DNA of 64,000 bases, from assembly GCA_963798485.1 (NCBI GenBank), contig CAWCTR010000022.1, positions 1 to 64,000 on the forward strand. The letters run 5' to 3'. Positions 1 through 64,000 of this stretch are shown in pieces (positions within the stretch are counted from its first letter, which is position 1; every line of letters begins with the position of its first letter). Made by a program: the position numbers and the translations under genes. Origin of the DNA: an uncultured delta proteobacterium. GTDB taxonomy: Bacteria > Desulfobacterota > Desulfomonilia > UBA1062. Under the pieces are notes generated by a model. That model ran no database searches and was not told the DNA's origin. It was given only the letters and a program-made list of their open reading frames with translations.

Positions 1-1173
1 GCATCCCTGCCGTTTGAACAATGCATTGGTTGCCTTTTTGAGCTCTGGGGTTGCAGGGGCGGCTGCGCATATAATGGTGTGCATGGAGCTGAGATTGTAG
101 CGGCTTTTAACAGCGTCGGGCAGCACAAGGATCCACTCAAGCATTGCGGGCACAACAAAGATCCAGTTAATCCTTTCTCGTTCAATTATTTTGAGGATAT
201 CCTCAGGGTCAGACTTCTGCATGGGCACTCCGGTGCCGCCGAGCAGGATAAAGGGGACCCATCCTGCAATGGAGCCTGCATGGTAGAGAGGCCCCGGGAT
301 GAGGCAGCGCATATTCTTCGTAATGGGGTCTGATATTTCTGTTCCGCCGAACCAGTACATAAAGCTGAACTGGAGCACCAGGAGTCTGAGGTATTCCCCG
401 AGCGGTACCTTGGGCGCTTCAGCCAGATCGCTGAAGGCATAGCCGATACTGTCAAAGTAATTGACATTTTTAGGTGTGCCCGTAGTCCCTCCGGTGTAGG
501 GGTTCAATGCCACGGCGAAGTGGGTATCGGGCATGGTGCTTGGTGCGTGCGAGAGGAGCTCTTCGTAGTTTATAGTATCTGCAGGAGAGACCTTGCCCAC
601 AACGATGTAGTGCTCGATGCTTGGCAGGGCGTCTTTCAGGGGCAGGATCCTTTCCGCGAATTCGTCATGAAGGATAAGGACCCTTGGCTTTACGCGATTG
701 ATGGAATCCACAAGTTCACCACCATCCAGATGCCAATTGAGGAAGGGCATGGGGCAGCCGATGAGCGAGCAGGCAAAAAAGGCCTCGAAGAATTCGTTTC
801 CGTTATACAGCAGCTCGGCGCAGCGATCCTTGGGTTTGAGTCCGAGGGATTGAAGGGCATTGGCCAGTCTGAAGACCCTGTCCTTAAGCTGGTTATAGGT
901 GTAACGCGAACCTTCCGAGATGAGGGCCTCACGCTCACCGAAGACCTCCCACATGGATACCAGGAAGTTCGGGGTGATCTTTTCCAGCCTAAAGCTTGCC
1001 AGGGCCTTGATGGTTTTGATATGCCCGGTCTTGCTGCCGGTCTTCAGCAGGATACGTAGGGTATTCATAGCACCCCACTGCTTGTAGAATGTCTTCAGGA
1101 GCCCTTTGGTCTGTTCCATTGATGCCAGGGCGGGTATGGCGTTCATGAGATTCCTGAAACTCTTGTCCCCCAT
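1..1173 (-). CDS. AMP-binding acyl-CoA synthetase (3' end runs off the window)
   Basis: Hand translation from ATG 1173 (RBS AAGGAGG): MGDKSFRNL...LNPYTGGTTGTPK (P-loop)...PGPLYHAG...; open to the window edge, so absent from the ORF track. Confidence 0.85.
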   Translation of the reverse strand, partial: MGDKSFRNLMNAIPALASMEQTKGLLKTFYKQWGAMNTLRILLKTGSKTGHIKTIKALASFRLEKITPNFLVSMWEVFGEREALISEGSRYTYNQLKDRVFRLANALQSLGLKPKDRCAELLYNGNEFFEAFFACSLIGCPMPFLNWHLDGGELVDSINRVKPRVLILHDEFAERILPLKDALPSIEHYIVVGKVSPADTINYEELLSHAPSTMPDTHFAVALNPYTGGTTGTPKNVNYFDSIGYAFSDLAEAPKVPLGEYLRLLVLQFSFMYWFGGTEISDPITKNMRCLIPGPLYHAGSIAGWVPFILLGGTGVPMQKSDPEDILKIIERERINWIFVVPAMLEWILVLPDAVKSRYNLSSMHTIICAAAPATPELKKATNALFKRQGC

Positions 1174-1241
1174 GCAGTACCTCCTTGTGCCAATTGCACG
1201 CACATACTATTCAACTTACGTGTTATATGGGCCATGTTTTT

Positions 1242-3044
1242 TCATCGCTCCGGTTGAATCATATTGCTTAATGCAGGGGAAAGAGGCTTGCCATAGTCCT
1301 CTCTCACCTTGTTCCGCAAGACCTTTCCCACAGGGCTCATGGGAAAGGCATGGGCAAACACTACCGACTTGGGCCGCTTGAACCCGGTCATCTTGTCTTT
1401 GCACCATGAGATGATCTCCTGCTCCGATGTTGCCCTCCCGGGTTTTAACACCACGACTGCCCGGACGATGTTGCCCCATGTTTCGTCGGGTACGCCGATA
1501 ACGCATACCGAGTCGATCATTTCATGATGGGCCATGATCTCTTCCACCTCATGGGGGAAGACCTTTTCCGCGCCGGTTGAAATGCATTCTCCCTTGCGGT
1601 CCACCACGATAAGCTCGCCATCGGCGTCCACATAGCCGAGGTCACCCGAAAGGAACCATCCGTCTTTGATCACCTCGGATGTCTTTTCCGCCTCGCCGTA
1701 ATAACCCTTCATGATGGTAGCGCTCTGATAGAGGATCTCGCCGGTGCTTCCTTGGGGCACATCCTCACCTTTCTCGTCGACAATTCGCATCTTGATGCCG
1801 GAAAGGGGCCGACCGACTGACTTGTTTTTGATGGTCTCCGGTGAGGTATCGATCCGCAGTGCCGTATCAGGCGTCATCTCTGTCTGGCCGAACACATCCA
1901 CAACGATGGAGTTCGGGAATTTTTCGAGAATCTGTTTTTTCCGGCTGCCCGGGTTGGCCCCGGCGCCGGTCATGGCCACGAGCACCGACCTGCGGTCGTA
2001 ACGGTCGATATCAGGGTAATCGAGGATCATTTTCCACTGGGTCGGCACGAGAAGCACCACCATGGGCCGCTCTTTGGCAATGGTGGTGAGCACTTCGGCA
2101 GGGTCGAAATGGATGCCTTCCCTGAGGATGAAACGGATGAGCCCGGACATGGGCCCGATGATGAGGAGCTGGTAGTTGGCCATATGGAAGAGCGGCATGT
2201 TCATGAATATGGAAAGCCCACCGGTGATCCTTCCAAGAAGCGGGCTGATCGATTTGCCTGTGGTCTTGGCGAGGAGTGCTGGTGCATTACGTGAGACGAA
2301 CGAGCGGATCTTGGGAAACCCCATAAGCCTGTTAAGGGGCGCTTCGAGCCACGGTACGTGGACGAGGCTGGCGATTATCCTGCCGAAGTTCACCTTTTCA
2401 TCACAGGCAAGCCTGCCGATCAGGTCGCCGAAGAGTGATTGTGCGAGGTTCCAGAAATTGGAGTAGGTGAGCACAACCCCCTTGGGCAGCCCGGTGGTGC
2501 CGCCCGTGTAGCAGATGGTGCATACGTCATCTTCTGTGGTGCATGCAGGCGGTTCTATAGGTGGGTGTGAGGCTATGGCCGCTCCGTAATCGAGCATGCC
2601 CTCCGGTACCGGACGTCCATCGCGTGACAGGCAGATAGTTTGCCTAACGGTGGGGCAGTTCTTCAGGGCTTTACATGTCTCATCCAAGAACAGATCCTCA
2701 AATATAAGGAGGGTCGAATCCGAGTGCGTGAGCTGGTATTCGATCTCCCGGGCTACAAACCTGAAATTGATGGGTATCGGCACGGCCCCGAGCTTCTGGA
2801 GGGCATAGTTGGCCTCGATGAATTCCGGGCAGTCGTGGAACAGGATAGCAGCGTGGTCCCCCTTTTTTATACCCAGGCCTTTCAGGGCGCCGGCCAGGGA
2901 GTTGACCCGCTCATTGAGCCCTTGCCAGGTGATATTTGTATTTCCGCAGGTAACGGCGATTCCCTTTGGGTTGAATCGGGCCATGCCGGCAAGAAGTTCG
3001 CCGAAGCTTTTCCTGGCGATTGGTTTCAGTTTAGGCCATGTCAT
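1242..3044 (-). CDS. acyl-CoA synthetase / long-chain fatty acid-CoA ligase
   Basis: YTGGTTGLPKG, FGQTE, SGDLG and GKVLR motifs of the ANL superfamily. Confidence 0.9.
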   Translation of the reverse strand: MTWPKLKPIARKSFGELLAGMARFNPKGIAVTCGNTNITWQGLNERVNSLAGALKGLGIKKGDHAAILFHDCPEFIEANYALQKLGAVPIPINFRFVAREIEYQLTHSDSTLLIFEDLFLDETCKALKNCPTVRQTICLSRDGRPVPEGMLDYGAAIASHPPIEPPACTTEDDVCTICYTGGTTGLPKGVVLTYSNFWNLAQSLFGDLIGRLACDEKVNFGRIIASLVHVPWLEAPLNRLMGFPKIRSFVSRNAPALLAKTTGKSISPLLGRITGGLSIFMNMPLFHMANYQLLIIGPMSGLIRFILREGIHFDPAEVLTTIAKERPMVVLLVPTQWKMILDYPDIDRYDRRSVLVAMTGAGANPGSRKKQILEKFPNSIVVDVFGQTEMTPDTALRIDTSPETIKNKSVGRPLSGIKMRIVDEKGEDVPQGSTGEILYQSATIMKGYYGEAEKTSEVIKDGWFLSGDLGYVDADGELIVVDRKGECISTGAEKVFPHEVEEIMAHHEMIDSVCVIGVPDETWGNIVRAVVVLKPGRATSEQEIISWCKDKMTGFKRPKSVVFAHAFPMSPVGKVLRNKVREDYGKPLSPALSNMIQPER

Positions 3045-3191
3045 GATGCCCCCTAACCATAGTAAAAAGAATCACCGGGCAAGGCACCCGAGTTAATATC
3101 GTATGATGGTTATATTATAATACATAAAAAGAAGTTGGAATTCAATGACGATTAGAAGTTAGGCTTAAGGAAGTGTCCTTTTCTGATTTAT

Positions 3192-3222
3192 AAAAAAGGG
3201 CGGGCCGGATACCGGCCCGCCC
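3192..3222 (-). terminator. intrinsic terminator
   Basis: GGGCGGGCCGG-ata-CCGGCCCGCCC stem followed by a T-tract on the minus strand. Confidence 0.75.
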
Positions 3223-3297
3223 AATATATCGGAGGTTTTTCGTGATGGGGGGTTTTTAGCAGTAATTGCCCACCCTTTGTTATGAAGAAAGTCGATC

Positions 3298-4941
3298 CTA
3301 GGAGTACATAGTCCTGATCAGCTTCTTGTCGATCTTGCCCACGCTTGTCTTGGGTATCTCTTCGGTTATGATATACCTGTCCGGGATGGCATATTTGGGT
3401 ATCTTGCCTTCAGATGCACAGATCTTCATGAACTCTTTGAGAACTTCCTCGCTCACACCGTCACCCCTGAACTGGGGTTTCAGGATGACCAGAAGCATGG
3501 GCCTTTCTCCCCACTTGGTGTCGGGAATGCCGATGGCCGCCGCCTCCTGGACCGCAGTGTGGGTGCTGATTGCGTTCTCCAGGTCAAGTGAAGAGACCCA
3601 TTCACCGCCTGTCTTGATGACATCCTTAAGCCGATCTGTGATCTGTATATACCCTTCGTCATCCAGATAACCCACATCACCCGTATGGAGCCATCCGCCG
3701 TTCCAGAGCTCCCCGGTTTTTTCCGGGTCCCTGTAATAACCGTGGGTGAACCAGGGTGCGCGCACAACGATCTCACCCGTGGCCTGCCCATCGTTCGGCA
3801 GGAAGTTACCCTGCGGGTCGGCGATCCTCACATCCACGAGCGAGATGGGTATGCCTGTCTTGATGACGATGTCGCTCTTCTTCTCGTTGTCAAAGTCTTT
3901 CATGGATGGTTTGAGGTTCGATACACTGATCACCGGGCAGGTCTCAGACATGCCGTACCCCGCCATCACCTGGATACCTAAGTCGAGGGCTGCCTTGGCA
4001 AGCCCCTTGGGGAGCCTTGCCCCGCCGATGATGACCTTCCAGTATGAGAGATCGAACTTCTTTGATATGGGGCTGTTCACCAGCATCTGGAGGATGGTTG
4101 GCACGCAGTGGGAATAGGTTACCCTTTCTTCCAAGATGAGTTTGATGAGTACTTCAGGCTCATACTTGCCCGGATAGACCTGCTTGATGCCCATCATGGT
4201 GGCGATATAGGGGAATCCCCAGGCATGGACATGGAACATGGGGGTGATGGGCATGTAGACATCCGAGGTGGAGAACCGTAGCGGTGTGTCATGGCAGCTC
4301 ACTGCTATGCATACGCTCATGGAATGCAGCACGATCTGCCGGTGGGTGAAGAACACCCCTTTGGGGAGTCCTGTTGTCCCGGTTGTGTAGAAGGTGGTCG
4401 CCTTGGTGTTTTCGTCAAGGTCCGGGAAGTCGTAATCCGGGGATGCCTTGGCCAGCATCTGCTCATATTCCTCATCAAGGTGCACTTCGGTCTGCGGCAT
4501 CTCGATATTGTCATTGAGGAGAACAACCTTTTTTACCGTCTTCAGCTTGTCCCTTATGGATAAGAAGAGAGGCAGGAAGTCGGCGTTGATAAGCACGACA
4601 TCGGCCTGGGCATGGTTTATGGTGTACTCGATCTGGTCCGGGGAGAGACGCCAGTTCACCGTAAACAGCACGGCGCCCAGCATGGGAATTGCGAAGAAAC
4701 TCTCAAGATAGCGGTGCGAGTCGTAATCAAACACGGCGACGGTATCTCCCTGCTTCACGCCGAGGCTGTTCAGAGCGCTTCCAAGCCTGTTGATCCTTTC
4801 AAAGAGGTCGCGGTAGGTGTAGCGCACCTTGTCCCGGTACACGATCTCCTGATTTTGCGCGCTGATCTTAGGGCTTGTCAGCAGATCCTTGATAGTGAGC
4901 TGAAACCGATAATGTTGTCCGTTAAGGGATTTTACCGCCAT
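3298..4941 (-). CDS. fatty acid-CoA ligase (AlkK/DmdB-like)
   Basis: YTTGTTGLPKG, PMFHVHAWG, GYGMSET, DRLKDVIKTGGEW, KTSVGK; probable start MAVKS after AAGGAGG. Confidence 0.9.
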   Translation of the reverse strand: MAVKSLNGQHYRFQLTIKDLLTSPKISAQNQEIVYRDKVRYTYRDLFERINRLGSALNSLGVKQGDTVAVFDYDSHRYLESFFAIPMLGAVLFTVNWRLSPDQIEYTINHAQADVVLINADFLPLFLSIRDKLKTVKKVVLLNDNIEMPQTEVHLDEEYEQMLAKASPDYDFPDLDENTKATTFYTTGTTGLPKGVFFTHRQIVLHSMSVCIAVSCHDTPLRFSTSDVYMPITPMFHVHAWGFPYIATMMGIKQVYPGKYEPEVLIKLILEERVTYSHCVPTILQMLVNSPISKKFDLSYWKVIIGGARLPKGLAKAALDLGIQVMAGYGMSETCPVISVSNLKPSMKDFDNEKKSDIVIKTGIPISLVDVRIADPQGNFLPNDGQATGEIVVRAPWFTHGYYRDPEKTGELWNGGWLHTGDVGYLDDEGYIQITDRLKDVIKTGGEWVSSLDLENAISTHTAVQEAAAIGIPDTKWGERPMLLVILKPQFRGDGVSEEVLKEFMKICASEGKIPKYAIPDRYIITEEIPKTSVGKIDKKLIRTMYS

Positions 4942-5189
4942 ACTGACCTCCTTAGAGTCATTGTAGTAACTATGGTGAATCATCGGTCAAAACAGGTTTC
5001 ACAACAATCAGTTGCAGACTGTTTCTTATGTGCATGAAGGGAGGAAAGATCGGTAGGGAGATGACCTACAGTACTTCTCAATTTTAGATTACCATGCTCA
5101 ACGGCTACCGAGATAATGGTAATGTTGACAAACGCTCAGAAAATGTCACACTGGAAAAACACATGTCATAGATTCAAAAGGAAGGGGCC

Positions 5190-6212
5190 ATGGACATACG
5201 CTTTGAGAGATCGGATGGGACACAACCTGGGACCATTTCAGCTTTGCGCTCAATCATTGAGACGCTTGATCCTCCCTTCTCCCGGGGTAGCTCTGTCGGT
5301 ATAAAGCTCCACTGGGGGGAACTAGGCAATAACAGCTACCTGGACCCGGCCTATGCCCGGGAGGTTGTGCGCTGGCTTTTATCAAAGGGAAGCAAACCCT
5401 TTATTTTCGATACCTCGGTGCTCTATTCAGGGAGCAGGCGTACCGGCAAGGACTCCCTGGAGACGGCTAAACAGCATGGTTATACCGAGGAGTTCTTCGG
5501 CTGCCCTGTAGTAATCGCAGATGGTATGGACGGCCGCGACGTCATCGATATCCCGGCCGGTTATAAGCACTTCAAGACCGCCCAGGTGACTGCCCTTGTT
5601 GAAAAGACTGACGGGTTTTTCATCTTTTCCCATTTTAAAGCGCATCTCGCTTCCGGCTTTGGCGGCGCCATCAAGAACATCTCCATGGGGTTCGCGTCCC
5701 GTGCCCAGAAGCAGCGCATGCATGCGGATGTGAAGCCCATACTCAGCCGGAAAAAGTGTACCAGGTGCGGGATCTGTACCGAGGTTTGTCCCACGGGTGC
5801 GGCCGGTATAATTGACGGTGAGTACCCGACCTATGACCTGGATACCTGTATCGGGTGCGCCCAGTGCATAGCACAGTGTCCGGAAGTGGCCCTGCGGATC
5901 CTGTGGAGTGGGGATCACGACGCATTCCAGGAAAAGCTCATAGAGACAGCTGCCGCTGTATGGCGGATCATCGGCAATAAGACCGTGCTCATCAACGCGC
6001 TTATCAAGATCACTGCCGAATGCGACTGTCTCCCCGGAAAGGCCGACATCATTGCAGGCGACATCGGGTTCCTGGCCGGCAGCCATCCGGTGGACCTCGA
6101 CAATGAATCCGTATCCAGGGTCGGGGCTGATATTATTACCAAGGCCCATTCATACCTGACATGGCAGAGGCAGTTCTCCTATGCACGGGAGATAGGGTTT
6201 AATGGAAAATGA
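5190..6212 (+). CDS. DUF362 family protein with 2[4Fe-4S] ferredoxin domain
   Basis: IKLHWGE, SHFKAH...GGAIKN and two CxxCxxCxxxCP motifs. Confidence 0.85.
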   Translation: MDIRFERSDGTQPGTISALRSIIETLDPPFSRGSSVGIKLHWGELGNNSYLDPAYAREVVRWLLSKGSKPFIFDTSVLYSGSRRTGKDSLETAKQHGYTEEFFGCPVVIADGMDGRDVIDIPAGYKHFKTAQVTALVEKTDGFFIFSHFKAHLASGFGGAIKNISMGFASRAQKQRMHADVKPILSRKKCTRCGICTEVCPTGAAGIIDGEYPTYDLDTCIGCAQCIAQCPEVALRILWSGDHDAFQEKLIETAAAVWRIIGNKTVLINALIKITAECDCLPGKADIIAGDIGFLAGSHPVDLDNESVSRVGADIITKAHSYLTWQRQFSYAREIGFNGK

Positions 6213-6242
6213 TATGCAGCAGGCAGTGCAAAGGTGATGACC

Positions 6243-6791
6243 CTACTGCTGCCTAAAGTCCAGGTTTTCTAGCCGTAACAGGGTCCATTCACCTGCTATC
6301 AATTCGTAATACAACCGAAGCCTGCCCGCATAGCTTGAAACCGTATCCACATGGGCAACGACCTGGGCCTTATTGCCTTTCACCTTGGTATCAAGGATCT
6401 TTATTTCCTGGATATTTGTCCCATCGAACCGTATTCCCATGGGGACAGGAACAAAGGCGTCATAAGACGGCGTCCCGGGTGACGCGGAAGATGATGTCGT
6501 GCTGGTTCCGGAGCGGTTGCCCGTATTGGTTTTGACTTTTATCGTAGACTCAGGGCCGATGCTCCTGCCCATAAGGTCCTGTTCAATCTTTTCCGGGGTG
6601 AAGACAGTGCTTTTCTTATTGGCATAAGACTCTGCTTTCGCACAGATGGTTTTGATCTGGGCCTCAGACAACCCCTCGTCCTTCATCGCCTTAATGATGG
6701 CCTCCGGGCATTGAGTAGCCGCTGCATTGGTAATGAACAGTGTAATGAAAAAAACCGAGAGCGGAATAGCCAAAAGGATCAGTCTTTTCAT
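6243..6791 (-). CDS. hypothetical exported protein
   Basis: N-terminal signal peptide, Ser/Thr-rich linker. Confidence 0.6.
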   Translation of the reverse strand: MKRLILLAIPLSVFFITLFITNAAATQCPEAIIKAMKDEGLSEAQIKTICAKAESYANKKSTVFTPEKIEQDLMGRSIGPESTIKVKTNTGNRSGTSTTSSSASPGTPSYDAFVPVPMGIRFDGTNIQEIKILDTKVKGNKAQVVAHVDTVSSYAGRLRLYYELIAGEWTLLRLENLDFRQQ

Positions 6792-6818
6792 GCGGCTCCT
6801 ATTCTATCTTACAAAAGT

Positions 6819-7646
6819 CTAATTGAATAAGGTTATATACCGGAATATTACCCAGAAGTGGGCAGTGCTTCCTAACATAACAAAAAGGTGGAAGAGCTCA
6901 TGATATCCGAAGAGCGGAGGTTTCTCGTCCGCTTTTTCCAAGGCATAGAAGACTGCGCCTATCGTGTATGAGAGGCCTCCTGCAGCGAGCCAGAAGATGG
7001 CCCATGGCTGAAGTATCCTGAAGATATGGCCGGTCCCGACGATTGAGAAAAAGCCTGCAAATAGGTAGATTGAAAGGCAAAGTCTTTTAGGGACATGGAT
7101 CCAATATAATTTGAATACCGTACCCAAAGCGGCTATTACCCAGATGCACAAAAATACGCTCCAGCCGAACGCACCCCTGAACGGTATGAGACAGAATGGG
7201 GTGTAGGTCGCGGCTATGAATACAAATATCATGATATGGTCGAGTTTTCTGAGCTGCACGATCCTTCTTTCAGAAACAGGAAGCCAGTGAAAGAGGGTAC
7301 TCGCCGTAAAGAGAAGGATCATGGATATACCGAAGACAGAAAATGTTGCAAGATGCCACGGACGGACGGGATGTGTCGTTTCCGAGACGAGCAAGGCAAG
7401 GCCGTACAACGCGAGCAATGCTCCAAGGCAATGGGTCAGGCCGCTTATCGGCTCTCTGAGTTTGGTTTTTTCCTGAAGGTGCATGACTGCGTCATTAAGA
7501 GAGGTAAAGGGATGGTGAAAGCGACCGGCCTTTGCTTCAACATCGATTACCCGCGAGGGTCGGATGGCAGTGCCGGGGTAGGGGAGAACCGCTTCAGTTG
7601 CTGTAGGGATGTCGCCCCATGATGAATCTTTTCGTAATGATGCCAT
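6819..7646 (-). CDS. hemolysin III / PAQR family membrane protein
   Basis: REPISGLTH, ASTLFH, LDHIMIFVFIAATYTP, HELFHLFV; about 7 TM segments. Confidence 0.9.
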   Translation of the reverse strand: MASLRKDSSWGDIPTATEAVLPYPGTAIRPSRVIDVEAKAGRFHHPFTSLNDAVMHLQEKTKLREPISGLTHCLGALLALYGLALLVSETTHPVRPWHLATFSVFGISMILLFTASTLFHWLPVSERRIVQLRKLDHIMIFVFIAATYTPFCLIPFRGAFGWSVFLCIWVIAALGTVFKLYWIHVPKRLCLSIYLFAGFFSIVGTGHIFRILQPWAIFWLAAGGLSYTIGAVFYALEKADEKPPLFGYHELFHLFVMLGSTAHFWVIFRYITLFN

Positions 7647-7932
7647 ACACTCTCCAAGTTCAGCAAAGCTTCAATAAATATATGAGAGGTATATTCATCC
7701 TGCGTGCCATGGAATGGCTATTGATGGAAAAATGCTAATGTAGCTTAATCATTATAGATAAATATAGCTATGCTACCGGGCCGGGGTGAATAAACGGGGC
7801 AAGAGGAAATATATTGCCTATTTGTGGTAAATTAATCCATATTATATTAAATTATAGACGAGCACTCTGTAATTACCCCTCTTGACCTTTGCTCTGATCA
7901 AGATGAGGTCTTCGTGCAAGAAAGAGAACTTC

Positions 7933-8379
7933 TCATGGTTCAGCAATATTCTTCACAGGCTTGTCCTGAATGAAGGTATCGATCAGTCTTGCCGTGATAT
8001 CCGGATACTCCTCCTGCGGCATATGGCCGCACTTCGGGATGATCACAAGGGTTGAATCTCGAAGTTCCTTGTTGAATCTGTAGGCGCTGCTCAAGGGTAT
8101 CCATCCGTCATCTTGACCCCAGATGATCATGGACTTGATTTTTATCTCAGGTATCCGATTGACGTACTTCTCGAATCTGTAGAAATCCAAAGACCTCACG
8201 ACAGCGATTTGAGCATCCAGAGCATTTGTTGTTCGCAATCTGTTGTAATACGCTTCCACCTGATCCTTTGTAATCCAGTCTCCATGATAATAGACTTCGG
8301 ATAAGGTCTGCCGGATCATCCAACGGCTGAAGAACAGTTTAGTAATTTGTGCAGACAACGGCATGCTGGCCATTTTCAT
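7933..8379 (-). pseudogene. C-terminal fragment of an alpha/beta hydrolase
   Basis: IIWGQDDGWIP and CGHMPQEE (catalytic Asp/His) present; no GxSxG nucleophile region. Confidence 0.6.
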
Positions 8380-8503
8380 TATAAATGGAAATTAAGTGCT
8401 TTTATGAGTCATACCGTTCTTTCCGGGCTTCCGTTGATACCCATGATCGTCATGCTTCCCTGGTCTCCCTTAGAGTTGTCGAACACTCGCGGTGGACGAT
8501 TTC

Positions 8504-9304
8504 TCAAAGGACATACGCCTCGACCTCCAAGCGGACCATTTTGACGTGTATATGGCTGAGGGCATCAATCGGATTTGCCGCCGAATAAGCTTCGATCACT
8601 TCTGCAAGAAAGGCATCTCGCAGTCCGACCGGCAGACGGTCCGTAAAGGGGAACCAAGTTGTCCGCAGCCAGCCCTTAAACCCGTCCGCTCCATGATGCT
8701 GCATATCTTTCGGCATGAGCTCAACACGTACCGGGCGGAATCCGCTTTCCAACAGCCACGCTTCATATTCTTCCGGTCCACAAAAATGGTAGGGCGGAGT
8801 GAAGCCTTCATAGTATTGCCGCCACCGGGGGTGCCGTAAAACCTTTTCAAGGGCTTCGAAAACCTCAGGTGCGTTCCCACGGCCGCCCATCTGAAACAGA
8901 ATCTTGCCGCCTGACTTGAGGCAGGCATGCACGCCTCGAAGAATCGCACTGTGGTCTTTCACCCAATGAAGGGCGGCGTTTGAGAATGCGACATCGAATC
9001 TCCCAGAAAGGCGAATGCTTGTTGCGTCCATATGCAAGAAAGACAGGTTGGGATATTTTGCTGAAGGAAACTGCTCTGAGGCAAGCCGGATCATGTCTTC
9101 AGATAGATCAATGCCCAACACGTTTCCGTTTTTGGCAGCCAGCGCAAGAAGGGCGCTGATCTTCCCATCTCCGCATCCGATATCGAGCACGGATTCACCA
9201 CCCTGCAAGGTGAGTTTTGAAATAAGCTCCTGCGCCCACTGTAGCTGTGCCGAAGAATTTTTTGCGTAATCCACGGCATTCCATTTCTGTTGAACCGGTT
9301 GCAT
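8504..9304 (-). CDS. class I SAM methyltransferase (Tam-like)
   Basis: VLDIGCGDG, FDVAFSNAALHW. Confidence 0.9.
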   Translation of the reverse strand: MQPVQQKWNAVDYAKNSSAQLQWAQELISKLTLQGGESVLDIGCGDGKISALLALAAKNGNVLGIDLSEDMIRLASEQFPSAKYPNLSFLHMDATSIRLSGRFDVAFSNAALHWVKDHSAILRGVHACLKSGGKILFQMGGRGNAPEVFEALEKVLRHPRWRQYYEGFTPPYHFCGPEEYEAWLLESGFRPVRVELMPKDMQHHGADGFKGWLRTTWFPFTDRLPVGLRDAFLAEVIEAYSAANPIDALSHIHVKMVRLEVEAYVL

Positions 9305-9535
9305 AGGGTCCGTTCCCTCTAATGGTTAAAATCACACGAGCCGTCCTCGATGTCGGCTTGATTACTACGTATACTATACGTGTAGCTATTCGATCTGTCA
9401 ATGTGCCCGGCTGGTTATTAGGGTTTGGACAGTAATGTATTTTCTGGGGGCCGACGCCACGCATTAGCGGAGTGCAATTTTTACTGATCATACTGCTTAT
9501 CGCATAAGGCATATGAATGGTGTATACTGGCACAA

Positions 9536-9970
9536 ATGACCAAGCCGGAGCATGCATTAGAATTATTCTCCTCCAAATACTCCTGCGCCCAGGCAGTACT
9601 GATGTCCTTTGCCGGGGATTTCGGCATGGACCGGCTCACGGCATCAAAGGTTGCCTGCGCATTCGGCGGAGGGATCTCTCACCTGGGGCTCACCTGCGGG
9701 GCCGTTTCCGGGGCTCTTATTGCCATCGGGCTTAAACATGGCGGCGGCCCTGAGATGAAGGAAGGGACCTATGAGATCGTCAATGAGTTCGTCGAACGCT
9801 TCACCAGGCTCCACGGCTCCATCAACTGCACCGAGCTCATAGGGTACGACCTGGGCAAGCCTGAGCAACTGGCCGAGGCAAGAGAAAAGGCCATCTTTGC
9901 CGTCCGATGCGTCAAATATGTGGAAGATGCAGTAAAGATACTCGAAGAGATGTTCCGACCCATAGGCTGA
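9536..9970 (+). CDS. C-GCAxxG-C-C family redox protein
   Basis: SCAQAV, FGGG...TCGAVSG, GSINCTEL, terminal C. Confidence 0.85.
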   Translation: MTKPEHALELFSSKYSCAQAVLMSFAGDFGMDRLTASKVACAFGGGISHLGLTCGAVSGALIAIGLKHGGGPEMKEGTYEIVNEFVERFTRLHGSINCTELIGYDLGKPEQLAEAREKAIFAVRCVKYVEDAVKILEEMFRPIG

Positions 9971-10285
9971 AAAGGTACGCCCGATGCCACTGTTTATACA
10001 GTGTTTTTCTTCGCAGCCTCCAGGGTGATGTAGGCAACCTCAGTAAAATAAATTTCTCTTGAAACTTGAAAACCAAAGGTATATGTGGGCGCCAGCTTGA
10101 TACAAGCCCTTACACGAAGGAGAAGTTGATGAGAAAGTTATTTGCATTCGGTATACTGGTATACGCCCTCTTGGTCTTTATCTCATGGACCTAGCCGAAC
10201 AAGTCCTGTCCTATATGACAACCCGCGTATTGCCCATTATCCAAGCCATATGAGTATTCCTTGAATCAAAGGCATGTGCTGAATC

Positions 10286-10924
10286 ATGAAGGATTATGAG
10301 AAGAAGGACTTTGATAAGGAGGCTGCATCCTGGGACCAGGAAGCGGGGCGGATCAAGCTTGCAAACGATGTCGCTGAAGCCATATCTGATGAGATCAGTT
10401 TGACTCCCACAATGGATGTCCTGGACTTCGGCTGTGGCACAGGCCTGCTGACCTTGCAGCTGCAGCCGTACGTCCGATCCATAACAGGCGTTGACAATTC
10501 TCAAGGGATGCTCGACATCCTTTGGGTAAAGATACAGACCCGGAACTTGTCAAAGGTAACAATCCAATACAAAGACCTTGACAAGGGAGATGTACTTGAA
10601 GGCCGGTACCATCTGATCGTCAGCAGCATGACCTTCCATCATATCAGGGAAATCAGCCCTCTCCTCAATCAGTTCTCAAAGGTTTTAGTCCCTCAGGGGT
10701 ATCTCTGCATCGCTGACCTTGACCCTGATGACGGCAGGTTCCACGGCACTAATGAAGGCGTATTTCATTATGGGTTCGACAGGTCGATCCTCAGACATGC
10801 TTTCATTGAAGCCGGATTTGACGACATCAGGGATCGGACGGCGGCATCGGTGGAGAAGCCTGTCTCTGACGGAGGGACGCAACAGTTCACGGTTTTTCTC
10901 ATGACCGGCAGGAAGTCCACCTAA
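10286..10924 (+). CDS. class I SAM methyltransferase
   Basis: FDKEAASWD, VLDFGCGTG, SSMTFHH. Confidence 0.9.
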   Translation: MKDYEKKDFDKEAASWDQEAGRIKLANDVAEAISDEISLTPTMDVLDFGCGTGLLTLQLQPYVRSITGVDNSQGMLDILWVKIQTRNLSKVTIQYKDLDKGDVLEGRYHLIVSSMTFHHIREISPLLNQFSKVLVPQGYLCIADLDPDDGRFHGTNEGVFHYGFDRSILRHAFIEAGFDDIRDRTAASVEKPVSDGGTQQFTVFLMTGRKST

Positions 10925-11043
10925 TGATATTCAGTCTGTAACATTACCGGATCGAGTCCCCATATAAAGAGCAGTCCTTCAGCTGAAGGATGAATTGATA
11001 AAGAACGAAATATCTGCTTCCCTCATATGTTCTGCCTTTTCAC

Positions 11044-11092
11044 TTGACAGGGAAAAGATTATGACTCATTATTGGCATATGCCAATAATGAG
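11044..11092 (+). promoter_or_regulatory. sigma70 promoter overlapped by a 28-bp perfect palindrome (operator)
   Basis: TTGACA 11044-11049, 17-bp spacer, CATTAT; palindrome CTCATTATTGGCAT|ATGCCAATAATGAG 11065-11092. Confidence 0.7.
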
Positions 11093-11102
11093 GATCAGAT
11101 AA

Positions 11103-11570
11103 ATGTCTAGGCCGGTTAAGTGCAGAAGGGTCGGATTCGTACCTGATGTGCTCTATTTCAAACCTGCGGGGATTCCCGTGAGAGACCTGGACGAAGTCGC
11201 ACTCACCATGGATGAGCTCGAATCTATACGTCTGGCTGATCTTGAAGGGTTGTACCAGGAAGATGCTGCAGGACACATGTGCGTTTCAAGACAAACGTTT
11301 GCGAATATACTCGTCTCTGCCCGCAGTAAGATCGCCGAGTGCCTGATACAAGGCAAGGCATTGCGGATAGAGGGGGGGAAGATAGAGGCGCGGGAAAGAG
11401 ACTTCATATGTAAGGATTGTAACTATGCCTGGAGCCTTTCTTTTGGCTCGAAATGCCCGTCTGAATGCCCGCAGTGTCAATGCCCGAACATTAAGAGTTT
11501 GCTTACCGGGCAAGGAATGGCTGCAGGCCCGGGGAAAGACTGTAGAAGAAAAAAACACTGTTGTAAATAA
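11103..11570 (+). CDS. DUF134 family HTH protein with C-terminal zinc ribbon
   Basis: MSRPVKCRRV...FKPAG, DELESIRLADLEGLYQEDAA...VSRQTF, CxxC...CPxC. Confidence 0.9.
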   Translation: MSRPVKCRRVGFVPDVLYFKPAGIPVRDLDEVALTMDELESIRLADLEGLYQEDAAGHMCVSRQTFANILVSARSKIAECLIQGKALRIEGGKIEARERDFICKDCNYAWSLSFGSKCPSECPQCQCPNIKSLLTGQGMAAGPGKDCRRKKHCCK

Positions 11571-11590
11571 AACCCTCAGGAGGAACCAGC

Positions 11591-11959
11591 ATGAATATTT
11601 GTATACCCATAGAAAAAGACGAAGGATTAAACTCGGCCGTGTACGGTCATTTCGGGAGCGCACCGTATTTCGCCATCTATAATACCCAGAGCAAGGAAAT
11701 GGAGATCGTGAACAACGGCAACCTGCATCATGCACATGGGCAATGTAATCCCATTGCCGCATTGTCAGGTAAATCGGTGGATATCCTGGCTACCGGGGGG
11801 ATAGGCGCTGGGGCTATCGAGCGGCTGCGCATGATGGGGGTAAAGGTCTGTCGTGTGGTTTCCGGTAAGACCATACAGGATATCATAAGGAGCCATGAGC
11901 AGGATGGATTGAAAGAAATCGGCGGTGATGATGTTTGCAATCATCACTCCTGTCATTAA
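11591..11959 (+). CDS. NifB/NifX-family (FeMo-cofactor-binding-like) protein
   Basis: HFGSAPYF, GGIGAGA, His/Cys-rich tail. Confidence 0.85.
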   Translation: MNICIPIEKDEGLNSAVYGHFGSAPYFAIYNTQSKEMEIVNNGNLHHAHGQCNPIAALSGKSVDILATGGIGAGAIERLRMMGVKVCRVVSGKTIQDIIRSHEQDGLKEIGGDDVCNHHSCH

Positions 11960-12005
11960 ATATTCCTCAAGGGACATACTCATGAGGCAGGATTACTGCC
12001 CTGTC

Positions 12006-12686
12006 CTATTCCCCTTCAGAGAGTTCCTCAAGGGCCTTGCTGTTCAGGATAGTGATTATCTTCCCTTGAACTTCCAATACGCGATCGTTCTGCATCTTTC
12101 TTAAGGCACGGGAAAGGGCCTCGGGAGTTGATCCGAGTATCTTGGACAGTTCCCGATGGCTGATGGGCAGCTCAATCCTTCCTCCTTTGCCCTTATTTTC
12201 ACGGACCTGGGTGAGGATGAGGAATGAAGCCAGACGCTGGGGGATCTCCTTCAGCGCCAGGGATTCGATGAGTGTCATGGATTCTTTGAGCCTGCGGGAT
12301 AACACCTTCAGGATGTTCAGGAGGAGCGCCGGATCTTTCATGACGATCTCCTCCACGGCTGCACCGGGAATGGTGAGGATGTCCGACTTCTTCAGTGCCT
12401 GGGCTTCAGCGGGAAAGTCATGGGTGGCAAAGGCGGTGCACAGGCCGAAAGGCTCACCTGATCCCAGGAGATACAGAGTCTGCTCCCTGCCTTCCATTGA
12501 GCTTTTGGAGAGTTTCACCTGTCCCGTAATAATTACAAAGAACTGCTTGACCAGGTCCGTCTCGGCAACGATCACTTCCCCCGGCTGGTATGTCCCTATG
12601 AGTACACGCCGGGAAAGGGCCTCCAATACTTCATCGGATAGCCCCTGGAAGAGAGGTATGTCCTGAATCTGTTTCAGCGTGTCCAT
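12006..12686 (-). CDS. Crp/Fnr family transcriptional regulator
   Basis: cNMP-binding-like domain (GEPFG) and HTH ISHRELSKILGSTPEALSRAL with ExxSR. Confidence 0.9.
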   Translation of the reverse strand: MDTLKQIQDIPLFQGLSDEVLEALSRRVLIGTYQPGEVIVAETDLVKQFFVIITGQVKLSKSSMEGREQTLYLLGSGEPFGLCTAFATHDFPAEAQALKKSDILTIPGAAVEEIVMKDPALLLNILKVLSRRLKESMTLIESLALKEIPQRLASFLILTQVRENKGKGGRIELPISHRELSKILGSTPEALSRALRKMQNDRVLEVQGKIITILNSKALEELSEGE

Positions 12687-12700
12687 AAAAACCCATTCCA

Positions 12701-12714
12701 TTGATCTAGATCAA
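12701..12714. promoter_or_regulatory. FNR-type binding box
   Basis: TTGAT-CTAG-ATCAA, a perfect FNR consensus; -10-like TATGTT at 12737-12742 fits class II spacing toward trxA. Confidence 0.8.
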
Positions 12715-12820
12715 TGACCGCACCAACGATCTCGTCTATGTTTAATTTCACGGGATGAAACCTTGTTATCATAAGGAAGAATACCGGGGCAAAAGAAATC
12801 AACGCTTCAAGGAGTGAAAA

Positions 12821-13156
12821 ATGGCGGACAAAGAATACGTAACCCATGCCCATGACAACACGTTCGATACCCTTGTCTTAAAGACAGACAACCCAGCCCT
12901 TGTGGATTTCTGGGCGCCCTGGTGCGGACCCTGCCGGGCTATCGGACCGGTCCTGGAAGAGATAGCAAAAGAATATTCCGGACGGGTGAATGTCGTGAAG
13001 GTAAATGTTGATGAAAGTCCTGAAACATCAAGGAAATACGGGGTCCGGAGCATTCCCACCTTATTGTTCATAAAGGCTGGACAGGTCCGGGAGACGCAGA
13101 TAGGTTCTCTCCCCAAGGCACAACTCACGGCTTTTATAGACAGGAACTTAAAGTAA
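12821..13156 (+). CDS. trxA: thioredoxin
   Basis: VDFWAPWCGPC, YGVRSIPT. Confidence 0.95.
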   Translation: MADKEYVTHAHDNTFDTLVLKTDNPALVDFWAPWCGPCRAIGPVLEEIAKEYSGRVNVVKVNVDESPETSRKYGVRSIPTLLFIKAGQVRETQIGSLPKAQLTAFIDRNLK

Positions 13157-13192
13157 CCCTGTAAACGACAAAGGGAGAAAGGAAAGTAGGTT

Positions 13193-13351
13193 ATGAGCGA
13201 TTTCTGGATATTCATTATTGCACTGGTTCTCTGGTTTTTCTTCCAGACCTGGCTGTTCCCCCGGCTGGGTGTTCCTACCTGAGCATCTGGACCGGCCTGC
13301 CGGGTGGCAGACAAAAAAGACCATAATCTAAAAATATCTTCCAGGAGGTAG
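13193..13351 (+). CDS. candidate small membrane selenoprotein (52 aa if in-frame UGA 13280-13282 is Sec; 29 aa otherwise)
   Basis: MSDFWIFIIALVLWFFFQTWLFPRLGVPT-(UGA)-ASGPACRVADKKDHNLKISSRR-TAG; hairpin CTGCC-GGGT-GGCAG just 3' of the UGA; TAG ends 2 nt before the next ATG. Confidence 0.6.
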
Positions 13352-13353
13352 TC

Positions 13354-14667
13354 ATGAAGAAAAGCAGTATTATCTTAGCAATGGCACTATTAGCCTTTAT
13401 CGTATCGAGTTCAGGTGCCTTAGCAACCAACGGTGATAATATGATCGGTGTGGGCCCCATTGCGAATTCCATGGGCGGTGTGGGCATTGCAGCACCCCAG
13501 GACGCCATCACCTCGGTCTTTGCCAACCCTGCCTCGCTTGGTTTTGTGCCATTTGCCCCGGCCCCATCCTTTGACTTTGCCGGGACGATATTCATGCCCA
13601 AGGTTAGTGCCGAGGTGAGGACAATCAGTGGAACCGCCACCACTTCTGTCAAGGCGGACAGTGCTGATGCCGTATATGCCATCCCCGCCATCGGCCTGAA
13701 TGTCCCTATGGGACCAGACATGCCCAGGTGGAGGTTTGGTTTGGCAGCCTATGGAGTTTCCGGCCTTGGTGTTGATTACCGCGGTACCGCTCTTGATAAT
13801 GCCTCGGGCTATAATTTCGGCGGCGGAAAGGTTGCCCCCCTTATCCAGGGTGAATACACACAGCTCCAGATCATGAAATTTTCACCGGCCATATCCTATA
13901 TGGCCAGTGATACCATAGCGGTGGGTGCTGCGTTGCAGATCGATTATGCAACGTTGGATCTCAGGAGCGGAACATCACCCAATTATGGCGCGGGCCTGAA
14001 CCTAGGGCTTCTCTATACACCCATTGATGTTGTGAGACTGGGCCTGACCTACACCACTGCACAGCCGGTCACCTATAAGCGGATTGAAGACTTTAACCAG
14101 GACGGAACTCCTGACAACCTCAAACTCGAGTCGCCCCAACAAGCAGGTTTTGGTGCGGCCTACACTATCAAAGGTCCGATTAAAACACTCATTGAGGCGG
14201 ATGTGAAATGGATAAATTGGGCTAATGCAGATGGGTACAAGGATTTTGACTGGAACAACCAGTGGGTATATGCCATTGGGGCACAAGTGGAGCCCAAGGA
14301 GAACTTCTTTTTACGATGCGGGTTCAACTACGGCAAGAACCCCGTTGAGACACACAACGGTTTTAATGGAAGTTTCAATCCCTCTACAGGATTGCCGAAC
14401 AGCGCGGTTAATGTCCAGGGCAATTACCTCCCTGCCTATTACTATGAGACCTTCCGGATCATCGGATTCCCGGCCATTGCGGAAAAGCATCTCACCTTGG
14501 GGACCGGATACTGTTTCAGCAAAAACTTCTCCATGAACCTGGGCTACATGCATGCCTTTGAGAAGACTATCTCCGAGACCGGGACCGACTTGTTCGGCAG
14601 GCCTGTAACACTTGAGTCGAAACTCAGCGAGGACAGCATCGATTTCGGGCTTACATGGGTCTTTTAA
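13354..14667 (+). CDS. OmpP1/FadL/TodX family outer-membrane transporter
   Basis: Signal peptide, SMGGVGIA...NPA motif, beta-strand pattern, C-terminal Phe. Confidence 0.88.
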   Translation: MKKSSIILAMALLAFIVSSSGALATNGDNMIGVGPIANSMGGVGIAAPQDAITSVFANPASLGFVPFAPAPSFDFAGTIFMPKVSAEVRTISGTATTSVKADSADAVYAIPAIGLNVPMGPDMPRWRFGLAAYGVSGLGVDYRGTALDNASGYNFGGGKVAPLIQGEYTQLQIMKFSPAISYMASDTIAVGAALQIDYATLDLRSGTSPNYGAGLNLGLLYTPIDVVRLGLTYTTAQPVTYKRIEDFNQDGTPDNLKLESPQQAGFGAAYTIKGPIKTLIEADVKWINWANADGYKDFDWNNQWVYAIGAQVEPKENFFLRCGFNYGKNPVETHNGFNGSFNPSTGLPNSAVNVQGNYLPAYYYETFRIIGFPAIAEKHLTLGTGYCFSKNFSMNLGYMHAFEKTISETGTDLFGRPVTLESKLSEDSIDFGLTWVF

Positions 14668-14718
14668 AAAGTATAAGAGCTGACCTTCGTGTATGCATAG
14701 CCCCCGGGAGGAATAAGG

Positions 14719-17700
14719 ATGTCAAATCTCAGCAGTACTCATAAGGAATATCTCAAGGAAAAATTCAAAGACCGCGTGAACTTCGATGACGTGGAGCGAA
14801 TGCTCTACAGCCACGATATCGCTGCCATGCCGAGTCTTATCAAGCCCTTGATCGGCGATACCACCCCGGATGCCGTAGTACAGCCCCAAAGCGAAGAAGA
14901 GCTGAAAGATCTGGTCGCCTGGGCCGCCAAAAACCACATCCCGCTAACACCAAGGGGGAAGGCATCATCAGGCTATGGGGGGGTCCTGCCTGTGGAGAAC
15001 GGCGTAGTGGTGGATTTTTACCGCATGAAGAAGGTGCTTTCTATCGATAAAGACAAGCTTACAGCCACTGTCCAGCCTGGTATTGTTTGGGAAGGGCTTG
15101 ACCGCGAGCTGAAGAAGAAAGGCCTCACGCTGCTTACCTATCCTTCCAGCTACCCGAGCTCAACAGCAGGAGGATGGCTTGCCCAGGGAGGTGCAGGCTT
15201 CGGGTCGTTTGAGGCCGGCTGGTTCAGGGACATCGTATTGAGCGCCCGGGTCGTGCTTCCCGATGGCACGGTCAGTGTGTTCGAGGGGAAAGATCTCGAT
15301 ATGATCAGTGATGCGGAAGGCATAACAGGCCTCATCAGCGAGATCACCATTAAGGTGCAGGCGGATGATCCCATGGACCTGGTTTCCATCGGCTGTCCGA
15401 ACCCCCATGACCTCCAGAAGCTCATGGAAACAATGATATCTGAAGGCCTGCCCATATGGTCCCTCGTGTTCATCAACCCCAAGATGGCGGAGATGAAGAA
15501 CCAGGCACCCATCATGGAGCACTGGGGACACCCCGCAGAGGAACGGGTTCTCCTGCCTGCATCCTACATCATCACACTCACCTTCCGTAAGAAGGATTCA
15601 GGGCAGGTTATGGGCGGCCTCAGTAAGATCATCAAACTGTGCGAGGCAGAGATCCTGAGCGATAAAATAGCGCACCATGAATGGAAGCACCGGTTCAAGC
15701 TCATGGTAGTGAAACGCTTAGGCCCGAGCCTTGTCCCTGCCGAAGTGGTCATCCCGCTGTCTTCATTCGGCGACTTCATGAAGAAGGTGGAAAGCACCAT
15801 CCAGCAGCCCGTGGTCAAGGAAGGTGTGGTCATCAAGAAATCGGCATCCGGCAAGCCCGAGGTGGTTATCCTCGGATTCATCCCGAGCGATGAGCGGAAG
15901 TTCAGCTATAACTTCGTATTTCCCCTGTCGCTCACGGTCATGAAGATCGCTGAAAAATACGGCGGACGGGCGTATGCCACAGGGCTCTATTTCAAGAGCA
16001 AGGCAAAGGCAGTCCTTGGGAAGGACCGGCTTGCACGGATGAAGGCATTCAAGAAGAAGGTGGACCCCAAGGATATCCTGAACCCCGGCAAGGTGCTTGG
16101 AGGAGGTCTTATCGGGACTGCCGTCAAACTGGGGAGCATATTCGAGCCGTTCATCAGGCCTTTCAGTTATGCCATTATCACGGAAGTGGGGGAGAGGCCT
16201 GAAAAAGACGTTCGGGATATTCCGCCCGATGTGGCCTGGTATGCGTACAGCTGTTCCCAGTGCGGCTACTGTGTGGACGAGTGCGACCAGTTCTATGGCC
16301 GGGGATGGGAGAGCCAGAGCCCAAGGGGCAAGTGGTATTGGCTGCGGGAGTACATGAAGGGCAAGCAGGAGTGGAGTCAAAAGATGGTGGACACCTTCCT
16401 CGTGTGCACTACCTGTGAGCTCTGTAATTTCCGCTGCTCTGCAGCGCTTCCCATAGAACCTTCCTGGATGAAGCTCAGGGGCAAGCTCGTAGATGAGGAA
16501 AAGAAGATGACCTTCCCGCCCTTTGAGATCATGTCCGCAGCGGCCATGAAAGAAGGCAACATCTGGGCCGGCTACCGTAAGGACCGATCGAAATGGTTCC
16601 CTGAAGACCTTAAGGAGAAGCACGGACCCGGCATAACAGCCAAGAACGTCTATTTTGCCGGATGCACGGCCAGCTATGTGGAAGAAGACATCGGCATGGC
16701 GAGCGTGCGGCTGCTGGATAAGGCAGGGGTGGATTTCACCTATGTGGGCAACAAGGAGAACTGCTGCGGCACACCCATGCTGGTTGCAGGCAAGTGGGAT
16801 GTTTTCGAAGCGATCATGAGAAAGAACATCAAGGCCGTCAAAGAAGCCGGCAGTGACACCGTTATCACATCCTGCCCTGCCTGCAATATGATGTGGCGCC
16901 ATGTCTACCCGACATGGGCCAAAAAGCTCGGCATTGATTACGACATAACGGCACGTCACTACAGCGAGATCCTCTCGGAAAAGATAAGATCAGGTGAGTT
17001 TACCTTCCCGGATACCGGGCAGGAAGAGGTTACGGTAACCTGGCATGATTCGTGTCATATCGGCCGCGTGTCAGGCGTCTACGAAGAGCCCCGGGACCTC
17101 ATCAAGGCGATCCCCCATGTAAAATTCGTGGAGATGGATTATCATCATGCCGAGGCGCACTGCTGCGGGAGCGTGCTCAATCTCATCAAAGAGCCGTCTG
17201 TGGCTGCCGATATCGGTGAGACGCGCCTGAACGAGGCATTGGATGCCGGAGCCCAGAAGGTCCTGGCCCTGTGCCCATGCTGCGAGTTCCAGCTCAGGGT
17301 AAGCGCAGAAAAGAAGAAGATGCCCATTGAGGTTGTGGACCTGGCGCGCTTTGCCTCATCCGCCCTGGGGTATGATTTCCCTGATCCCAATCCGGAGGTA
17401 CAAAAGCAGTGGGCCGTGTTCGAGGCCATGATCACACTCATGACCCCCCAGGGGTTCGCCGACCTCATGGGTACCATGTGGCCCGAGCTGATATCGGCCA
17501 TGCCGTTCGGCATGGGGCCCATGATGCGTATTATGGGCAAAATCCCGGGTGCGCTTGACCTCATGAAGCCCATGTTCCCCATACTCTTCCCCAGGCTGCT
17601 GCCCATGATGATGCCCAAGGTCATGCCCACCATGCTCAAGAAAGTCTCCGAGCGCATCCCCATGCCCGACTACATGCGCGAACAGATGCCTGAGCTCATG

Positions 17701-17799
17701 CCCAAGGTCATGGACAACCTCATGCCCCACATGATAGGAGAGGTGGTGCCGCTGGTCACCCGGCCCATGATTAATTATCTGAAGGGGAAGAGCGCTTGA
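14719..17799 (+). CDS. FAD-binding (GlcD-like) + 4Fe-4S + double CCG-domain oxidoreductase with Met/Pro-rich tail
   Basis: PRGKASSGYGG FAD loop, DPKDILNPGK, CSQCGYCVDEC, CTTCELCNFRC, ENCCG, HDSCH, HCCGS. Confidence 0.9.
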   Translation: MSNLSSTHKEYLKEKFKDRVNFDDVERMLYSHDIAAMPSLIKPLIGDTTPDAVVQPQSEEELKDLVAWAAKNHIPLTPRGKASSGYGGVLPVENGVVVDFYRMKKVLSIDKDKLTATVQPGIVWEGLDRELKKKGLTLLTYPSSYPSSTAGGWLAQGGAGFGSFEAGWFRDIVLSARVVLPDGTVSVFEGKDLDMISDAEGITGLISEITIKVQADDPMDLVSIGCPNPHDLQKLMETMISEGLPIWSLVFINPKMAEMKNQAPIMEHWGHPAEERVLLPASYIITLTFRKKDSGQVMGGLSKIIKLCEAEILSDKIAHHEWKHRFKLMVVKRLGPSLVPAEVVIPLSSFGDFMKKVESTIQQPVVKEGVVIKKSASGKPEVVILGFIPSDERKFSYNFVFPLSLTVMKIAEKYGGRAYATGLYFKSKAKAVLGKDRLARMKAFKKKVDPKDILNPGKVLGGGLIGTAVKLGSIFEPFIRPFSYAIITEVGERPEKDVRDIPPDVAWYAYSCSQCGYCVDECDQFYGRGWESQSPRGKWYWLREYMKGKQEWSQKMVDTFLVCTTCELCNFRCSAALPIEPSWMKLRGKLVDEEKKMTFPPFEIMSAAAMKEGNIWAGYRKDRSKWFPEDLKEKHGPGITAKNVYFAGCTASYVEEDIGMASVRLLDKAGVDFTYVGNKENCCGTPMLVAGKWDVFEAIMRKNIKAVKEAGSDTVITSCPACNMMWRHVYPTWAKKLGIDYDITARHYSEILSEKIRSGEFTFPDTGQEEVTVTWHDSCHIGRVSGVYEEPRDLIKAIPHVKFVEMDYHHAEAHCCGSVLNLIKEPSVAADIGETRLNEALDAGAQKVLALCPCCEFQLRVSAEKKKMPIEVVDLARFASSALGYDFPDPNPEVQKQWAVFEAMITLMTPQGFADLMGTMWPELISAMPFGMGPMMRIMGKIPGALDLMKPMFPILFPRLLPMMMPKVMPTMLKKVSERIPMPDYMREQMPELMPKVMDNLMPHMIGEVVPLVTRPMINYLKGKSA

Positions 17800-17921
17800 A
17801 GAAAGTAGATATCGGGGCGAACACGTTTGTCTTTCCCATGCCGGTCATGCTCCTGGGAACCATAGGCGACTATACCGGCAAAGCCTGGGGTGCAGGCAAG
17901 GACTTCAGGAAAAGGCAGTGA
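17796..17921 (+). pseudogene. internally deleted flavin reductase (flavoredoxin-like) remnant
   Basis: MKKVDIGANTFVFPMPVMLLGT fused in frame to IGDYTGKAWGAGKDF (N- and C-terminal signatures only, 41 aa); TTG overlaps the upstream stop. Confidence 0.6.
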
Positions 17922-18059
17922 CCTTGATCCAGACTTCCTGAGTATCCTAGCCAGGTCTCAGCAGATGCATATGAGAATCGCGGCATTTTGCTCCACGAGG
18001 GCATGCGGATCTCTTCGTGGGAGCTGGACCTGACGAAGAAGGACTGATCGGGAAACCCC

Positions 18060-18250
18060 TCATTCACAGATGATCTTCACCAGCACCCGCTTCTTCCTAC
18101 GCCCGTCGAACTCGCCATAGAAGATCTGCTCCCAGGGGCCAAAATCGAGTTTACCGTCAGTGACTGCCACGACCGCTTCACGTCCCATGATCTGGCGTTT
18201 CAAATGTCCGTCCGCTATTATCCTCGCCTACATTATGGTGGTACGGAGAA
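18060..18250 (-). pseudogene. YjbQ/UPF0047 family C-terminal remnant
   Basis: YHHNVGEDN (frameshift) [49 protein letters not shown]. Confidence 0.75.
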
Positions 18251-18692
18251 ACAGTTCTTTCAGAAGGTTGTTAGATCGGATTGCAGCAACTACAGCTGTT
18301 TATACACAGGACGTCACCAATCGTAAACGAGCCCTTGTTCAATAGTCCTTCATCAAGTATTCATTGAATTGTCATATAGCTAAGTTAGTATTATAACCAT
18401 ATTCACCTATGCTTTGAGCCCCTTAGGAAGCAGTGAACAGAGTGAGCGGAAAACCGATGATCTCCTGACATGATATACATAATATCCAATATCAACTCGG
18501 GCCGTGACTCCTGGCACCCATTAAAAGGCCCCTGTCAATAAAAACATAGTTCACCATCGCACGTAATCTTCAGATCAAGTCAAGCTTATCCATCAGACTT
18601 AATCTCTAGTTCTGCATTAAAATAATGTTGCCTTTGATACTATCGTACGGTTAAAATAATTCCTTTCGTAGCACCTTAGGTAATCAAATAAT

Positions 18693-20924
18693 TTGGAGGC
18701 ACCTTTGGCAAATAGCACGCTCTTTTTAAAATCAGTGATAAATAATAAAAGCCGTGCATTCAATCTCGTATTAATCTGTGCTTTACTTGTTATAGCGATA
18801 ATTGTTGTGTATTGGCAGGTGATTAATTTTGATTTCGTCAGTTTTGATGATCCATTTTATGTTAAAGACAACAGTGTGGTGGGTAATGGAATAACCCTCC
18901 ACGGTATCAGATGGGCTTTTACAACCACATATTTCGCTAATTGGCACCCACTGACATGGATTTCACATATGCTTGATGTCCAGTTTTTCGGGATGACACC
19001 GGGCTTTCACCATTTTACCAATGTACTCATACACGCTCTCAATACAATTCTTCTGTTCATCATTTTTCATAAAATGACTGGAGCTGTATGGAGAAGTGCG
19101 GCAGTAGCAGCGCTCTTTGCCCTGCATCCGCTCCATATAGAATCGGTTGCATGGATCTCTGAGCGCAAGGATGTGCTGAGCACCTTCTTCTGGATGCTCA
19201 CCATGATGGGCTATCTCTGGTATATAAATCATCGAAATATTCGAAGATATCTAGTTGTGGTTACCTTCTATATTCTTGGGCTTATGTCTAAACCCATGCT
19301 TGTGACGTTACCTTTCGTATTACTCCTTCTGGATTTCTGGCCGTTACACCGGCTGGATCTTATTCAGACAGGAGATAATGACAATAACGATGTAAAGGTT
19401 ATGGGGGAATCTTCAGGCCGATGGTCGAGGCTTCCATCACTTATTCTTGAAAAAATACCGCTCATCATTCTCGTAACGATCTCATGCGGCATTACCATCT
19501 ATGCACAGTGGGGGGCAGTGGGGTCTTTTGAAGCTCTGCCTATCGGTACCAGAATAGCAAATGCGATCATCTCTTATGTGGCCTATCTGTGGAAGATGTT
19601 GTGGCCATTAAATCTTGCTGCATTCTATCCTTATCCGGGTTTCTTTAATCCCCCTAAGGTTGTGCTTTGCGCCATATTTCTATTAATCATTTCTGCCTTA
19701 GTTATTTATAATGCAAGGAAGTCCCCTTATCTCCTTGTGGGGTGGTTATGGTATATTGGAACTCTATTGCCCGTTATTGGAATAGTACAGGTGGGGTCCC
19801 AATCAATGGCAGACCGGTATACTTATATCCCGCTTATCGGTATATTTCTTTCCCTGGTCTGGGGCCTTTGGGAACTGTTTTGTCGGTTACGCTATGGGAA
19901 GATCACCTTAGTGGTTGTTTTTGTTAGTGCTCTCATTTTTTTTACAGTGATTACTCAGATACAGGTCGGCTTTTGGAAAAACAGTGAGACCCTTTACAGG
20001 CATGCGCTGGAAGTAACCGAAAACAACTGTGTGGCCCACAACGGCCTTGGACTCGTACTCTCAGATAAGGGTGATATAGAAGGGGCCATCAGTGAGTATA
20101 ATAAGGCTATGCTGATGAATCCGATGTTCTATCAGGCGCTTTTCAATCTTGGTCGTGCATATAAAGAAGAGAGAGAACCGATCATGGCCATTGAGTACTA
20201 TTTAGAAGGTTTACAGATTAATCCTAACCTTCCAAGTGACCATAATGATTTAGGGGACCTTTTTGTGATGACGGGCCAGACAGATGAGGCAATCAAACAA
20301 TATGGTGAATCATTGCGACTGGATCCATATCAGCCAGTGGTTTATAACAATCTCGGGAATACCTACATTCATAAGGCAGATCTTAAAAAGGCCGCTGATT
20401 GTTTCAAGGCAGCTATTCTGATAAACCCTGATTATGTTGAGGCACATAGGAGCCTTGACAATGTACAAATCGCCCAGTCTAAGATTGAAGGATCGATTTC
20501 CATGCTCAAACAGGAATTGGAGGCCCAACCCAGGAATCAGGCCCTATATGAGCAATTAGCTGATCTTCACCGCCAGCTGGGGGAACTCGATGAGGCAACA
20601 TTCCTATATCAAAAGGCGCTATCCATTAAACCAGATTACACAAAGGCCCTCTATGGGTTAGCACTCATTTATTCTACCCGTCAGGAGTATGCAAAGGCAC
20701 TTGATATGTTACAGGGCATAAGGCAGTTCCAGCCTGGAAATCCAGAAGTCTATTATAAGATCGCTTGTATCTATGCTAAACAGAAGAAAGTTAATGAATC
20801 AATTAGTTGGCTTAAACAGGCTATTGATAAGGGGTTTAATAATTGGGATCAGATCAAGAAAGATCCTGATCTTGCTAGCATTAGAAACACCGTTTTTATA
20901 AATGAATTGATAAAAAATCATTAA
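18693..20924 (+). CDS. TMTC-like GT-C membrane glycosyltransferase with C-terminal TPRs
   Basis: FVSFDD, NWHPLTW, LHPLHIESVAWISERKD, SKPM, MADRYTY, then TPR repeats. Confidence 0.85.
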   Translation: MEAPLANSTLFLKSVINNKSRAFNLVLICALLVIAIIVVYWQVINFDFVSFDDPFYVKDNSVVGNGITLHGIRWAFTTTYFANWHPLTWISHMLDVQFFGMTPGFHHFTNVLIHALNTILLFIIFHKMTGAVWRSAAVAALFALHPLHIESVAWISERKDVLSTFFWMLTMMGYLWYINHRNIRRYLVVVTFYILGLMSKPMLVTLPFVLLLLDFWPLHRLDLIQTGDNDNNDVKVMGESSGRWSRLPSLILEKIPLIILVTISCGITIYAQWGAVGSFEALPIGTRIANAIISYVAYLWKMLWPLNLAAFYPYPGFFNPPKVVLCAIFLLIISALVIYNARKSPYLLVGWLWYIGTLLPVIGIVQVGSQSMADRYTYIPLIGIFLSLVWGLWELFCRLRYGKITLVVVFVSALIFFTVITQIQVGFWKNSETLYRHALEVTENNCVAHNGLGLVLSDKGDIEGAISEYNKAMLMNPMFYQALFNLGRAYKEEREPIMAIEYYLEGLQINPNLPSDHNDLGDLFVMTGQTDEAIKQYGESLRLDPYQPVVYNNLGNTYIHKADLKKAADCFKAAILINPDYVEAHRSLDNVQIAQSKIEGSISMLKQELEAQPRNQALYEQLADLHRQLGELDEATFLYQKALSIKPDYTKALYGLALIYSTRQEYAKALDMLQGIRQFQPGNPEVYYKIACIYAKQKKVNESISWLKQAIDKGFNNWDQIKKDPDLASIRNTVFINELIKNH

Positions 20925-21152
20925 GCATTAAGATATCTTAGGGAAGAACAAGTGAAGATAACTGCGGAGACTGTTGCCCATTATGTTTTCTAAATTGGTG
21001 TAGCCCCGGAATTTCAAGGCTCAACTTCCGCTACCTGAAAGATCTCGGATTTACCTGGTCATTATCGTTTTTATCTCATCTTGTCTTATTCTTCTCACTT
21101 TCATCTGCATATTTCTGCTCAGGCAAAACCATAATTCGCTATCTTCTCGATG

Positions 21153-21725
21153 TTATGAACCATGCAGTACAGCCTTCTCCTTGAAGTAATCCGGACAATG
21201 TCCGATACTCACCATGTTCTCCCTGGCACCATCCAGCATCGGGGGTACGTGACCGTGATCCTGCCCATTCCCGAACGCCTCCGCCTCCATCAGAAATTCC
21301 TTTACCTTCTCCTCAAGCTTCATCTGCTTCCTCTTCAGGTCATCAACCGATCCGCTCCACTGCGTGGATGCGTTACCCGGAAGCTTGCACCCATCCAATG
21401 CAAAAAGCGTCCCCCCGAGCAGTTCCATCTCCTCGCAGATCAGCAGCACATCACGGAATAGAGGCAGGATATCCTCCTTCATGGAGACAACGAAGGTTGC
21501 TATCGTGCTACGGTCCGGATACTGGCCGCTGCTCAATGCCATGAACTCCACGTTCTCCCGGCAGGCTTGCTCGATCTTCCTCGATGATATCAGTCCCCGT
21601 GAATACCCCAGCAGCACTACCTTCAGCAGAATCCGGGGATCGTATGCGCGTCTCCCCATATCATCATTCCGGTACTTCCCATCGAACAGGCCCATATCCA
21701 AAAAGACTACTTGTAATGCTAGCAT
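21153..21725 (-). pseudogene. IS1182-like transposase remnant with internal deletion
   Basis: GRRAYDPRILLKVVLLGY...SSRKIE...PDRSTIA...ALDGCKL then jumps to a later DDE-region segment; too short to be intact. Confidence 0.75.
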
Positions 21726-21796
21726 GATTAAATTAACACAAAGAGCATTGTATTTTCCGATTATATTGATATAATTATGATCGGGTACTTGAAGAT

Positions 21797-22741
21797 ATGA
21801 AAAGCATACTGCTATTTTTTATTATCTTTTTGTTCTCATTCTCCGCCTGGTCAATGACCCCTGTTTCTGATTCCGAGCTTGCAGATGTCACTGGTCAGGC
21901 AGGTGTAAATATCAATCCTGATTTGACCATGAACATAAATATTGGCACCATGGCCTGGGGCGACTCAGATGGTATCTCAACAAGTGCGTACAACCCCTGG
22001 GATCTACCTGCTGGCTCTAGCGGTGGTTATGTGGGTATTAATGATTTCAATATCACCAACCTCACAATACAAGCTCGCATGGAGTCTGGTGACACCTACA
22101 ATGGCTATAACACCATGATGCTGAAGCCGATCACCATCGACGTGGCGACAGTCAATAGCCCGTTCTCAGTAACCACCACTCCTTCTTGGGGTGTGGCCGG
22201 TGTAACAGAGAGTTTGCCCACTGGCACGACGTTTGTCCGTATTGGCCTTGGAGCTCTTGAGATATCAATGGACTCGATGCTATTTAATGTTGATCTGTGG
22301 CAACGCTCGAATGGTTACGCAACGAATGATCTCCTTGCAAATTCTGCCCAGAACCTAGGTGTTGTCACTATGGGTGCAATGTCTATGTACATCAACCCCT
22401 GGAGCTATGTTGACATTTACTCTCCTGCTTCGGCTAAGGCAGGCAACACCTCAGGTGTAGTTTTTGCTGTGAATGTAACTATTGACCAGCTCAACTTTGG
22501 CTATATAGGGTGGGGTGACAAAGATGGTATAACTTCATCAGTAGGATCAACATCAGGAGCAGGTATTACTCAGGTCACTGGCACTGACTTGATGCATGAT
22601 AAAGCTGCCGGTTATATTGGTCTCACCTCACTTTCCTCTGGGCCAATAGCCGTCAATGGGACAGTGGGCGTTGATATTAACACCACCAAATCGGGTATCT
22701 ATGCCCAACTCCCGGCCACCATAAAAATGGTGAATCGGTAG
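21797..22741 (+). pseudogene. DUF6160-like secreted protein, copy 1 (C-terminally truncated)
   Basis: Signal peptide + MTPVSDSELADVTGQAGV, AWGDSDG, LKPITIDV; homology to copy 2 stops at GIYAQLPA. Confidence 0.7.
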
Positions 22742-22860
22742 CATGGCTTGACATTGCTATTCAGAAAGGGTTCAGCAATTAGTAATTGATTAAGAGAGAC
22801 CCTGATCTTTCTAACATTTAGAAACACAGCTTTCGTAAATGAGTTGATAAAAATCATTAA
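22722..22860 (+). pseudogene. decayed 3' end of a second TMTC/TPR gene
   Basis: ESVAWLDIAIQKGFSN**LIKRDPDLSNIRNTAFVNELIK aligns with ESISWLKQAIDKGFNNWDQIKKDPDLASIRNTVFINELIKNH (about 20790-20924). Confidence 0.8.
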
Positions 22861-23328
22861 GATTTTTTATCAAAGAGGAAGCATAGTTTCTGTGGAGACT
22901 ATCGCAAAAATCAAACAAACAATGAAAAGTGCTAAAAAAACGTTCTCATAAAATGACCTACAACGAAAGATTTCTGGCTGAGGCTTATGTTTTATGGTCC
23001 CAGTTTGATGGGTTTTGAGCTTACCGGCAAAAGTTTCGCACATAATGTATAACTCTCAAAATATATATAATATGGAATTAATGTGGATAATAATGGAAAA
23101 CAATTATCCATATAATGCAATAAAGATCAGTGTATTGGGAGCCAATTGATAACAATATCAAATTAACTTATTGTTATCATATTATGTTTAATTTTAATCT
23201 ATAATTAGCACACTATTTGCATACTATCATATTACCTTTCTTACTGATGCATTGGGCGAATTTCCCGATTTATTAGTGGTTTATATTTACGGAATATAAT
23301 GAAATCCCTAGGCCAAGAGGAGAAAATT

Positions 23329-24642
23329 ATGAAGAGAGTTTATTTGTTGCTGGTTATTTTGTTCTTGCCCCTTTCAGTATGGGCAATGACCCCGGTTACA
23401 GATACGGATCTATCTAATGTAACCGGTCAGGCCGGCGTGAACATCAATGCCAACGTGACAATGGACATCAACATAGGCAACATGTCCTGGGGCGACTCAG
23501 ATGGTATCACAAGTATTTACAACCCCTGGACAGTACCTGCTGGGTCTAGCGGTGGTTATACCGGTGTAGCAAACTTCAATCTCACCAACCTCACAATAGA
23601 AGCTCGCATGGAGTCTAGTGACACCTACAATGGCTATAACACCATGATGCTGAAGCCGATCACCATCGACGTGGCGACCGTCAATAGCCCGTTCTCAGTA
23701 ACCACCACTCCTTCTTGGGGTGTGAGTGGTGTAACAGAGAGTTTGCCCACTGGCACCACGTTTGTCCGTATCGGCCTTGGCGCTCTTGAGATATCAGTGG
23801 GAGAGATGTCATTTGAAGTCGATCGGTGGCAACGCTCGACCGGTGCAGCGACGAATGATATCAATTTAGCGAGTGCCCAGAACATGGGCGTTGTCGTATT
23901 GGGTGATCTTTCTCTGTACATTAACCCCTGGAGCTATGTTGACATTTACTCTCCTGCTTCGGCTGGGGGAGGCAACACCTCAGGCGTACAATTTGCTGTG
24001 AATGTAACCATTGACCAGCTCAAATTGGGTTATGCGGGGTGGGGTGACGAAGATGGTATAACTTCAGGAGTAGGAGGACCATCAGGACAAGGGATTGGTA
24101 AGGTTACTGCCACAGACTGGATGCATGATAATGCAGCTGGATATCAAGGTATCACCGACCTTTCTTCTGGGCCGATCGCCATCAACGGGACAGTGGGCAT
24201 TGATATTAACACCTCCGCAAAGGGTATCTATGCACAGCTCCCGGCGATTATATCCTTCATGGATGGGAATACGATTCTGAGTGTTCCTTCGGGATACTAC
24301 AAGAGTGAGACAACGGTAGAGGCAGTGCTCGCAGGATTAGGGTTTAATCAATACACTGGTTTAACTACTGGAATACCGAATGGCACGAGCCTGGACAACA
24401 TAATGGCTGGTCTCGCTGCAGCCGGTATGCCTTCTACAGTCAATCCTGTCACCGTAGTCCACATCTCATTCCCGACCGAGTTTATGATTGATGTGCAGGG
24501 ACCTCTCACAGCAGCTGTTCAGCTGTCTAATAGTCCTACCTTTGCAGCCGGTCCTGGAACTTCGACCCTGGGCGACATTTATCTCTCACACCTCGGTCTT
24601 GACATCCATGCTGGCAGCTGGGCAGACATCTGGGCCCACTAA
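23329..24642 (+). CDS. DUF6160-like secreted Gly/Thr/Ser-rich protein, copy 2 (full length)
   Basis: GAGGAG RBS, signal peptide, MTPVTDTDLSNVTGQAGV, C-terminal LGDIYL...SWADIWAH. Confidence 0.75.
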   Translation: MKRVYLLLVILFLPLSVWAMTPVTDTDLSNVTGQAGVNINANVTMDINIGNMSWGDSDGITSIYNPWTVPAGSSGGYTGVANFNLTNLTIEARMESSDTYNGYNTMMLKPITIDVATVNSPFSVTTTPSWGVSGVTESLPTGTTFVRIGLGALEISVGEMSFEVDRWQRSTGAATNDINLASAQNMGVVVLGDLSLYINPWSYVDIYSPASAGGGNTSGVQFAVNVTIDQLKLGYAGWGDEDGITSGVGGPSGQGIGKVTATDWMHDNAAGYQGITDLSSGPIAINGTVGIDINTSAKGIYAQLPAIISFMDGNTILSVPSGYYKSETTVEAVLAGLGFNQYTGLTTGIPNGTSLDNIMAGLAAAGMPSTVNPVTVVHISFPTEFMIDVQGPLTAAVQLSNSPTFAAGPGTSTLGDIYLSHLGLDIHAGSWADIWAH

Positions 24643-24659
24643 TTAAATTTAGTCTTCTG

Positions 24660-24696
24660 AAAGGAGAACCGGGGTTTACCCGGTCTCCTTTTTTTC
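24660..24696 (+). terminator. intrinsic terminator
   Basis: AAAGGAGAACCGGG...CCCGGTCTCCTTTTTTT. Confidence 0.75.
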
Positions 24697-25015
24697 TATT
24701 TTTATATAATGAATTGAGTATGAAGCATCAGCCAAACTGAATATACCTGCGATAACTACTCAGATTTGAGTATACCCCAAAACTGATGATCTTAAGATGG
24801 ATATCAAAAAAATCAACGGATGGAAAGTGACAAAAAACGACCTCGTAGAATGCCCTACAATGGAAAATCTTCGATCGAGGCTTATTTTGATGGCCCCAAG
24901 CCGATGATCTCCAAATAACACCTACGCAAACAGACACTTCAATCCAGAGTGAATCTGATGGCACGAAATTTTCATTAGTTATTTTAACGCATTGGAAGAT
25001 TAACAAAACTTAACT

Positions 25016-25042
25016 TAAGTTGCATCATAACAATGTCGAATT
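25016..25042 (+). promoter_or_regulatory. sigma28-like promoter
   Basis: TAAG-N15-GTCGAATT upstream of the 25093 gene. Confidence 0.4.
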
Positions 25043-25092
25043 TCATATCAGGATAAATTTGACACTCAATAAAAACCCATAAGGAGGAAAGT

Positions 25093-25530
25093 ATGTCAAC
25101 AGTATCAGGGATTTCATCGGTGAACAATCAGTACCAGGCTAACACGCAGAACTCCTTCCAGCAGGACTTTCAGGCTCTGGGCAATGCACTTCAATCAGGT
25201 AATTTAACAGCTGCCCAGCAGGCGTTCTCAACACTTCAGACTGATATGCAGGGCCTCAATCAGTCAAACGGGACACAGCAGCAAAATCAGAATAACACGA
25301 TCAGCACCGATTTCAACAACCTTGCGAGCGCTCTGAAATCAGGAGATATGGCAGGTGCGCAAAAGGCCTTTGCAACTCTGCAGCAGGACATGCAGAATGT
25401 TCAGAAGGGTCATCATCACCATCACCACCATCACCAAACCGATAATACAACCACTGCAACCAATCAGACGAGTTCTACAGGAGATGGAACGACCAGTACG
25501 ACTGGCGGCACCATCGATGAGACAGCCTAA
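25093..25530 (+). CDS. Gln/Thr-rich protein with two helical repeats and a His8 tract
   Basis: AAGGAGG RBS; repeats DFQALGNALQSGNLTAAQQAFSTLQ / DFNNLASALKSGDMAGAQKAFATLQ; GHHHHHHHHQ; terminator at 25584-25611. Confidence 0.8.
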   Translation: MSTVSGISSVNNQYQANTQNSFQQDFQALGNALQSGNLTAAQQAFSTLQTDMQGLNQSNGTQQQNQNNTISTDFNNLASALKSGDMAGAQKAFATLQQDMQNVQKGHHHHHHHHQTDNTTTATNQTSSTGDGTTSTTGGTIDETA

Positions 25531-25797
25531 TGGAGAATCCGAAAATCAGTTATCAGTAATGATAGATATTTATGAGGTCTTTGAGGCAGGGTCATAACGA
25601 CCCTGCCTTTTCCATACTTCCAGACACTTGGGATCTCCTTTGGCCGAAGATGTGTAGATGTTAGGGGTTCGATGCAAAAGACAAGGGGGTGCCTGAAAGG
25701 TAAAGACCGTTAAGGTTTGTCTTGAATCCGGGCAATGTTCGTTGATAATGATCTCTAACGGAATACCGTCATATCATGATGCACTGAAAGGGGGGGT

Positions 25798-26583
25798 ATG
25801 GAATTCGATAACATTTGGCTCGAAAGGTCAGAGGGCATTTCCACGATCCGTATGAACCGGCCCAAGGAGATGAACACCCTGAACTTCGGGCTCACGAAGG
25901 ACCTCCTCAAGGCCATGGAGATGTGCTGGGATGATGGCGGCACGAAGGTGGTCGTCATCACGGGCAGCGGCAAGGCCTTCTGTGCGGGCGGGGATGTGGT
26001 GGCCTTCAAGGACGCCACGGACATCGGCGATGCCACCCGGCAGATGACCAAGGACTTCGACCCGCTCATCTCGGGCATCAGAAGAATACATAAGCCTGTC
26101 ATCGCCATGATTAACGGGGTCTGCATGGGTGCGGGCCTGTCGCTCGCCGCTGCCTGCGATCTGAGGATCTGTGCGGCATCGGCCATGTTCCGCCAGGCCT
26201 ATACCTCGGTGGGACTGACGCCCGACGGAGGCTGGGGCCTGCACGTACCGCTGCTCATCGGGTTCGGTCGGGCAAGTGAGCTCATCTTTTCAGACCCCAT
26301 GATCGATGCCAAGAGGGCATACGAAATCGGCCTGGTGGGCGAGGTGGTGGACGATACGGAGCTGGAGGCCAAGACCATGGAGAAGGCCCGGCGCATGGCC
26401 AGAGGGCCGCTTATCGCCTTTGCCATTGCCAAAGATAACCTGAACCGGGCCATGCTCGCACTGCTGGAGTCCCAGCTCGAGCAGGAACGCTTAGGCATCA
26501 TGAAGGCCGGCAGGACTCATGACGCCCGGGAAGGGATTGCCGCCATTCTGGAGAGGCGTAAACCGGATTTCAGGGGGGAGTAA
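25798..26583 (+). CDS. enoyl-CoA hydratase/isomerase
   Basis: FCAGGD, GAGLSLAAACD, VGLTPDGG. Confidence 0.9.
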   Translation: MEFDNIWLERSEGISTIRMNRPKEMNTLNFGLTKDLLKAMEMCWDDGGTKVVVITGSGKAFCAGGDVVAFKDATDIGDATRQMTKDFDPLISGIRRIHKPVIAMINGVCMGAGLSLAAACDLRICAASAMFRQAYTSVGLTPDGGWGLHVPLLIGFGRASELIFSDPMIDAKRAYEIGLVGEVVDDTELEAKTMEKARRMARGPLIAFAIAKDNLNRAMLALLESQLEQERLGIMKAGRTHDAREGIAAILERRKPDFRGE

Positions 26584-26596
26584 ATTCTAAGGGCCA

Positions 26597-27346
26597 ATGA
26601 GCAAGCTCCTGATAATCAATGCCGATGACCTGGGCCTGAGCAAAGAGATCAATTCCGGGATATTATGGGGTCTTGGGCACGGTTTTGTAAGTGATACATC
26701 CCTGCTGGTGAAGGCCTTGTATACTGATGAGGCAGTGGCAGGGCTTGAGGCCTTAGATGTCAGGCATGTGGGCATACATATCAACCTCGATGAGGTGTTT
26801 GGCTGGAGGCCGGGTGGCATTGAGCTCAATATCAGGCCTGTACTTATGGACAAGCTGAATGACCAAGGTTTTCTTCATGAGTGCGCGTGTGAGGCCAAGG
26901 ATCAGATCGAGGCCTTTTTATCTTTTGGTCTTATACCTACACATGTGGATACCCACCATCATGTGCACGGGTTCTTTCCCATCTTTGAAATACTTGTAGA
27001 TCTCTTGAAAGAATACGGGATTCCGGCGCTGAGGTTCGGCAGGCACGGATACCGCCTTCCCACGCGCACAGATATTCCCTACGATGATGAAATCTATGCG
27101 CATATGGAAGATATGCTCAGACACAAGGGCATAGTTTATTGTTCACACTTTTTGGAAGGTGCAATGAGAGTCGATGATGTCAATCCGGGGGTCACAGAGC
27201 TTGTGGTGCACCCTTCTCTGGGAGGAGATCCCTGGAGATCGGAAGAATTGGAGATCCTTCAATCAAAAGCAACTGCTGACAGTTTGGGGCATAGTGGTAT
27301 AAAACCGGTCAGCTTCAGAGATCTTCTTCAAGGAAGGGACGCCTGA
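26597..27346 (+). CDS. ChbG/YdjC-family deacetylase
   Basis: IINADDLG, GIHINL, THVDTHHHVH, ELVVHP. Confidence 0.88.
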   Translation: MSKLLIINADDLGLSKEINSGILWGLGHGFVSDTSLLVKALYTDEAVAGLEALDVRHVGIHINLDEVFGWRPGGIELNIRPVLMDKLNDQGFLHECACEAKDQIEAFLSFGLIPTHVDTHHHVHGFFPIFEILVDLLKEYGIPALRFGRHGYRLPTRTDIPYDDEIYAHMEDMLRHKGIVYCSHFLEGAMRVDDVNPGVTELVVHPSLGGDPWRSEELEILQSKATADSLGHSGIKPVSFRDLLQGRDA

Positions 27347-27347
27347 T

Positions 27348-27617
27348 TCATGATAATCTCTTTTTGTCCAGTTCCTTGTTCCGTAAGGTTATACTCATAT
27401 CGACGAGTACCATGAGGCCGTTCAAGGCATAAAGCGTTACCACCCAGTCAAGGTTGTAAAATAACTTGTGGAGAATTCCAGCTATGTAACCCACAAAAAC
27501 GATAATAAGGAATGCCATGCTTTTGCCCTTAGCGGTCTTGGATGAGATGGACTTATAGATGGATGTCGGCCAGGCTGACCCGAAACAGATAAGCATGGTT
27601 ACCTCGAATATGCTCAT
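27348..27617 (-). CDS. small 3-TM membrane protein (PQ-loop-like)
   Basis: MLICFGSAWP...GKS...GILHK hydrophobic pattern; AGGAGGAG RBS. Confidence 0.75.
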   Translation of the reverse strand: MSIFEVTMLICFGSAWPTSIYKSISSKTAKGKSMAFLIIVFVGYIAGILHKLFYNLDWVVTLYALNGLMVLVDMSITLRNKELDKKRLS

Positions 27618-27637
27618 AAAAGATTCTCCTCCTGAAT

Positions 27638-27673
27638 AAAAAGGCCGGAGGGTGGTTTATCCCTCCGGCCTTT
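27638..27673 (-). terminator. intrinsic terminator after pilC
   Basis: GGCCGGAGGG...CCCTCCGGCC flanked by A/T tracts. Confidence 0.75.
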
Positions 27674-27698
27674 GTGATTTTATCCGGTAAGGAATGTC

Positions 27699-28892
27699 TT
27701 ATACAGCCGATGCCATCTTGAAGATGGGCAGATACATGGCCACGACGACAAAGCCGATGATGCCGCCCAGGAAGACCATGAGCATGGGCTCCAGGGCAGA
27801 GGTCAGTGCCTCTACTGCCGTATCCACCTCATCATCATAAAAATCTGCTATCTTTCCCAGCATCTGATCCATAGCACCTGTTGCCTCGCCCACGGCAATC
27901 ATCTGTACTACCATGCCCGGGAAGAGGCCTGTCTGCTCCAGGGGCTCGGACATGGTCCTTCCTTCGCTGATGGCCGTTCTCACCGCCCTGATGGCGTTTT
28001 CAATAATCATATTGCCGGCCGTTTTTGAGGTGATATCAAGGCCGTCCATGATGGGAACGCCCGATGAGATCATGGTGCCCAGGGTACGGGTAAACTTCGC
28101 TACAGCCACCTTCCTGATGAGCGGCCCGAATACAGGGAGCCTTAACATCATCTTGTCGGTGTAGAAACGTCCCTTCTCCTGAGTCCTTATCCATTTGAAC
28201 CCAAAGATAAATGCGACGATGCAGCCGATCATCGCCCACCAGAAATGCCGGAAGAAGCTGCTTAAATTCACCACGAACTGGGTGGGTGCCGGCAATGCCG
28301 ATCCGAACTGTTTGAACATATCACTGAAGGTAGGGATGACGAAGATCATAAGGATCGCCACCACGCCAAAGGCAACACTCAAAACGATGATGGGGTATGT
28401 CATGGCCCCTTTGACCTTGTTCTTCAGGGTTTCATTCTTTTCCATGTACACGGCAAGGCGGTTCAGCACCGTATCGAGCACGCCGCCGATCTCACCTGCT
28501 GCGACGAGGTTTACATAGAGGCTGTCAAATATTTTTGGGTGCTTGCTCAGGGCATCTGCAAAGGTGCTCCCTCCCTCAACGTCCCCTTTAATTTGTGACA
28601 ACACCTTCTTGAACCCCGGGTTGGGCTGCTGGGAGGATAATATGTCAAGGCACTGTACAAGCGGCAGTCCGGCGTTGATCATGGTAGAGAACTGCCTGGT
28701 GAAGATGACAATCTCCTTTGTCTTGACCTTGTGCTCGAAGAGGGTGATATTCTTGGGCTTGGATTTTAGTTTTGTAGGGATGATCCTCTGTCGCTTGAGG
28801 ATCAAGGCGGCAGCGGCCTTATCGGTAGCCTCGATCTCGCCCTTCTTGATACTCCCGTTGGCGAGCTTGCCTTCCCAAACGAATACTGACAT
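27699..28892 (-). CDS. pilC: type IV pilus inner-membrane platform protein
   Basis: FTRQFSTMINAGLPL, AGEIGGVL, AMTYP, two GspF domains; follows pilB-pilT. Confidence 0.95.
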   Translation of the reverse strand: MSVFVWEGKLANGSIKKGEIEATDKAAAALILKRQRIIPTKLKSKPKNITLFEHKVKTKEIVIFTRQFSTMINAGLPLVQCLDILSSQQPNPGFKKVLSQIKGDVEGGSTFADALSKHPKIFDSLYVNLVAAGEIGGVLDTVLNRLAVYMEKNETLKNKVKGAMTYPIIVLSVAFGVVAILMIFVIPTFSDMFKQFGSALPAPTQFVVNLSSFFRHFWWAMIGCIVAFIFGFKWIRTQEKGRFYTDKMMLRLPVFGPLIRKVAVAKFTRTLGTMISSGVPIMDGLDITSKTAGNMIIENAIRAVRTAISEGRTMSEPLEQTGLFPGMVVQMIAVGEATGAMDQMLGKIADFYDDEVDTAVEALTSALEPMLMVFLGGIIGFVVVAMYLPIFKMASAV

Positions 28893-28895
28893 GGG

Positions 28896-29999
28896 TTACC
28901 TCCTCTCCGTTCCGGATACGTTCCTGTGCTGTGCAGGGGACGCTATCATCTGCCTGAGTTCCTCAGGGTCCATGGACCTGCCAAGGGCATCATCTAAGGA
29001 TATGAGTTTACGCATATAAAGATTCAGGAGCGTCTGGTTCATGGTCTGCATGCCGTGCTTTGACTGCCCTACCTGCATCTGGGAGTAGATCTGGTGGATC
29101 TTGTCTTCCCTGATAAGGTTCCGTATGGCAGGGGTCGTTATCATCACCTCTGCGCCGAGCACCCTCCCTTTTCCATCCAGCCTGGGGATGAGCTGTTGGG
29201 CGATGACCGCCTCCAGCACAAAGGCCATCTGCGCGCGGACCTGCGACTGCTGGTGAGACGGGAATGCATCCACGACGCGGTTTACTGTCTGGACGGCTGA
29301 GTTGGTATGCAAGGTAGCGAACACGAGGTGGCCTGTCTCGGAGATCGTGAGCGCTGCCTGCATGGTCTCCAGGTCTCTCATCTCTCCGATGAATACCACG
29401 TCAGGGTCCTGCCTGAGGATGTATTTCAGCGCAGTCACAAAGCTCTTGGTATCAGCGCCGATCTCACGCTGATTAACCAGGCAGCCTTTGTGTTTGTGCA
29501 CGAACTCTATGGGGTCTTCAATGGTTACGATATGATCATGGCGCTCGGTATTGATCTTGTCTAAGAATGCAGCCAAAGTCGTGGATTTTCCGCATCCCGT
29601 CGGTCCTGTCACCAGGATCAGGCCCCGGGGAAGCGATGTGAGCTTCATTATCACCGGCGGTAAGCCAAGGGCATCCAACGGCAGGATCTCATAGGGGATC
29701 ATCCTGAACACCCCGGCCAGCGCGCCCCTCTGGATAAAGACATTGGCCCTGAATCGTGCGACACCCTTGATACCGAAGGAGAGGTCGAGTTCCTGTTCCT
29801 CTTCGAACTTATGTTTCTGCGCCTCGGTAAGAATGGAATAGAGCAGTTCGCGTGTTGACTTGGGGTCCATCACCGGCACATCCAGGGGATAGAGCTGCCC
29901 CCTGACGCGGATCTGAGGGGGGGAAGCCGTAGTGATATGCAAGTCGGAAGCGCCTTTTTCAACCATTAATTTGAGTAAGTCATAAATAGAATGTTCCAA
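28896..29999 (-). CDS. pilT: type IV pilus retraction ATPase
   Basis: GPTGCGKST, EDPIE, LRQDPD, TLHT, AIRNLIRE. Confidence 0.95.
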   Translation of the reverse strand: MEHSIYDLLKLMVEKGASDLHITTASPPQIRVRGQLYPLDVPVMDPKSTRELLYSILTEAQKHKFEEEQELDLSFGIKGVARFRANVFIQRGALAGVFRMIPYEILPLDALGLPPVIMKLTSLPRGLILVTGPTGCGKSTTLAAFLDKINTERHDHIVTIEDPIEFVHKHKGCLVNQREIGADTKSFVTALKYILRQDPDVVFIGEMRDLETMQAALTISETGHLVFATLHTNSAVQTVNRVVDAFPSHQQSQVRAQMAFVLEAVIAQQLIPRLDGKGRVLGAEVMITTPAIRNLIREDKIHQIYSQMQVGQSKHGMQTMNQTLLNLYMRKLISLDDALGRSMDPEELRQMIASPAQHRNVSGTERR

Positions 30000-30013
30000 G
30001 GAATCCCTCCTGA

Positions 30014-31720
30014 TTAATCGGCCATTGTTGTTCTTAAGATCTCTGCCACCGAGATAGTCCCATCAAGGACTTTGGCCAGGCCGCTTTGCCTCAGGGTCTT
30101 CATGCCCTGGGAGATGGCCTGGTTTTTGATCTCGGACCCGGATGCACCCATGAGGACAAGCTCCCGTATTGCCTCTCCTACGGGCATGACTTCATACAGC
30201 GCTATCCTGCCCTTGTATCCTGTGTTCCCGCATGCAGGACAGCCCTTTCCTATCATACACTCGGCATTGTCCGCTGTTTCAGGGTCCAGACCCATCTGGA
30301 TCAGTGTTTCATGCGAGGTCTCTTCATCTCTTGTCTTGCACTGGGTGCAAATCTTGCGTGCAAGTCTCTGTGCAACGATCAGGTTGACGGAAGATGCCAC
30401 GAGGAAAGGTTCTATGCCCATGTTCAAGAGCCTGTTGATTGTGGACGGGGCATCATTGGTATGGAGCGTTGAGAGCACGAGGTGTCCTGTCAATGCAGCC
30501 TTGATGCCTATCTCTGCGGTTTCGAAATCACGGATCTCTCCTACGAGGATAATGTCCGGATCCTGCCGGAGGAAGGATCTCAGGGCAGTGGCGAAGGTCA
30601 GGCCGATCTCCTCATGCATCTGGGCCTGATTTACGCCTGGCAGATTGAATTCTACCGGGTCTTCGGCCGTGCATATGTTGCTGTCGATTTTATTGAGCTC
30701 TGACAGGGCGGAATACAACGTTGTCGTCTTACCGGAACCGGTGGGACCGGTTACAAGGACCATACCCCATGGCTTGTAGATACCCTCTTTGAAACGAGTA
30801 AGGGCCTGCTCTTCAAAACCGAGCTTGGTCATGTCAAGCTGGAGGTTCGATTTGTCAAGGATTCTCAATACGACCTTTTCACCGAAAAGGGTGGGCAGCA
30901 CTGAAACCCGGAACTCCACTTCCTTGCCGCCCTGTATCTTAAGTTTGATTCTGCCGTCCTGGGGCAGCCTCCTCTCGGCGATATCAAGCTTTGCCATGAT
31001 CTTCAGCCTCGAGACCAGCGCGTTTTTCATACGGATCGGTGGTTTCATTGCCTCATGGAGCATGCCGTCCAGCCTGAATCTTATCCTTAAGAATTTTTCA
31101 TAGGGTTCGATATGGATGTCACTCGCCCCTTTTTTAATTGCATCCACAAGGGTCAGGTTTACCAGTTTGATGACAGGGGCCTGGTCCGCCTCCCTTTCCA
31201 GATCTCCTACCGCGAGGTCGTCACCGTCGGCAGCGACCTCGATAGACCCCCCATACTCCTCCATGCTGCTCAGGGCATCATCGAGGGATGCGCTCTGGTC
31301 ATAGAAATGATCTATGGCCCATTTGAGCGAATCCTCCGAGGTTACGAAAACTTCAATGGAATATCCTGTTAAGAACTTGAGGTCATCAACGGCGAAAATA
31401 TTCGTAGGATCGGTCATGGCCACCTTCAGGGTGGCGCCGTTTCGCTCAAAGGGTATGGCGTGGTATTTCTGGACAACATTGATAGGGATGAGCTTTACAA
31501 TCTCAGGATCAGGATTCAGGTTCTTGAGGATAACAGCCGGCAGCCGGTATTGCTTGCCGAGAAAATCTACGAGCTGCTCCTCGCTGAGGTGTCCGAGCTT
31601 GACGAGCTGGGATCCCAGCCGGACCCCCGAGACTTTCTGCGCCTTTTGCGCCTCAAGGAGTTGTTCGGTTGTAATAAGAGCATTTTTTACTAGCTGCTCG
31701 CCAATACGCTCATTTGCCAT
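30014..31720 (-). CDS. pilB: type IV pilus assembly ATPase
   Basis: MshEN-like RIGEQL/RLGSQL, ASDIH, GPTGSGKT, LRQDPD, Cys4 Zn motif. Confidence 0.95.
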   Translation of the reverse strand: MANERIGEQLVKNALITTEQLLEAQKAQKVSGVRLGSQLVKLGHLSEEQLVDFLGKQYRLPAVILKNLNPDPEIVKLIPINVVQKYHAIPFERNGATLKVAMTDPTNIFAVDDLKFLTGYSIEVFVTSEDSLKWAIDHFYDQSASLDDALSSMEEYGGSIEVAADGDDLAVGDLEREADQAPVIKLVNLTLVDAIKKGASDIHIEPYEKFLRIRFRLDGMLHEAMKPPIRMKNALVSRLKIMAKLDIAERRLPQDGRIKLKIQGGKEVEFRVSVLPTLFGEKVVLRILDKSNLQLDMTKLGFEEQALTRFKEGIYKPWGMVLVTGPTGSGKTTTLYSALSELNKIDSNICTAEDPVEFNLPGVNQAQMHEEIGLTFATALRSFLRQDPDIILVGEIRDFETAEIGIKAALTGHLVLSTLHTNDAPSTINRLLNMGIEPFLVASSVNLIVAQRLARKICTQCKTRDEETSHETLIQMGLDPETADNAECMIGKGCPACGNTGYKGRIALYEVMPVGEAIRELVLMGASGSEIKNQAISQGMKTLRQSGLAKVLDGTISVAEILRTTMAD

Positions 31721-31738
31721 ATCTCACCTTCCTAATGA

Positions 31739-31766
31739 CTATCGGCAATTGGAGAGTCTGACTTTA
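31739..31766 (-). promoter_or_regulatory. sigma28 (FliA)-like promoter upstream of pilB
   Basis: Minus strand TAAA-N16-GCCGATAG. Confidence 0.55.
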
Positions 31767-31885
31767 ACAAGGTAAAATCAGCATTCAATGGTGTAATCGT
31801 AGCGTCAAAATAAAGTCTAATTATCCTACCAAGATGAACATAAAATCCCAGTTATAATGATAATGATTATAACCTTACTTTATCT

Positions 31886-32218
31886 TCAGGTGTCTTTCTT
31901 ATCCTTTTTCGCCCGGATCTGGTTGAGGGAGATCACTTTAGCGTTGTTGATGCCGCTCTTTCTTAGGGTCTGTGATTTCTTGTGCCCTGATCTTTCAAGT
32001 GGTAAGATTTGAATGGGTATGTCTTTCATCGTAAATGGTGATCCATCGAGGTATTCCCTCTGGAGTATCCATGATATCTCTTGGGGCGGGAAGCTCAAGA
32101 ACAGGAGTTTCACCTGATACCACTTGGGTTTTATATCGGCCTCGATCGCCTCTATCCTTGCATATACCGAGGGCTTATTGTCGATATGGATGATCACCAC
32201 ATCACCGATAGAATTCAT
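31886..32218 (-). CDS. hypothetical protein
   Basis: 110-aa ORF with protein-like composition. Confidence 0.7.
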   Translation of the reverse strand: MNSIGDVVIIHIDNKPSVYARIEAIEADIKPKWYQVKLLFLSFPPQEISWILQREYLDGSPFTMKDIPIQILPLERSGHKKSQTLRKSGINNAKVISLNQIRAKKDKKDT

Positions 32219-32327
32219 AGTGTCTGTCTATCACAAAGGGTGGAACATATCCACTTTAGATATGGTAATGAAGCATTGTTCTATATTATTTAACTTTTTA
32301 TACCGGAAAGTCGATGGTGGATAAGAG

Positions 32328-33296
32328 ATGGCTGAAGAGATCCTATTCGTTGATGACGAAGAATATATTCTTGATATTGCTCAGCAGATCTTTGCTGAGC
32401 GCAATATAACCATCCTCACCGCAGCCAGCGGCGATGAAGCCCTTGATATAATAAGAAAACATGAGATTGCCGTGCTTGTCTCCGATAACCACATGCCCGG
32501 CATGAAGGGTATCGATCTCCTCTCCAGGATTAAGGCCCTTTCTCCTGATACGGTGAAGATCCTCATGACGGGATTTGCCGACCTGGAGACCGCCTTAGAC
32601 GCCATCAACAGGGTGGAGGTTTTCCGGTTCATTGTCAAACCATGGGAGAATACCCAGCTTGTAGCCCTTGTAGAAGATGCATTAGAGCGCTACCGGCTCA
32701 TCAAGTCCATCCTCAGGGGGGATGAAAACATGATGCGTTCCCTGGTCCATGCCCTTGAGCTCAAAGACCCCTACACTAGGGGACATTCGGAGCGGGTAGC
32801 CGGCTATGCACTCATGATTGCAGAGCGCCTCGGTCTGCCGGAAGAGGCATTGACCTCGTTGCGCTACGGCAGCTGGCTGCATGATTGCGGTAAGATAGGG
32901 GTCTCCGAGAATATCCTCAATAACGAAGGGCCCCTGGATGAGGCAGAGATCCATATCATCAGGAACCACCCCTTGTGGGGGGCGGATATGGCCAGGAAAG
33001 GGCACCTGACCCGTGCCATTGTAGATGTCATTCTTTCTCACCATGAGCGTTACGACGGCAAAGGATACCCGGCTGGTCTGGCAGGCGAAGAGATCATTCT
33101 TGAGTCACGAATCGTCAGTGTGGCCGACATCTATGATGCATTGACCACCGAGCGTCCTTACCGTATGCCTTATACCCGTGAACGGGCGCTTGAAATGCTG
33201 CTTTCCATGAAGGGCAATGTTCTTGACCCGGCATTGGTGGACTGCTTTGTCTCCATCATACAAGAGGATGGAAGCCAGGATATAAGCACCCAATAG
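32328..33296 (+). CDS. response regulator with HD-GYP phosphodiesterase domain
   Basis: REC domain (FVDDE, D phospho-site, KP) + HD, HHERYDGKGYP. Confidence 0.92.
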   Translation: MAEEILFVDDEEYILDIAQQIFAERNITILTAASGDEALDIIRKHEIAVLVSDNHMPGMKGIDLLSRIKALSPDTVKILMTGFADLETALDAINRVEVFRFIVKPWENTQLVALVEDALERYRLIKSILRGDENMMRSLVHALELKDPYTRGHSERVAGYALMIAERLGLPEEALTSLRYGSWLHDCGKIGVSENILNNEGPLDEAEIHIIRNHPLWGADMARKGHLTRAIVDVILSHHERYDGKGYPAGLAGEEIILESRIVSVADIYDALTTERPYRMPYTRERALEMLLSMKGNVLDPALVDCFVSIIQEDGSQDISTQ

Positions 33297-33602
33297 GGGT
33301 CGCCAATAGGGTTCAATGATAAGACCTGGGAATATTTAGTGTCACTCAGGTCTTGAATCTTGAACCTGGACTATAAAGACCTGAGGCCTTTCTCTCCGTA
33401 ACACCTTTTTCCTCACATGCGATTTTGGTGGAAGCACCTTTTTAGTGCTATGATATCAAGGGAGATCTGTACCACCAGACCGGCATGTATAAAAATATCC
33501 TTACCCCATGATTCAAAGTGATCTATTATATAGATATAGGCATAGGCAAGATGATTAATCCTGCATTTCACCCATATTAGAATTCAAGGAAGGATATGTT
33601 AA

Positions 33603-36224
33603 ATGGAAAGTAACGATGTAATAATATATTCAGTAGTCTTTGCATTAAGCTTTATTACTTTCTACACTTTCTTGAAAATCGGTGTCAAAAAGATCGCTGA
33701 CACCGTGACGGCTAAACCACTACGATTTATCCTTCTTTCATTGATCATCGTGGGAATTCTTGGGATTGGGATTAAGAATCTAACCTTGGAACCTGATATA
33801 AAGGTTTTGCTCCCAAAGAAAATGCCTGCACTTAAAACATTCGACAAGATTGAACAGTTGTTTGGCGGCGTCGACACCGTCTATTTCTGTGTGACTGCAA
33901 AAAATGGGACTGTCTGGGACCCGCATATCCTCTCTCAGATTCGCGGGATCAGTAAAAAATTAAAGACTTCTCCTTATATAGACCAGATCCTGTCTATCAC
34001 CGAGGCAAAATCCATCTCGAACAAAGATGATATTATGGAAGTCACTAACATCGTTCCGGAAGACATGACTCTCGTTAGGCCGGAGGATGTAGGCAAGATC
34101 AGGGATAAGGTAAAAGCCAATGACATGATTTACAAGCGTCTGATAAGCCGTGATGGAAAATCAGCCCTGATTGTTGCGTCGGTCAATCTTCATGCCCTTG
34201 TAACCACGTCCAATGGTAGGAAGTCATACCGATTGGTTCAGGACAAGGAACTCTGCGAGCGTGTTGCGGATCAACCTGATAACCCTACTTTGCTCAATAT
34301 CATGGATAAATTCGCCGATCCTGCGTACAAGCTCACAGTAACAGGCTTCCCATACCTCAGATATAACCTCTGGATGCAGATGGCTTCGGACTTGAAGGTT
34401 TTCCTCATACTCGGCATCATCGTCATGCTGGCTTTTTTATATGCAAGCTTTAGAACCCTACGAGGGATGCTCCTTCCGCTAATCGTCGTATTGCTCTCAG
34501 TCACGGCATCCTTTGGTTTTATGGGGTGGATGAGAGAGAAGATAACGCTCCCTTTCGTCATCATGGGCCCGATGCTCATCGCTATTGCGCATAACTACGG
34601 TACACAGCTCATTGCAAAGTATTACGAGGATGTGCAGGATGCTCGCGGCCATCTAACCAGAGAGGATGTAAGGCACATCGCCGGAAAGGGCATCATCTCG
34701 ATCGGTGCGCCTGTCCTTATTTCTGCGATCACCGTAATCGTGGGGTTCGTGACAATGATCGCTCATCCCATCAGAGGTCTCGCCTTGCTTGGGTTATTCT
34801 GCGCCTTCGGGATCATTGCCGCATTCATCCTGACGATCCTCTTCCATACGGCGATCCTTTCCTACATCAACGTGCCGCATATGCTCATGGACAAACCCCA
34901 TGGGATGAAAACGGATAAAATGCTGAAATCTGTTGCGCAGTTCACTATCAACAGAAAGATTGAAATGCTCGCGGGTGTATTTCTTCTCGCAGCCCTTTGT
35001 ATATACTTTATCCCGAAGATAGAGGTTGATGCAAATGTGATGAATCAATTCCCGAAGAGTTCGTCGATCTACAAGGATGCAGAGTTCATCAGTGATAACT
35101 TCGGCGGATACAGCACGCTCAACATCCTTATCGAGGCAACCCATCCTGTTGCTAATGACTCACCGGAAGACGGACCCATGAAGAATCCACAGATACTCAA
35201 GTGGATGGAAGGCTTCCAGAAATATGCGCTTGCGCAAACTGATCCGAAAACGAACAAAAAGCTCATCGGTGATGCATTATCCATGTCTGATTTTATCTCG
35301 TACATGAACAGGATCATGAAGAACGACCCCAAAGAAAACAGGGTCCCGGACAGCCGTAATCTTATCGCCCAATATTTACTGTCTTATGAGAATCAGAGCT
35401 CGGGAGAATTTTCCGGTCTTGTCGACTATAAGTACAACAATACGCAGATTATTGTCAGGCTGCCCGATATGAGCACCCCCCGCCTGCACCTCCTTATCGC
35501 TCATCTGAAACAGTATATAAAGGATCATCCGAACAAAGAAATCCAGGTCTCTTGCGGTGGGACTGTCGCGATAAATGCCGAGATCGGGACCATGATCGTT
35601 GATGGGCAGATCTGGAGCCTTACGCTCAGTATTTTAATCATTATCATCTGCTATATGATATTTTTCAGGTCCTTTATCGCAGGACTGATCGCAGTTGTGC
35701 CGCTGTTTTGTGCGATAACGCTCGTCTTCGGCATCATGGGGGCCCTGCATATTCCCCTCGATTATATCACAGCAACATTGACCGGCATAAGCATCGGTGC
35801 AGGGACTGACTATACGGCATACTTCCTCTGGAGGCTCAGGGAACGGTCTCGATCACGTGGAAACCTTGAGGCCGGCTATATCGACACAATGACATCCATC
35901 GGTAAAGGGATTGTGTATAACGGATTCTCCGTTGTTGTAGGGTTTTTTGTATTCTTTTTCAGCAACTTTATACCAATGCGTTTTTTCGGCTTTCTGATCT
36001 CGTTCTCGATCCTTGCCTGCATCGTCAGTACCCTCACTGTACTTCCTGTTGTTATATTCATGGTGAAACCGAAGTTCCTTATGCAGAGAGAAACTCAAAG
36101 GCGCGAGGGTCTGGAAGGCTTGATGAGGCTGCCTGCCCAGGAACCTCAGGCTGAGACGGTGAAAGCCTCAGAGTCTTCGTATGGGGCGCCTATAGACAGA
36201 GAATTTCTGGAAGACCAATCTTGA
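33603..36224 (+). CDS. MMPL/RND family transporter
   Basis: Two TM bundles with periplasmic loops, GAGTDY, FGG signatures. Confidence 0.88.
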   Translation: MESNDVIIYSVVFALSFITFYTFLKIGVKKIADTVTAKPLRFILLSLIIVGILGIGIKNLTLEPDIKVLLPKKMPALKTFDKIEQLFGGVDTVYFCVTAKNGTVWDPHILSQIRGISKKLKTSPYIDQILSITEAKSISNKDDIMEVTNIVPEDMTLVRPEDVGKIRDKVKANDMIYKRLISRDGKSALIVASVNLHALVTTSNGRKSYRLVQDKELCERVADQPDNPTLLNIMDKFADPAYKLTVTGFPYLRYNLWMQMASDLKVFLILGIIVMLAFLYASFRTLRGMLLPLIVVLLSVTASFGFMGWMREKITLPFVIMGPMLIAIAHNYGTQLIAKYYEDVQDARGHLTREDVRHIAGKGIISIGAPVLISAITVIVGFVTMIAHPIRGLALLGLFCAFGIIAAFILTILFHTAILSYINVPHMLMDKPHGMKTDKMLKSVAQFTINRKIEMLAGVFLLAALCIYFIPKIEVDANVMNQFPKSSSIYKDAEFISDNFGGYSTLNILIEATHPVANDSPEDGPMKNPQILKWMEGFQKYALAQTDPKTNKKLIGDALSMSDFISYMNRIMKNDPKENRVPDSRNLIAQYLLSYENQSSGEFSGLVDYKYNNTQIIVRLPDMSTPRLHLLIAHLKQYIKDHPNKEIQVSCGGTVAINAEIGTMIVDGQIWSLTLSILIIIICYMIFFRSFIAGLIAVVPLFCAITLVFGIMGALHIPLDYITATLTGISIGAGTDYTAYFLWRLRERSRSRGNLEAGYIDTMTSIGKGIVYNGFSVVVGFFVFFFSNFIPMRFFGFLISFSILACIVSTLTVLPVVIFMVKPKFLMQRETQRREGLEGLMRLPAQEPQAETVKASESSYGAPIDREFLEDQS

Positions 36225-36256
36225 TCGGGTTATAGGGCACTCGTCTTAAAAAAACA

Positions 36257-36286
36257 AAAGGGTTACGATTCTCATCGTAACCCTTT
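36257..36286. terminator. intrinsic terminator (probable original tRNA operon terminator)
   Basis: AAAGGGTTACGAT-tctc-ATCGTAACCCTTT. Confidence 0.75.
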
Positions 36287-36295
36287 AATATAATG

Positions 36296-36341
36296 TGGCG
36301 TCCCCAAGGGGATTTGAACCCCTGTCGCCGGCGTGAAAGGC
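36296..36341 (-). repeat. att site: duplicated 3' part of tRNA-Glu
   Basis: 46 bp identical to 54351-54396. Confidence 0.95.
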
Positions 36342-36445
36342 TATCGACAGAGTAAATCCATTGACACTCAAAGCAAGGAAGCAAGCCAATTTACAGACTT
36401 AACTAATTTTGATTGTTGACCGTTTGTTGACTCTTTCCAGATTTT

Positions 36446-37519
36446 TCATACCTTTTCAGGCAAAAGGTCAACACCGGGGTCAACATTTTCTGTGTTCGTT
36501 TGGAGCAGATTCATGTACTGTTTCTGGTCTGTCGCAAGGTTATGAATGTATATCTCGGTGGTCTTCATGTTAGCATGGCCAAGTACCTCTTGGATAACCT
36601 TTGTAGGGGTATGACCCATAGCCAGGAGCGATGCTGTGTATCTCCTGAGTGCATGAAAGCCGAAAGGCTTCACTTTTGCTCTCTTGCACAAGCCCTTAAG
36701 GAATCTACGTCTTACCTTGAAGGGCTTTCCATAATGCGGTGAATGTGGGTTTGAGTTAACAATAAGGTACTCCGTGTTCTTGATCGGCCTATTCTTCAAC
36801 CACCACTTCAAGCTCTCATAGAGTTCATCAGACATGGTGATATACCTCGGTACTCTGCTGCCATCTTTGCTCTTCTTAGTGAAGAGTCTGATTTGTCGCT
36901 GATCCATGTGCACATCTTCGACAGCACAGTTAAAGATCTCCGAACGCCTTGCCCCTGTATGTAAGTACAAGGTAAGGAAGAACCGTTCCTCCCTGGTGCA
37001 AGCCATGATCACCCGCAGTACATCTTCAACAGGTGGAGTATACTGAGGCTTGCGGTCTTGGGGCAAGTTCTTGACCCTGGTTACAGGATTCAACTGTAAG
37101 TCGGGATACTCGTCTTTCATGAACACCCCTGCCCACTCGAACATGGCATGTAGGTTCTTCCTGTCTTTGTTGCTGGCGTTATTGCTGACCGCCTCAGCCC
37201 TTGTGGTAAGGTACTTCGACACCATAAGTGGGGTGATTTCGTTGACCAGGCATTCCACTCCCCAGGCTGCTATTAAACGATTACACACAGCAGTCTTCTC
37301 TTTGATGGTCTTCTTACTGTATCTCTGAGCATAGGTAAGGTATTCAACAGTCAGGGATAACAAGTCCAAGCTCCCTGGCTCGATCCCGGCTAGTTGCTCC
37401 CTGCGTTTCTCTTGTTCCCACTCTTGGGCTTCTCGTTTGGTTCCGAACCCGTCCCTTGTATATGTCTTTCTGTTGACCTTTACTCGGCCTTGCCAGTTCT
37501 CGCCCCGCTTCGTAGGCAT
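36446..37519 (-). CDS. int: tyrosine integrase
   Basis: HTGARRSEI, TKKSK, FHALRR, LGH, TTEIY: complete catalytic set. Confidence 0.95.
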   Translation of the reverse strand: MPTKRGENWQGRVKVNRKTYTRDGFGTKREAQEWEQEKRREQLAGIEPGSLDLLSLTVEYLTYAQRYSKKTIKEKTAVCNRLIAAWGVECLVNEITPLMVSKYLTTRAEAVSNNASNKDRKNLHAMFEWAGVFMKDEYPDLQLNPVTRVKNLPQDRKPQYTPPVEDVLRVIMACTREERFFLTLYLHTGARRSEIFNCAVEDVHMDQRQIRLFTKKSKDGSRVPRYITMSDELYESLKWWLKNRPIKNTEYLIVNSNPHSPHYGKPFKVRRRFLKGLCKRAKVKPFGFHALRRYTASLLAMGHTPTKVIQEVLGHANMKTTEIYIHNLATDQKQYMNLLQTNTENVDPGVDLLPEKV

Positions 37520-37673
37520 CCCTTAGACCCTCCTCAGTATAGATCAGCTTACCACCAATCCTCGATGCACCAAGATCACTCGCATGTTCATACACCCATC
37601 CGAGTGAAGCATTCAAGCGAGCAGAGATTTCTTTCGGTGTAATCACATTTATGTTCATGGTTGATCCCATCAT
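37344..37673 (-). CDS. excisionase-like HTH protein
   Basis: ITPKEISARLNASLGWVYEH winged-HTH pattern, directly upstream of and overlapping int. Confidence 0.6.
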   Translation of the reverse strand: MMGSTMNINVITPKEISARLNASLGWVYEHASDLGASRIGGKLIYTEEGLRDAYEAGRELARPSKGQQKDIYKGRVRNQTRSPRVGTRETQGATSRDRARELGLVIPDC

Positions 37674-39106
37674 GCAGCGGCCCTCTCTCTTGCTGAGCCA
37701 TCTTGATCTGAAAGACTTACACCAATGCTCTTGTAGGCCTTCAACCTGTCCCTGTAACTACTTCTAAGCACTCCAGGGACATCAACATAATCGTAAATCA
37801 GAGGAGTCTCTTTACCCTCGTCTATCCTGATGATACGCCCGATACACTGCTTCACCTTCCCACTGAACCGTATAGGAATTGTCAGGAAGATAGAAGAAAG
37901 GCTCTTGAGGTCGAACCCTTCTCCGATGAGCTGGGCCGTAGCCACAAGGGCTTTACCTTCACCATTATTGAGGTCTTCTATTACCTGTGCCCGTTCCTTA
38001 CTCGGAGTAGATCCCGTCAAGAGCTTTGCATCAATACCTATTGCGACCAACCTGCTGTGAAGCGTATAGCAATGATCCTTCCTATCAGAGATCACCAGGG
38101 CTGTCCCTTGCTTCTCCGTCTGATTGATAACATCCTGTATGATCATTTCATTTCTTACCGAATCATTCACGAGGGCTGTTATACATCCCTGGTAATCACC
38201 AGCAGCATCGTCATAGTCGAATTCCGTGACCCTTGGGATAAGCCGTGCACACATGATCTGCCCTGCTGCCTGGAGTTGAGCCGCAGTGATTCTGTGTACT
38301 CGGTCTCCTGTGAAGTAGTAGATGAGATTTGTGAGCCCATCATTCCTGTATGGAGTGGCAGAAAGACCGAGCATAAACCGAGTGTCGAATTCTTTTAACA
38401 CCTCGGTGAAGGTCTTTGAGGGTACACGGTGTACTTCGTCAATTATCACTTGGCCTACTTGCTTATTGACTTCGTAGGCGCACTCCTTGAGCGAGTTGAC
38501 GATTGCTATCGTGAGCTTTGACCCTATAGAGTGATGACCATCACCAATGAGTCCGATCTCTTCGGGCTTGATATCGGTGAACTGTAAGGCCCTGTCTCTC
38601 CATTGGTTCAGGAGTTCCTTTGTCCGCACAATGACAAGGGTAGGCTGCTTCCTCTCAGCAATAACCTTAAGAGCCGTAACGGTCTTACCTGAACCCGTTG
38701 GGCTCTCCAGAACACCGAAGTCATGAGACCGTATGTCACTTACCGCATTGACTTGATGAGGCTTAAGCTGCCCGGTGAAATTAATATCCATGTCAGGGCA
38801 GGTGTGTGTTTTATCGACAAGGCAGTACGGGACACCTGCATCATTAAGGCGTCTGATCAGTCTGTTAAGGTAACCCCTCGGCATGTAATGACCCCAGCCA
38901 TTCTCACTGCGGTGACAATACGTAAGCCTGGGGGAAACTTTCGTTCCCTTCCATTTGCTGTACTTGATTGTGTTCGCATACTTGGGATTATCTATGGTCA
39001 ATTCTTCCCGGATCTTGTCCAAGGGTTCGCATGGGCCATTGATCGTAATGACATTGTTCACAAGAATCTCTGTATTCAAGGTGTATCCTCCTAGGGATTC
39101 GGTCAA
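37670..39106 (-). CDS. SF2 DEAD/DEAH-box helicase (ResIII/RadD-like)
   Basis: LKPHQ, PTGSGKT, DEVH, LSATP, GEGFD, QCIGRIIR. Confidence 0.92.
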   Translation of the reverse strand: MTESLGGYTLNTEILVNNVITINGPCEPLDKIREELTIDNPKYANTIKYSKWKGTKVSPRLTYCHRSENGWGHYMPRGYLNRLIRRLNDAGVPYCLVDKTHTCPDMDINFTGQLKPHQVNAVSDIRSHDFGVLESPTGSGKTVTALKVIAERKQPTLVIVRTKELLNQWRDRALQFTDIKPEEIGLIGDGHHSIGSKLTIAIVNSLKECAYEVNKQVGQVIIDEVHRVPSKTFTEVLKEFDTRFMLGLSATPYRNDGLTNLIYYFTGDRVHRITAAQLQAAGQIMCARLIPRVTEFDYDDAAGDYQGCITALVNDSVRNEMIIQDVINQTEKQGTALVISDRKDHCYTLHSRLVAIGIDAKLLTGSTPSKERAQVIEDLNNGEGKALVATAQLIGEGFDLKSLSSIFLTIPIRFSGKVKQCIGRIIRIDEGKETPLIYDYVDVPGVLRSSYRDRLKAYKSIGVSLSDQDGSARERAAA

Positions 39107-39124
39107 TTCGATGACCGTGGGTTA

Positions 39125-39345
39125 AAAACTTACATGCAATCTTACAGGTGCATTTCTGTAAGTGCAGAATGGTTCTGTGCCTTGATTTGCTGAGAATTTA
39201 CAGATTATCTCAATAGAGAGGGAGATATAATTATATATATCTCTCCCCCTCTCTTGTAGTATCATGTAAGAACGCTGTAAACTGGCTACTGATGCGGATA
39301 TGCGGTTACAGATAACGACCTGTAAGAATGTCTGTAAGTTTTCCT
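39125..39345. other. putative replication origin
   Basis: About nine (C)TGTAA(G)/(C)TTACA(G) iterons in both orientations around an AT-cored inverted repeat (39214-39255), directly downstream of prim-pol. Confidence 0.7.
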
Positions 39346-39352
39346 CTGTTGG

Positions 39353-41401
39353 TTAGAGAAGCGTGATAGTTTTCCCTGTTATCTTAACATCACCGAGCTT
39401 CTCAAGATTAGCCACTGCCGTTAAGAACGTCCAAGCGCCGCTTTTACGGACGCCCATCTTGCTCTTGAGTACAGACAAAAGGAGCGTGCCGTGTACCTCA
39501 AGACAAGTACGGATTCTCTCTTCCATCCGGGCTACTTTACCATCAGCGTCTATGGGACTGTGAAGCTTGCGAACCAACAGCTGCCAGTCACAAAAAGCAC
39601 AAGCCATGCGGACTATCTCCAAATCAATCTCTGTCTTCCCAGCATTGACAGCCAGTATAAGCATGAACCTCTTGCAGTTGGTATCTAATCTGATTGAATG
39701 GATTGATTGTTCTAAGGATAAATACCAATCATGGAAGAAGCTATTCGCTTCAGCGGTAAAGCTGAACACTGTGTTATCCCTGATCACAGCTTCGACCATT
39801 GCCCTTAGACGACCTTGTAAGTCAGCCTTAATGACGGGATTGACTGCTGGCGGGTTGGGCTCCCTACGCTTGCTTACTATAGGAACAATAGTGATCCTGT
39901 TTGTCAATCCGATGGACATCATTTCCGAGTCGAACATAGATTCGTATGTATCAATTGTAGACGCTCCAAGCAGAGAAAGATGAGTATTATCAGAACGAAA
40001 ATGGCTCTTTTTTGTGTGGCTCTCATAGCTATTCCCTTCATAGAAAGTATTGATAGCCGTCAGGAGCACACTGCCTTCGATCTTCATCTTCGCTGTCAGG
40101 GCCTTGAATTCGTCCAAGGAAAGCAAAATGTTGATCGGAGACTTAGGGGATATAGACAACTCCTTCCTCTTGTCGCCTATGTAACCCATCATGCCCTCGG
40201 CACTGTTAACGCCTTTGCAGACATTGAATACCTCAAGAGACTCATTGAAGAACTCCTCCGTCTTATCAATCGTAGTAGACTTCCTGGACGAACCAGACTT
40301 ACCAAGGATGAGAGTGTACAACCGTGGGTCTATCTTCTGTTCTGAGTTTATGTGTACATGCCCTGAGATCAAGCTGCCGAGGCATGCGAGGAAACACATA
40401 AACCATGCCTCCCTAGGGGCCTCCATTACCCTGGCATAGAGATCCGCATACTCACCGGCTAACCCTGAGATAACATGAGCAGGGAAGAGGACTTGAGGTG
40501 AATTCTCTTCGTTCTCCTCGGTGCTCTCTACTGATGTGGTATTCAAGCCCTTTCCTTTGTCCCATGGTTCCCGTGGCTCCCGGTCATAGGCTTGCCTGAG
40601 AGTAGCATCTATCTCCTGGTCAGTGTAGGGCTCAGCCTCTCCCTTCGTGTTCGTACCAGGGCAAGTATCCTTGAAGTCTCTCATCACAGGGTATGCCTCA
40701 TCCTTCGTGTATCCGTTGTCTCGGAGTTGAATGGCAAGGCCGAACCCTGCATTATTCCTGCCTTCACCCATTCTTACGCTCTCCAGTGCTTGCGATAGTA
40801 GCAAGCTACTTGCAGGCCTATTACTTTCCAAAATATGCTCCAGGGATGCCCGTGAAGGCTCTCCTTGTGGTAGGTCAGGCTTATCCTTTGATCCTTCGAG
40901 ATACGATCTCAGATCAGTAGGAAGGCTGCTGAACTTGATCAACTCAAGATCCCGTAATTTGGTGTATGGCCTATCAGGATTAGAGCTGTAGAATAAGGCA
41001 TATCCACCATCTCCCTTGATATCCATACCGGGATACAGCTTCCCCAACTCTGCCTTGGACTTGCCGTTCAAGGTGTGAACAAGGAATCCAGGATGCTCAA
41101 CGTACACATGATATCCTCCGCTCGGTGTCTGTATATGCGGATTAAGGCCGAGCTTCCTCATGGTGTCCGGGCCTTCCGGTTGGTCGAAGTCCAATGCTAT
41201 GGCATTGCTGACCTTGCCAGTTATTGCAGCCCATGCACAGCCTTTGTGCTGCTGATTCCACTGCTGTAACTCCTCTACTGTAGGCTTTCGATCCTGGAAT
41301 TCCTTCCAGGGTACGAGAGCCTTCTTACTGCTTGTGTCGGTCGGGATCACCGAGAGGCCAAGCTTGCTAAATGCCTCATCGGGCTTGAGCTGCTTAACCA
41401 T
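39353..41401 (-). CDS. bifunctional primase-polymerase with PriCT and C-terminal helicase-like (DUF3987-like) domain
   Basis: ALVPWKEFQ, ITG...ALDFD, TPSGGYHVY, DIKGDGGY; GRNNAGF; LGKSGSSRKST. Confidence 0.85.
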   Translation of the reverse strand: MVKQLKPDEAFSKLGLSVIPTDTSSKKALVPWKEFQDRKPTVEELQQWNQQHKGCAWAAITGKVSNAIALDFDQPEGPDTMRKLGLNPHIQTPSGGYHVYVEHPGFLVHTLNGKSKAELGKLYPGMDIKGDGGYALFYSSNPDRPYTKLRDLELIKFSSLPTDLRSYLEGSKDKPDLPQGEPSRASLEHILESNRPASSLLLSQALESVRMGEGRNNAGFGLAIQLRDNGYTKDEAYPVMRDFKDTCPGTNTKGEAEPYTDQEIDATLRQAYDREPREPWDKGKGLNTTSVESTEENEENSPQVLFPAHVISGLAGEYADLYARVMEAPREAWFMCFLACLGSLISGHVHINSEQKIDPRLYTLILGKSGSSRKSTTIDKTEEFFNESLEVFNVCKGVNSAEGMMGYIGDKRKELSISPKSPINILLSLDEFKALTAKMKIEGSVLLTAINTFYEGNSYESHTKKSHFRSDNTHLSLLGASTIDTYESMFDSEMMSIGLTNRITIVPIVSKRREPNPPAVNPVIKADLQGRLRAMVEAVIRDNTVFSFTAEANSFFHDWYLSLEQSIHSIRLDTNCKRFMLILAVNAGKTEIDLEIVRMACAFCDWQLLVRKLHSPIDADGKVARMEERIRTCLEVHGTLLLSVLKSKMGVRKSGAWTFLTAVANLEKLGDVKITGKTITLL

Positions 41402-41612
41402 TCTCAATCTCCAACTGCTTCAAAAGGTCTTCAAGCTTCTGCTCGATTTCAATCGGCATAGGGCTTGTCCCACAGAGCATCTGAGAGATGTAGCCACGGG
41501 TAACACCGCAGATCGTGGCAAGCTGCCACATAGACAGGTTGAACTTCCGCAGTCTCTCCTTGAACGGGTGTGCGGTTGGAACAGGAATAACAGTTCTTAA
41601 CATTTGGTGCAT
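41394..41612 (-). CDS. small XRE/Cro-like HTH protein
   Basis: LSMWQLATICGVTRGYISQMLCG; AAAGGAG RBS. Confidence 0.75.
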   Translation of the reverse strand: MHQMLRTVIPVPTAHPFKERLRKFNLSMWQLATICGVTRGYISQMLCGTSPMPIEIEQKLEDLLKQLEIENG

Positions 41613-42139
41613 GGTTCGCTCCTTTGGTAATAATGAGGATGTTAACACGAGGGGTTTAAATAAAGCCCTAGACAAGGGCTTCAGGCCTATTTCCGATCAT
41701 TGCTAAGGGTAGAACGAAAAGCAAACACCTCCTTCACTATAGGATATGGAAAACATACGAACACACTGGTTATCCGTATGAATTGGAACAGGTCAAACTT
41801 CTGGCCTCTTGTGTTGAACTACGATGAATTTAAATTAGGATAAGATTATTTTGATTTACTTTATACTTAACCTATACGATTGAGAAGGCAGATTTGTGTC
41901 AAACAAAATAAATTAAAATGATGGCACCTTATAACTAAACGATATTACATTGATATATCTTCATGTGCGTATTCCGGACCAAAGCGCCCACCGAATATGA
42001 TTCAAGACGCCCAGTGAATATGATCCAAAGCGCCCACTTGTTATGACGAAAGCGCCCACCTAAAAGGGTCTCATGCGACGCTGGATAAATTCCATGAAGA
42101 GCCATGCTACATGCCTAGCCAAAACGGCAAGGAGTGGTG

Positions 42140-43699
42140 ATGGCGAATGTGAGGTTATCCATGCGGAAGATCAAAGAAATACTAAGTTTATGTCTGGGTG
42201 GCGGGATGTCGCCCAGGCATGCGTCACAAAGTTGTGGGATTGGCCGCACCACGATCAGGGAGTACCTGGAAAGGGCAAGGAAAGCTGGTCTATCCTGGCC
42301 CTTGCCCGATGAACTGGACGAGACATCGCTTGAGAACCTGCTGTTCCCCTCCACCGTGCCACTCTCGGCCCAGAGAAGGAACATGCCTTCCTTCGATTAT
42401 CTTCATACGGAGCTCAAGAAAAAGCATGTGACCCTGCAGCTCCTCTGGCATGAATACCGGGATAACAACCCGGACGGCTACCAATACAGCCAGTTCTGCC
42501 TGCGCTACCGGGCCTGGGTTAAGACGCTGGATGTATCGCTGAGGCAAGACTACAAGGCGGGTGAGAAGCTTTTTGTCGACTTCGCCGGCGACACGATCCC
42601 GATCCACGATGAAATGACCGGCGCCATTACCCCAGCCTATCTTTTTGTCGCGACCATGGGAGCCAGCAATTACACCTATGCACAGGCGGTGCTTTCCCAG
42701 GACCTCTACTCCTGGATCAGTCTGCACGTCAAAGCCTTCCAATTCCTGGGCGCTGTTCCCATGATCACGGTCCCGGACAACCTCAAGGCCGGCGTCACCC
42801 GTCCCTGCCGGTATGAACCGGATCTCAACCCCACCTACCAGGATATGGCGGCGCATTATGGCACCACCATCATCCCCGCCAGAGCCGGAAAACCTCGCGA
42901 CAAGGCCAAGGTGGAGTCGGCCGTGCTTATCGCCGAGCGCTGGATCATTGCTGCCTTGAGAAACCACACATTCTTCAGCATAGAGGAACTGAACAAGGCC
43001 ATCCGAGAGAAACTCGTGGAGTTCAACAACCGTCCCCTGCAGAAGATGAAGGTCTCAAGAAAAGAGCTCTTCGAAAGCATTGATAAACCAGCCATGAAGC
43101 CTCTACCGGAGAGTTTCTACGAGTACGCCGAGTGGGAAAAGCACCGGGTGAATATCGACTACCATGTTGAGGTGAAACGCCATTACTACAGCGTCCCTTA
43201 CCAGCTGAAGGGCGAACTGGTCGATGCCCGCATCACCGCAAGAACCGTGGAAATCTTCTTCAAGGGCAAGCGGGTGGCCGCCCATGTAAAGGGGTATGTC
43301 CCCTTCAAGCACACGACACTCCCAGAGCATATGCCCGAGTCTCACCGGCGCTATGTTGCCTGGACCCCTTCACGCATCATCGGATGGGCGGAAAAGACTG
43401 GGCCTTCGACAGGGGCGCTCGCAAAGGAGATCATGGAGAGAAAGACCCATCCCGAGCAAGGCTTCCGGTCATGCCTGGGTATCATCAGGTTGGAAAAGCA
43501 TTACGGAGAAGACCGGCTTGAGGCTGCGTGCGCACGAGCCCTGCTCATGAAGGCCTACTCGTACAAGAGCGTCAAATCGATTCTCGAGAAAAAGCTGGAC
43601 GGCCTGGAACTGCCTCCCGAAAGACCGGCAACTCCCGTCGTGCACGAGAACATCCGCGGCAACCAATACTATACGAAAGGAGAAGATAATGCTTACTGA
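42140..43699 (+). CDS. istA: IS21 transposase
   Basis: LFVDFAG, VPDNLK, PRDKAKVE, HYYSVP. Confidence 0.95.
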   Translation: MANVRLSMRKIKEILSLCLGGGMSPRHASQSCGIGRTTIREYLERARKAGLSWPLPDELDETSLENLLFPSTVPLSAQRRNMPSFDYLHTELKKKHVTLQLLWHEYRDNNPDGYQYSQFCLRYRAWVKTLDVSLRQDYKAGEKLFVDFAGDTIPIHDEMTGAITPAYLFVATMGASNYTYAQAVLSQDLYSWISLHVKAFQFLGAVPMITVPDNLKAGVTRPCRYEPDLNPTYQDMAAHYGTTIIPARAGKPRDKAKVESAVLIAERWIIAALRNHTFFSIEELNKAIREKLVEFNNRPLQKMKVSRKELFESIDKPAMKPLPESFYEYAEWEKHRVNIDYHVEVKRHYYSVPYQLKGELVDARITARTVEIFFKGKRVAAHVKGYVPFKHTTLPEHMPESHRRYVAWTPSRIIGWAEKTGPSTGALAKEIMERKTHPEQGFRSCLGIIRLEKHYGEDRLEAACARALLMKAYSYKSVKSILEKKLDGLELPPERPATPVVHENIRGNQYYTKGEDNAY

Positions 43700-44441
43700 A
43701 CAGACACTGGAAAGACTTTATGCCCTGAGGCTTGTCGGCATGGCGGAAGGGATGAAGGAGCAGATGAAAAGGGCCGACATGGAAGGGCTTAGTTTCGAAG
43801 AGCGTTTCGCCATGCTGGTCGATGCCCAGTATCTTTACCAGGAAAATAAAAGGATGAAGCGCCTCCTGAAAAGCGCCAAGCTGAAGCTCGCAGCCTCTCT
43901 GGAGGATATTGATTACCGGACGCCCAGGGGCCTGGATAAATCGGTCATGATGAGTCTTGGCTCCTGCGAATGGATAAAAAGACGCCGCAACATAATCATT
44001 ACCGGCCCCACCGGCACGGGCAAGACCCACCTTGCCTGCGCGCTGGCACAGAAGGGCTGTAGGGAAGGATTTGGGGCTTTCTATGTGAAGTGCTCGAATC
44101 TCTACTACAGCCTGGCAATCGCGAAGGCTGATGGGAGCTATGCCAAGACCGCCGCAAAGCTGGCAAAAGTGCCAGTTCTCATCCTTGATGACTTCGGTCT
44201 GGCCGCGCTCACCGACCCGGAAAGGAGGGATCTCCTGGACGTGATTGATGACCGGCATGAAACGGCTTCCACCATCGTTACGAGCCAGCTCCCCGTGGAG
44301 CATTGGCATGAGACCATAGGAGACCCGACCATCGCCGACGCCCTGCTTGACAGACTCGTGCACAATGCCCACAGGATTCGTCTGACAGGCAAAGATTCCA
44401 TGCGAAAGAAAAAAACAACGTTTACTCAGGAGGAAAAATAA
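43689..44441 (+). CDS. istB: IS21 ATPase helper
   Basis: GPTGTGKT, LILDDFG, TSQLP, LDRLVH. Confidence 0.95.
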   Translation: MLTEQTLERLYALRLVGMAEGMKEQMKRADMEGLSFEERFAMLVDAQYLYQENKRMKRLLKSAKLKLAASLEDIDYRTPRGLDKSVMMSLGSCEWIKRRRNIIITGPTGTGKTHLACALAQKGCREGFGAFYVKCSNLYYSLAIAKADGSYAKTAAKLAKVPVLILDDFGLAALTDPERRDLLDVIDDRHETASTIVTSQLPVEHWHETIGDPTIADALLDRLVHNAHRIRLTGKDSMRKKKTTFTQEEK

Positions 44442-44578
44442 GAGTAATGAAAATTAAAACCAGCGTCGCCTGACGGCTCCGATTATGGTGGGCGCTTTCA
44501 TCATATTAGGTGGGCACTTTGAATCGGAATAAGTGGGCGCTTTCATCGGAATACGCATTCATGCAAGGATCATAGAGG

Positions 44579-45043
44579 TTACTGGTTAGCCTTGATTATT
44601 GCCGAATCCAACGCTCTCACTACTGAGCTTCTTGACTTCTTAAGCTTTTTGGCAATCTCTTCTTGAGTGAACCCTTCCAGGCCCATTGCCACTGTTGCTT
44701 CTTCGATTCCAGTAAAATAACCACGTGGGAAATCTGCACTTATAAGCTGATTTCCAGTGCGCTTATAGACAGCTGTATGCTTGATGTTATCGGGTACTAA
44801 AGGTTCTACCGGGATGTTTTTCTTCTTTCTGCTGTCCCTTAAAAGATTTCTAGCCACTTCTTTTGCGTAATCAAGCATTGTTTCGGGCCTTATGCTCTCC
44901 TTGGTTCCTAAGATGTTTACCATAGTATCCTGGAGTAGATCCTCAGCATAGTTTTTACTCTTATGGTTAGCCCTTGCAAACCACTCTATCCATGGTCTCA
45001 GTTCCGTATAGAGGATCTCTATGTTCTTATTATCAAGCGCCAT
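44579..45043 (-). CDS. small sigma70/ECF-like factor
   Basis: Region 2-like AEDLLQDT; region 4-like EGFTQEEIAKKLKKSRSSV. Confidence 0.65.
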   Translation of the reverse strand: MALDNKNIEILYTELRPWIEWFARANHKSKNYAEDLLQDTMVNILGTKESIRPETMLDYAKEVARNLLRDSRKKKNIPVEPLVPDNIKHTAVYKRTGNQLISADFPRGYFTGIEEATVAMGLEGFTQEEIAKKLKKSRSSVVRALDSAIIKANQ

Positions 45044-45222
45044 CGTGTAGATTCCTTCTTAAGTTGCAGCTTGGTAGTAATATCAGAAGTTGTGAGCAAG
45101 GTCATTGCATCATTCTTGTTCATGGAATAGCTCCATCGAGCTTTAACGAGCTTAAAAGGTCTCTGGTTGACTATCCAGGAGAAGAGAGGGGGGGCAGTAC
45201 AAGACTGCCCCACAATGAAGAC

Positions 45223-45381
45223 TCAATTGATACCCTTCTCGATGTGACTGATAAAGGGGATTAGGCTGGTATACCTATCAGTCTCTTCGCAGCACATCTC
45301 TTCCAGATAGGTCTTGTAGTCTTGAAGATAGTCCAGTAGAACTTCGGTCTGCTTGCCAGTCAATGTGATTCCGCTTTCCAT
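45223..45381 (-). CDS. small hypothetical protein (52 aa)
   Basis: MESGITLTGKQTEVLLDYLQDYKTYLEEMCCEETDRYTSLIPFISHIEKGIN with AAGGAG RBS; below the ORF track cut-off. Confidence 0.5.
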   Translation of the reverse strand: MESGITLTGKQTEVLLDYLQDYKTYLEEMCCEETDRYTSLIPFISHIEKGIN

Positions 45382-45404
45382 AGTTGCTCCTTCGTAAGTT
45401 TATT

Positions 45405-46430
45405 TTACCCCAACAGTAACCCACAGGGGTTGTTCACTGCATTACCTGCCTGGAAATAGCCCAGGGCCACGGAAACCGTTCTATGACCTGACAGTTCCAT
45501 TGCGAAGCTCAAAGACATACCCTGACGCCCGGATTCCGTCAGGAAGCCTGACCTCAGCGAATGACCGCTGAAGAGTGAAGGATCAAGACCAGCAAGAGAG
45601 GCTCTTTTCTTGACAATGAGAGCAATTGCTTTGTCGGTGATATCCTCCGTGATCTTCCCACCTTTTGTTATACCCCTGAACAGTCTACCGCTGCTGATCT
45701 GCCCCGCCTTAATCCAAGTATTAAGAGCGATTGCCGCACGCCCAAGAATGGGAAGGTTCAGGCCTGCTGATCCATCTTGATCTGTCTTGCTATGACCCAG
45801 GTGAAATACAAAGCCTCCCTCGACTCTGGTAAGATCTTGCAGCCGTGCGCCTGAGATCTCCGCCCGGCGTCTTCCTCCAGAACTCCACCCCATGCAAAGG
45901 ATTGCTCGATCTCGAATACCAGAAAGAGAATCATCACATGTGGAGAGAAGAAGCTCCAGTAAGTCCCTGGTCAAAGCACTCTTCTTCTTCGGCTTCACAC
46001 CATTCTTAACGGCTCCCCTCTTGGCTTTTGATAGTAACGTGCGGACTTCCTTAGAACGGCAGGGATTGTCTACATGGAGGTTTTCATGGGCTGTACTGAG
46101 GCTAGCGATACGACGAGAGACAGTATTCAGTGAATGAGTCCCCGGCTTTGCCTTTACGCCCATTCCGCATAGGGCCTTATCTGTCTGCTCATCTAATCCT
46201 TGAAGATGATCTACAATGAAGCGAATTACCAAAGGGCAGGGAACTGGAAACCCTACCTCATAGCCTGTAGTAATCAGAGCCCAGGCCATGAAATAGCTGC
46301 AATCCTTGCGATATGCGAGAAGGGAATTCTCAGCCGTGCCATTTCGTAAGATCTCTTTCAGCCTTTGTGCTGTATCCTCAGTAATAAGGTCTCTGCTGCT
46401 TCCCTGATTGATGGTCTCTACATCCTGCAT
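45405..46430 (-). CDS. Cre/TnpS-like tyrosine recombinase (resolvase)
   Basis: RDRAIL...SGGRRRAE, HSKTDQ, FSGHSLRSGF, SGH, GYF. Confidence 0.85.
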   Translation of the reverse strand: MQDVETINQGSSRDLITEDTAQRLKEILRNGTAENSLLAYRKDCSYFMAWALITTGYEVGFPVPCPLVIRFIVDHLQGLDEQTDKALCGMGVKAKPGTHSLNTVSRRIASLSTAHENLHVDNPCRSKEVRTLLSKAKRGAVKNGVKPKKKSALTRDLLELLLSTCDDSLSGIRDRAILCMGWSSGGRRRAEISGARLQDLTRVEGGFVFHLGHSKTDQDGSAGLNLPILGRAAIALNTWIKAGQISSGRLFRGITKGGKITEDITDKAIALIVKKRASLAGLDPSLFSGHSLRSGFLTESGRQGMSLSFAMELSGHRTVSVALGYFQAGNAVNNPCGLLLG

Positions 46431-46454
46431 ATGAGCCCCTTTAATGGTTCCTTT

Positions 46455-46487
46455 TTGCTTCCGATAACCAAAGCTTAATGGAAGCAA
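46455..46487. other. lox-like recombination site
   Basis: TTGCTTCCGATAA-ccaaagc-TTAATGGAAGCAA: 13-bp arms (11/13 inverted match), 7-bp spacer. Confidence 0.6.
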
Positions 46488-46583
46488 TCAATGATGATTT
46501 ACATACATCATGTAATCTCAAAAGTCAAGAGCGTAGCAATCATGCTTGTTGCTCAATGGGATGATTGATGGTATACCAATGAC

Positions 46584-46787
46584 ATGAAGAAGCCCTTCAC
46601 CACACGGATAGATGAAGACTTGCTGAACAAGGTCAATGCCCTGGCTTCCATCACGGATCGAAACATCAACGACCTGCTGGAAGAGGCTCTTGCTCTCCTG
46701 CTGGATAAGTTCGGGAGAGAGGATCTTATCCAACAGTTCATGGACATCAAGGTCAAGGCTGCAAAGAAAGCCCCTTCACGGAAATAG
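46584..46787 (+). CDS. ribbon-helix-helix DNA-binding protein
   Basis: KKPFTTRIDEDLLNKVNALA...INDLLEEALALLL. Confidence 0.8.
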   Translation: MKKPFTTRIDEDLLNKVNALASITDRNINDLLEEALALLLDKFGREDLIQQFMDIKVKAAKKAPSRK

Positions 46788-47175
46788 CGAAGCCATCATA
46801 ATGGAGTAGGTCGGTAGAGCTTCGTGATTAACGAGATGGTATCGTTGGTAGGGTTGAGGTCATGAAGGCTCACAGTCGGGCCATTACGGGCTGGGATTTG
46901 CCTTGTAGGGACTGGGAAGATATCATTGCCAAGAGGGAGGGATTGTACAGGCATGAATTCCATGGATTCCTGGCCCTCAGATTGAGGGGGGGGGGGTGGG
47001 TATGCCCGAAAAAAAGGGATGGTAAGCCCCTTGACCACCCTTATGTATCCCTAGCTGTGTGTGCCTGTCTGGAGGTAACCCCAATTTTTAAAAAAATCCT
47101 GATCGAATATCTAACTCCTCAGCAAACCCCAGAGTCATTCCACAGAATACAGTGCTTTGTTATGCTCGTATTTGA

Positions 47176-47799
47176 TTATTTTGCTCGTGCCGCCTCAACA
47201 TAAAGACTTATGTGTTTGTACTCAGGGGATGCCTTGTGAAAGATCTCAAATTCTTTAGACATCCCAGGTGGAAGAGTTTCTGCACTGCCTGTGGAGCCAG
47301 TATCGAGGACGTTTCCGCTGGAGTCCTTATAGAGAGCTTTAATAGTATAGAAATATGCTGTTCTGTCGCCTACATTCTTTACTCTACCCCAGATATGACT
47401 TGAAGATATATCGTTCTTATATTCCCATTTCTGGATCTCCATCTTGCTGACATAATCACTTCTGGTGCCAGAATTATGCATGGACATGCTTATAAGAAAG
47501 ATTCCAAGGAAAATACTTGCTACCGACAACAGCCATCTCGGTTCTTTCCTAATTAGCGCTATGATTCCCGATGAAATGACAACCAAGCAGAATAATGATG
47601 CATGTGTTCTTAGGGCAAGGAAGGCCACAATAATTGCACCTAATGATATGAATTGAAATATAGCCTTCTTATGCTGTCTAGTCACAGTCTCTTTTGAGCT
47701 GTCTTTATGTTCGGGAGTCATTAGCACAAAGCCGCAGTGCGGACATGAAGGTGCTAAGTTAGACATATCATTGTAGCATTCAGGGCATTTGATTAGCAT
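47176..47799 (-). CDS. zinc-ribbon membrane protein with FxLYD-like domain
   Basis: MLIKCPEC...CPHCG, 3 TM segments, GRVKNVG...LYKDSSGNVL...LPPG. Confidence 0.75.
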   Translation of the reverse strand: MLIKCPECYNDMSNLAPSCPHCGFVLMTPEHKDSSKETVTRQHKKAIFQFISLGAIIVAFLALRTHASLFCLVVISSGIIALIRKEPRWLLSVASIFLGIFLISMSMHNSGTRSDYVSKMEIQKWEYKNDISSSHIWGRVKNVGDRTAYFYTIKALYKDSSGNVLDTGSTGSAETLPPGMSKEFEIFHKASPEYKHISLYVEAARAK

Positions 47800-48033
47800 A
47801 GATGTCCTCCTTAATCTTCATATCAGATAGTGTGAACATATAGCGGTTTATGCATTGTATTTCTGAAATTATAGCAGGATGACAGAAGGTAGGCAATGAC
47901 TGTTATTCTAATGCGATACTTAGATATGGCTTTGATGCAGTCTGTATGATAGAACAATATCAATAACTTGTTACGCAACCTTGATTCCACATCAAGAGAT
48001 TGTTGATCACGTTAAATAGAGTGTGGGGGTATC

Positions 48034-48552
48034 ATGGGACTTTTAGATCGTCTATTCGGCTCGAAAAAGAAGATGTATGAGAATACCTTGAAAGACGCCT
48101 CGACTGGTGTCGATTTTGTAATAAAGGGGCTTGCTTTACACCTTTTTTCAGAGAATCAGTTTGCCCAAGATAAGGACAACTCTGCTCCCTTGGTTGTTGC
48201 TGTTGTCAACACTGTTTTCTCAAACCCACCATCAAACGAAATAGGTAGGCTTTTTATTCAAAATCAGCATAATCTTAAGAATGTGAAGCTGGTCATAGAG
48301 AATGCAATTAAGCCCAAGGAAAAACTTAAACAAATAATCACAGACGCAGTAAGAGTTAAATGTATCTTGGAGCATGCTTGGAACCCTAATCTTTCTGGAG
48401 AGGAATTTACTCGGCTCTGTAGTGAGCCTATTGAAAATCTAAAGCGGCTTGGTCTCCTGATTCCTGGCGGCTACACGCCCGACCTCAACACATTCCCGCA
48501 AATTGCATACAACTTCTACCAGGAATGCAGTGCAGGTCAAGATAGCCATTGA
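48034..48552 (+). CDS. hypothetical protein
   Basis: 172-aa ORF, MGLLDRLFG N-terminus. Confidence 0.7.
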   Translation: MGLLDRLFGSKKKMYENTLKDASTGVDFVIKGLALHLFSENQFAQDKDNSAPLVVAVVNTVFSNPPSNEIGRLFIQNQHNLKNVKLVIENAIKPKEKLKQIITDAVRVKCILEHAWNPNLSGEEFTRLCSEPIENLKRLGLLIPGGYTPDLNTFPQIAYNFYQECSAGQDSH

Positions 48553-48605
48553 TCAGAGTGAATCTTACCTAATGCAATAAAGTTGAACTTTACGAGGGAG
48601 TAAGC

Positions 48606-49121
48606 ATGCCTGAATGGCTCAAGGGACTGATCTGGGTATCATTGTTCCTAGTTTGCCTTGGGGCTTTTGGTAAGGCTTTTCACAGTAACATGCTTCTATT
48701 CTTCATATTCTGGCTGCTCTTGCCATTGATTGTGCTTGGGGCTAGGAGTCATAACTTCCTATCTCTGTTAACCCACAAAGGTATAATCTTATTCCAGGGC
48801 TTTTCTATAGGAATTTCTGTCTTAATAGCCGTTGCTCTGTTCGCAAATTACGATGAGCTTAGAGATCACTACGGTAAGCGGCACATAGAAGGATATAGCG
48901 TCAACTACTATGAGGATTCTGATGATGTCGGAAGACCTATTCAAGGTTCTAACATTGATACGAACCACTTCTCTGGGCGAGCTTTAATTTGGCTTAGCGA
49001 GTGGGTTTTCATGGCATTCTGTTTCGGAATCCCTGCCCTCACATGGAAAGCAACAAAACTCACTGTCATTGCATGGGAAGATATCAACTCAATGCAGAAC
49101 AAAGAGAGTATAGGTAAATAA
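48606..49121 (+). CDS. hypothetical 4-TM membrane protein
   Basis: GAGGGAG RBS, hydrophobic segments. Confidence 0.7.
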   Translation: MPEWLKGLIWVSLFLVCLGAFGKAFHSNMLLFFIFWLLLPLIVLGARSHNFLSLLTHKGIILFQGFSIGISVLIAVALFANYDELRDHYGKRHIEGYSVNYYEDSDDVGRPIQGSNIDTNHFSGRALIWLSEWVFMAFCFGIPALTWKATKLTVIAWEDINSMQNKESIGK

Positions 49122-49402
49122 CTAATTACAATTATGAGGAGAAATTATGGGGTTATTTTCTGCTATATTTGGAACACGTGAAGAAAGAACTGTCCGCCCC
49201 GGGTTTAAAAACGTGCAATAATGCCGGGATAAGAGTAAGCAGAAGTAACGGAATAGAAAGCTGCATGTAGTTCATATGATTCCGGAAGGAACTTGAAGAG
49301 TTCCATATAATTCATATAATTCGGGAATTATCCTTATATATCCTATCAATTTCATTACAGTTGTGGTTTGCCTGCCCGAAAGATCAGCAGGAGGTTTGCC
49401 AG

Positions 49403-49822
49403 ATGGAAGTCATCTGTTCGGGCTGCGGGAGGATTTTTGTAAGGAGCCCCAGGCACCCGGACCAGTCTTATTGCTCCAGATCGGAATGCCAGAGGAAGAG
49501 GAAAGCCCGGTGGCAGAAGCAGAAGATGATCACTGATGAGCATTACCGCCTCAATCAGAAGACAAGCCAGGATAAATGGATCAGGAAGAACCCCGGCTAC
49601 TGGAAGAGGTATCGGCAGAGTAAGCCTGAGCAAGCTCAGAGGAACCGCCTGATGCAAATGATAAGGAACAGGCAGAGGAGAAGTCCCCGGCTGATTGCAA
49701 AGATGGACGCGTCAGAAATGAGGAAGGCCCGTCCATATGGGCAGTTTTACCTGGTGCCAGTGATTGCAAAGATGGACGCATTAAAAGTTAACATCTATGG
49801 GATATCAGCGTCTTATCCGTGA
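49403..49822 (+). CDS. IS-borne basic Cys4 zinc-finger-like protein
   Basis: CSGC...YCSRSEC, Arg/Lys-rich helix, AGGAGG RBS. Confidence 0.7.
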   Translation: MEVICSGCGRIFVRSPRHPDQSYCSRSECQRKRKARWQKQKMITDEHYRLNQKTSQDKWIRKNPGYWKRYRQSKPEQAQRNRLMQMIRNRQRRSPRLIAKMDASEMRKARPYGQFYLVPVIAKMDALKVNIYGISASYP

Positions 49823-49890
49823 TTGCAAAGAAGGACTCTATAGTCTTTTTGTCCCCATGTACCTTATCTCTGGGAACAAGGAGGCGTCTC

Positions 49891-50223
49891 ATGAAGAAGA
49901 AAGTGCTCGTCCCGGAGAAGGTAAGGAAGATTGAGGGAGGCTTCAGCTACATACCCCACCGGTTCATTACGGACGGATACCTCGAATCCCTGAATCAGAA
50001 AGAGCTGCTGCTTTACCTGTTCCTGGTGCTGGTTTCGGACCGGAACGGGTTATCATATTACAGCTACGACCGGATATGCACGACGCTGGAGATGGACATC
50101 GAAGAATACCTTACGGCAAGGGATTCCCTGATTAGGCAAAAGCTCATCGCCTTCGACGGTACGCTGTTCCAGGTGCTGGAGCTGCCCTCGATCCGGCATG
50201 AGAGTGAGGCCCGCCATGCTTGA
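49891..50223 (+). CDS. IS-borne winged-helix (replication-initiator-like) protein
   Basis: FSYIPHRF...ELLLYLFL...GLSYYSYDRIC; AAGGAGG RBS; overlaps the istA start. Confidence 0.7.
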   Translation: MKKKVLVPEKVRKIEGGFSYIPHRFITDGYLESLNQKELLLYLFLVLVSDRNGLSYYSYDRICTTLEMDIEEYLTARDSLIRQKLIAFDGTLFQVLELPSIRHESEARHA

Positions 50224-51688
50224 TCGGAGAATCGTGTTCGAGATCCACCGGCTGAAGAACCTTGGGCTGAAAAACATAAAGATAGCTCAGGATCTGGGTA
50301 TCAACCGGGATACGGTGAGCCTGTACCTCAGGAAGCCCGAGAGACGCCCTGCCGTGAGGAAGAGATCCTCCAAGTTGGACCCGTTCAAGCCCTTTATTGA
50401 CGGCATCCTGGAAGAACATGCCGGTGTGCCTGGAACAGTGATCTTTTTACGTCTGAGAGAGCGGGGTTATACCGGGGGTATCACCATCCTCACGGATTAC
50501 CTCAGGAATAAGAAGAGGGAACCCTCCACACGCAAGGCGTTCATACGCTTCGAGTCCGATCCGGGCAGGCAGATGCAGATCGACTGGGGCCACTTCGGAG
50601 TGCTTGATTACGGGAATGCTAAGAGACGGCTTTCCGCCTTCGTCATAATCGAGTCATACTCCCGGATGATCTACGTAGAGTTTACCCACAGCCAGAAGCA
50701 GGCCCTTCTGCACCGGTGTCTTCTCAATGCCTTTACCTTCTTCGGGGGTACGCCCCAGGAGCTCCTGGTCGACAACATGATCTCGGCAGTAATCGAGAGG
50801 CAGGGGCCGCTGGTGAGGTTCAACGATGCCTTCCTGGACTTCCTTCGGCCGCTGAAGATAAACCCCGTAGCCTGCAACGTGAGGTCTCCTCAGGAGAAGG
50901 GCAAGGTGGAGAGGAGCATCGGTTACCTGCGGCAGAGCTTCTGGCCGCTCAGAGAGATCTCAAGCCTTGCAGATGCCAATGCCCAGGTAAGGCTGTGGCT
51001 TGATGAGGTCGCTAACGTGAGGGTGCACGGTGGCACCGGAGATAAGCCAGCGGAACGCTTCAAGGGCGTGAGGTTAAGGCCGCTGCCCGAGAACCTGCCC
51101 GACTGCTCCGAGACGCTCAGTGTGTTCGTGCATAAGGACTTCGCCGTGAGATTCGACGGCAACGACTATACGGTGCCGCCGTGGACAGTGGGCAGGAGAG
51201 TTCTCCTGAAGGCGGACAACGATGCGGTACGCATCTTCTTCAAGGACAAGGTAATAGCAACGCATCCACGATGCTGGGAGTACAAGAAGAGGATCGAGGC
51301 TCCGGCTCATGCCGAGCAGGTCAGGAGACTGCAGAAAAGGCTCTGGCGGGATCGGGATATAGCCCTGTTCGCCTCTATGGGAGATGAAGCCGCATCTTAT
51401 CTTGAAGCACTGGCGGAAGCATCTCATCCGATCAAGAAGAACATATCGAGGCTGCTTGAGTTGAGGGATGAGTACGGGGTGGAATCATTGCTCTATGCGA
51501 TCAGGAAGGCCCTGCAGTTCAAGGCATACGGTGCTGACTACATCGAGAACATCCTCTACCAGGAGATGACCCCGAAGAGGGTGCACCCGCCGGTGAAGCT
51601 GGGCAATGAAGAACTCAACAGGATACGGCTCAGCATGCCTTCACTCGCTGAGTATGATGCTTATGCGGTCAAGAGAGGTGGCTCATGA
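50216..51688 (+). CDS. istA: IS21 transposase
   Basis: SKLDPFK, RFESDPG.QMQIDWG, LVDNM, KGKVER. Confidence 0.95.
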   Translation: MLDRRIVFEIHRLKNLGLKNIKIAQDLGINRDTVSLYLRKPERRPAVRKRSSKLDPFKPFIDGILEEHAGVPGTVIFLRLRERGYTGGITILTDYLRNKKREPSTRKAFIRFESDPGRQMQIDWGHFGVLDYGNAKRRLSAFVIIESYSRMIYVEFTHSQKQALLHRCLLNAFTFFGGTPQELLVDNMISAVIERQGPLVRFNDAFLDFLRPLKINPVACNVRSPQEKGKVERSIGYLRQSFWPLREISSLADANAQVRLWLDEVANVRVHGGTGDKPAERFKGVRLRPLPENLPDCSETLSVFVHKDFAVRFDGNDYTVPPWTVGRRVLLKADNDAVRIFFKDKVIATHPRCWEYKKRIEAPAHAEQVRRLQKRLWRDRDIALFASMGDEAASYLEALAEASHPIKKNISRLLELRDEYGVESLLYAIRKALQFKAYGADYIENILYQEMTPKRVHPPVKLGNEELNRIRLSMPSLAEYDAYAVKRGGS

Positions 51689-52437
51689 TGGAAGATGTTA
51701 TCCGGAAATGCAGAGAGTTGAAGCTCAAGGCGTGGGTGGAGGATCTTGAGCGGGTCATGGACGAGGCCTCCAAAAAGAACTCCCCGGTTCAGCGCATCAT
51801 AGAACACCTTCTCGACCTGGAGATCGAGAAGAGGAGGAAGATCAGGATAGACACATGCTTCCGGTTCTCAAGGCTTGATGAGAAGCAGAGCATAGACCAG
51901 TTCGACTTCTCGTTCCATCCTTCCAGAAAAGCCAACAAGGCCAGAATCCTTAACCTTCTCGACCTGGAGTTCATCAGGGAGAGAAAAGACGTCATCCTCA
52001 TCGGCAATCCCGGAGTGGGCAAGTCCTTCATCGCCAAGTGCCTGGCTTACGCCTCGACTCAGGCAGGCATAAAAACGCTGTTCGTATCCACCATGGAGAT
52101 GATCAACCAGCTCATAGCGGCGGAGGGTGACAGGACCTTCCTGAAGAAGCTCCATTACTACCAGTCGTTCGACCTGCTGGTCTGCGACGAGATAGGCTAT
52201 CTCCCCCTCGGGTCCCAGGGTTCCAACTTCTTCTTCCAGGTCATAAGCGCCCGCCATCAGAAGAAGTCCACACTCATCACCACGAATCTGCCGTTTGCCG
52301 AGTGGGGGAACGTATTCGACAACACCACGGTCGCCACGGCTATTGCCGACAGGCTGGTACATAACTCCGAAATCATCATATTCGAGGGGCCAAGCTATCG
52401 AAAAAGAGACAGGAAAGAACAGAAGAAACCTGAATAG
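51685..52437 (+). CDS. istB: IS21 ATPase helper
   Basis: GNPGVGKS, LVCDEIGY, TTNLPF.EW, DRLVH. Confidence 0.95.
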   Translation: MMEDVIRKCRELKLKAWVEDLERVMDEASKKNSPVQRIIEHLLDLEIEKRRKIRIDTCFRFSRLDEKQSIDQFDFSFHPSRKANKARILNLLDLEFIRERKDVILIGNPGVGKSFIAKCLAYASTQAGIKTLFVSTMEMINQLIAAEGDRTFLKKLHYYQSFDLLVCDEIGYLPLGSQGSNFFFQVISARHQKKSTLITTNLPFAEWGNVFDNTTVATAIADRLVHNSEIIIFEGPSYRKRDRKEQKKPE

Positions 52438-52952
52438 GCCAGAAGGCATAAAGCTCGAAAGCCGTATTACAGAACGGCTTGAAAACCGGCCTGGCCGATC
52501 AAGTGCGGGTTCAGACATTCCCCGCTGTGCATCTTTATGCCCATCGCAACTGCCTGCCGATTTTTATCCCGGTATACTTGCCGGTTTTTAGACCGGCGCA
52601 GACAGAAAGAACATTAAAAACCTGTACAGAGCTTTACAACAAAGCAAAAAGCATGAAACCTGGAAAAAGTGAAAGGGATTATTTAAAGATTGTATTGTTA
52701 ACTAAGCCACCTTTTGATTACCAAGTTGATGGAATCATAAACGGGATTCTTGATGAATGTCAAAATATTGCAGACCTAGCAGAAATGATCTCTTATCATG
52801 GAAAACTAGGCAATGATTTATGGAAAAGTAGGGATAGAAATTTAAAGGGTGGAAGTCTTGAGAATAGGAATAGGAAGTTTTTTACCGAATTTTGGGGGCA
52901 ATAATTAACCTAGTATAACTGCACAACAGTCTAAAATAGCAGGAGATTATAA

Positions 52953-53237
52953 ATGCCACTGAGACTATTGGTATGTATCGGGATGGTTATTTATTGTATT
53001 TGGCAGGGATTTGCAGCAGCCTCAATCCCTACAAGTAATGGTCATAATTATTTCCCATTTGTCTACATAATGTGTGTTGTCCTGCTGTTTTCTGGTTTGA
53101 ATAAATTCGGCCTGATTACATGGCCTCTTGCCACAGTACTTCTTTTGTTTTACGGGCATTGGGTTGTTGGATGGATTCCGCTTGCTTTGGTTTTATTCAA
53201 TGTCTTTGGTAATAAAGTTGTTGCGAGTGAACGATAA
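52953..53237 (+). CDS. small membrane protein
   Basis: Highly hydrophobic 94 aa, AGGAG RBS. Confidence 0.65.
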   Translation: MPLRLLVCIGMVIYCIWQGFAAASIPTSNGHNYFPFVYIMCVVLLFSGLNKFGLITWPLATVLLLFYGHWVVGWIPLALVLFNVFGNKVVASER

Positions 53238-53316
53238 GTAGAAGAAAGAAATATGACAAGGGGAACAGTTTAAGAGGAAGTTGCATACTGTGAACACGAT
53301 CAAGCTCAACGGTGTC

Positions 53317-53865
53317 CTATCGACCAAGATATTTCTCCGAATGCCCCTTATGTCCATTGAAGTTCTGGATGTATCTGTCCACCAAAGGCTTGTTACCTTT
53401 CATGATCAAGAGATTCTCTGCATTGTTCTCCTCTGCTGCCCTGGTAAAGTTGAATGAACCAGTGATCAAGATGTTCCGATCTATCACCATGATCTTGTTG
53501 TGGGCTATAGCATGGGCAGAGTCGATGTACGTTGGTATTCCAGCATGGGCAACAAAGTCAGCAGAAGAGTACCCTTGAGTCTGCTGGCTTCTATCAAGGA
53601 TCACCTCGATCTTAATTCCTCTTTTCCGGGCATCGACAAGGGCCTTGGCTATTGGTTTACTGGTGAAAGAATATGCCTGGACAAGGATCTCTGACCTTGC
53701 CCCGTTGATCTCTTGTACAATGGCTTCTGTAGCACCGCCATGAGGGGAGAAGTAGGCATCGATAGTGCCAATTGCCTTGAACTGGTCAGCATAGGCCGAT
53801 CCAGGTAGGATTGAGATAATCAGGCAGCAGGTGAGAAGAATGAGTCTGGGTGCGATGTATTTCAT
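53317..53865 (-). CDS. exported PLD-family (Nuc-like) endonuclease
   Basis: Signal peptide, YFSP.GG, AHNKIMVID, TGSFN, NAEN. Confidence 0.9.
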   Translation of the reverse strand: MKYIAPRLILLTCCLIISILPGSAYADQFKAIGTIDAYFSPHGGATEAIVQEINGARSEILVQAYSFTSKPIAKALVDARKRGIKIEVILDRSQQTQGYSSADFVAHAGIPTYIDSAHAIAHNKIMVIDRNILITGSFNFTRAAEENNAENLLIMKGNKPLVDRYIQNFNGHKGHSEKYLGR

Positions 53866-54350
53866 GGTGCGCCTCTCTCAAGATGTAAGTGTATTTGGGA
53901 TATACGATTTTACCACGGGAAGGAATAGGGGATTTCATTCGTTGACGCTGTTTCTGTCCGTAGTAACATATAATATTCCAAGCATGTCCATGAACTGGCT
54001 TCCCTGCTGATAATGTAGCAATTCACATTTCACAATATTGTCTTGCTCAAAACATGCGTAAAACTTGTCTTCATGCCATCAAGCGGTGATAAGTTTTATT
54101 GCATTTAACATACAAACTTTATTGAAGATATTCAAGATAAACCCAGTATACGCACACAAGTCATTCACATAGCTCATGCTCTTGATTGTAGATCGAGATA
54201 TGGTGCCGATTTGCGCTTAAGGTGATCACCATAACAGCAGACCTTCTCCATGTTCCTTGGGTGATATGATTGGAGTTTTAATTGAAATGCAGCGTAGGAA
54301 AAGGGTCAACAAGGGGGTCAACATCGAGTATGTTGAACCCCCGTAGAACT

Positions 54351-54428
54351 TGGCGTCCCCAAGGGGATTTGAACCCCTGTCGCCGGCGTGAAAGGCCGGT
54401 GTCCTGGGCCCGGCTAGACGATGGGGAC
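54351..54428 (-). tRNA. tRNA-Glu(TTC)
   Basis: GTCCCCA...CCGGC-CTTTCAC-GCCGG...GTTCAAATC...GGGGACGCCA. Confidence 0.95.
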
Positions 54429-54434
54429 ATACAT

Positions 54435-54507
54435 TGAGCCAGGAGGGACTCGAACCCTCGACCACCGGATTAAAAGTCCGATGCTCTACCAACTGAGCTA
54501 CTGGCTC
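54435..54507 (-). tRNA. tRNA-Lys(TTT)
   Basis: GAGCCAGTAGCTCAGTTGGTAGAGC...CTTTTAA...GTTCGAGTC...CTGGCTCA. Confidence 0.95.
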
Positions 54508-54682
54508 AGTTCGAACCCCCCTATGTCATGGTTGGTGGAAAATATCAAGGATAAAAAGCCTTCGATTGATGCAGGGAAGCCTTTGTATTGTAAGGCATCA
54601 TGATCCGGGCATAGAGCAATTACCCTTGATACTTGAATGGTGTTTTCCGTGAGACAATAGTTGTGCTATAGACTTAGGCGCT

Positions 54683-54904
54683 ATGGTCTGGGTGATACTC
54701 TATATTCCAATTGCCGTTTACATGGGCTATGCGTATGCATCACGCCTTGAGCCCATTTCATGGGCAATCGTCTTTGCCGTCATCCTCGGGTTTTGTCTTG
54801 TGGAGTGGCTGATGGTCAGAAAAGACCGTTCCCGTTCAAGGATAACCTTGGTGGTCATGTGTCTCACCCTGGCATCGCTTCTTGGGGGAATGATATTTCG
54901 TTAA
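54683..54904 (+). CDS. small membrane protein
   Basis: 73 aa, three hydrophobic segments. Confidence 0.6.
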   Translation: MVWVILYIPIAVYMGYAYASRLEPISWAIVFAVILGFCLVEWLMVRKDRSRSRITLVVMCLTLASLLGGMIFR

Positions 54905-54940
54905 GGGATTTACTACTATTGGATCAGTTGACAATTAAAA

Positions 54941-55237
54941 TCACATGTCTTCGGAGTAGGTGTAGTCATATACCTTGGACACTCTGATCCCCTGGATGGA
55001 GAAGTAGAACTCGTCTCCTTTCTCTACCCCGCTCACCTCCGCCACACCTGATTCCTGGGCCTGGAAGATTTTGGTGTTTCCGAAATCGAAAATGGGTAAG
55101 GCCTTGCTTGTATAGGTCCAGATGGTGCCATCATCAGAAATGGTGGAAATGATATACTCACCCTGCTTCAACCATTTCTTTATACCCTGGAATTCGAATC
55201 TCGTATTTTCCCTATACATGACGGCCTCTCTCTTCAT
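54941..55237 (-). CDS. hypothetical protein
   Basis: 98-aa ORF with GGGAG RBS. Confidence 0.6.
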   Translation of the reverse strand: MKREAVMYRENTRFEFQGIKKWLKQGEYIISTISDDGTIWTYTSKALPIFDFGNTKIFQAQESGVAEVSGVEKGDEFYFSIQGIRVSKVYDYTYSEDM

Positions 55238-55292
55238 TGTTGCTCCCTTTCTAATACTACTTATCGGAAGCGAAGGGAGAAGGCTTAACGTT

Positions 55293-56885
55293 TTACTTAG
55301 GGCGCCTCACCTTTTTTGAATCCTTGTAGAGTTTGTAGTCCATGCTGTCTACCAGGGCCATCCAGGAGGCCTCGAGGATGTTGCTTGATACCCCTACCGT
55401 ATACCAATGGTCCTTTTTATCCCCTGACTCGATGAGAACCCTGACCACCGATTCGGTCCCGGATCTGGATGAGATAACCCGGACCTTATAATCCAAAAGC
55501 TCGACTTCTTGGATACCGGGGTAGAACTTCTGCAGGGCCTTCCTGAGGGCTCTGTCCAGGGCATTGACCGGACCGTTTCCCAATGCGGCGGTATGCTCGA
55601 TATTGCCATCCACCTCGATCATGATGGTGGCCTCGGACATGGGGTCGGTGTCATCGCTTCTGCGTTCCGTATTTACCCTAAATCCCTTGAGATTGAAGGA
55701 GCGCATGTGTTCACCCATGGACTTCTTCATAAGGAGCTCTAACGATGCGTCAGCGCCTTCAAACTGAAAGCCGCAATCCTCAAGGTCTTTTATGATCTTC
55801 ACGATATCGTTGGCAGCCGTATCATCCTTGGACAAGTCAATGTTCAACTCGCGCGCCTTATAGAGGATGTTGCTCTTTCCGGACTGCTCGGAAACAAGAA
55901 CCTTACGGTGATTCCCCACAAGCTCAGGTAAAGTGTGCTCATAGGTTGTGGGATCATCGATCACAGCACTCACGTGGATGCCTGCTTTATGGGCAAAGGC
56001 CGATTCGCCCACATAGGGCTGGTGTTTGTTGTGGGATAGGTTGGCAATGTCGTCGAAGAACCGGGAAAGCTCGCTGAGCAGCCTCAACTTATCCGGAGGT
56101 ATGGTCTCATAGCCAAGCTTGATGCTTAAGTTGGGGATGATGGAGCACAGGTTTGCATTTCCGCACCTCTCACCAATGCCGTTTATCGTGCCATGGACGT
56201 GGTCAATGCCTGCCTGTACGGCGCAGACCGTATTTGCAACAGCAAGATCGCCGTCATTGTGGCAATGGATGCCCAGCAAGGTATTGAGCTCGCCCTTCAG
56301 GAAGCCGATGATGCCAAGCACCTCCGAGGGCAGTGTTCCTCCGTTGGTGTCGCACAGGATAATCCTGTCAGCACCGCCTGCTTTTGCCGCCTTTAATGTT
56401 GATAAGGCATATTCCCTGTTTGCCTTGAATCCGTCGAAGAAGTGCTCTGCATCAAAAAAGACCAAATTGAAAAAACCTTTCAGGTAGGCCACGGTATCGC
56501 GGATCATCCGTAAGTTTTCATCCAGAGAGCACCCGATGCCGCCGGCTCCCTTTACATGGGTGTCCCATGATTTTCCGAAGATGGTCACTCCGTTAGGTTT
56601 CGCATTAATGAGGTGCCTTATCATCCTGTCGTTTTCCGGAGGTTTGCCGGGTTTGCAGGTGCTGCCGAAGGCCATGATCTTCGAATGGGTGATTGCGAGC
56701 GACTTGATCTTGCCGAACAGGCGGTCGTCCTTGGGGTTGGCCCCCGGCCAGCCGGCCTCGATGTAGTCCAGTCCAAGCTGGTCGAGCTTGACGATGATGG
56801 AGCATTTGTCATCCATGGAGAGGCTTATGTCTTCGGCCTGGGCCCCATCACGCAGTGTAGTGTCGTAGATCTCGATCTTGCTCAA
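55293..56885 (-). CDS. cimA: citramalate synthase
   Basis: YDTTLRDGAQ, IFGKSWD.HV, DAEHFFDG, HCHND, AFAHKAG.H, GNGPVNALD. Confidence 0.92.
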   Translation of the reverse strand: MSKIEIYDTTLRDGAQAEDISLSMDDKCSIIVKLDQLGLDYIEAGWPGANPKDDRLFGKIKSLAITHSKIMAFGSTCKPGKPPENDRMIRHLINAKPNGVTIFGKSWDTHVKGAGGIGCSLDENLRMIRDTVAYLKGFFNLVFFDAEHFFDGFKANREYALSTLKAAKAGGADRIILCDTNGGTLPSEVLGIIGFLKGELNTLLGIHCHNDGDLAVANTVCAVQAGIDHVHGTINGIGERCGNANLCSIIPNLSIKLGYETIPPDKLRLLSELSRFFDDIANLSHNKHQPYVGESAFAHKAGIHVSAVIDDPTTYEHTLPELVGNHRKVLVSEQSGKSNILYKARELNIDLSKDDTAANDIVKIIKDLEDCGFQFEGADASLELLMKKSMGEHMRSFNLKGFRVNTERRSDDTDPMSEATIMIEVDGNIEHTAALGNGPVNALDRALRKALQKFYPGIQEVELLDYKVRVISSRSGTESVVRVLIESGDKKDHWYTVGVSSNILEASWMALVDSMDYKLYKDSKKVRRPK

Positions 56886-58114
56886 AGGGCGCTCCTCGGC
56901 TTGTCGAGCTCAAAGGCCTCGTGAAGAACACGCACGCCGAGCTCGATGAATTTTTCATCAATAACGCAGGATACCTTTATCTCGGAGGTGGATATCATCT
57001 GGATGTTGATCCCCACATCGGACAATGTCTGGAACATCTTGGAAGCGACACCGGCATGGGATCTCATGCCAACGCCTACAATGGACAGCTTGGCGATGGA
57101 AGGGTCGCCCGCAACATCACGGGCCCCCATCTCGCCTGCAAGATGCCTGACGATCCCAAGGGCCTTTTCAAAGTCGGTCTTGGTGACCGTGAAGCTCATA
57201 TCCGCAAGCCTTCCGTCTGCTGAGACGTTTTGGATGATCATATCCACATTGATGCCCTTTTCCGACAGGGGGGAAAAGATCTTTGCCGCTACACCGGGTT
57301 TATCCTGAACGCCTAAGATGGTAATCTTGGCCTCGTTCTTGTCATACGTAATGCCTGATAGAACCTCTTTCTCCATCTCATTATCCTCCAGGGTGGTAAG
57401 GGTCCCTCCTTCATCCGAGAAGGTGCTCTTCACCAGTATGGGAATATTGTATTTCTTGGCGAACTCCACTGAACGGGTCTGAAGGACCTTGGCGCCTAAC
57501 GATGCCATCTCGAGCATCTCGTCATAGGATATCTTATTGAGCCGCCTCGCCCTCTCGCATATGTTGGGATCGCAGGTGTATACCCCATCCACATCGGTGT
57601 AGATCTCGCAAACCTCTGCGCCCAGCACTGCGGCCAGAGCGACGGCCGACGTGTCCGACCCGCCTCTGCCGAGTGTTGTGATATCCTGGTTAAGAGTGAT
57701 TCCCTGGAACCCGGCTACAACCGCCACCTCTTTCGCCTCAAAGGCCTTTTTCAGTGCACTTGCATCTATGTCGAGGATACGCGCCTTCATGAATGCGTCA
57801 TCGGTCTTGATCCCGATCTGAAAACCCAAGAGCGAGCGTGCGGGAATACCTAGGTCCTTGAGCGCCATGGCAAGCAGGCCGATCGTAACCTGCTCGCCTG
57901 TGGAAACGATGACATCCATCTCCCTCGGGTCAGGTGAAGGGGAAAGCTCCTTAGCGAGCCTGATGAGCCTGTCCGTCTCTCCTGACATGGCGGAAACAAC
58001 CACTACTACATCGTTGCCTTCACGATACCTCTTGGCAACCTTGCCTGCCACGAACTTTATCTTTTCCAGAGAGCCGACGGAGGTCCCGCCATATTTTTGA
58101 ACAATTAAACCCAT
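56882..58114 (-). CDS. lysC: aspartate kinase
   Basis: VQKYGGTSV, TTLGRGGSD, two ACT domains. Confidence 0.95.
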   Translation of the reverse strand: MGLIVQKYGGTSVGSLEKIKFVAGKVAKRYREGNDVVVVVSAMSGETDRLIRLAKELSPSPDPREMDVIVSTGEQVTIGLLAMALKDLGIPARSLLGFQIGIKTDDAFMKARILDIDASALKKAFEAKEVAVVAGFQGITLNQDITTLGRGGSDTSAVALAAVLGAEVCEIYTDVDGVYTCDPNICERARRLNKISYDEMLEMASLGAKVLQTRSVEFAKKYNIPILVKSTFSDEGGTLTTLEDNEMEKEVLSGITYDKNEAKITILGVQDKPGVAAKIFSPLSEKGINVDMIIQNVSADGRLADMSFTVTKTDFEKALGIVRHLAGEMGARDVAGDPSIAKLSIVGVGMRSHAGVASKMFQTLSDVGINIQMISTSEIKVSCVIDEKFIELGVRVLHEAFELDKPRSAL

Positions 58115-58115
58115 A

Positions 58116-58589
58116 TCAATTTACCTCTGTACGCCCCCGTATGTTGGTAAGGTCACTGATCCATGGGAGTTGTGTTGAGATGGTGATCTCCCTTTTATGC
58201 TCACCTGCATGATCGATAGTGATATCAACGGTTGTGCCTAAAAAAAAGCCGCACGCACGCCCAGCCCATTCGACAATGATGACATGATCCGTGTCCATGA
58301 AGTCTTCAAGCCCGAGATTTCCTATCTCTTCAGAGTCTAGCCTATAAAGATCTACATGGATTATGTCAAGCCTTGCATTGTACAGGTTCACCAGGGTGAA
58401 GCTTGGGCTGACCACTGTCACCTGAGCATAGGGGTCTATGCCTTTGACAATGCCCTTGGTGAGCAGCGTCTTGCCTGCACCTAACGCGCCACCCAGCCCG
58501 ATGATCTCTCCGCCTGTGAGTCGAGAGCCTATATGTGTCCCGAGCGAATAGGTCTCTTCAGGGGAGTTCGAGATGAAGTCGTGTCTCAT
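58116..58589 (-). CDS. tsaE: tRNA t6A biosynthesis ATPase
   Basis: GALGAGKT, SPSFTLV, HVDLYRL, VEW. Confidence 0.93.
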   Translation of the reverse strand: MRHDFISNSPEETYSLGTHIGSRLTGGEIIGLGGALGAGKTLLTKGIVKGIDPYAQVTVVSPSFTLVNLYNARLDIIHVDLYRLDSEEIGNLGLEDFMDTDHVIIVEWAGRACGFFLGTTVDITIDHAGEHKREITISTQLPWISDLTNIRGRTEVN

Positions 58590-58963
58590 ATGCCCTCTAG
58601 AATCACGACTGCTACGGCGCAACCCTTGTCGTGAGATATGCTTACATGGTGTTTCACCACGTCCAAGCGGTGTGAGAGTTCATGGGCCTTACCTGATAGC
58701 GTCAGTTGCGGGGCCCCATCTTTCATATCTATGGTGATGTCCTTAAAGGGGACGCCTGAGGATCTCCCGGCAGAAAGCGCCTTGAAGGCAGCCTCTTTTA
58801 CGGCAAACCTCCCGGCAAGGCATGTTGCGGAATCGTATCTCTTCATGCAGTAGGTTATTTCATCCAAGGAAAAGACCCGCTCAAGGAAACGCCTGCCGTA
58901 TTTTTGTAAAAGGGCGTTGATGCGGGAGATATCGACGATATCAATGCCGATCCCAATGACCAC
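58586..58963 (-). CDS. acpS: holo-ACP synthase
   Basis: GIGIDIV, RFAVKEAAFKA, VSISHD. Confidence 0.95.
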   Translation of the reverse strand: MVIGIGIDIVDISRINALLQKYGRRFLERVFSLDEITYCMKRYDSATCLAGRFAVKEAAFKALSAGRSSGVPFKDITIDMKDGAPQLTLSGKAHELSHRLDVVKHHVSISHDKGCAVAVVILEGI

Positions 58964-60181
58964 TTATGCCCCCATAACGGCCCGGATAACCGAACGCACC
59001 CTGCGTGCATGCATGCAGTTATGGACGCGCACCAGATCTACGCCACCTAGCGCGGCCCAGGCGGTAATTGTATCGGTTCCTTCTTCGCGTTGATCAATAG
59101 TGCAATCAAGGATCGTGCCGATAAACGATTTTTTCGAGTGACCTGCCATGATGGGCACGTGAAGTGACTTGAACTCGGAAATGTGACGCATGATGGAGAG
59201 GTTTCCCTGAAGGTCTTTGCCGAAACCAAGCCCAGGGTCTGCAATGATGGACTCAGGAGAGATCCCTGCAGAAAGGCATGCCTCGATGCGTTCGTCGAGG
59301 AAGGCGTATATCTCGCCGATAATGTCTTTATAGATCGTATTGTCCTGCATGGTCTTTGGCGTACCCCGCATGTGCATGAGGATAACCCCGCATCCGATCT
59401 CACGGACGAGGTCCATCATATCAGGGTCGCCCCTAAGCGCACTGATATCATTGATTATGGTGGCGCCTTCATGAAGGGCCGCCCGGGCCACTGCGGCCTT
59501 GGTGGTATCGATGCTGATGGGGATAGTAAGAGTTGAGGCCAGCTCTTTGATGATAGGGGCTATTCTTGAGGTTTCCTCCTTAGCATCCACGCTCAGAGAT
59601 CCCGGCCTGGATGATTCACCCCCCACATCAATGATTTCGGCGCCTTGCCTTGCCATCTCCAGGGCATGTCGGAGCGCCGTGCCGGGGTCAAGGTATTTCC
59701 CTCCATCGGAAAAGGAATCGGGTGTCACATTCAGGATTCCCATGATGACCGGTAATTCCGTCCACTGATGGCCTTTGCCGCAGAGGTTGAGTTTCAATGG
59801 CCCATTCTCAGAGAACACCTGTTCACGGATACTCTGCGCCAGTGGTTCCAGACCCTCCTGAAGCATGAGTTTGTCCGCCAGGAGTTTGAAGTGCCTTAGG
59901 TCACCCATGATCACGCAGTCCGAGGTTTCCACCTTTCCTGAGATCACATGCCTATGGACTGCTACATCGCCGCCTATGGAGAGCATGCCCTGCTTGATGA
60001 TGTTGGCTGCGTAGAGCTTTACCCCCTGAACCAAGAGGTTTACATGATTGAGCTTAGGAACCAGATAGGCCAGCGAGGCCGGATCGACGCCGCAAGAGAG
60101 CAGGATGCCCTCATCCGCATCATAGATCCGCCTAGCTTGCGGCAGCCCCTTCCTGGACGATCTTGTCGATCTCTGCGCCAT
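58964..60181 (-). CDS. folP: dihydropteroate synthase with N-terminal extension (start uncertain)
   Basis: [38 protein letters not shown]. Confidence 0.92.
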
Positions 60182-61949
60182 CGATGACCTCTTTCTCCAG
60201 CAGGGTCTGGGCTATCTTGTGAAGGATGTCGAGGTTGTCCTCAACAATCCCTTTCGTCTTATTATAGCAGTCCATAATGATCGTCTTCACCTCTTCGTCG
60301 ATCTTCTGGGCGGTCAGTTCACTGTAGTCGACCCGCTTGGAGATCTCTCTGCCCAAAAAGATCTCCTGCTCTACTTTGCCGAAACTCAAGGGCCCCAGCG
60401 AACTCATGCCCCATTCGGTGACCATGTGTCTGGCCATATCGGTGGCCCGCTCGATATCGTTTCCTGCGCCGGTAGTCAGACATCCGAGGACCAGCTCTTC
60501 GGAAACCCTGCCGCCCATGAGAACGGAGATGGTGGCAAGCAGAAACTCCTTGCTGTAAGTGTGCCTGTCATCAATGGGGAGCTGCTGGGTAATGCCCATG
60601 GCTCGTCCCCTAGGGATGATGCTTACCTTGTAAACAGGGTCTGCATTCGGCAGCTTCTTGGCTACCAGGGCATGACCAGCCTCATGGTAGGCGGTGGTCT
60701 TCTTCTCCTCTTCCGAGATCACCATGCTCTTGCGCTCCACGCCCATAAGGACCTTGTCCTTGGCCTGCTCCATGTCTTTCATCATTACCTTTGTCCGTGT
60801 TTTGCGGGCGGCAAGGAGCGCTGACTCATTTACGAGATTGGATAGATCGGCCCCTGAAAAACCGGGTGTGGCCTTGGCAAGTATTGCCAGATTTACATCA
60901 TCGGCCATAGGTATATTACGAGTATGTACCTTGAGGATGCCCTCTCTGCCTTTTACATCGGGGAATGCAACTATTACCTGGCGATCGAATCTCCCCGGAC
61001 GGAGAAGGGCCGGGTCCAAGACGTCCGGACGATTTGTAGCCGCCATGAGGATGACGCCCTCGTTTGATTCGAAACCATCCATCTCTACGAGGAGCTGGTT
61101 CAGGGTCTGCTCGCGCTCATCGTGGCCGCCGCCGAGACCGGCCCCCCTGTGCCTGCCCACGGCATCGATCTCATCGATAAAGATAATGCACGGGGCATGT
61201 TGTTTGCCCTGTGCAAAGAGGTCCCTCACGCGGGATGCGCCCACACCTACGAACATCTCGACAAAATCGGATCCGGACATGCTGAAGAAGGGAACGCCTG
61301 CTTCACCCGCAACGGCCTTTGCCAGCAGGGTTTTGCCTGTCCCTGGGGGTCCTAGGAGCAGCACCCCTTTTGGTATCCGGCCTCCCAGCGTGGTGAATCG
61401 CTTGGGCTCCTTGAGGAATTCGATGATCTCCTCCAACTCCTCCTTTGCCTCATCCACGCCTGCCACATCAACAAAGGTGACCTTCATCTTGTCCTGGGTC
61501 ATGAGCCTGGCTTTGCTCCTGCCAAAGCTCATGGCCTTGGTCCCTCCGGTTTGCATCTGTCTCATGAACAGGACCCAGACTCCGATGAGCAACAGCATTG
61601 GTATCCATGAGATGAGCGCAGAGAGATACCAGGGAGATTCATCCTTTGGTTTGGCTATGATGGAGACATTCTTTGCCGTAAGACGCTCCACAAGTTTAGG
61701 ATCATCCGGGGTATAGCTGTCAAAGAGCTTTCCGGTTACCAGCACCCCCTTGATTTCATTGCCCTGGATGGTGACTTCTTTTAATTCGCCTTTATCCAAG
61801 ACCTTGAGGAACTCGCTGAAGGATAGGGTGGAGGTCTGTTTTGCGGGCTGATTGAAAAGGTGGAAGAGCATCACCCCGATAAGGGCGATGACCACCCACA
61901 ACGCCACGGTCTTAATCATGCTGGTGTTTGAGTTCATGAGAGGACTCAC
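60132..61949 (-). CDS. ftsH: ATP-dependent zinc metalloprotease
   Basis: [19 protein letters not shown]. Confidence 0.97.
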
Positions 61950-62599
61950 TGTTTTGCATTCAGCTTCGCTGATGGTGAGGTTCCAAGAGAGGCCAGCAAG
62001 GTTTTGGCCATCTCGGAATAGTTTTCAGAAACGGCGCTTAAACATTGTCTCGCCTCACCACCTTTCCCGAGCGCAATCAATGCATTGGCCTTAAGGAACA
62101 GGGCCTGATCCTTAAGGTCTTTGGATGCGCTCTCGATACAGGTATCCAGTATGGGCAGGGCCTTGGCAGGCTCATTTTGCTGTATGTATGCACTGGCGGT
62201 TAAAAGGATAGCCTGCCAGTGGAATGCATCCTTGCCTGCCCATTTGTTAATGAACTCATCTGCATAAGCCAGGGCCATCTTCTGGTTACCTTGCTCTAAA
62301 GACATTCGGGCCAGTCTCAATTTGGCGAGCTTGCCGGCCTTTGTATCGGAATACTCCTGGGCGACCTGAAGAGACATCTGGGAATTATTGGAAGCCCTCA
62401 TGTATGCATTCATTCCGTCGAGCTCCCTGTTGGTCTTCCAGTAGTAAACCCCATATCCTCCAGCCAAGATGCAAACAAGGGCAACCGCACCGATGATGAA
62501 TTGCTGCGGATGCTCTTTTATCCAGGCAAGTACGCTGCTTGTCGTGGTTATGAATTCATCTGGTGTATTGAGTATGTCTTTGCGTGTTATTCGTGCCAT
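61946..62599 (-). CDS. membrane-anchored TPR protein (YfgM-like)
   Basis: Single TM followed by TPR-like helices. Confidence 0.7.
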
Positions 62600-62683
62600 G
62601 TATATTCAACCTCCGAGTAGATAGGAAGTATATAGTAATTCTAACAGGCGTATGTCAATTGTGTATTATCCTAAATTAAAGAT

Positions 62684-62718
62684 AAAAAGCCCCTGCACAT
62701 ATTGTGCAGGGGCTTTTT
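62684..62718. terminator. bidirectional intrinsic terminator
   Basis: AAAAAGCCCCTGCAC-atatt-GTGCAGGGGCTTTTT. Confidence 0.85.
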
Positions 62719-62758
62719 ATCTTTGTCATATTCTATCGGTATTGCCTTGGTTAACTGA

Positions 62759-64000
62759 TCATTGCATGGCCACCGGCTCGAGGATCTGGGGAGTTATGAA
62801 GATCAGGAGCTCTGTCTTGCTTTTTGTTTTTTCTGCTCCCTTGAAGAGATAACCTATTATAGGGAGATCGCCCAGGAAGGGGACCTTTTGAATATTATCC
62901 GTTTCCGATTCCTCAATAATGCCACCGATGACGGTTGTTTCACCATTCCTTACCAATACTTCCGTTATTGCCTCACGGTTATCTATGGAGGGGTCACCCA
63001 GAGAGTTCTTGACGGAGCCGAGTGCATCGCGTTTTACGCTGATCTCCATGTTCACGCTCCCGTCAAAGGCGATGCGAGGTGTCACATCGAGCTGGAGGTC
63101 TATGTCCTTCAGATCCGTAGAAAGCTGTCCTTCCTGGTTACGGACTATGTACGGATATTTTTGACCCTGTTTGATAGTCGCCTTTTTGTTGTCCATGGTG
63201 ACAACCTTCGGTCTGGAGAGCACATTGATGCTACCCGTGGTCTCTCCGATGTCGAGACTCAGGTCAAGAGAGGCAGAGGTGTTGCCAAGCCGTCCTACGG
63301 TAACGCCGAAGCCTGCCGCCTGGTTGGTCGGGAAATTAACTGCCAGGCTTGGGGCAGGGATAAGCGTCGTCGTCGCTGTCTGCCATCCGGTTCCAGTTGC
63401 ATTTATGGGACTCGTGAGAAAAGTACTGGTATTGGAGGTATTAGTACTAGCATTGGTGTTCCCCCCTGAGAGGCCGAAAAGCCATTTACCGCTCTGATTA
63501 TTTGTAGCGCCTCCCCACTGGATACCAAGACCCCTGGAGAAATTGTTGTCTGCCTGCACTATCCTGGCTGATATGAGGACCTGCGGGGTGGGTTTGTCCA
63601 GCCTCTTCACCATGGCGCTGATATCATCCACGCTCTTGCGGATGTCTTTGACAATGAGCACATTGGTCCTGTTATCCGCAGTGATGTTACCGCGATCCGA
63701 AAGCAGCCCCACTTCCTTTCCTTTGATAGTAGAAGTGATCTCTGATGCCTTAGCGAAATTGACGGGGATAACCGAGGTGACCAGGGGCTCCAACTGCTCC
63801 AGGGTCTTTTTTGAGGCGAGTTGGCGCTCCTGGGCTTGCTTGATCTTATCCGCCGGTGCAATGCGCACTACATTGCCCATGGCCATCTTATCAAGGTCCT
63901 TACTTTCCAGGACCACATCCAGGGCCTGGTCCCACGGGATGTCCTTAAGCCTGATGGTGATGGTTCCCTTGACTTCGTCCGAGGTCACAATATTGAGCCC
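62759..64000 (-). CDS. pilQ: type IV pilus secretin (5' part outside the window)
   Basis: PWDQALD, D.RTN.LIV.D, QVLISARIV, KVPFLGDLP, ELLIFITP. Confidence 0.93.
   Translation of the reverse strand, partial: GLNIVTSDEVKGTITIRLKDIPWDQALDVVLESKDLDKMAMGNVVRIAPADKIKQAQERQLASKKTLEQLEPLVTSVIPVNFAKASEITSTIKGKEVGLLSDRGNITADNRTNVLIVKDIRKSVDDISAMVKRLDKPTPQVLISARIVQADNNFSRGLGIQWGGATNNQSGKWLFGLSGGNTNASTNTSNTSTFLTSPINATGTGWQTATTTLIPAPSLAVNFPTNQAAGFGVTVGRLGNTSASLDLSLDIGETTGSINVLSRPKVVTMDNKKATIKQGQKYPYIVRNQEGQLSTDLKDIDLQLDVTPRIAFDGSVNMEISVKRDALGSVKNSLGDPSIDNREAITEVLVRNGETTVIGGIIEESETDNIQKVPFLGDLPIIGYLFKGAEKTKSKTELLIFITPQILEPVAMQ

Follow-up and report, generated by a model that had tools for sequence, protein, structure and literature searches.

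A probable small selenoprotein gene behind thioredoxin

The 64,000-nucleotide stretch of DNA analysed here, referred to as the window, very probably carries a real gene at 13193-13351 in which the UGA at 13280-13282 is decoded as selenocysteine (Sec), a conclusion drawn from the comparison of homologous sequences. The gene is the first seen member of a widespread family of small proteins which gene finders shorten or overlook. Its selenocysteine reading, proposed in an earlier note made from the letters of the window, is strongly supported by the conservation of TGA or Cys at the site, by the downstream peptide, by the hairpin and by the Sec machinery of the genome. The explanation as a whole, in which the product in addition forms a selenol/thiol pair at the membrane that is recycled by thioredoxin, stands at about an even chance of being correct.

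The layout described in the earlier note is present in the sequence. An open reading frame begins at ATG 13193 and runs for 29 codons, ending ...FPRLGVPT, to the TGA at 13280-13282. Reading through gives U-ASGPA-C-RVADKKDHNLKISSRR and the stop TAG at 13349-13351, with 2 bases between this TAG and the porin ATG at 13354. Three segments make up the hairpin, CUGCC (13297-13301), GGGU (13302-13305) and GGCAG (13306-13310), and its loop begins 19 nt past the UGA. The features of the region are:

12821..13156, + strand: thioredoxin gene (WCGPC), 36 nt upstream (PF00085, E = 9.8e-33)
13172..13186, + strand: purine-rich ribosome-binding region (AAGGGAG, AAGGAAAG) preceding the ATG, from the sequence
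13193..13351, + strand: whole gene, 52 codons (29 + UGA + 22) and TAG stop, translated with TGA as U
13199..13264, + strand: predicted transmembrane helix, codons 3-24 (AlphaFold2)
13280..13282, + strand: UGA, codon 30, read as selenocysteine from TGA conservation and Cys homologues
13297..13310, + strand: SECIS-like hairpin CUGCC-GGGU-GGCAG within the coding region, from comparison with relatives
13298..13300, + strand: partner Cys, codon 36, of the U-x5-C motif (Cys at +5/+6 in 29/30 loci)
13343..13351, + strand: last codons AGG AGG TAG, overlapping the porin Shine-Dalgarno AGGAGG, from the sequence
13354..14667, + strand: FadL/TodX-type outer-membrane channel gene, 2 nt downstream (PF03349, E = 3.3e-14)

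All 30 related loci compared share the same architecture, in which the start precedes the TGA by 28-29 codons and a further 16-44 codons follow, and a Shine-Dalgarno-like tetramer is found upstream of the start in 26 of the 30 orthologous loci. No terminator-like site was found between the thioredoxin gene and the selenoprotein gene, and the latter is probably co-transcribed with the FadL/TodX-type channel gene. A search of sequencing runs listed no RNA run that contains the stretch.

Conservation of the UGA and of the frame beyond it

The TGA is kept in all 47 best matches among 61 related genomes, against a background in which TGA closes only 1651 of the 3615 long open reading frames of the window's genome. 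Within the phylum of the window, matches occur in 143 of 301 genomes and in 96 of 200 genera, and among the matches listed all but three rows show one TGA. As to these exceptions, the alignment of G103:C29 ends ahead of a TGA that is present, while G120:C13 and G156:C17 represent a divergent paralogue. The expectation that homologues would keep TGA or carry Cys at codon 30 is borne out both in the phylum matches and in the database representatives described below, and TAA or TAG, named beforehand as the outcome that would speak against selenocysteine, stands at the site in none of the matches listed for the 61 relatives and the phylum set.

The sequence following the TGA behaves as a coding region. 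Past the TGA, frame 0 remains open over 16 codons or more in 30/30 loci, frames +1 and +2 are not open that long in 13/30 and 15/30 loci, respectively, and the indels downstream of the TGA in these loci are multiples of three. Ser is found at +2 in 24 of the 30 loci, encoded 15 times by TCN and 9 times by AGY. The downstream Cys, which the earlier note had also expected to be conserved, is present at +5/+6 in 29 loci (TGC 22 times, TGT 7 times), L045 being the one without it. Part of the conservation of the downstream peptide (e.g. I-E-D-R-S) overlaps the arms of the hairpin and may be driven by the RNA. Ahead of the TGA, W14 and P23 are invariant in the 30 related loci.

A profile search returned 1471 proteins at E <= 1e-3. 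In the 150 best representatives, Cys occupies the TGA site 109 times, a count that may include records annotated with U, such as P0004; 91 of these 109 entries have C-x4-C, and six of six metagenome relatives of P0004 examined carry TGA. Another 11 of the best 150 end exactly at the Sec site and 22 carry Trp there, which agrees with the claim that annotation truncates or misses the gene; a few database homologues have Arg, Gly or Leu at the site. If the family is confirmed, the Trp-bearing entries are a warning, as they probably represent a mis-decoded UGA. Full-length Cys homologues continue with the same x-S-x-x-C motif as the Sec forms. The phyla using Cys comprise Planctomycetota, Myxococcota, Acidobacteriota and others, with the motif T-C-M-S-G-A-C, and 73 genomic loci carrying T-C-M-S-G-[ASG]-C were located with the Cys-form alignment A2. 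The gene belongs to a large family, as yet unnamed, whose members are 45-90 residues long, with Sec in the phylum of the window and Cys in other phyla.

With the read-through product as query, a protein search gave as its sole match a 29-residue stub, and with the Cys form P0008 it gave 11 unnamed or 'hypothetical' proteins without a Pfam domain; the N-terminal part of the fusion protein P0114 retrieved nothing beyond the query itself. The ESM Atlas returned a single unnamed Planctomycetota cluster (0.88). The window protein matches no family in Pfam or NCBIfam. The matches of 30 Sec forms to Pfam at E <= 1 were only chance-level membrane matches, and the same holds for 30 Sec and 25 Cys forms compared with NCBIfam (E <= 1 or E <= 0.1), while a sequence search of the PDB (best E = 0.15) yielded chance membrane-helix matches throughout. 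Nothing similar appears in Table 1 of a 2026 inventory of 119 selenoprotein families (PMC13188914), nor is the family described in the main texts of the literature searched, including the Haft preprint, PMC1976440, PMC12013277 and PMC13188914. Selenoprotein catalogues rest on open reading frames long enough to be called and compared, and a stub of 29 codons falls below that length, which would explain the absence of the family from Pfam, from NCBIfam and from the table of the 119-family inventory.

Selenocysteine machinery and the SECIS-like hairpin

The machinery on which the earlier reading depended is found in the genome of the window, with selA (519.5 bits), selB (323.9 bits), selD (383.3 bits) and tRNA-Sec (75.9 bits). 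The selD gene itself has one TGA, as does each of two FdhA-like genes. Co-occurrence with selA is uninformative, since selA is found in 279 of the 301 phylum genomes. Eight carriers of the family are without a selA match; the five that are 93-100% complete each possess both tRNA-Sec and selB, and the remaining three (G068, G145 and G178) are 61-79% complete.

The hairpin of the window has 5 pairs and a folding energy of -6.8 kcal/mol. Its loop and distance resemble those of the fdhA elements of the same genome (loop GGUCU at 18 nt) and of selD (GUU at 20 nt). According to the bSECIS rule as quoted in PMC13188914, a hairpin follows the UGA, has G in the first two positions of a small apical loop and places this loop 16-37 nt off, and the window hairpin agrees with the rule in this form. 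On its own it amounts to no more than chance, as the 91-nt stretch folds no better than its shuffles (z = -0.02, with 92 of 200 shuffled versions folding equally well), and an Rfam scan of 12000-15000 gave four chance-level matches and no SECIS family. The hairpin is raised above chance by its relatives, which conserve the TGA, the downstream peptide and a hairpin at that position. Scored by a rule similar to the quoted one, a G-loop hairpin is present in 29/30 related loci and in 39/47 loci of a set with one genome per family (68/77 in total), compared to control rates of 7.3% and 9.2%. Changes on both sides were seen for 8/8 stem pairs, counted in 17 of the 77 loci that were picked for a hairpin in one register, a selection which inflates the percentage paired. 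Since loop lengths and registers differ between the hairpins of different lineages, alignment A3 was left out of the pair counts. Together, the frequency over controls and the covariation uphold the proposal that the hairpin is conserved at the right distance. Decoding of the UGA would then proceed via SelB, tRNA-Sec and the hairpin at 13297-13310.

Predicted topology

In the AlphaFold2 monomer model only a helix at residues 3-24 is confident (block pLDDT 88 and 85), and the tail is of low complexity and predicted to be disordered. Lys and Arg are lacking ahead of the helix and enriched behind it, the averages being 0 K/R and 0.93 D/E in the N-flank and 3.83 K/R and 1.8 D/E in the C-flank. The predicted helix and the charge bias suggest a membrane anchor. 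The short acidic N-terminus of the product would face outward, the single transmembrane helix would be followed by a cytoplasm-facing segment, P-R-L-G-V-P-T-U-A-S-G-P-A-C, and a disordered basic tail would close the 52-residue product. Readings of the gene as a signal peptide or as a RiPP precursor were dropped, there being no basic N-region and no modification enzymes nearby.

Gene neighbourhoods and proposed function

In 11 of the 30 loci of close relatives the next gene upstream, in the same orientation, encodes thioredoxin, and a gene of the AhpC/TSA fold holds this place in 4 further loci. Adjacency to thioredoxin is down to 2/47 loci in a sample with a single genome from each family of the phylum, and most neighbours in this 47-locus sample are unrelated housekeeping genes. 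The thioredoxin upstream of the window gene is one of several in the genome, and in the window and its close relatives the thioredoxin gene is preceded by a divergently oriented gene for a Crp/Fnr-type regulator. A FadL/TodX-type gene is located downstream in only 6 of the 30 related loci, that of the window included.

Among the 73 Cys-form loci, thioredoxin is adjacent in 4 and DsbD-Trx in 5. A rhodanese gene is found upstream in 11 of the 73, 9 of which have it fused to a metallo-beta-lactamase fold, and TauE follows downstream in 8 of these 11 loci. A YgaP-like TM protein is adjacent in 12/73 loci, and also at the Sec-form locus L174, while a CoA-disulfide-reductase-like gene with rhodanese occurs in 5/73. 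Metal and regulator neighbours (ArsR, MerR, NikR with DUF364, efflux parts and zf-HC2 anti-sigma factors) recur about as often. The small protein is naturally fused to thioredoxin in three cases (P0111, P0114 and L095).

On the basis of these neighbours and the three fusions, the product may form a cytoplasm-facing selenol/thiol pair recycled by thioredoxin, a proposal held tentatively, with slightly less than even confidence. At the inner face of the membrane, the Sec/Cys pair would alternate between the selenol/thiol state and an intramolecular selenenylsulfide or, in another version, hold a persulfide-type adduct. Its reaction partners at the membrane would be oxidised thiols or reactive sulfur species, and the thioredoxin encoded 36 nt upstream would restore its reduced state. 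A wider version, which is rather unlikely, regards the protein as the founding example of bacterial membrane-anchored micro-selenoproteins forming a thioredoxin-recycled selenol/thiol relay on the inner side of the membrane, which would accept and transfer persulfide/polysulfide sulfur or selenium. The class would be present in about half of the sampled genomes of this anaerobe phylum and have Cys relatives in no fewer than five further phyla. The relay would cooperate with rhodanese, persulfide-dioxygenase, TauE and YgaP-type proteins and, if true, would represent a new component in the handling of reactive sulfur and selenium.

Confirmation of the gene would add a widespread new family to bacterial selenoproteomes, and would also provide a name for more than 1000 'hypothetical' small Cys proteins in thioredoxin, rhodanese and persulfide-dioxygenase neighbourhoods.

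Alternative explanations

The UGA could also be an ordinary stop, in which case the product would be a 29-residue membrane peptide and the downstream conservation an RNA element or spacer. This would fit the observations that the 29-residue part is the best conserved, that the tail is disordered and of low complexity, and that its last codons in the window coincide with the porin Shine-Dalgarno. Sec insertion is generally inefficient, so the truncated peptide is probably also made. However, no homologue among the matches listed has TAA or TAG at the site, Ser at +2 swaps between TCN and AGY codons, the indels come in threes, the frame is open in 30/30 loci, and full-length homologues with Cys at the exact position continue with x-S-x-x-C, all of which make termination at the UGA extremely improbable as the whole explanation.

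Other alternatives keep the selenoprotein and assign it a different task. The Sec/Cys pair might bind soft metals or metalloids (Hg, As, Cu, Ni or an organometal) at the membrane, or pass them on, without redox cycling. ArsR is a neighbour in L029, L046, L160 and L170, the first of these also having an ArsP-type permease, DUF364/DUF4213 ('heavy-metal chelation') occurs with NikR in L034, L040 and L042, MerR-type regulators are found in L163, L178, L181 and L119, and HlyD/CusB-type, OEP and AcrB efflux parts adjoin Cys forms; moreover, the Haft preprint and the table of PMC13188914 include several Sec proteins that take part in the traffic of metals or organometals. Each of these metal contexts is, however, limited to a few loci, the MerR and ArsR families sense redox and thiol stress too, and the commonest contexts of the Cys forms are sulfur enzymes and thioredoxin-type proteins, so that a role in metal binding is considered unlikely. 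Some of the same neighbours would suit a protein that senses redox state at the membrane or that modulates a regulator, for instance an anti-sigma factor or one of MerR type. Of the 73 Cys-form loci, 13 have a zf-HC2 anti-sigma gene immediately upstream, an ECF sigma gene is found downstream in L162 and L187, the next gene upstream in L163, L178 and L181 is of MerR type and in the same orientation, and the Crp/Fnr-type regulator diverges from the thioredoxin gene in the window and close relatives. Yet no single regulator is constant throughout the family, and membership in a stress regulon would account for the same neighbourhoods, which leaves a sensor quite unlikely. That the protein serves as an accessory subunit of a sulfur-anion or solute transporter (TauE/SafE or YgaP-like TM proteins), instead of being a thioredoxin substrate in its own right, is very unlikely. 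TauE directly downstream in 8 Cys-form loci and the YgaP-like TM proteins beside 12/73 of them and L174 speak for it, as does a weak alignment (hhalign) between the motif and these YgaP-like neighbours at their C-terminal helix and Cys, but this profile similarity is short and weak, a transporter is absent beside most Sec-form loci, and the channel of the window is of the outer-membrane FadL type, which is downstream in only 6/30 relatives.

Relation to known systems

The proposed thiol/selenol pair invites comparison with the bacterial U-x-x-C and C-x-x-U selenoproteins (thioredoxin-, glutaredoxin- and peroxiredoxin-like) as given in Table 1 of PMC13188914. The pairing of UGA and Cys homologues, a partner Cys a few residues off, an in-frame SECIS hairpin just past the UGA and an occurrence in selenoprotein-rich anaerobes are shared with these proteins, whereas the x4-x5 spacing, the predicted membrane anchor, the very small size (about 45-60 residues) and the lack of a Pfam or NCBIfam model set the window family apart. 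A thioredoxin fold with a CxxC-type active site is not seen in the model, which consists of the helix 3-24 and a disordered tail, and no thioredoxin-clan Pfam match to the window protein was found. Small selenoproteins named at NCBI, of which PMC13188914 mentions the LULAXC-motif TsoA, TsoY, SaoC, the KCU-star/DUF466 family and a dual-CXXC small protein, are similar in being small Sec/Cys proteins found from entries ending at the UGA, as far as that source describes them. The 30 Sec and 25 Cys forms match no NCBIfam model of TsoA, TsoY, SaoC, KCU-star/DUF466 or dual-CXXC at E <= 1 or E <= 0.1.

The YgaP-like TM domain (PF11127, DUF2892) likewise has a helix ending in hydrophobic-G-[LIV]-x-x-C at the membrane face, and both it and the small-protein family occur in rhodanese and thioredoxin neighbourhoods. 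It differs from the single-helix small protein in having two helices and a W-C-P motif; hmmscan gave no match to PF11127, and hhalign a probability of 41.6% over only 15 columns.

The eukaryotic single-pass membrane selenoproteins SELENOK and SELENOS have Sec near the C-terminus and the SECIS element in the 3' UTR. Like these, the window protein has a single transmembrane helix close to its N-terminus and, behind it, a disordered tail in the cytosol that bears Sec, a topology which is here predicted. Unlike in SELENOK and SELENOS, Sec is placed 6 residues past the helix and the SECIS lies within the reading frame, and a Pfam search with 30 members of the family (E <= 1) revealed no sequence relation to them. 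If confirmed, the family would constitute a bacterial architectural counterpart of the eukaryotic single-pass membrane selenoproteins, and a tiny, tractable model for a Sec/Cys pair at the membrane surface.

The small gene and its conservation

We are confident that the small gene downstream of the thioredoxin gene is real and belongs to a Sec/Cys family of membrane microproteins that seems not to have been described before. The novelty lies in the family and its size class and not in the decoding mechanism, which is that of a standard bacterial selenoprotein.

Features of the window around the small gene
9536-9970, +, C_GCAxxG_C_C "putative redox-active protein" (PF09719, E = 9.1e-32), open, without TGA
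12006-12701, -, Crp/Fnr-type regulator, divergent, upstream of the thioredoxin gene
Ending 36 nt upstream of the small gene, canonical thioredoxin gene (WCGPC, PF00085)
13193 (ATG) to TGA 13280-13282, +, small ORF, 29 codons before the TGA
13297-13310, hairpin CUGCC-GGGU-GGCAG, loop beginning 19 nt past the UGA
ATG two bases after the small gene's TAG, FadL/TodX-type channel (porin) gene (PF03349), downstream neighbour
14719-17799, +, 1026-residue fusion of FAD-linked oxidase (PF01565, PF02913), 4Fe-4S dicluster domain and two CCG cysteine-rich domains, directly following the porin gene
21153-21725, -, DUF772 transposase-domain ORF
21797-22741 and 23299-24642, +, two DUF6160 proteins, after the DUF772 ORF

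The ORF, its TGA, the U-ASGPA-C read-through, the spacing to the porin gene and the hairpin are all in the sequence as the earlier note described them. With TGA as U, the window translates as MSDFWIFIIALVLWFFFQTWLFPRLGVPTUASGPACRVADKKDHNLKISSRR, followed by TAG at 13349-13351. Of this genome's 3615 ORFs with 200 codons or more, 1651 end in TGA. Another contig of the assembly (G000:C29, 21,086 bases) matches 5.8 kb of the window (9001-14832) at 99.5% identity and bears the small gene in identical form; together with a doubled selB this looks like strain-level redundancy, not a paralogue, in an assembly whose reported contamination is 6.96%.

Searching 61 related genomes in six frames turned the ORF up widely; the 47 best rows (E <= 0.02) all have exactly one in-frame TGA, with alignments continuing past it. 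Among 30 loci drawn from this search (the class sample), the start codon invariably lies 28-29 codons ahead of the TGA, 16-44 codons follow it, and M1, W14, P23, G26, T29 and the TGA itself are invariant columns; 26 have a Shine-Dalgarno-like tetramer ahead of the start. The earlier note expected homologues to keep TGA or Cys at codon 30 and a Cys downstream, and the latter is present at +5 or +6 in 29 of the 30 loci (TGC in 22, TGT in seven), L045 being the one without it. Ser at +2, found in 24 loci, is encoded by TCN in 15 and by AGY in nine, and the sole length difference, U-x5-C versus U-x4-C, amounts to one whole codon. Frame 0 is open for at least 16 codons past the TGA in every locus; frame +1 falls under 16 codons in 13 and frame +2 in 15. 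Read at the codon level, the post-TGA signal is evidently of protein type, and not of RNA alone.

A profile of the 30 proteins matches 143 of the 301 genomes of the phylum sample (96 of 200 genera), and all matches listed have one TGA with three exceptions: in G103 the alignment stops short of a TGA that is present, and the other two are assigned to a divergent paralogue (L133, G120:C13; L134, G156:C17). TAA or TAG at the Sec site with no conservation beyond it would have spoken against selenocysteine; neither codon occurs there among the matches listed, and coding continues past the TGA. The genomes of L133 and L134 hold the normal Sec form too, and the match in each is an additional small membrane ORF, 34 codons long, that ends ...S-F-S-C-P-T, then TGA and a short basic tail; the TGA may be just a stop, or the ORF may represent a divergent paralogue whose motif is C-x2-U.

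Selenocysteine machinery and the hairpin

The gene content of the assembly indicates that the genome uses selenocysteine, as the sel genes on which the earlier note's proposal depended were all found: selA (519.5 bits), selB (323.9 bits, two near-identical copies), selD and a tRNA-Sec (75.9 bits versus a gathering score of 47). One in-frame TGA is present in selD itself and in each of two formate-dehydrogenase-like genes. Both fdhA SECIS have a stem of at least seven pairs and a loop GGUCU starting 18 nt past the UGA, the selD SECIS has a seven-pair stem and a loop GUU at 20 nt, and the candidate loop, GGGU at 19 nt, is in keeping with these elements of the genome's own. Carriers of the small gene devoid of Sec machinery would make the Sec reading fail. 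Co-occurrence with selA is uninformative because selA was found in 279 of the 301 phylum-sample genomes. Eight carriers have no selA match; three are 61-79% complete, and in each of the five that are 93-100% complete, tRNA-Sec exceeds the gathering score and selB its cut-off.

Judged from the window alone, the five-pair hairpin is weak evidence; shuffles of the 91-nt stretch fold just as well (z = -0.02), and an Rfam scan around the small gene returned nothing. The relatives were screened by a rule that asks for four or more stem pairs, a loop 3-8 bases long that begins 14-34 nt past the UGA and has G in its first two bases, and a free energy of -5 kcal/mol or lower. The hairpin is kept among them as the earlier note anticipated, the rule being passed by 29 of 30 class-sample loci and by 39 of 47 loci from one genome per family of the phylum (68 of 77 combined), versus 7.3% of 600 stretches after ordinary TGA stops and 9.2% of 600 within long ORFs, where the controls come from this single genome and the relatives are not independent. 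Stems vary by lineage (CUGCC/GGCAG, CUGUC/GACAG, CCUGUCC/GGAUGGG, GGAUCGA/UCGAUCC, GUAUUGA/UCAAUAC, UCUCCCGC/GCGGGAGG). In a covariation test on 17 loci with the loop starting at +23, all eight stem pairs changed on both sides and none of 500 shuffles reached the score; 91.2% of cells are paired versus 26-43% with partners slid, a figure inflated because the loci were selected for having that hairpin, which leaves the variety of pair types uninflated. The peptide I-E-D-R-S, seen in L032, L036, L043, L044, L156, L180 and other loci, is encoded by hairpin arms and loop (GAUCGA-GGA-UCGAUC, codons +6 to +11 after the UGA), so that its conservation may reflect the demands of the RNA and not those of protein function.

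Cysteine forms and known families

The usual criterion for a selenoprotein, as given in excerpts of the Haft preprint and PMC13188914, is a Sec/Cys pair in one aligned column flanked by homology. Searching 1.84 billion protein representatives with the profile of the 30 Sec forms yielded 1471 matches with E <= 1e-3, of which 60 had E <= 1e-10. In the best 150 of the 1471, the Sec site holds Cys in 109, Trp in 22, Arg in three and Gly, Leu and Lys in one each; the protein ends exactly there in 11, and the motif was not found in two. A second Cys stands four residues on in 91 of the 109 Cys forms, as T-C-M-S-G-A-C. Trp (P0009, P0011, P0012, P0015, P0023, P0025, P0027 and P0032 among these representatives) is most simply read as UGA decoded as Trp by the gene caller, and such entries, with those ending at the site, bear out the suspicion that standard annotation truncates or misses the gene. 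Some of the 109 "Cys" entries could bear U in their source records; for one of them, P0004, all six metagenome relatives examined have TGA. A pattern scan of named genomes gave 73 Cys-form loci, mostly in Planctomycetota (Pirellulales, Planctomycetaceae, Thermoguttaceae, Isosphaeraceae), the others in Myxococcota/"Deltaproteobacteria" MAGs, Acidobacteriota, Omnitrophota, Nitrospirota and Chthonomonas.

Neither the 30 Sec forms nor the 25 Cys forms match any Pfam or NCBIfam model, no PDB chain matches, and an Atlas search returned only a single unnamed cluster. By sequence the best lead is to YgaP-like TM proteins, in their C-terminal helix, and it is a weak one (41.6% profile-profile probability over 15 columns); in architecture the closest analogues are SELENOK and SELENOS of eukaryotes. 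Full-text searches of the literature turned up no account of the family. It is unmentioned in excerpts of PMC13188914, the Haft preprint, PMC1976440 and PMC12013277, and none of the 119 prokaryotic selenoprotein families in Table 1 of the 2026 review (PMC13188914) has one helix, a length near 50 residues and the Sec-form motif.

Topology, gene neighbourhood and possible function

AlphaFold2 with the 30-row alignment models one helix at residues 3-24 (block pLDDT 88 and 85) and a disordered tail. The N-flank of the Sec forms averages no K/R and 0.93 D/E, and the 22 residues from the conserved Pro average 3.83 K/R and 1.8 D/E, with a bias in the same direction in the Cys forms; by the positive-inside rule this K/R bias would place the N-terminus outside and the Sec/Cys motif and tail towards the cytoplasm. 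A cleaved signal peptide is unlikely because the N-region is not basic. We propose tentatively that the protein acts at the inner membrane face as a selenol/thiol pair coupled to thioredoxin.

In 11 of the 30 class-sample loci the immediate upstream gene, on the same strand, is thioredoxin; an AhpC/TSA-fold gene is found in four, DUF364/DUF4213 with NikR in three, and hybrid-cluster protein and hemerythrin in single cases; the FadL-type gene is downstream in only six, the window's locus included. In the phylum neighbour sample (one genome per family, 49 loci fetched minus L176 and L198) neighbours are mostly unrelated genes, with MerR-type in three of 47, thioredoxin, ArsR, ECF sigma and Zn-ribbon in two each, and YgaP-like TM, DUF302 and DsrE in one each. 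For the 73 Cys-form loci the nearest ORF per side was taken: rhodanese is upstream in 11 (nine fused to a metallo-beta-lactamase fold, eight with TauE downstream), zf-HC2 anti-sigma occurs in 13, YgaP-like TM in 12, CoA-disulfide-reductase-like protein with rhodanese, DsbD-thioredoxin fusion and Usp in five each, and thioredoxin and DUF302 in four each. Three natural fusions (P0111, P0114, L095) join the small domain to a C-terminal thioredoxin. Taken together, neighbours and fusions suggest a chemistry of thiols and reactive sulfur in which thioredoxin is the probable reductant, and metal and regulatory neighbours are frequent enough for a metal or regulatory role to be kept as a rival.

Since the genome encodes several thioredoxins, that of the window may be dedicated to the small protein. 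The Crp/Fnr-type regulator may control the thioredoxin and small-gene operon; its divergent arrangement is repeated in L019, L021, L022, L025 and L026. The C_GCAxxG_C_C family, with a member in the window, is counted among families with Sec members in the 2026 review (PMC13188914).
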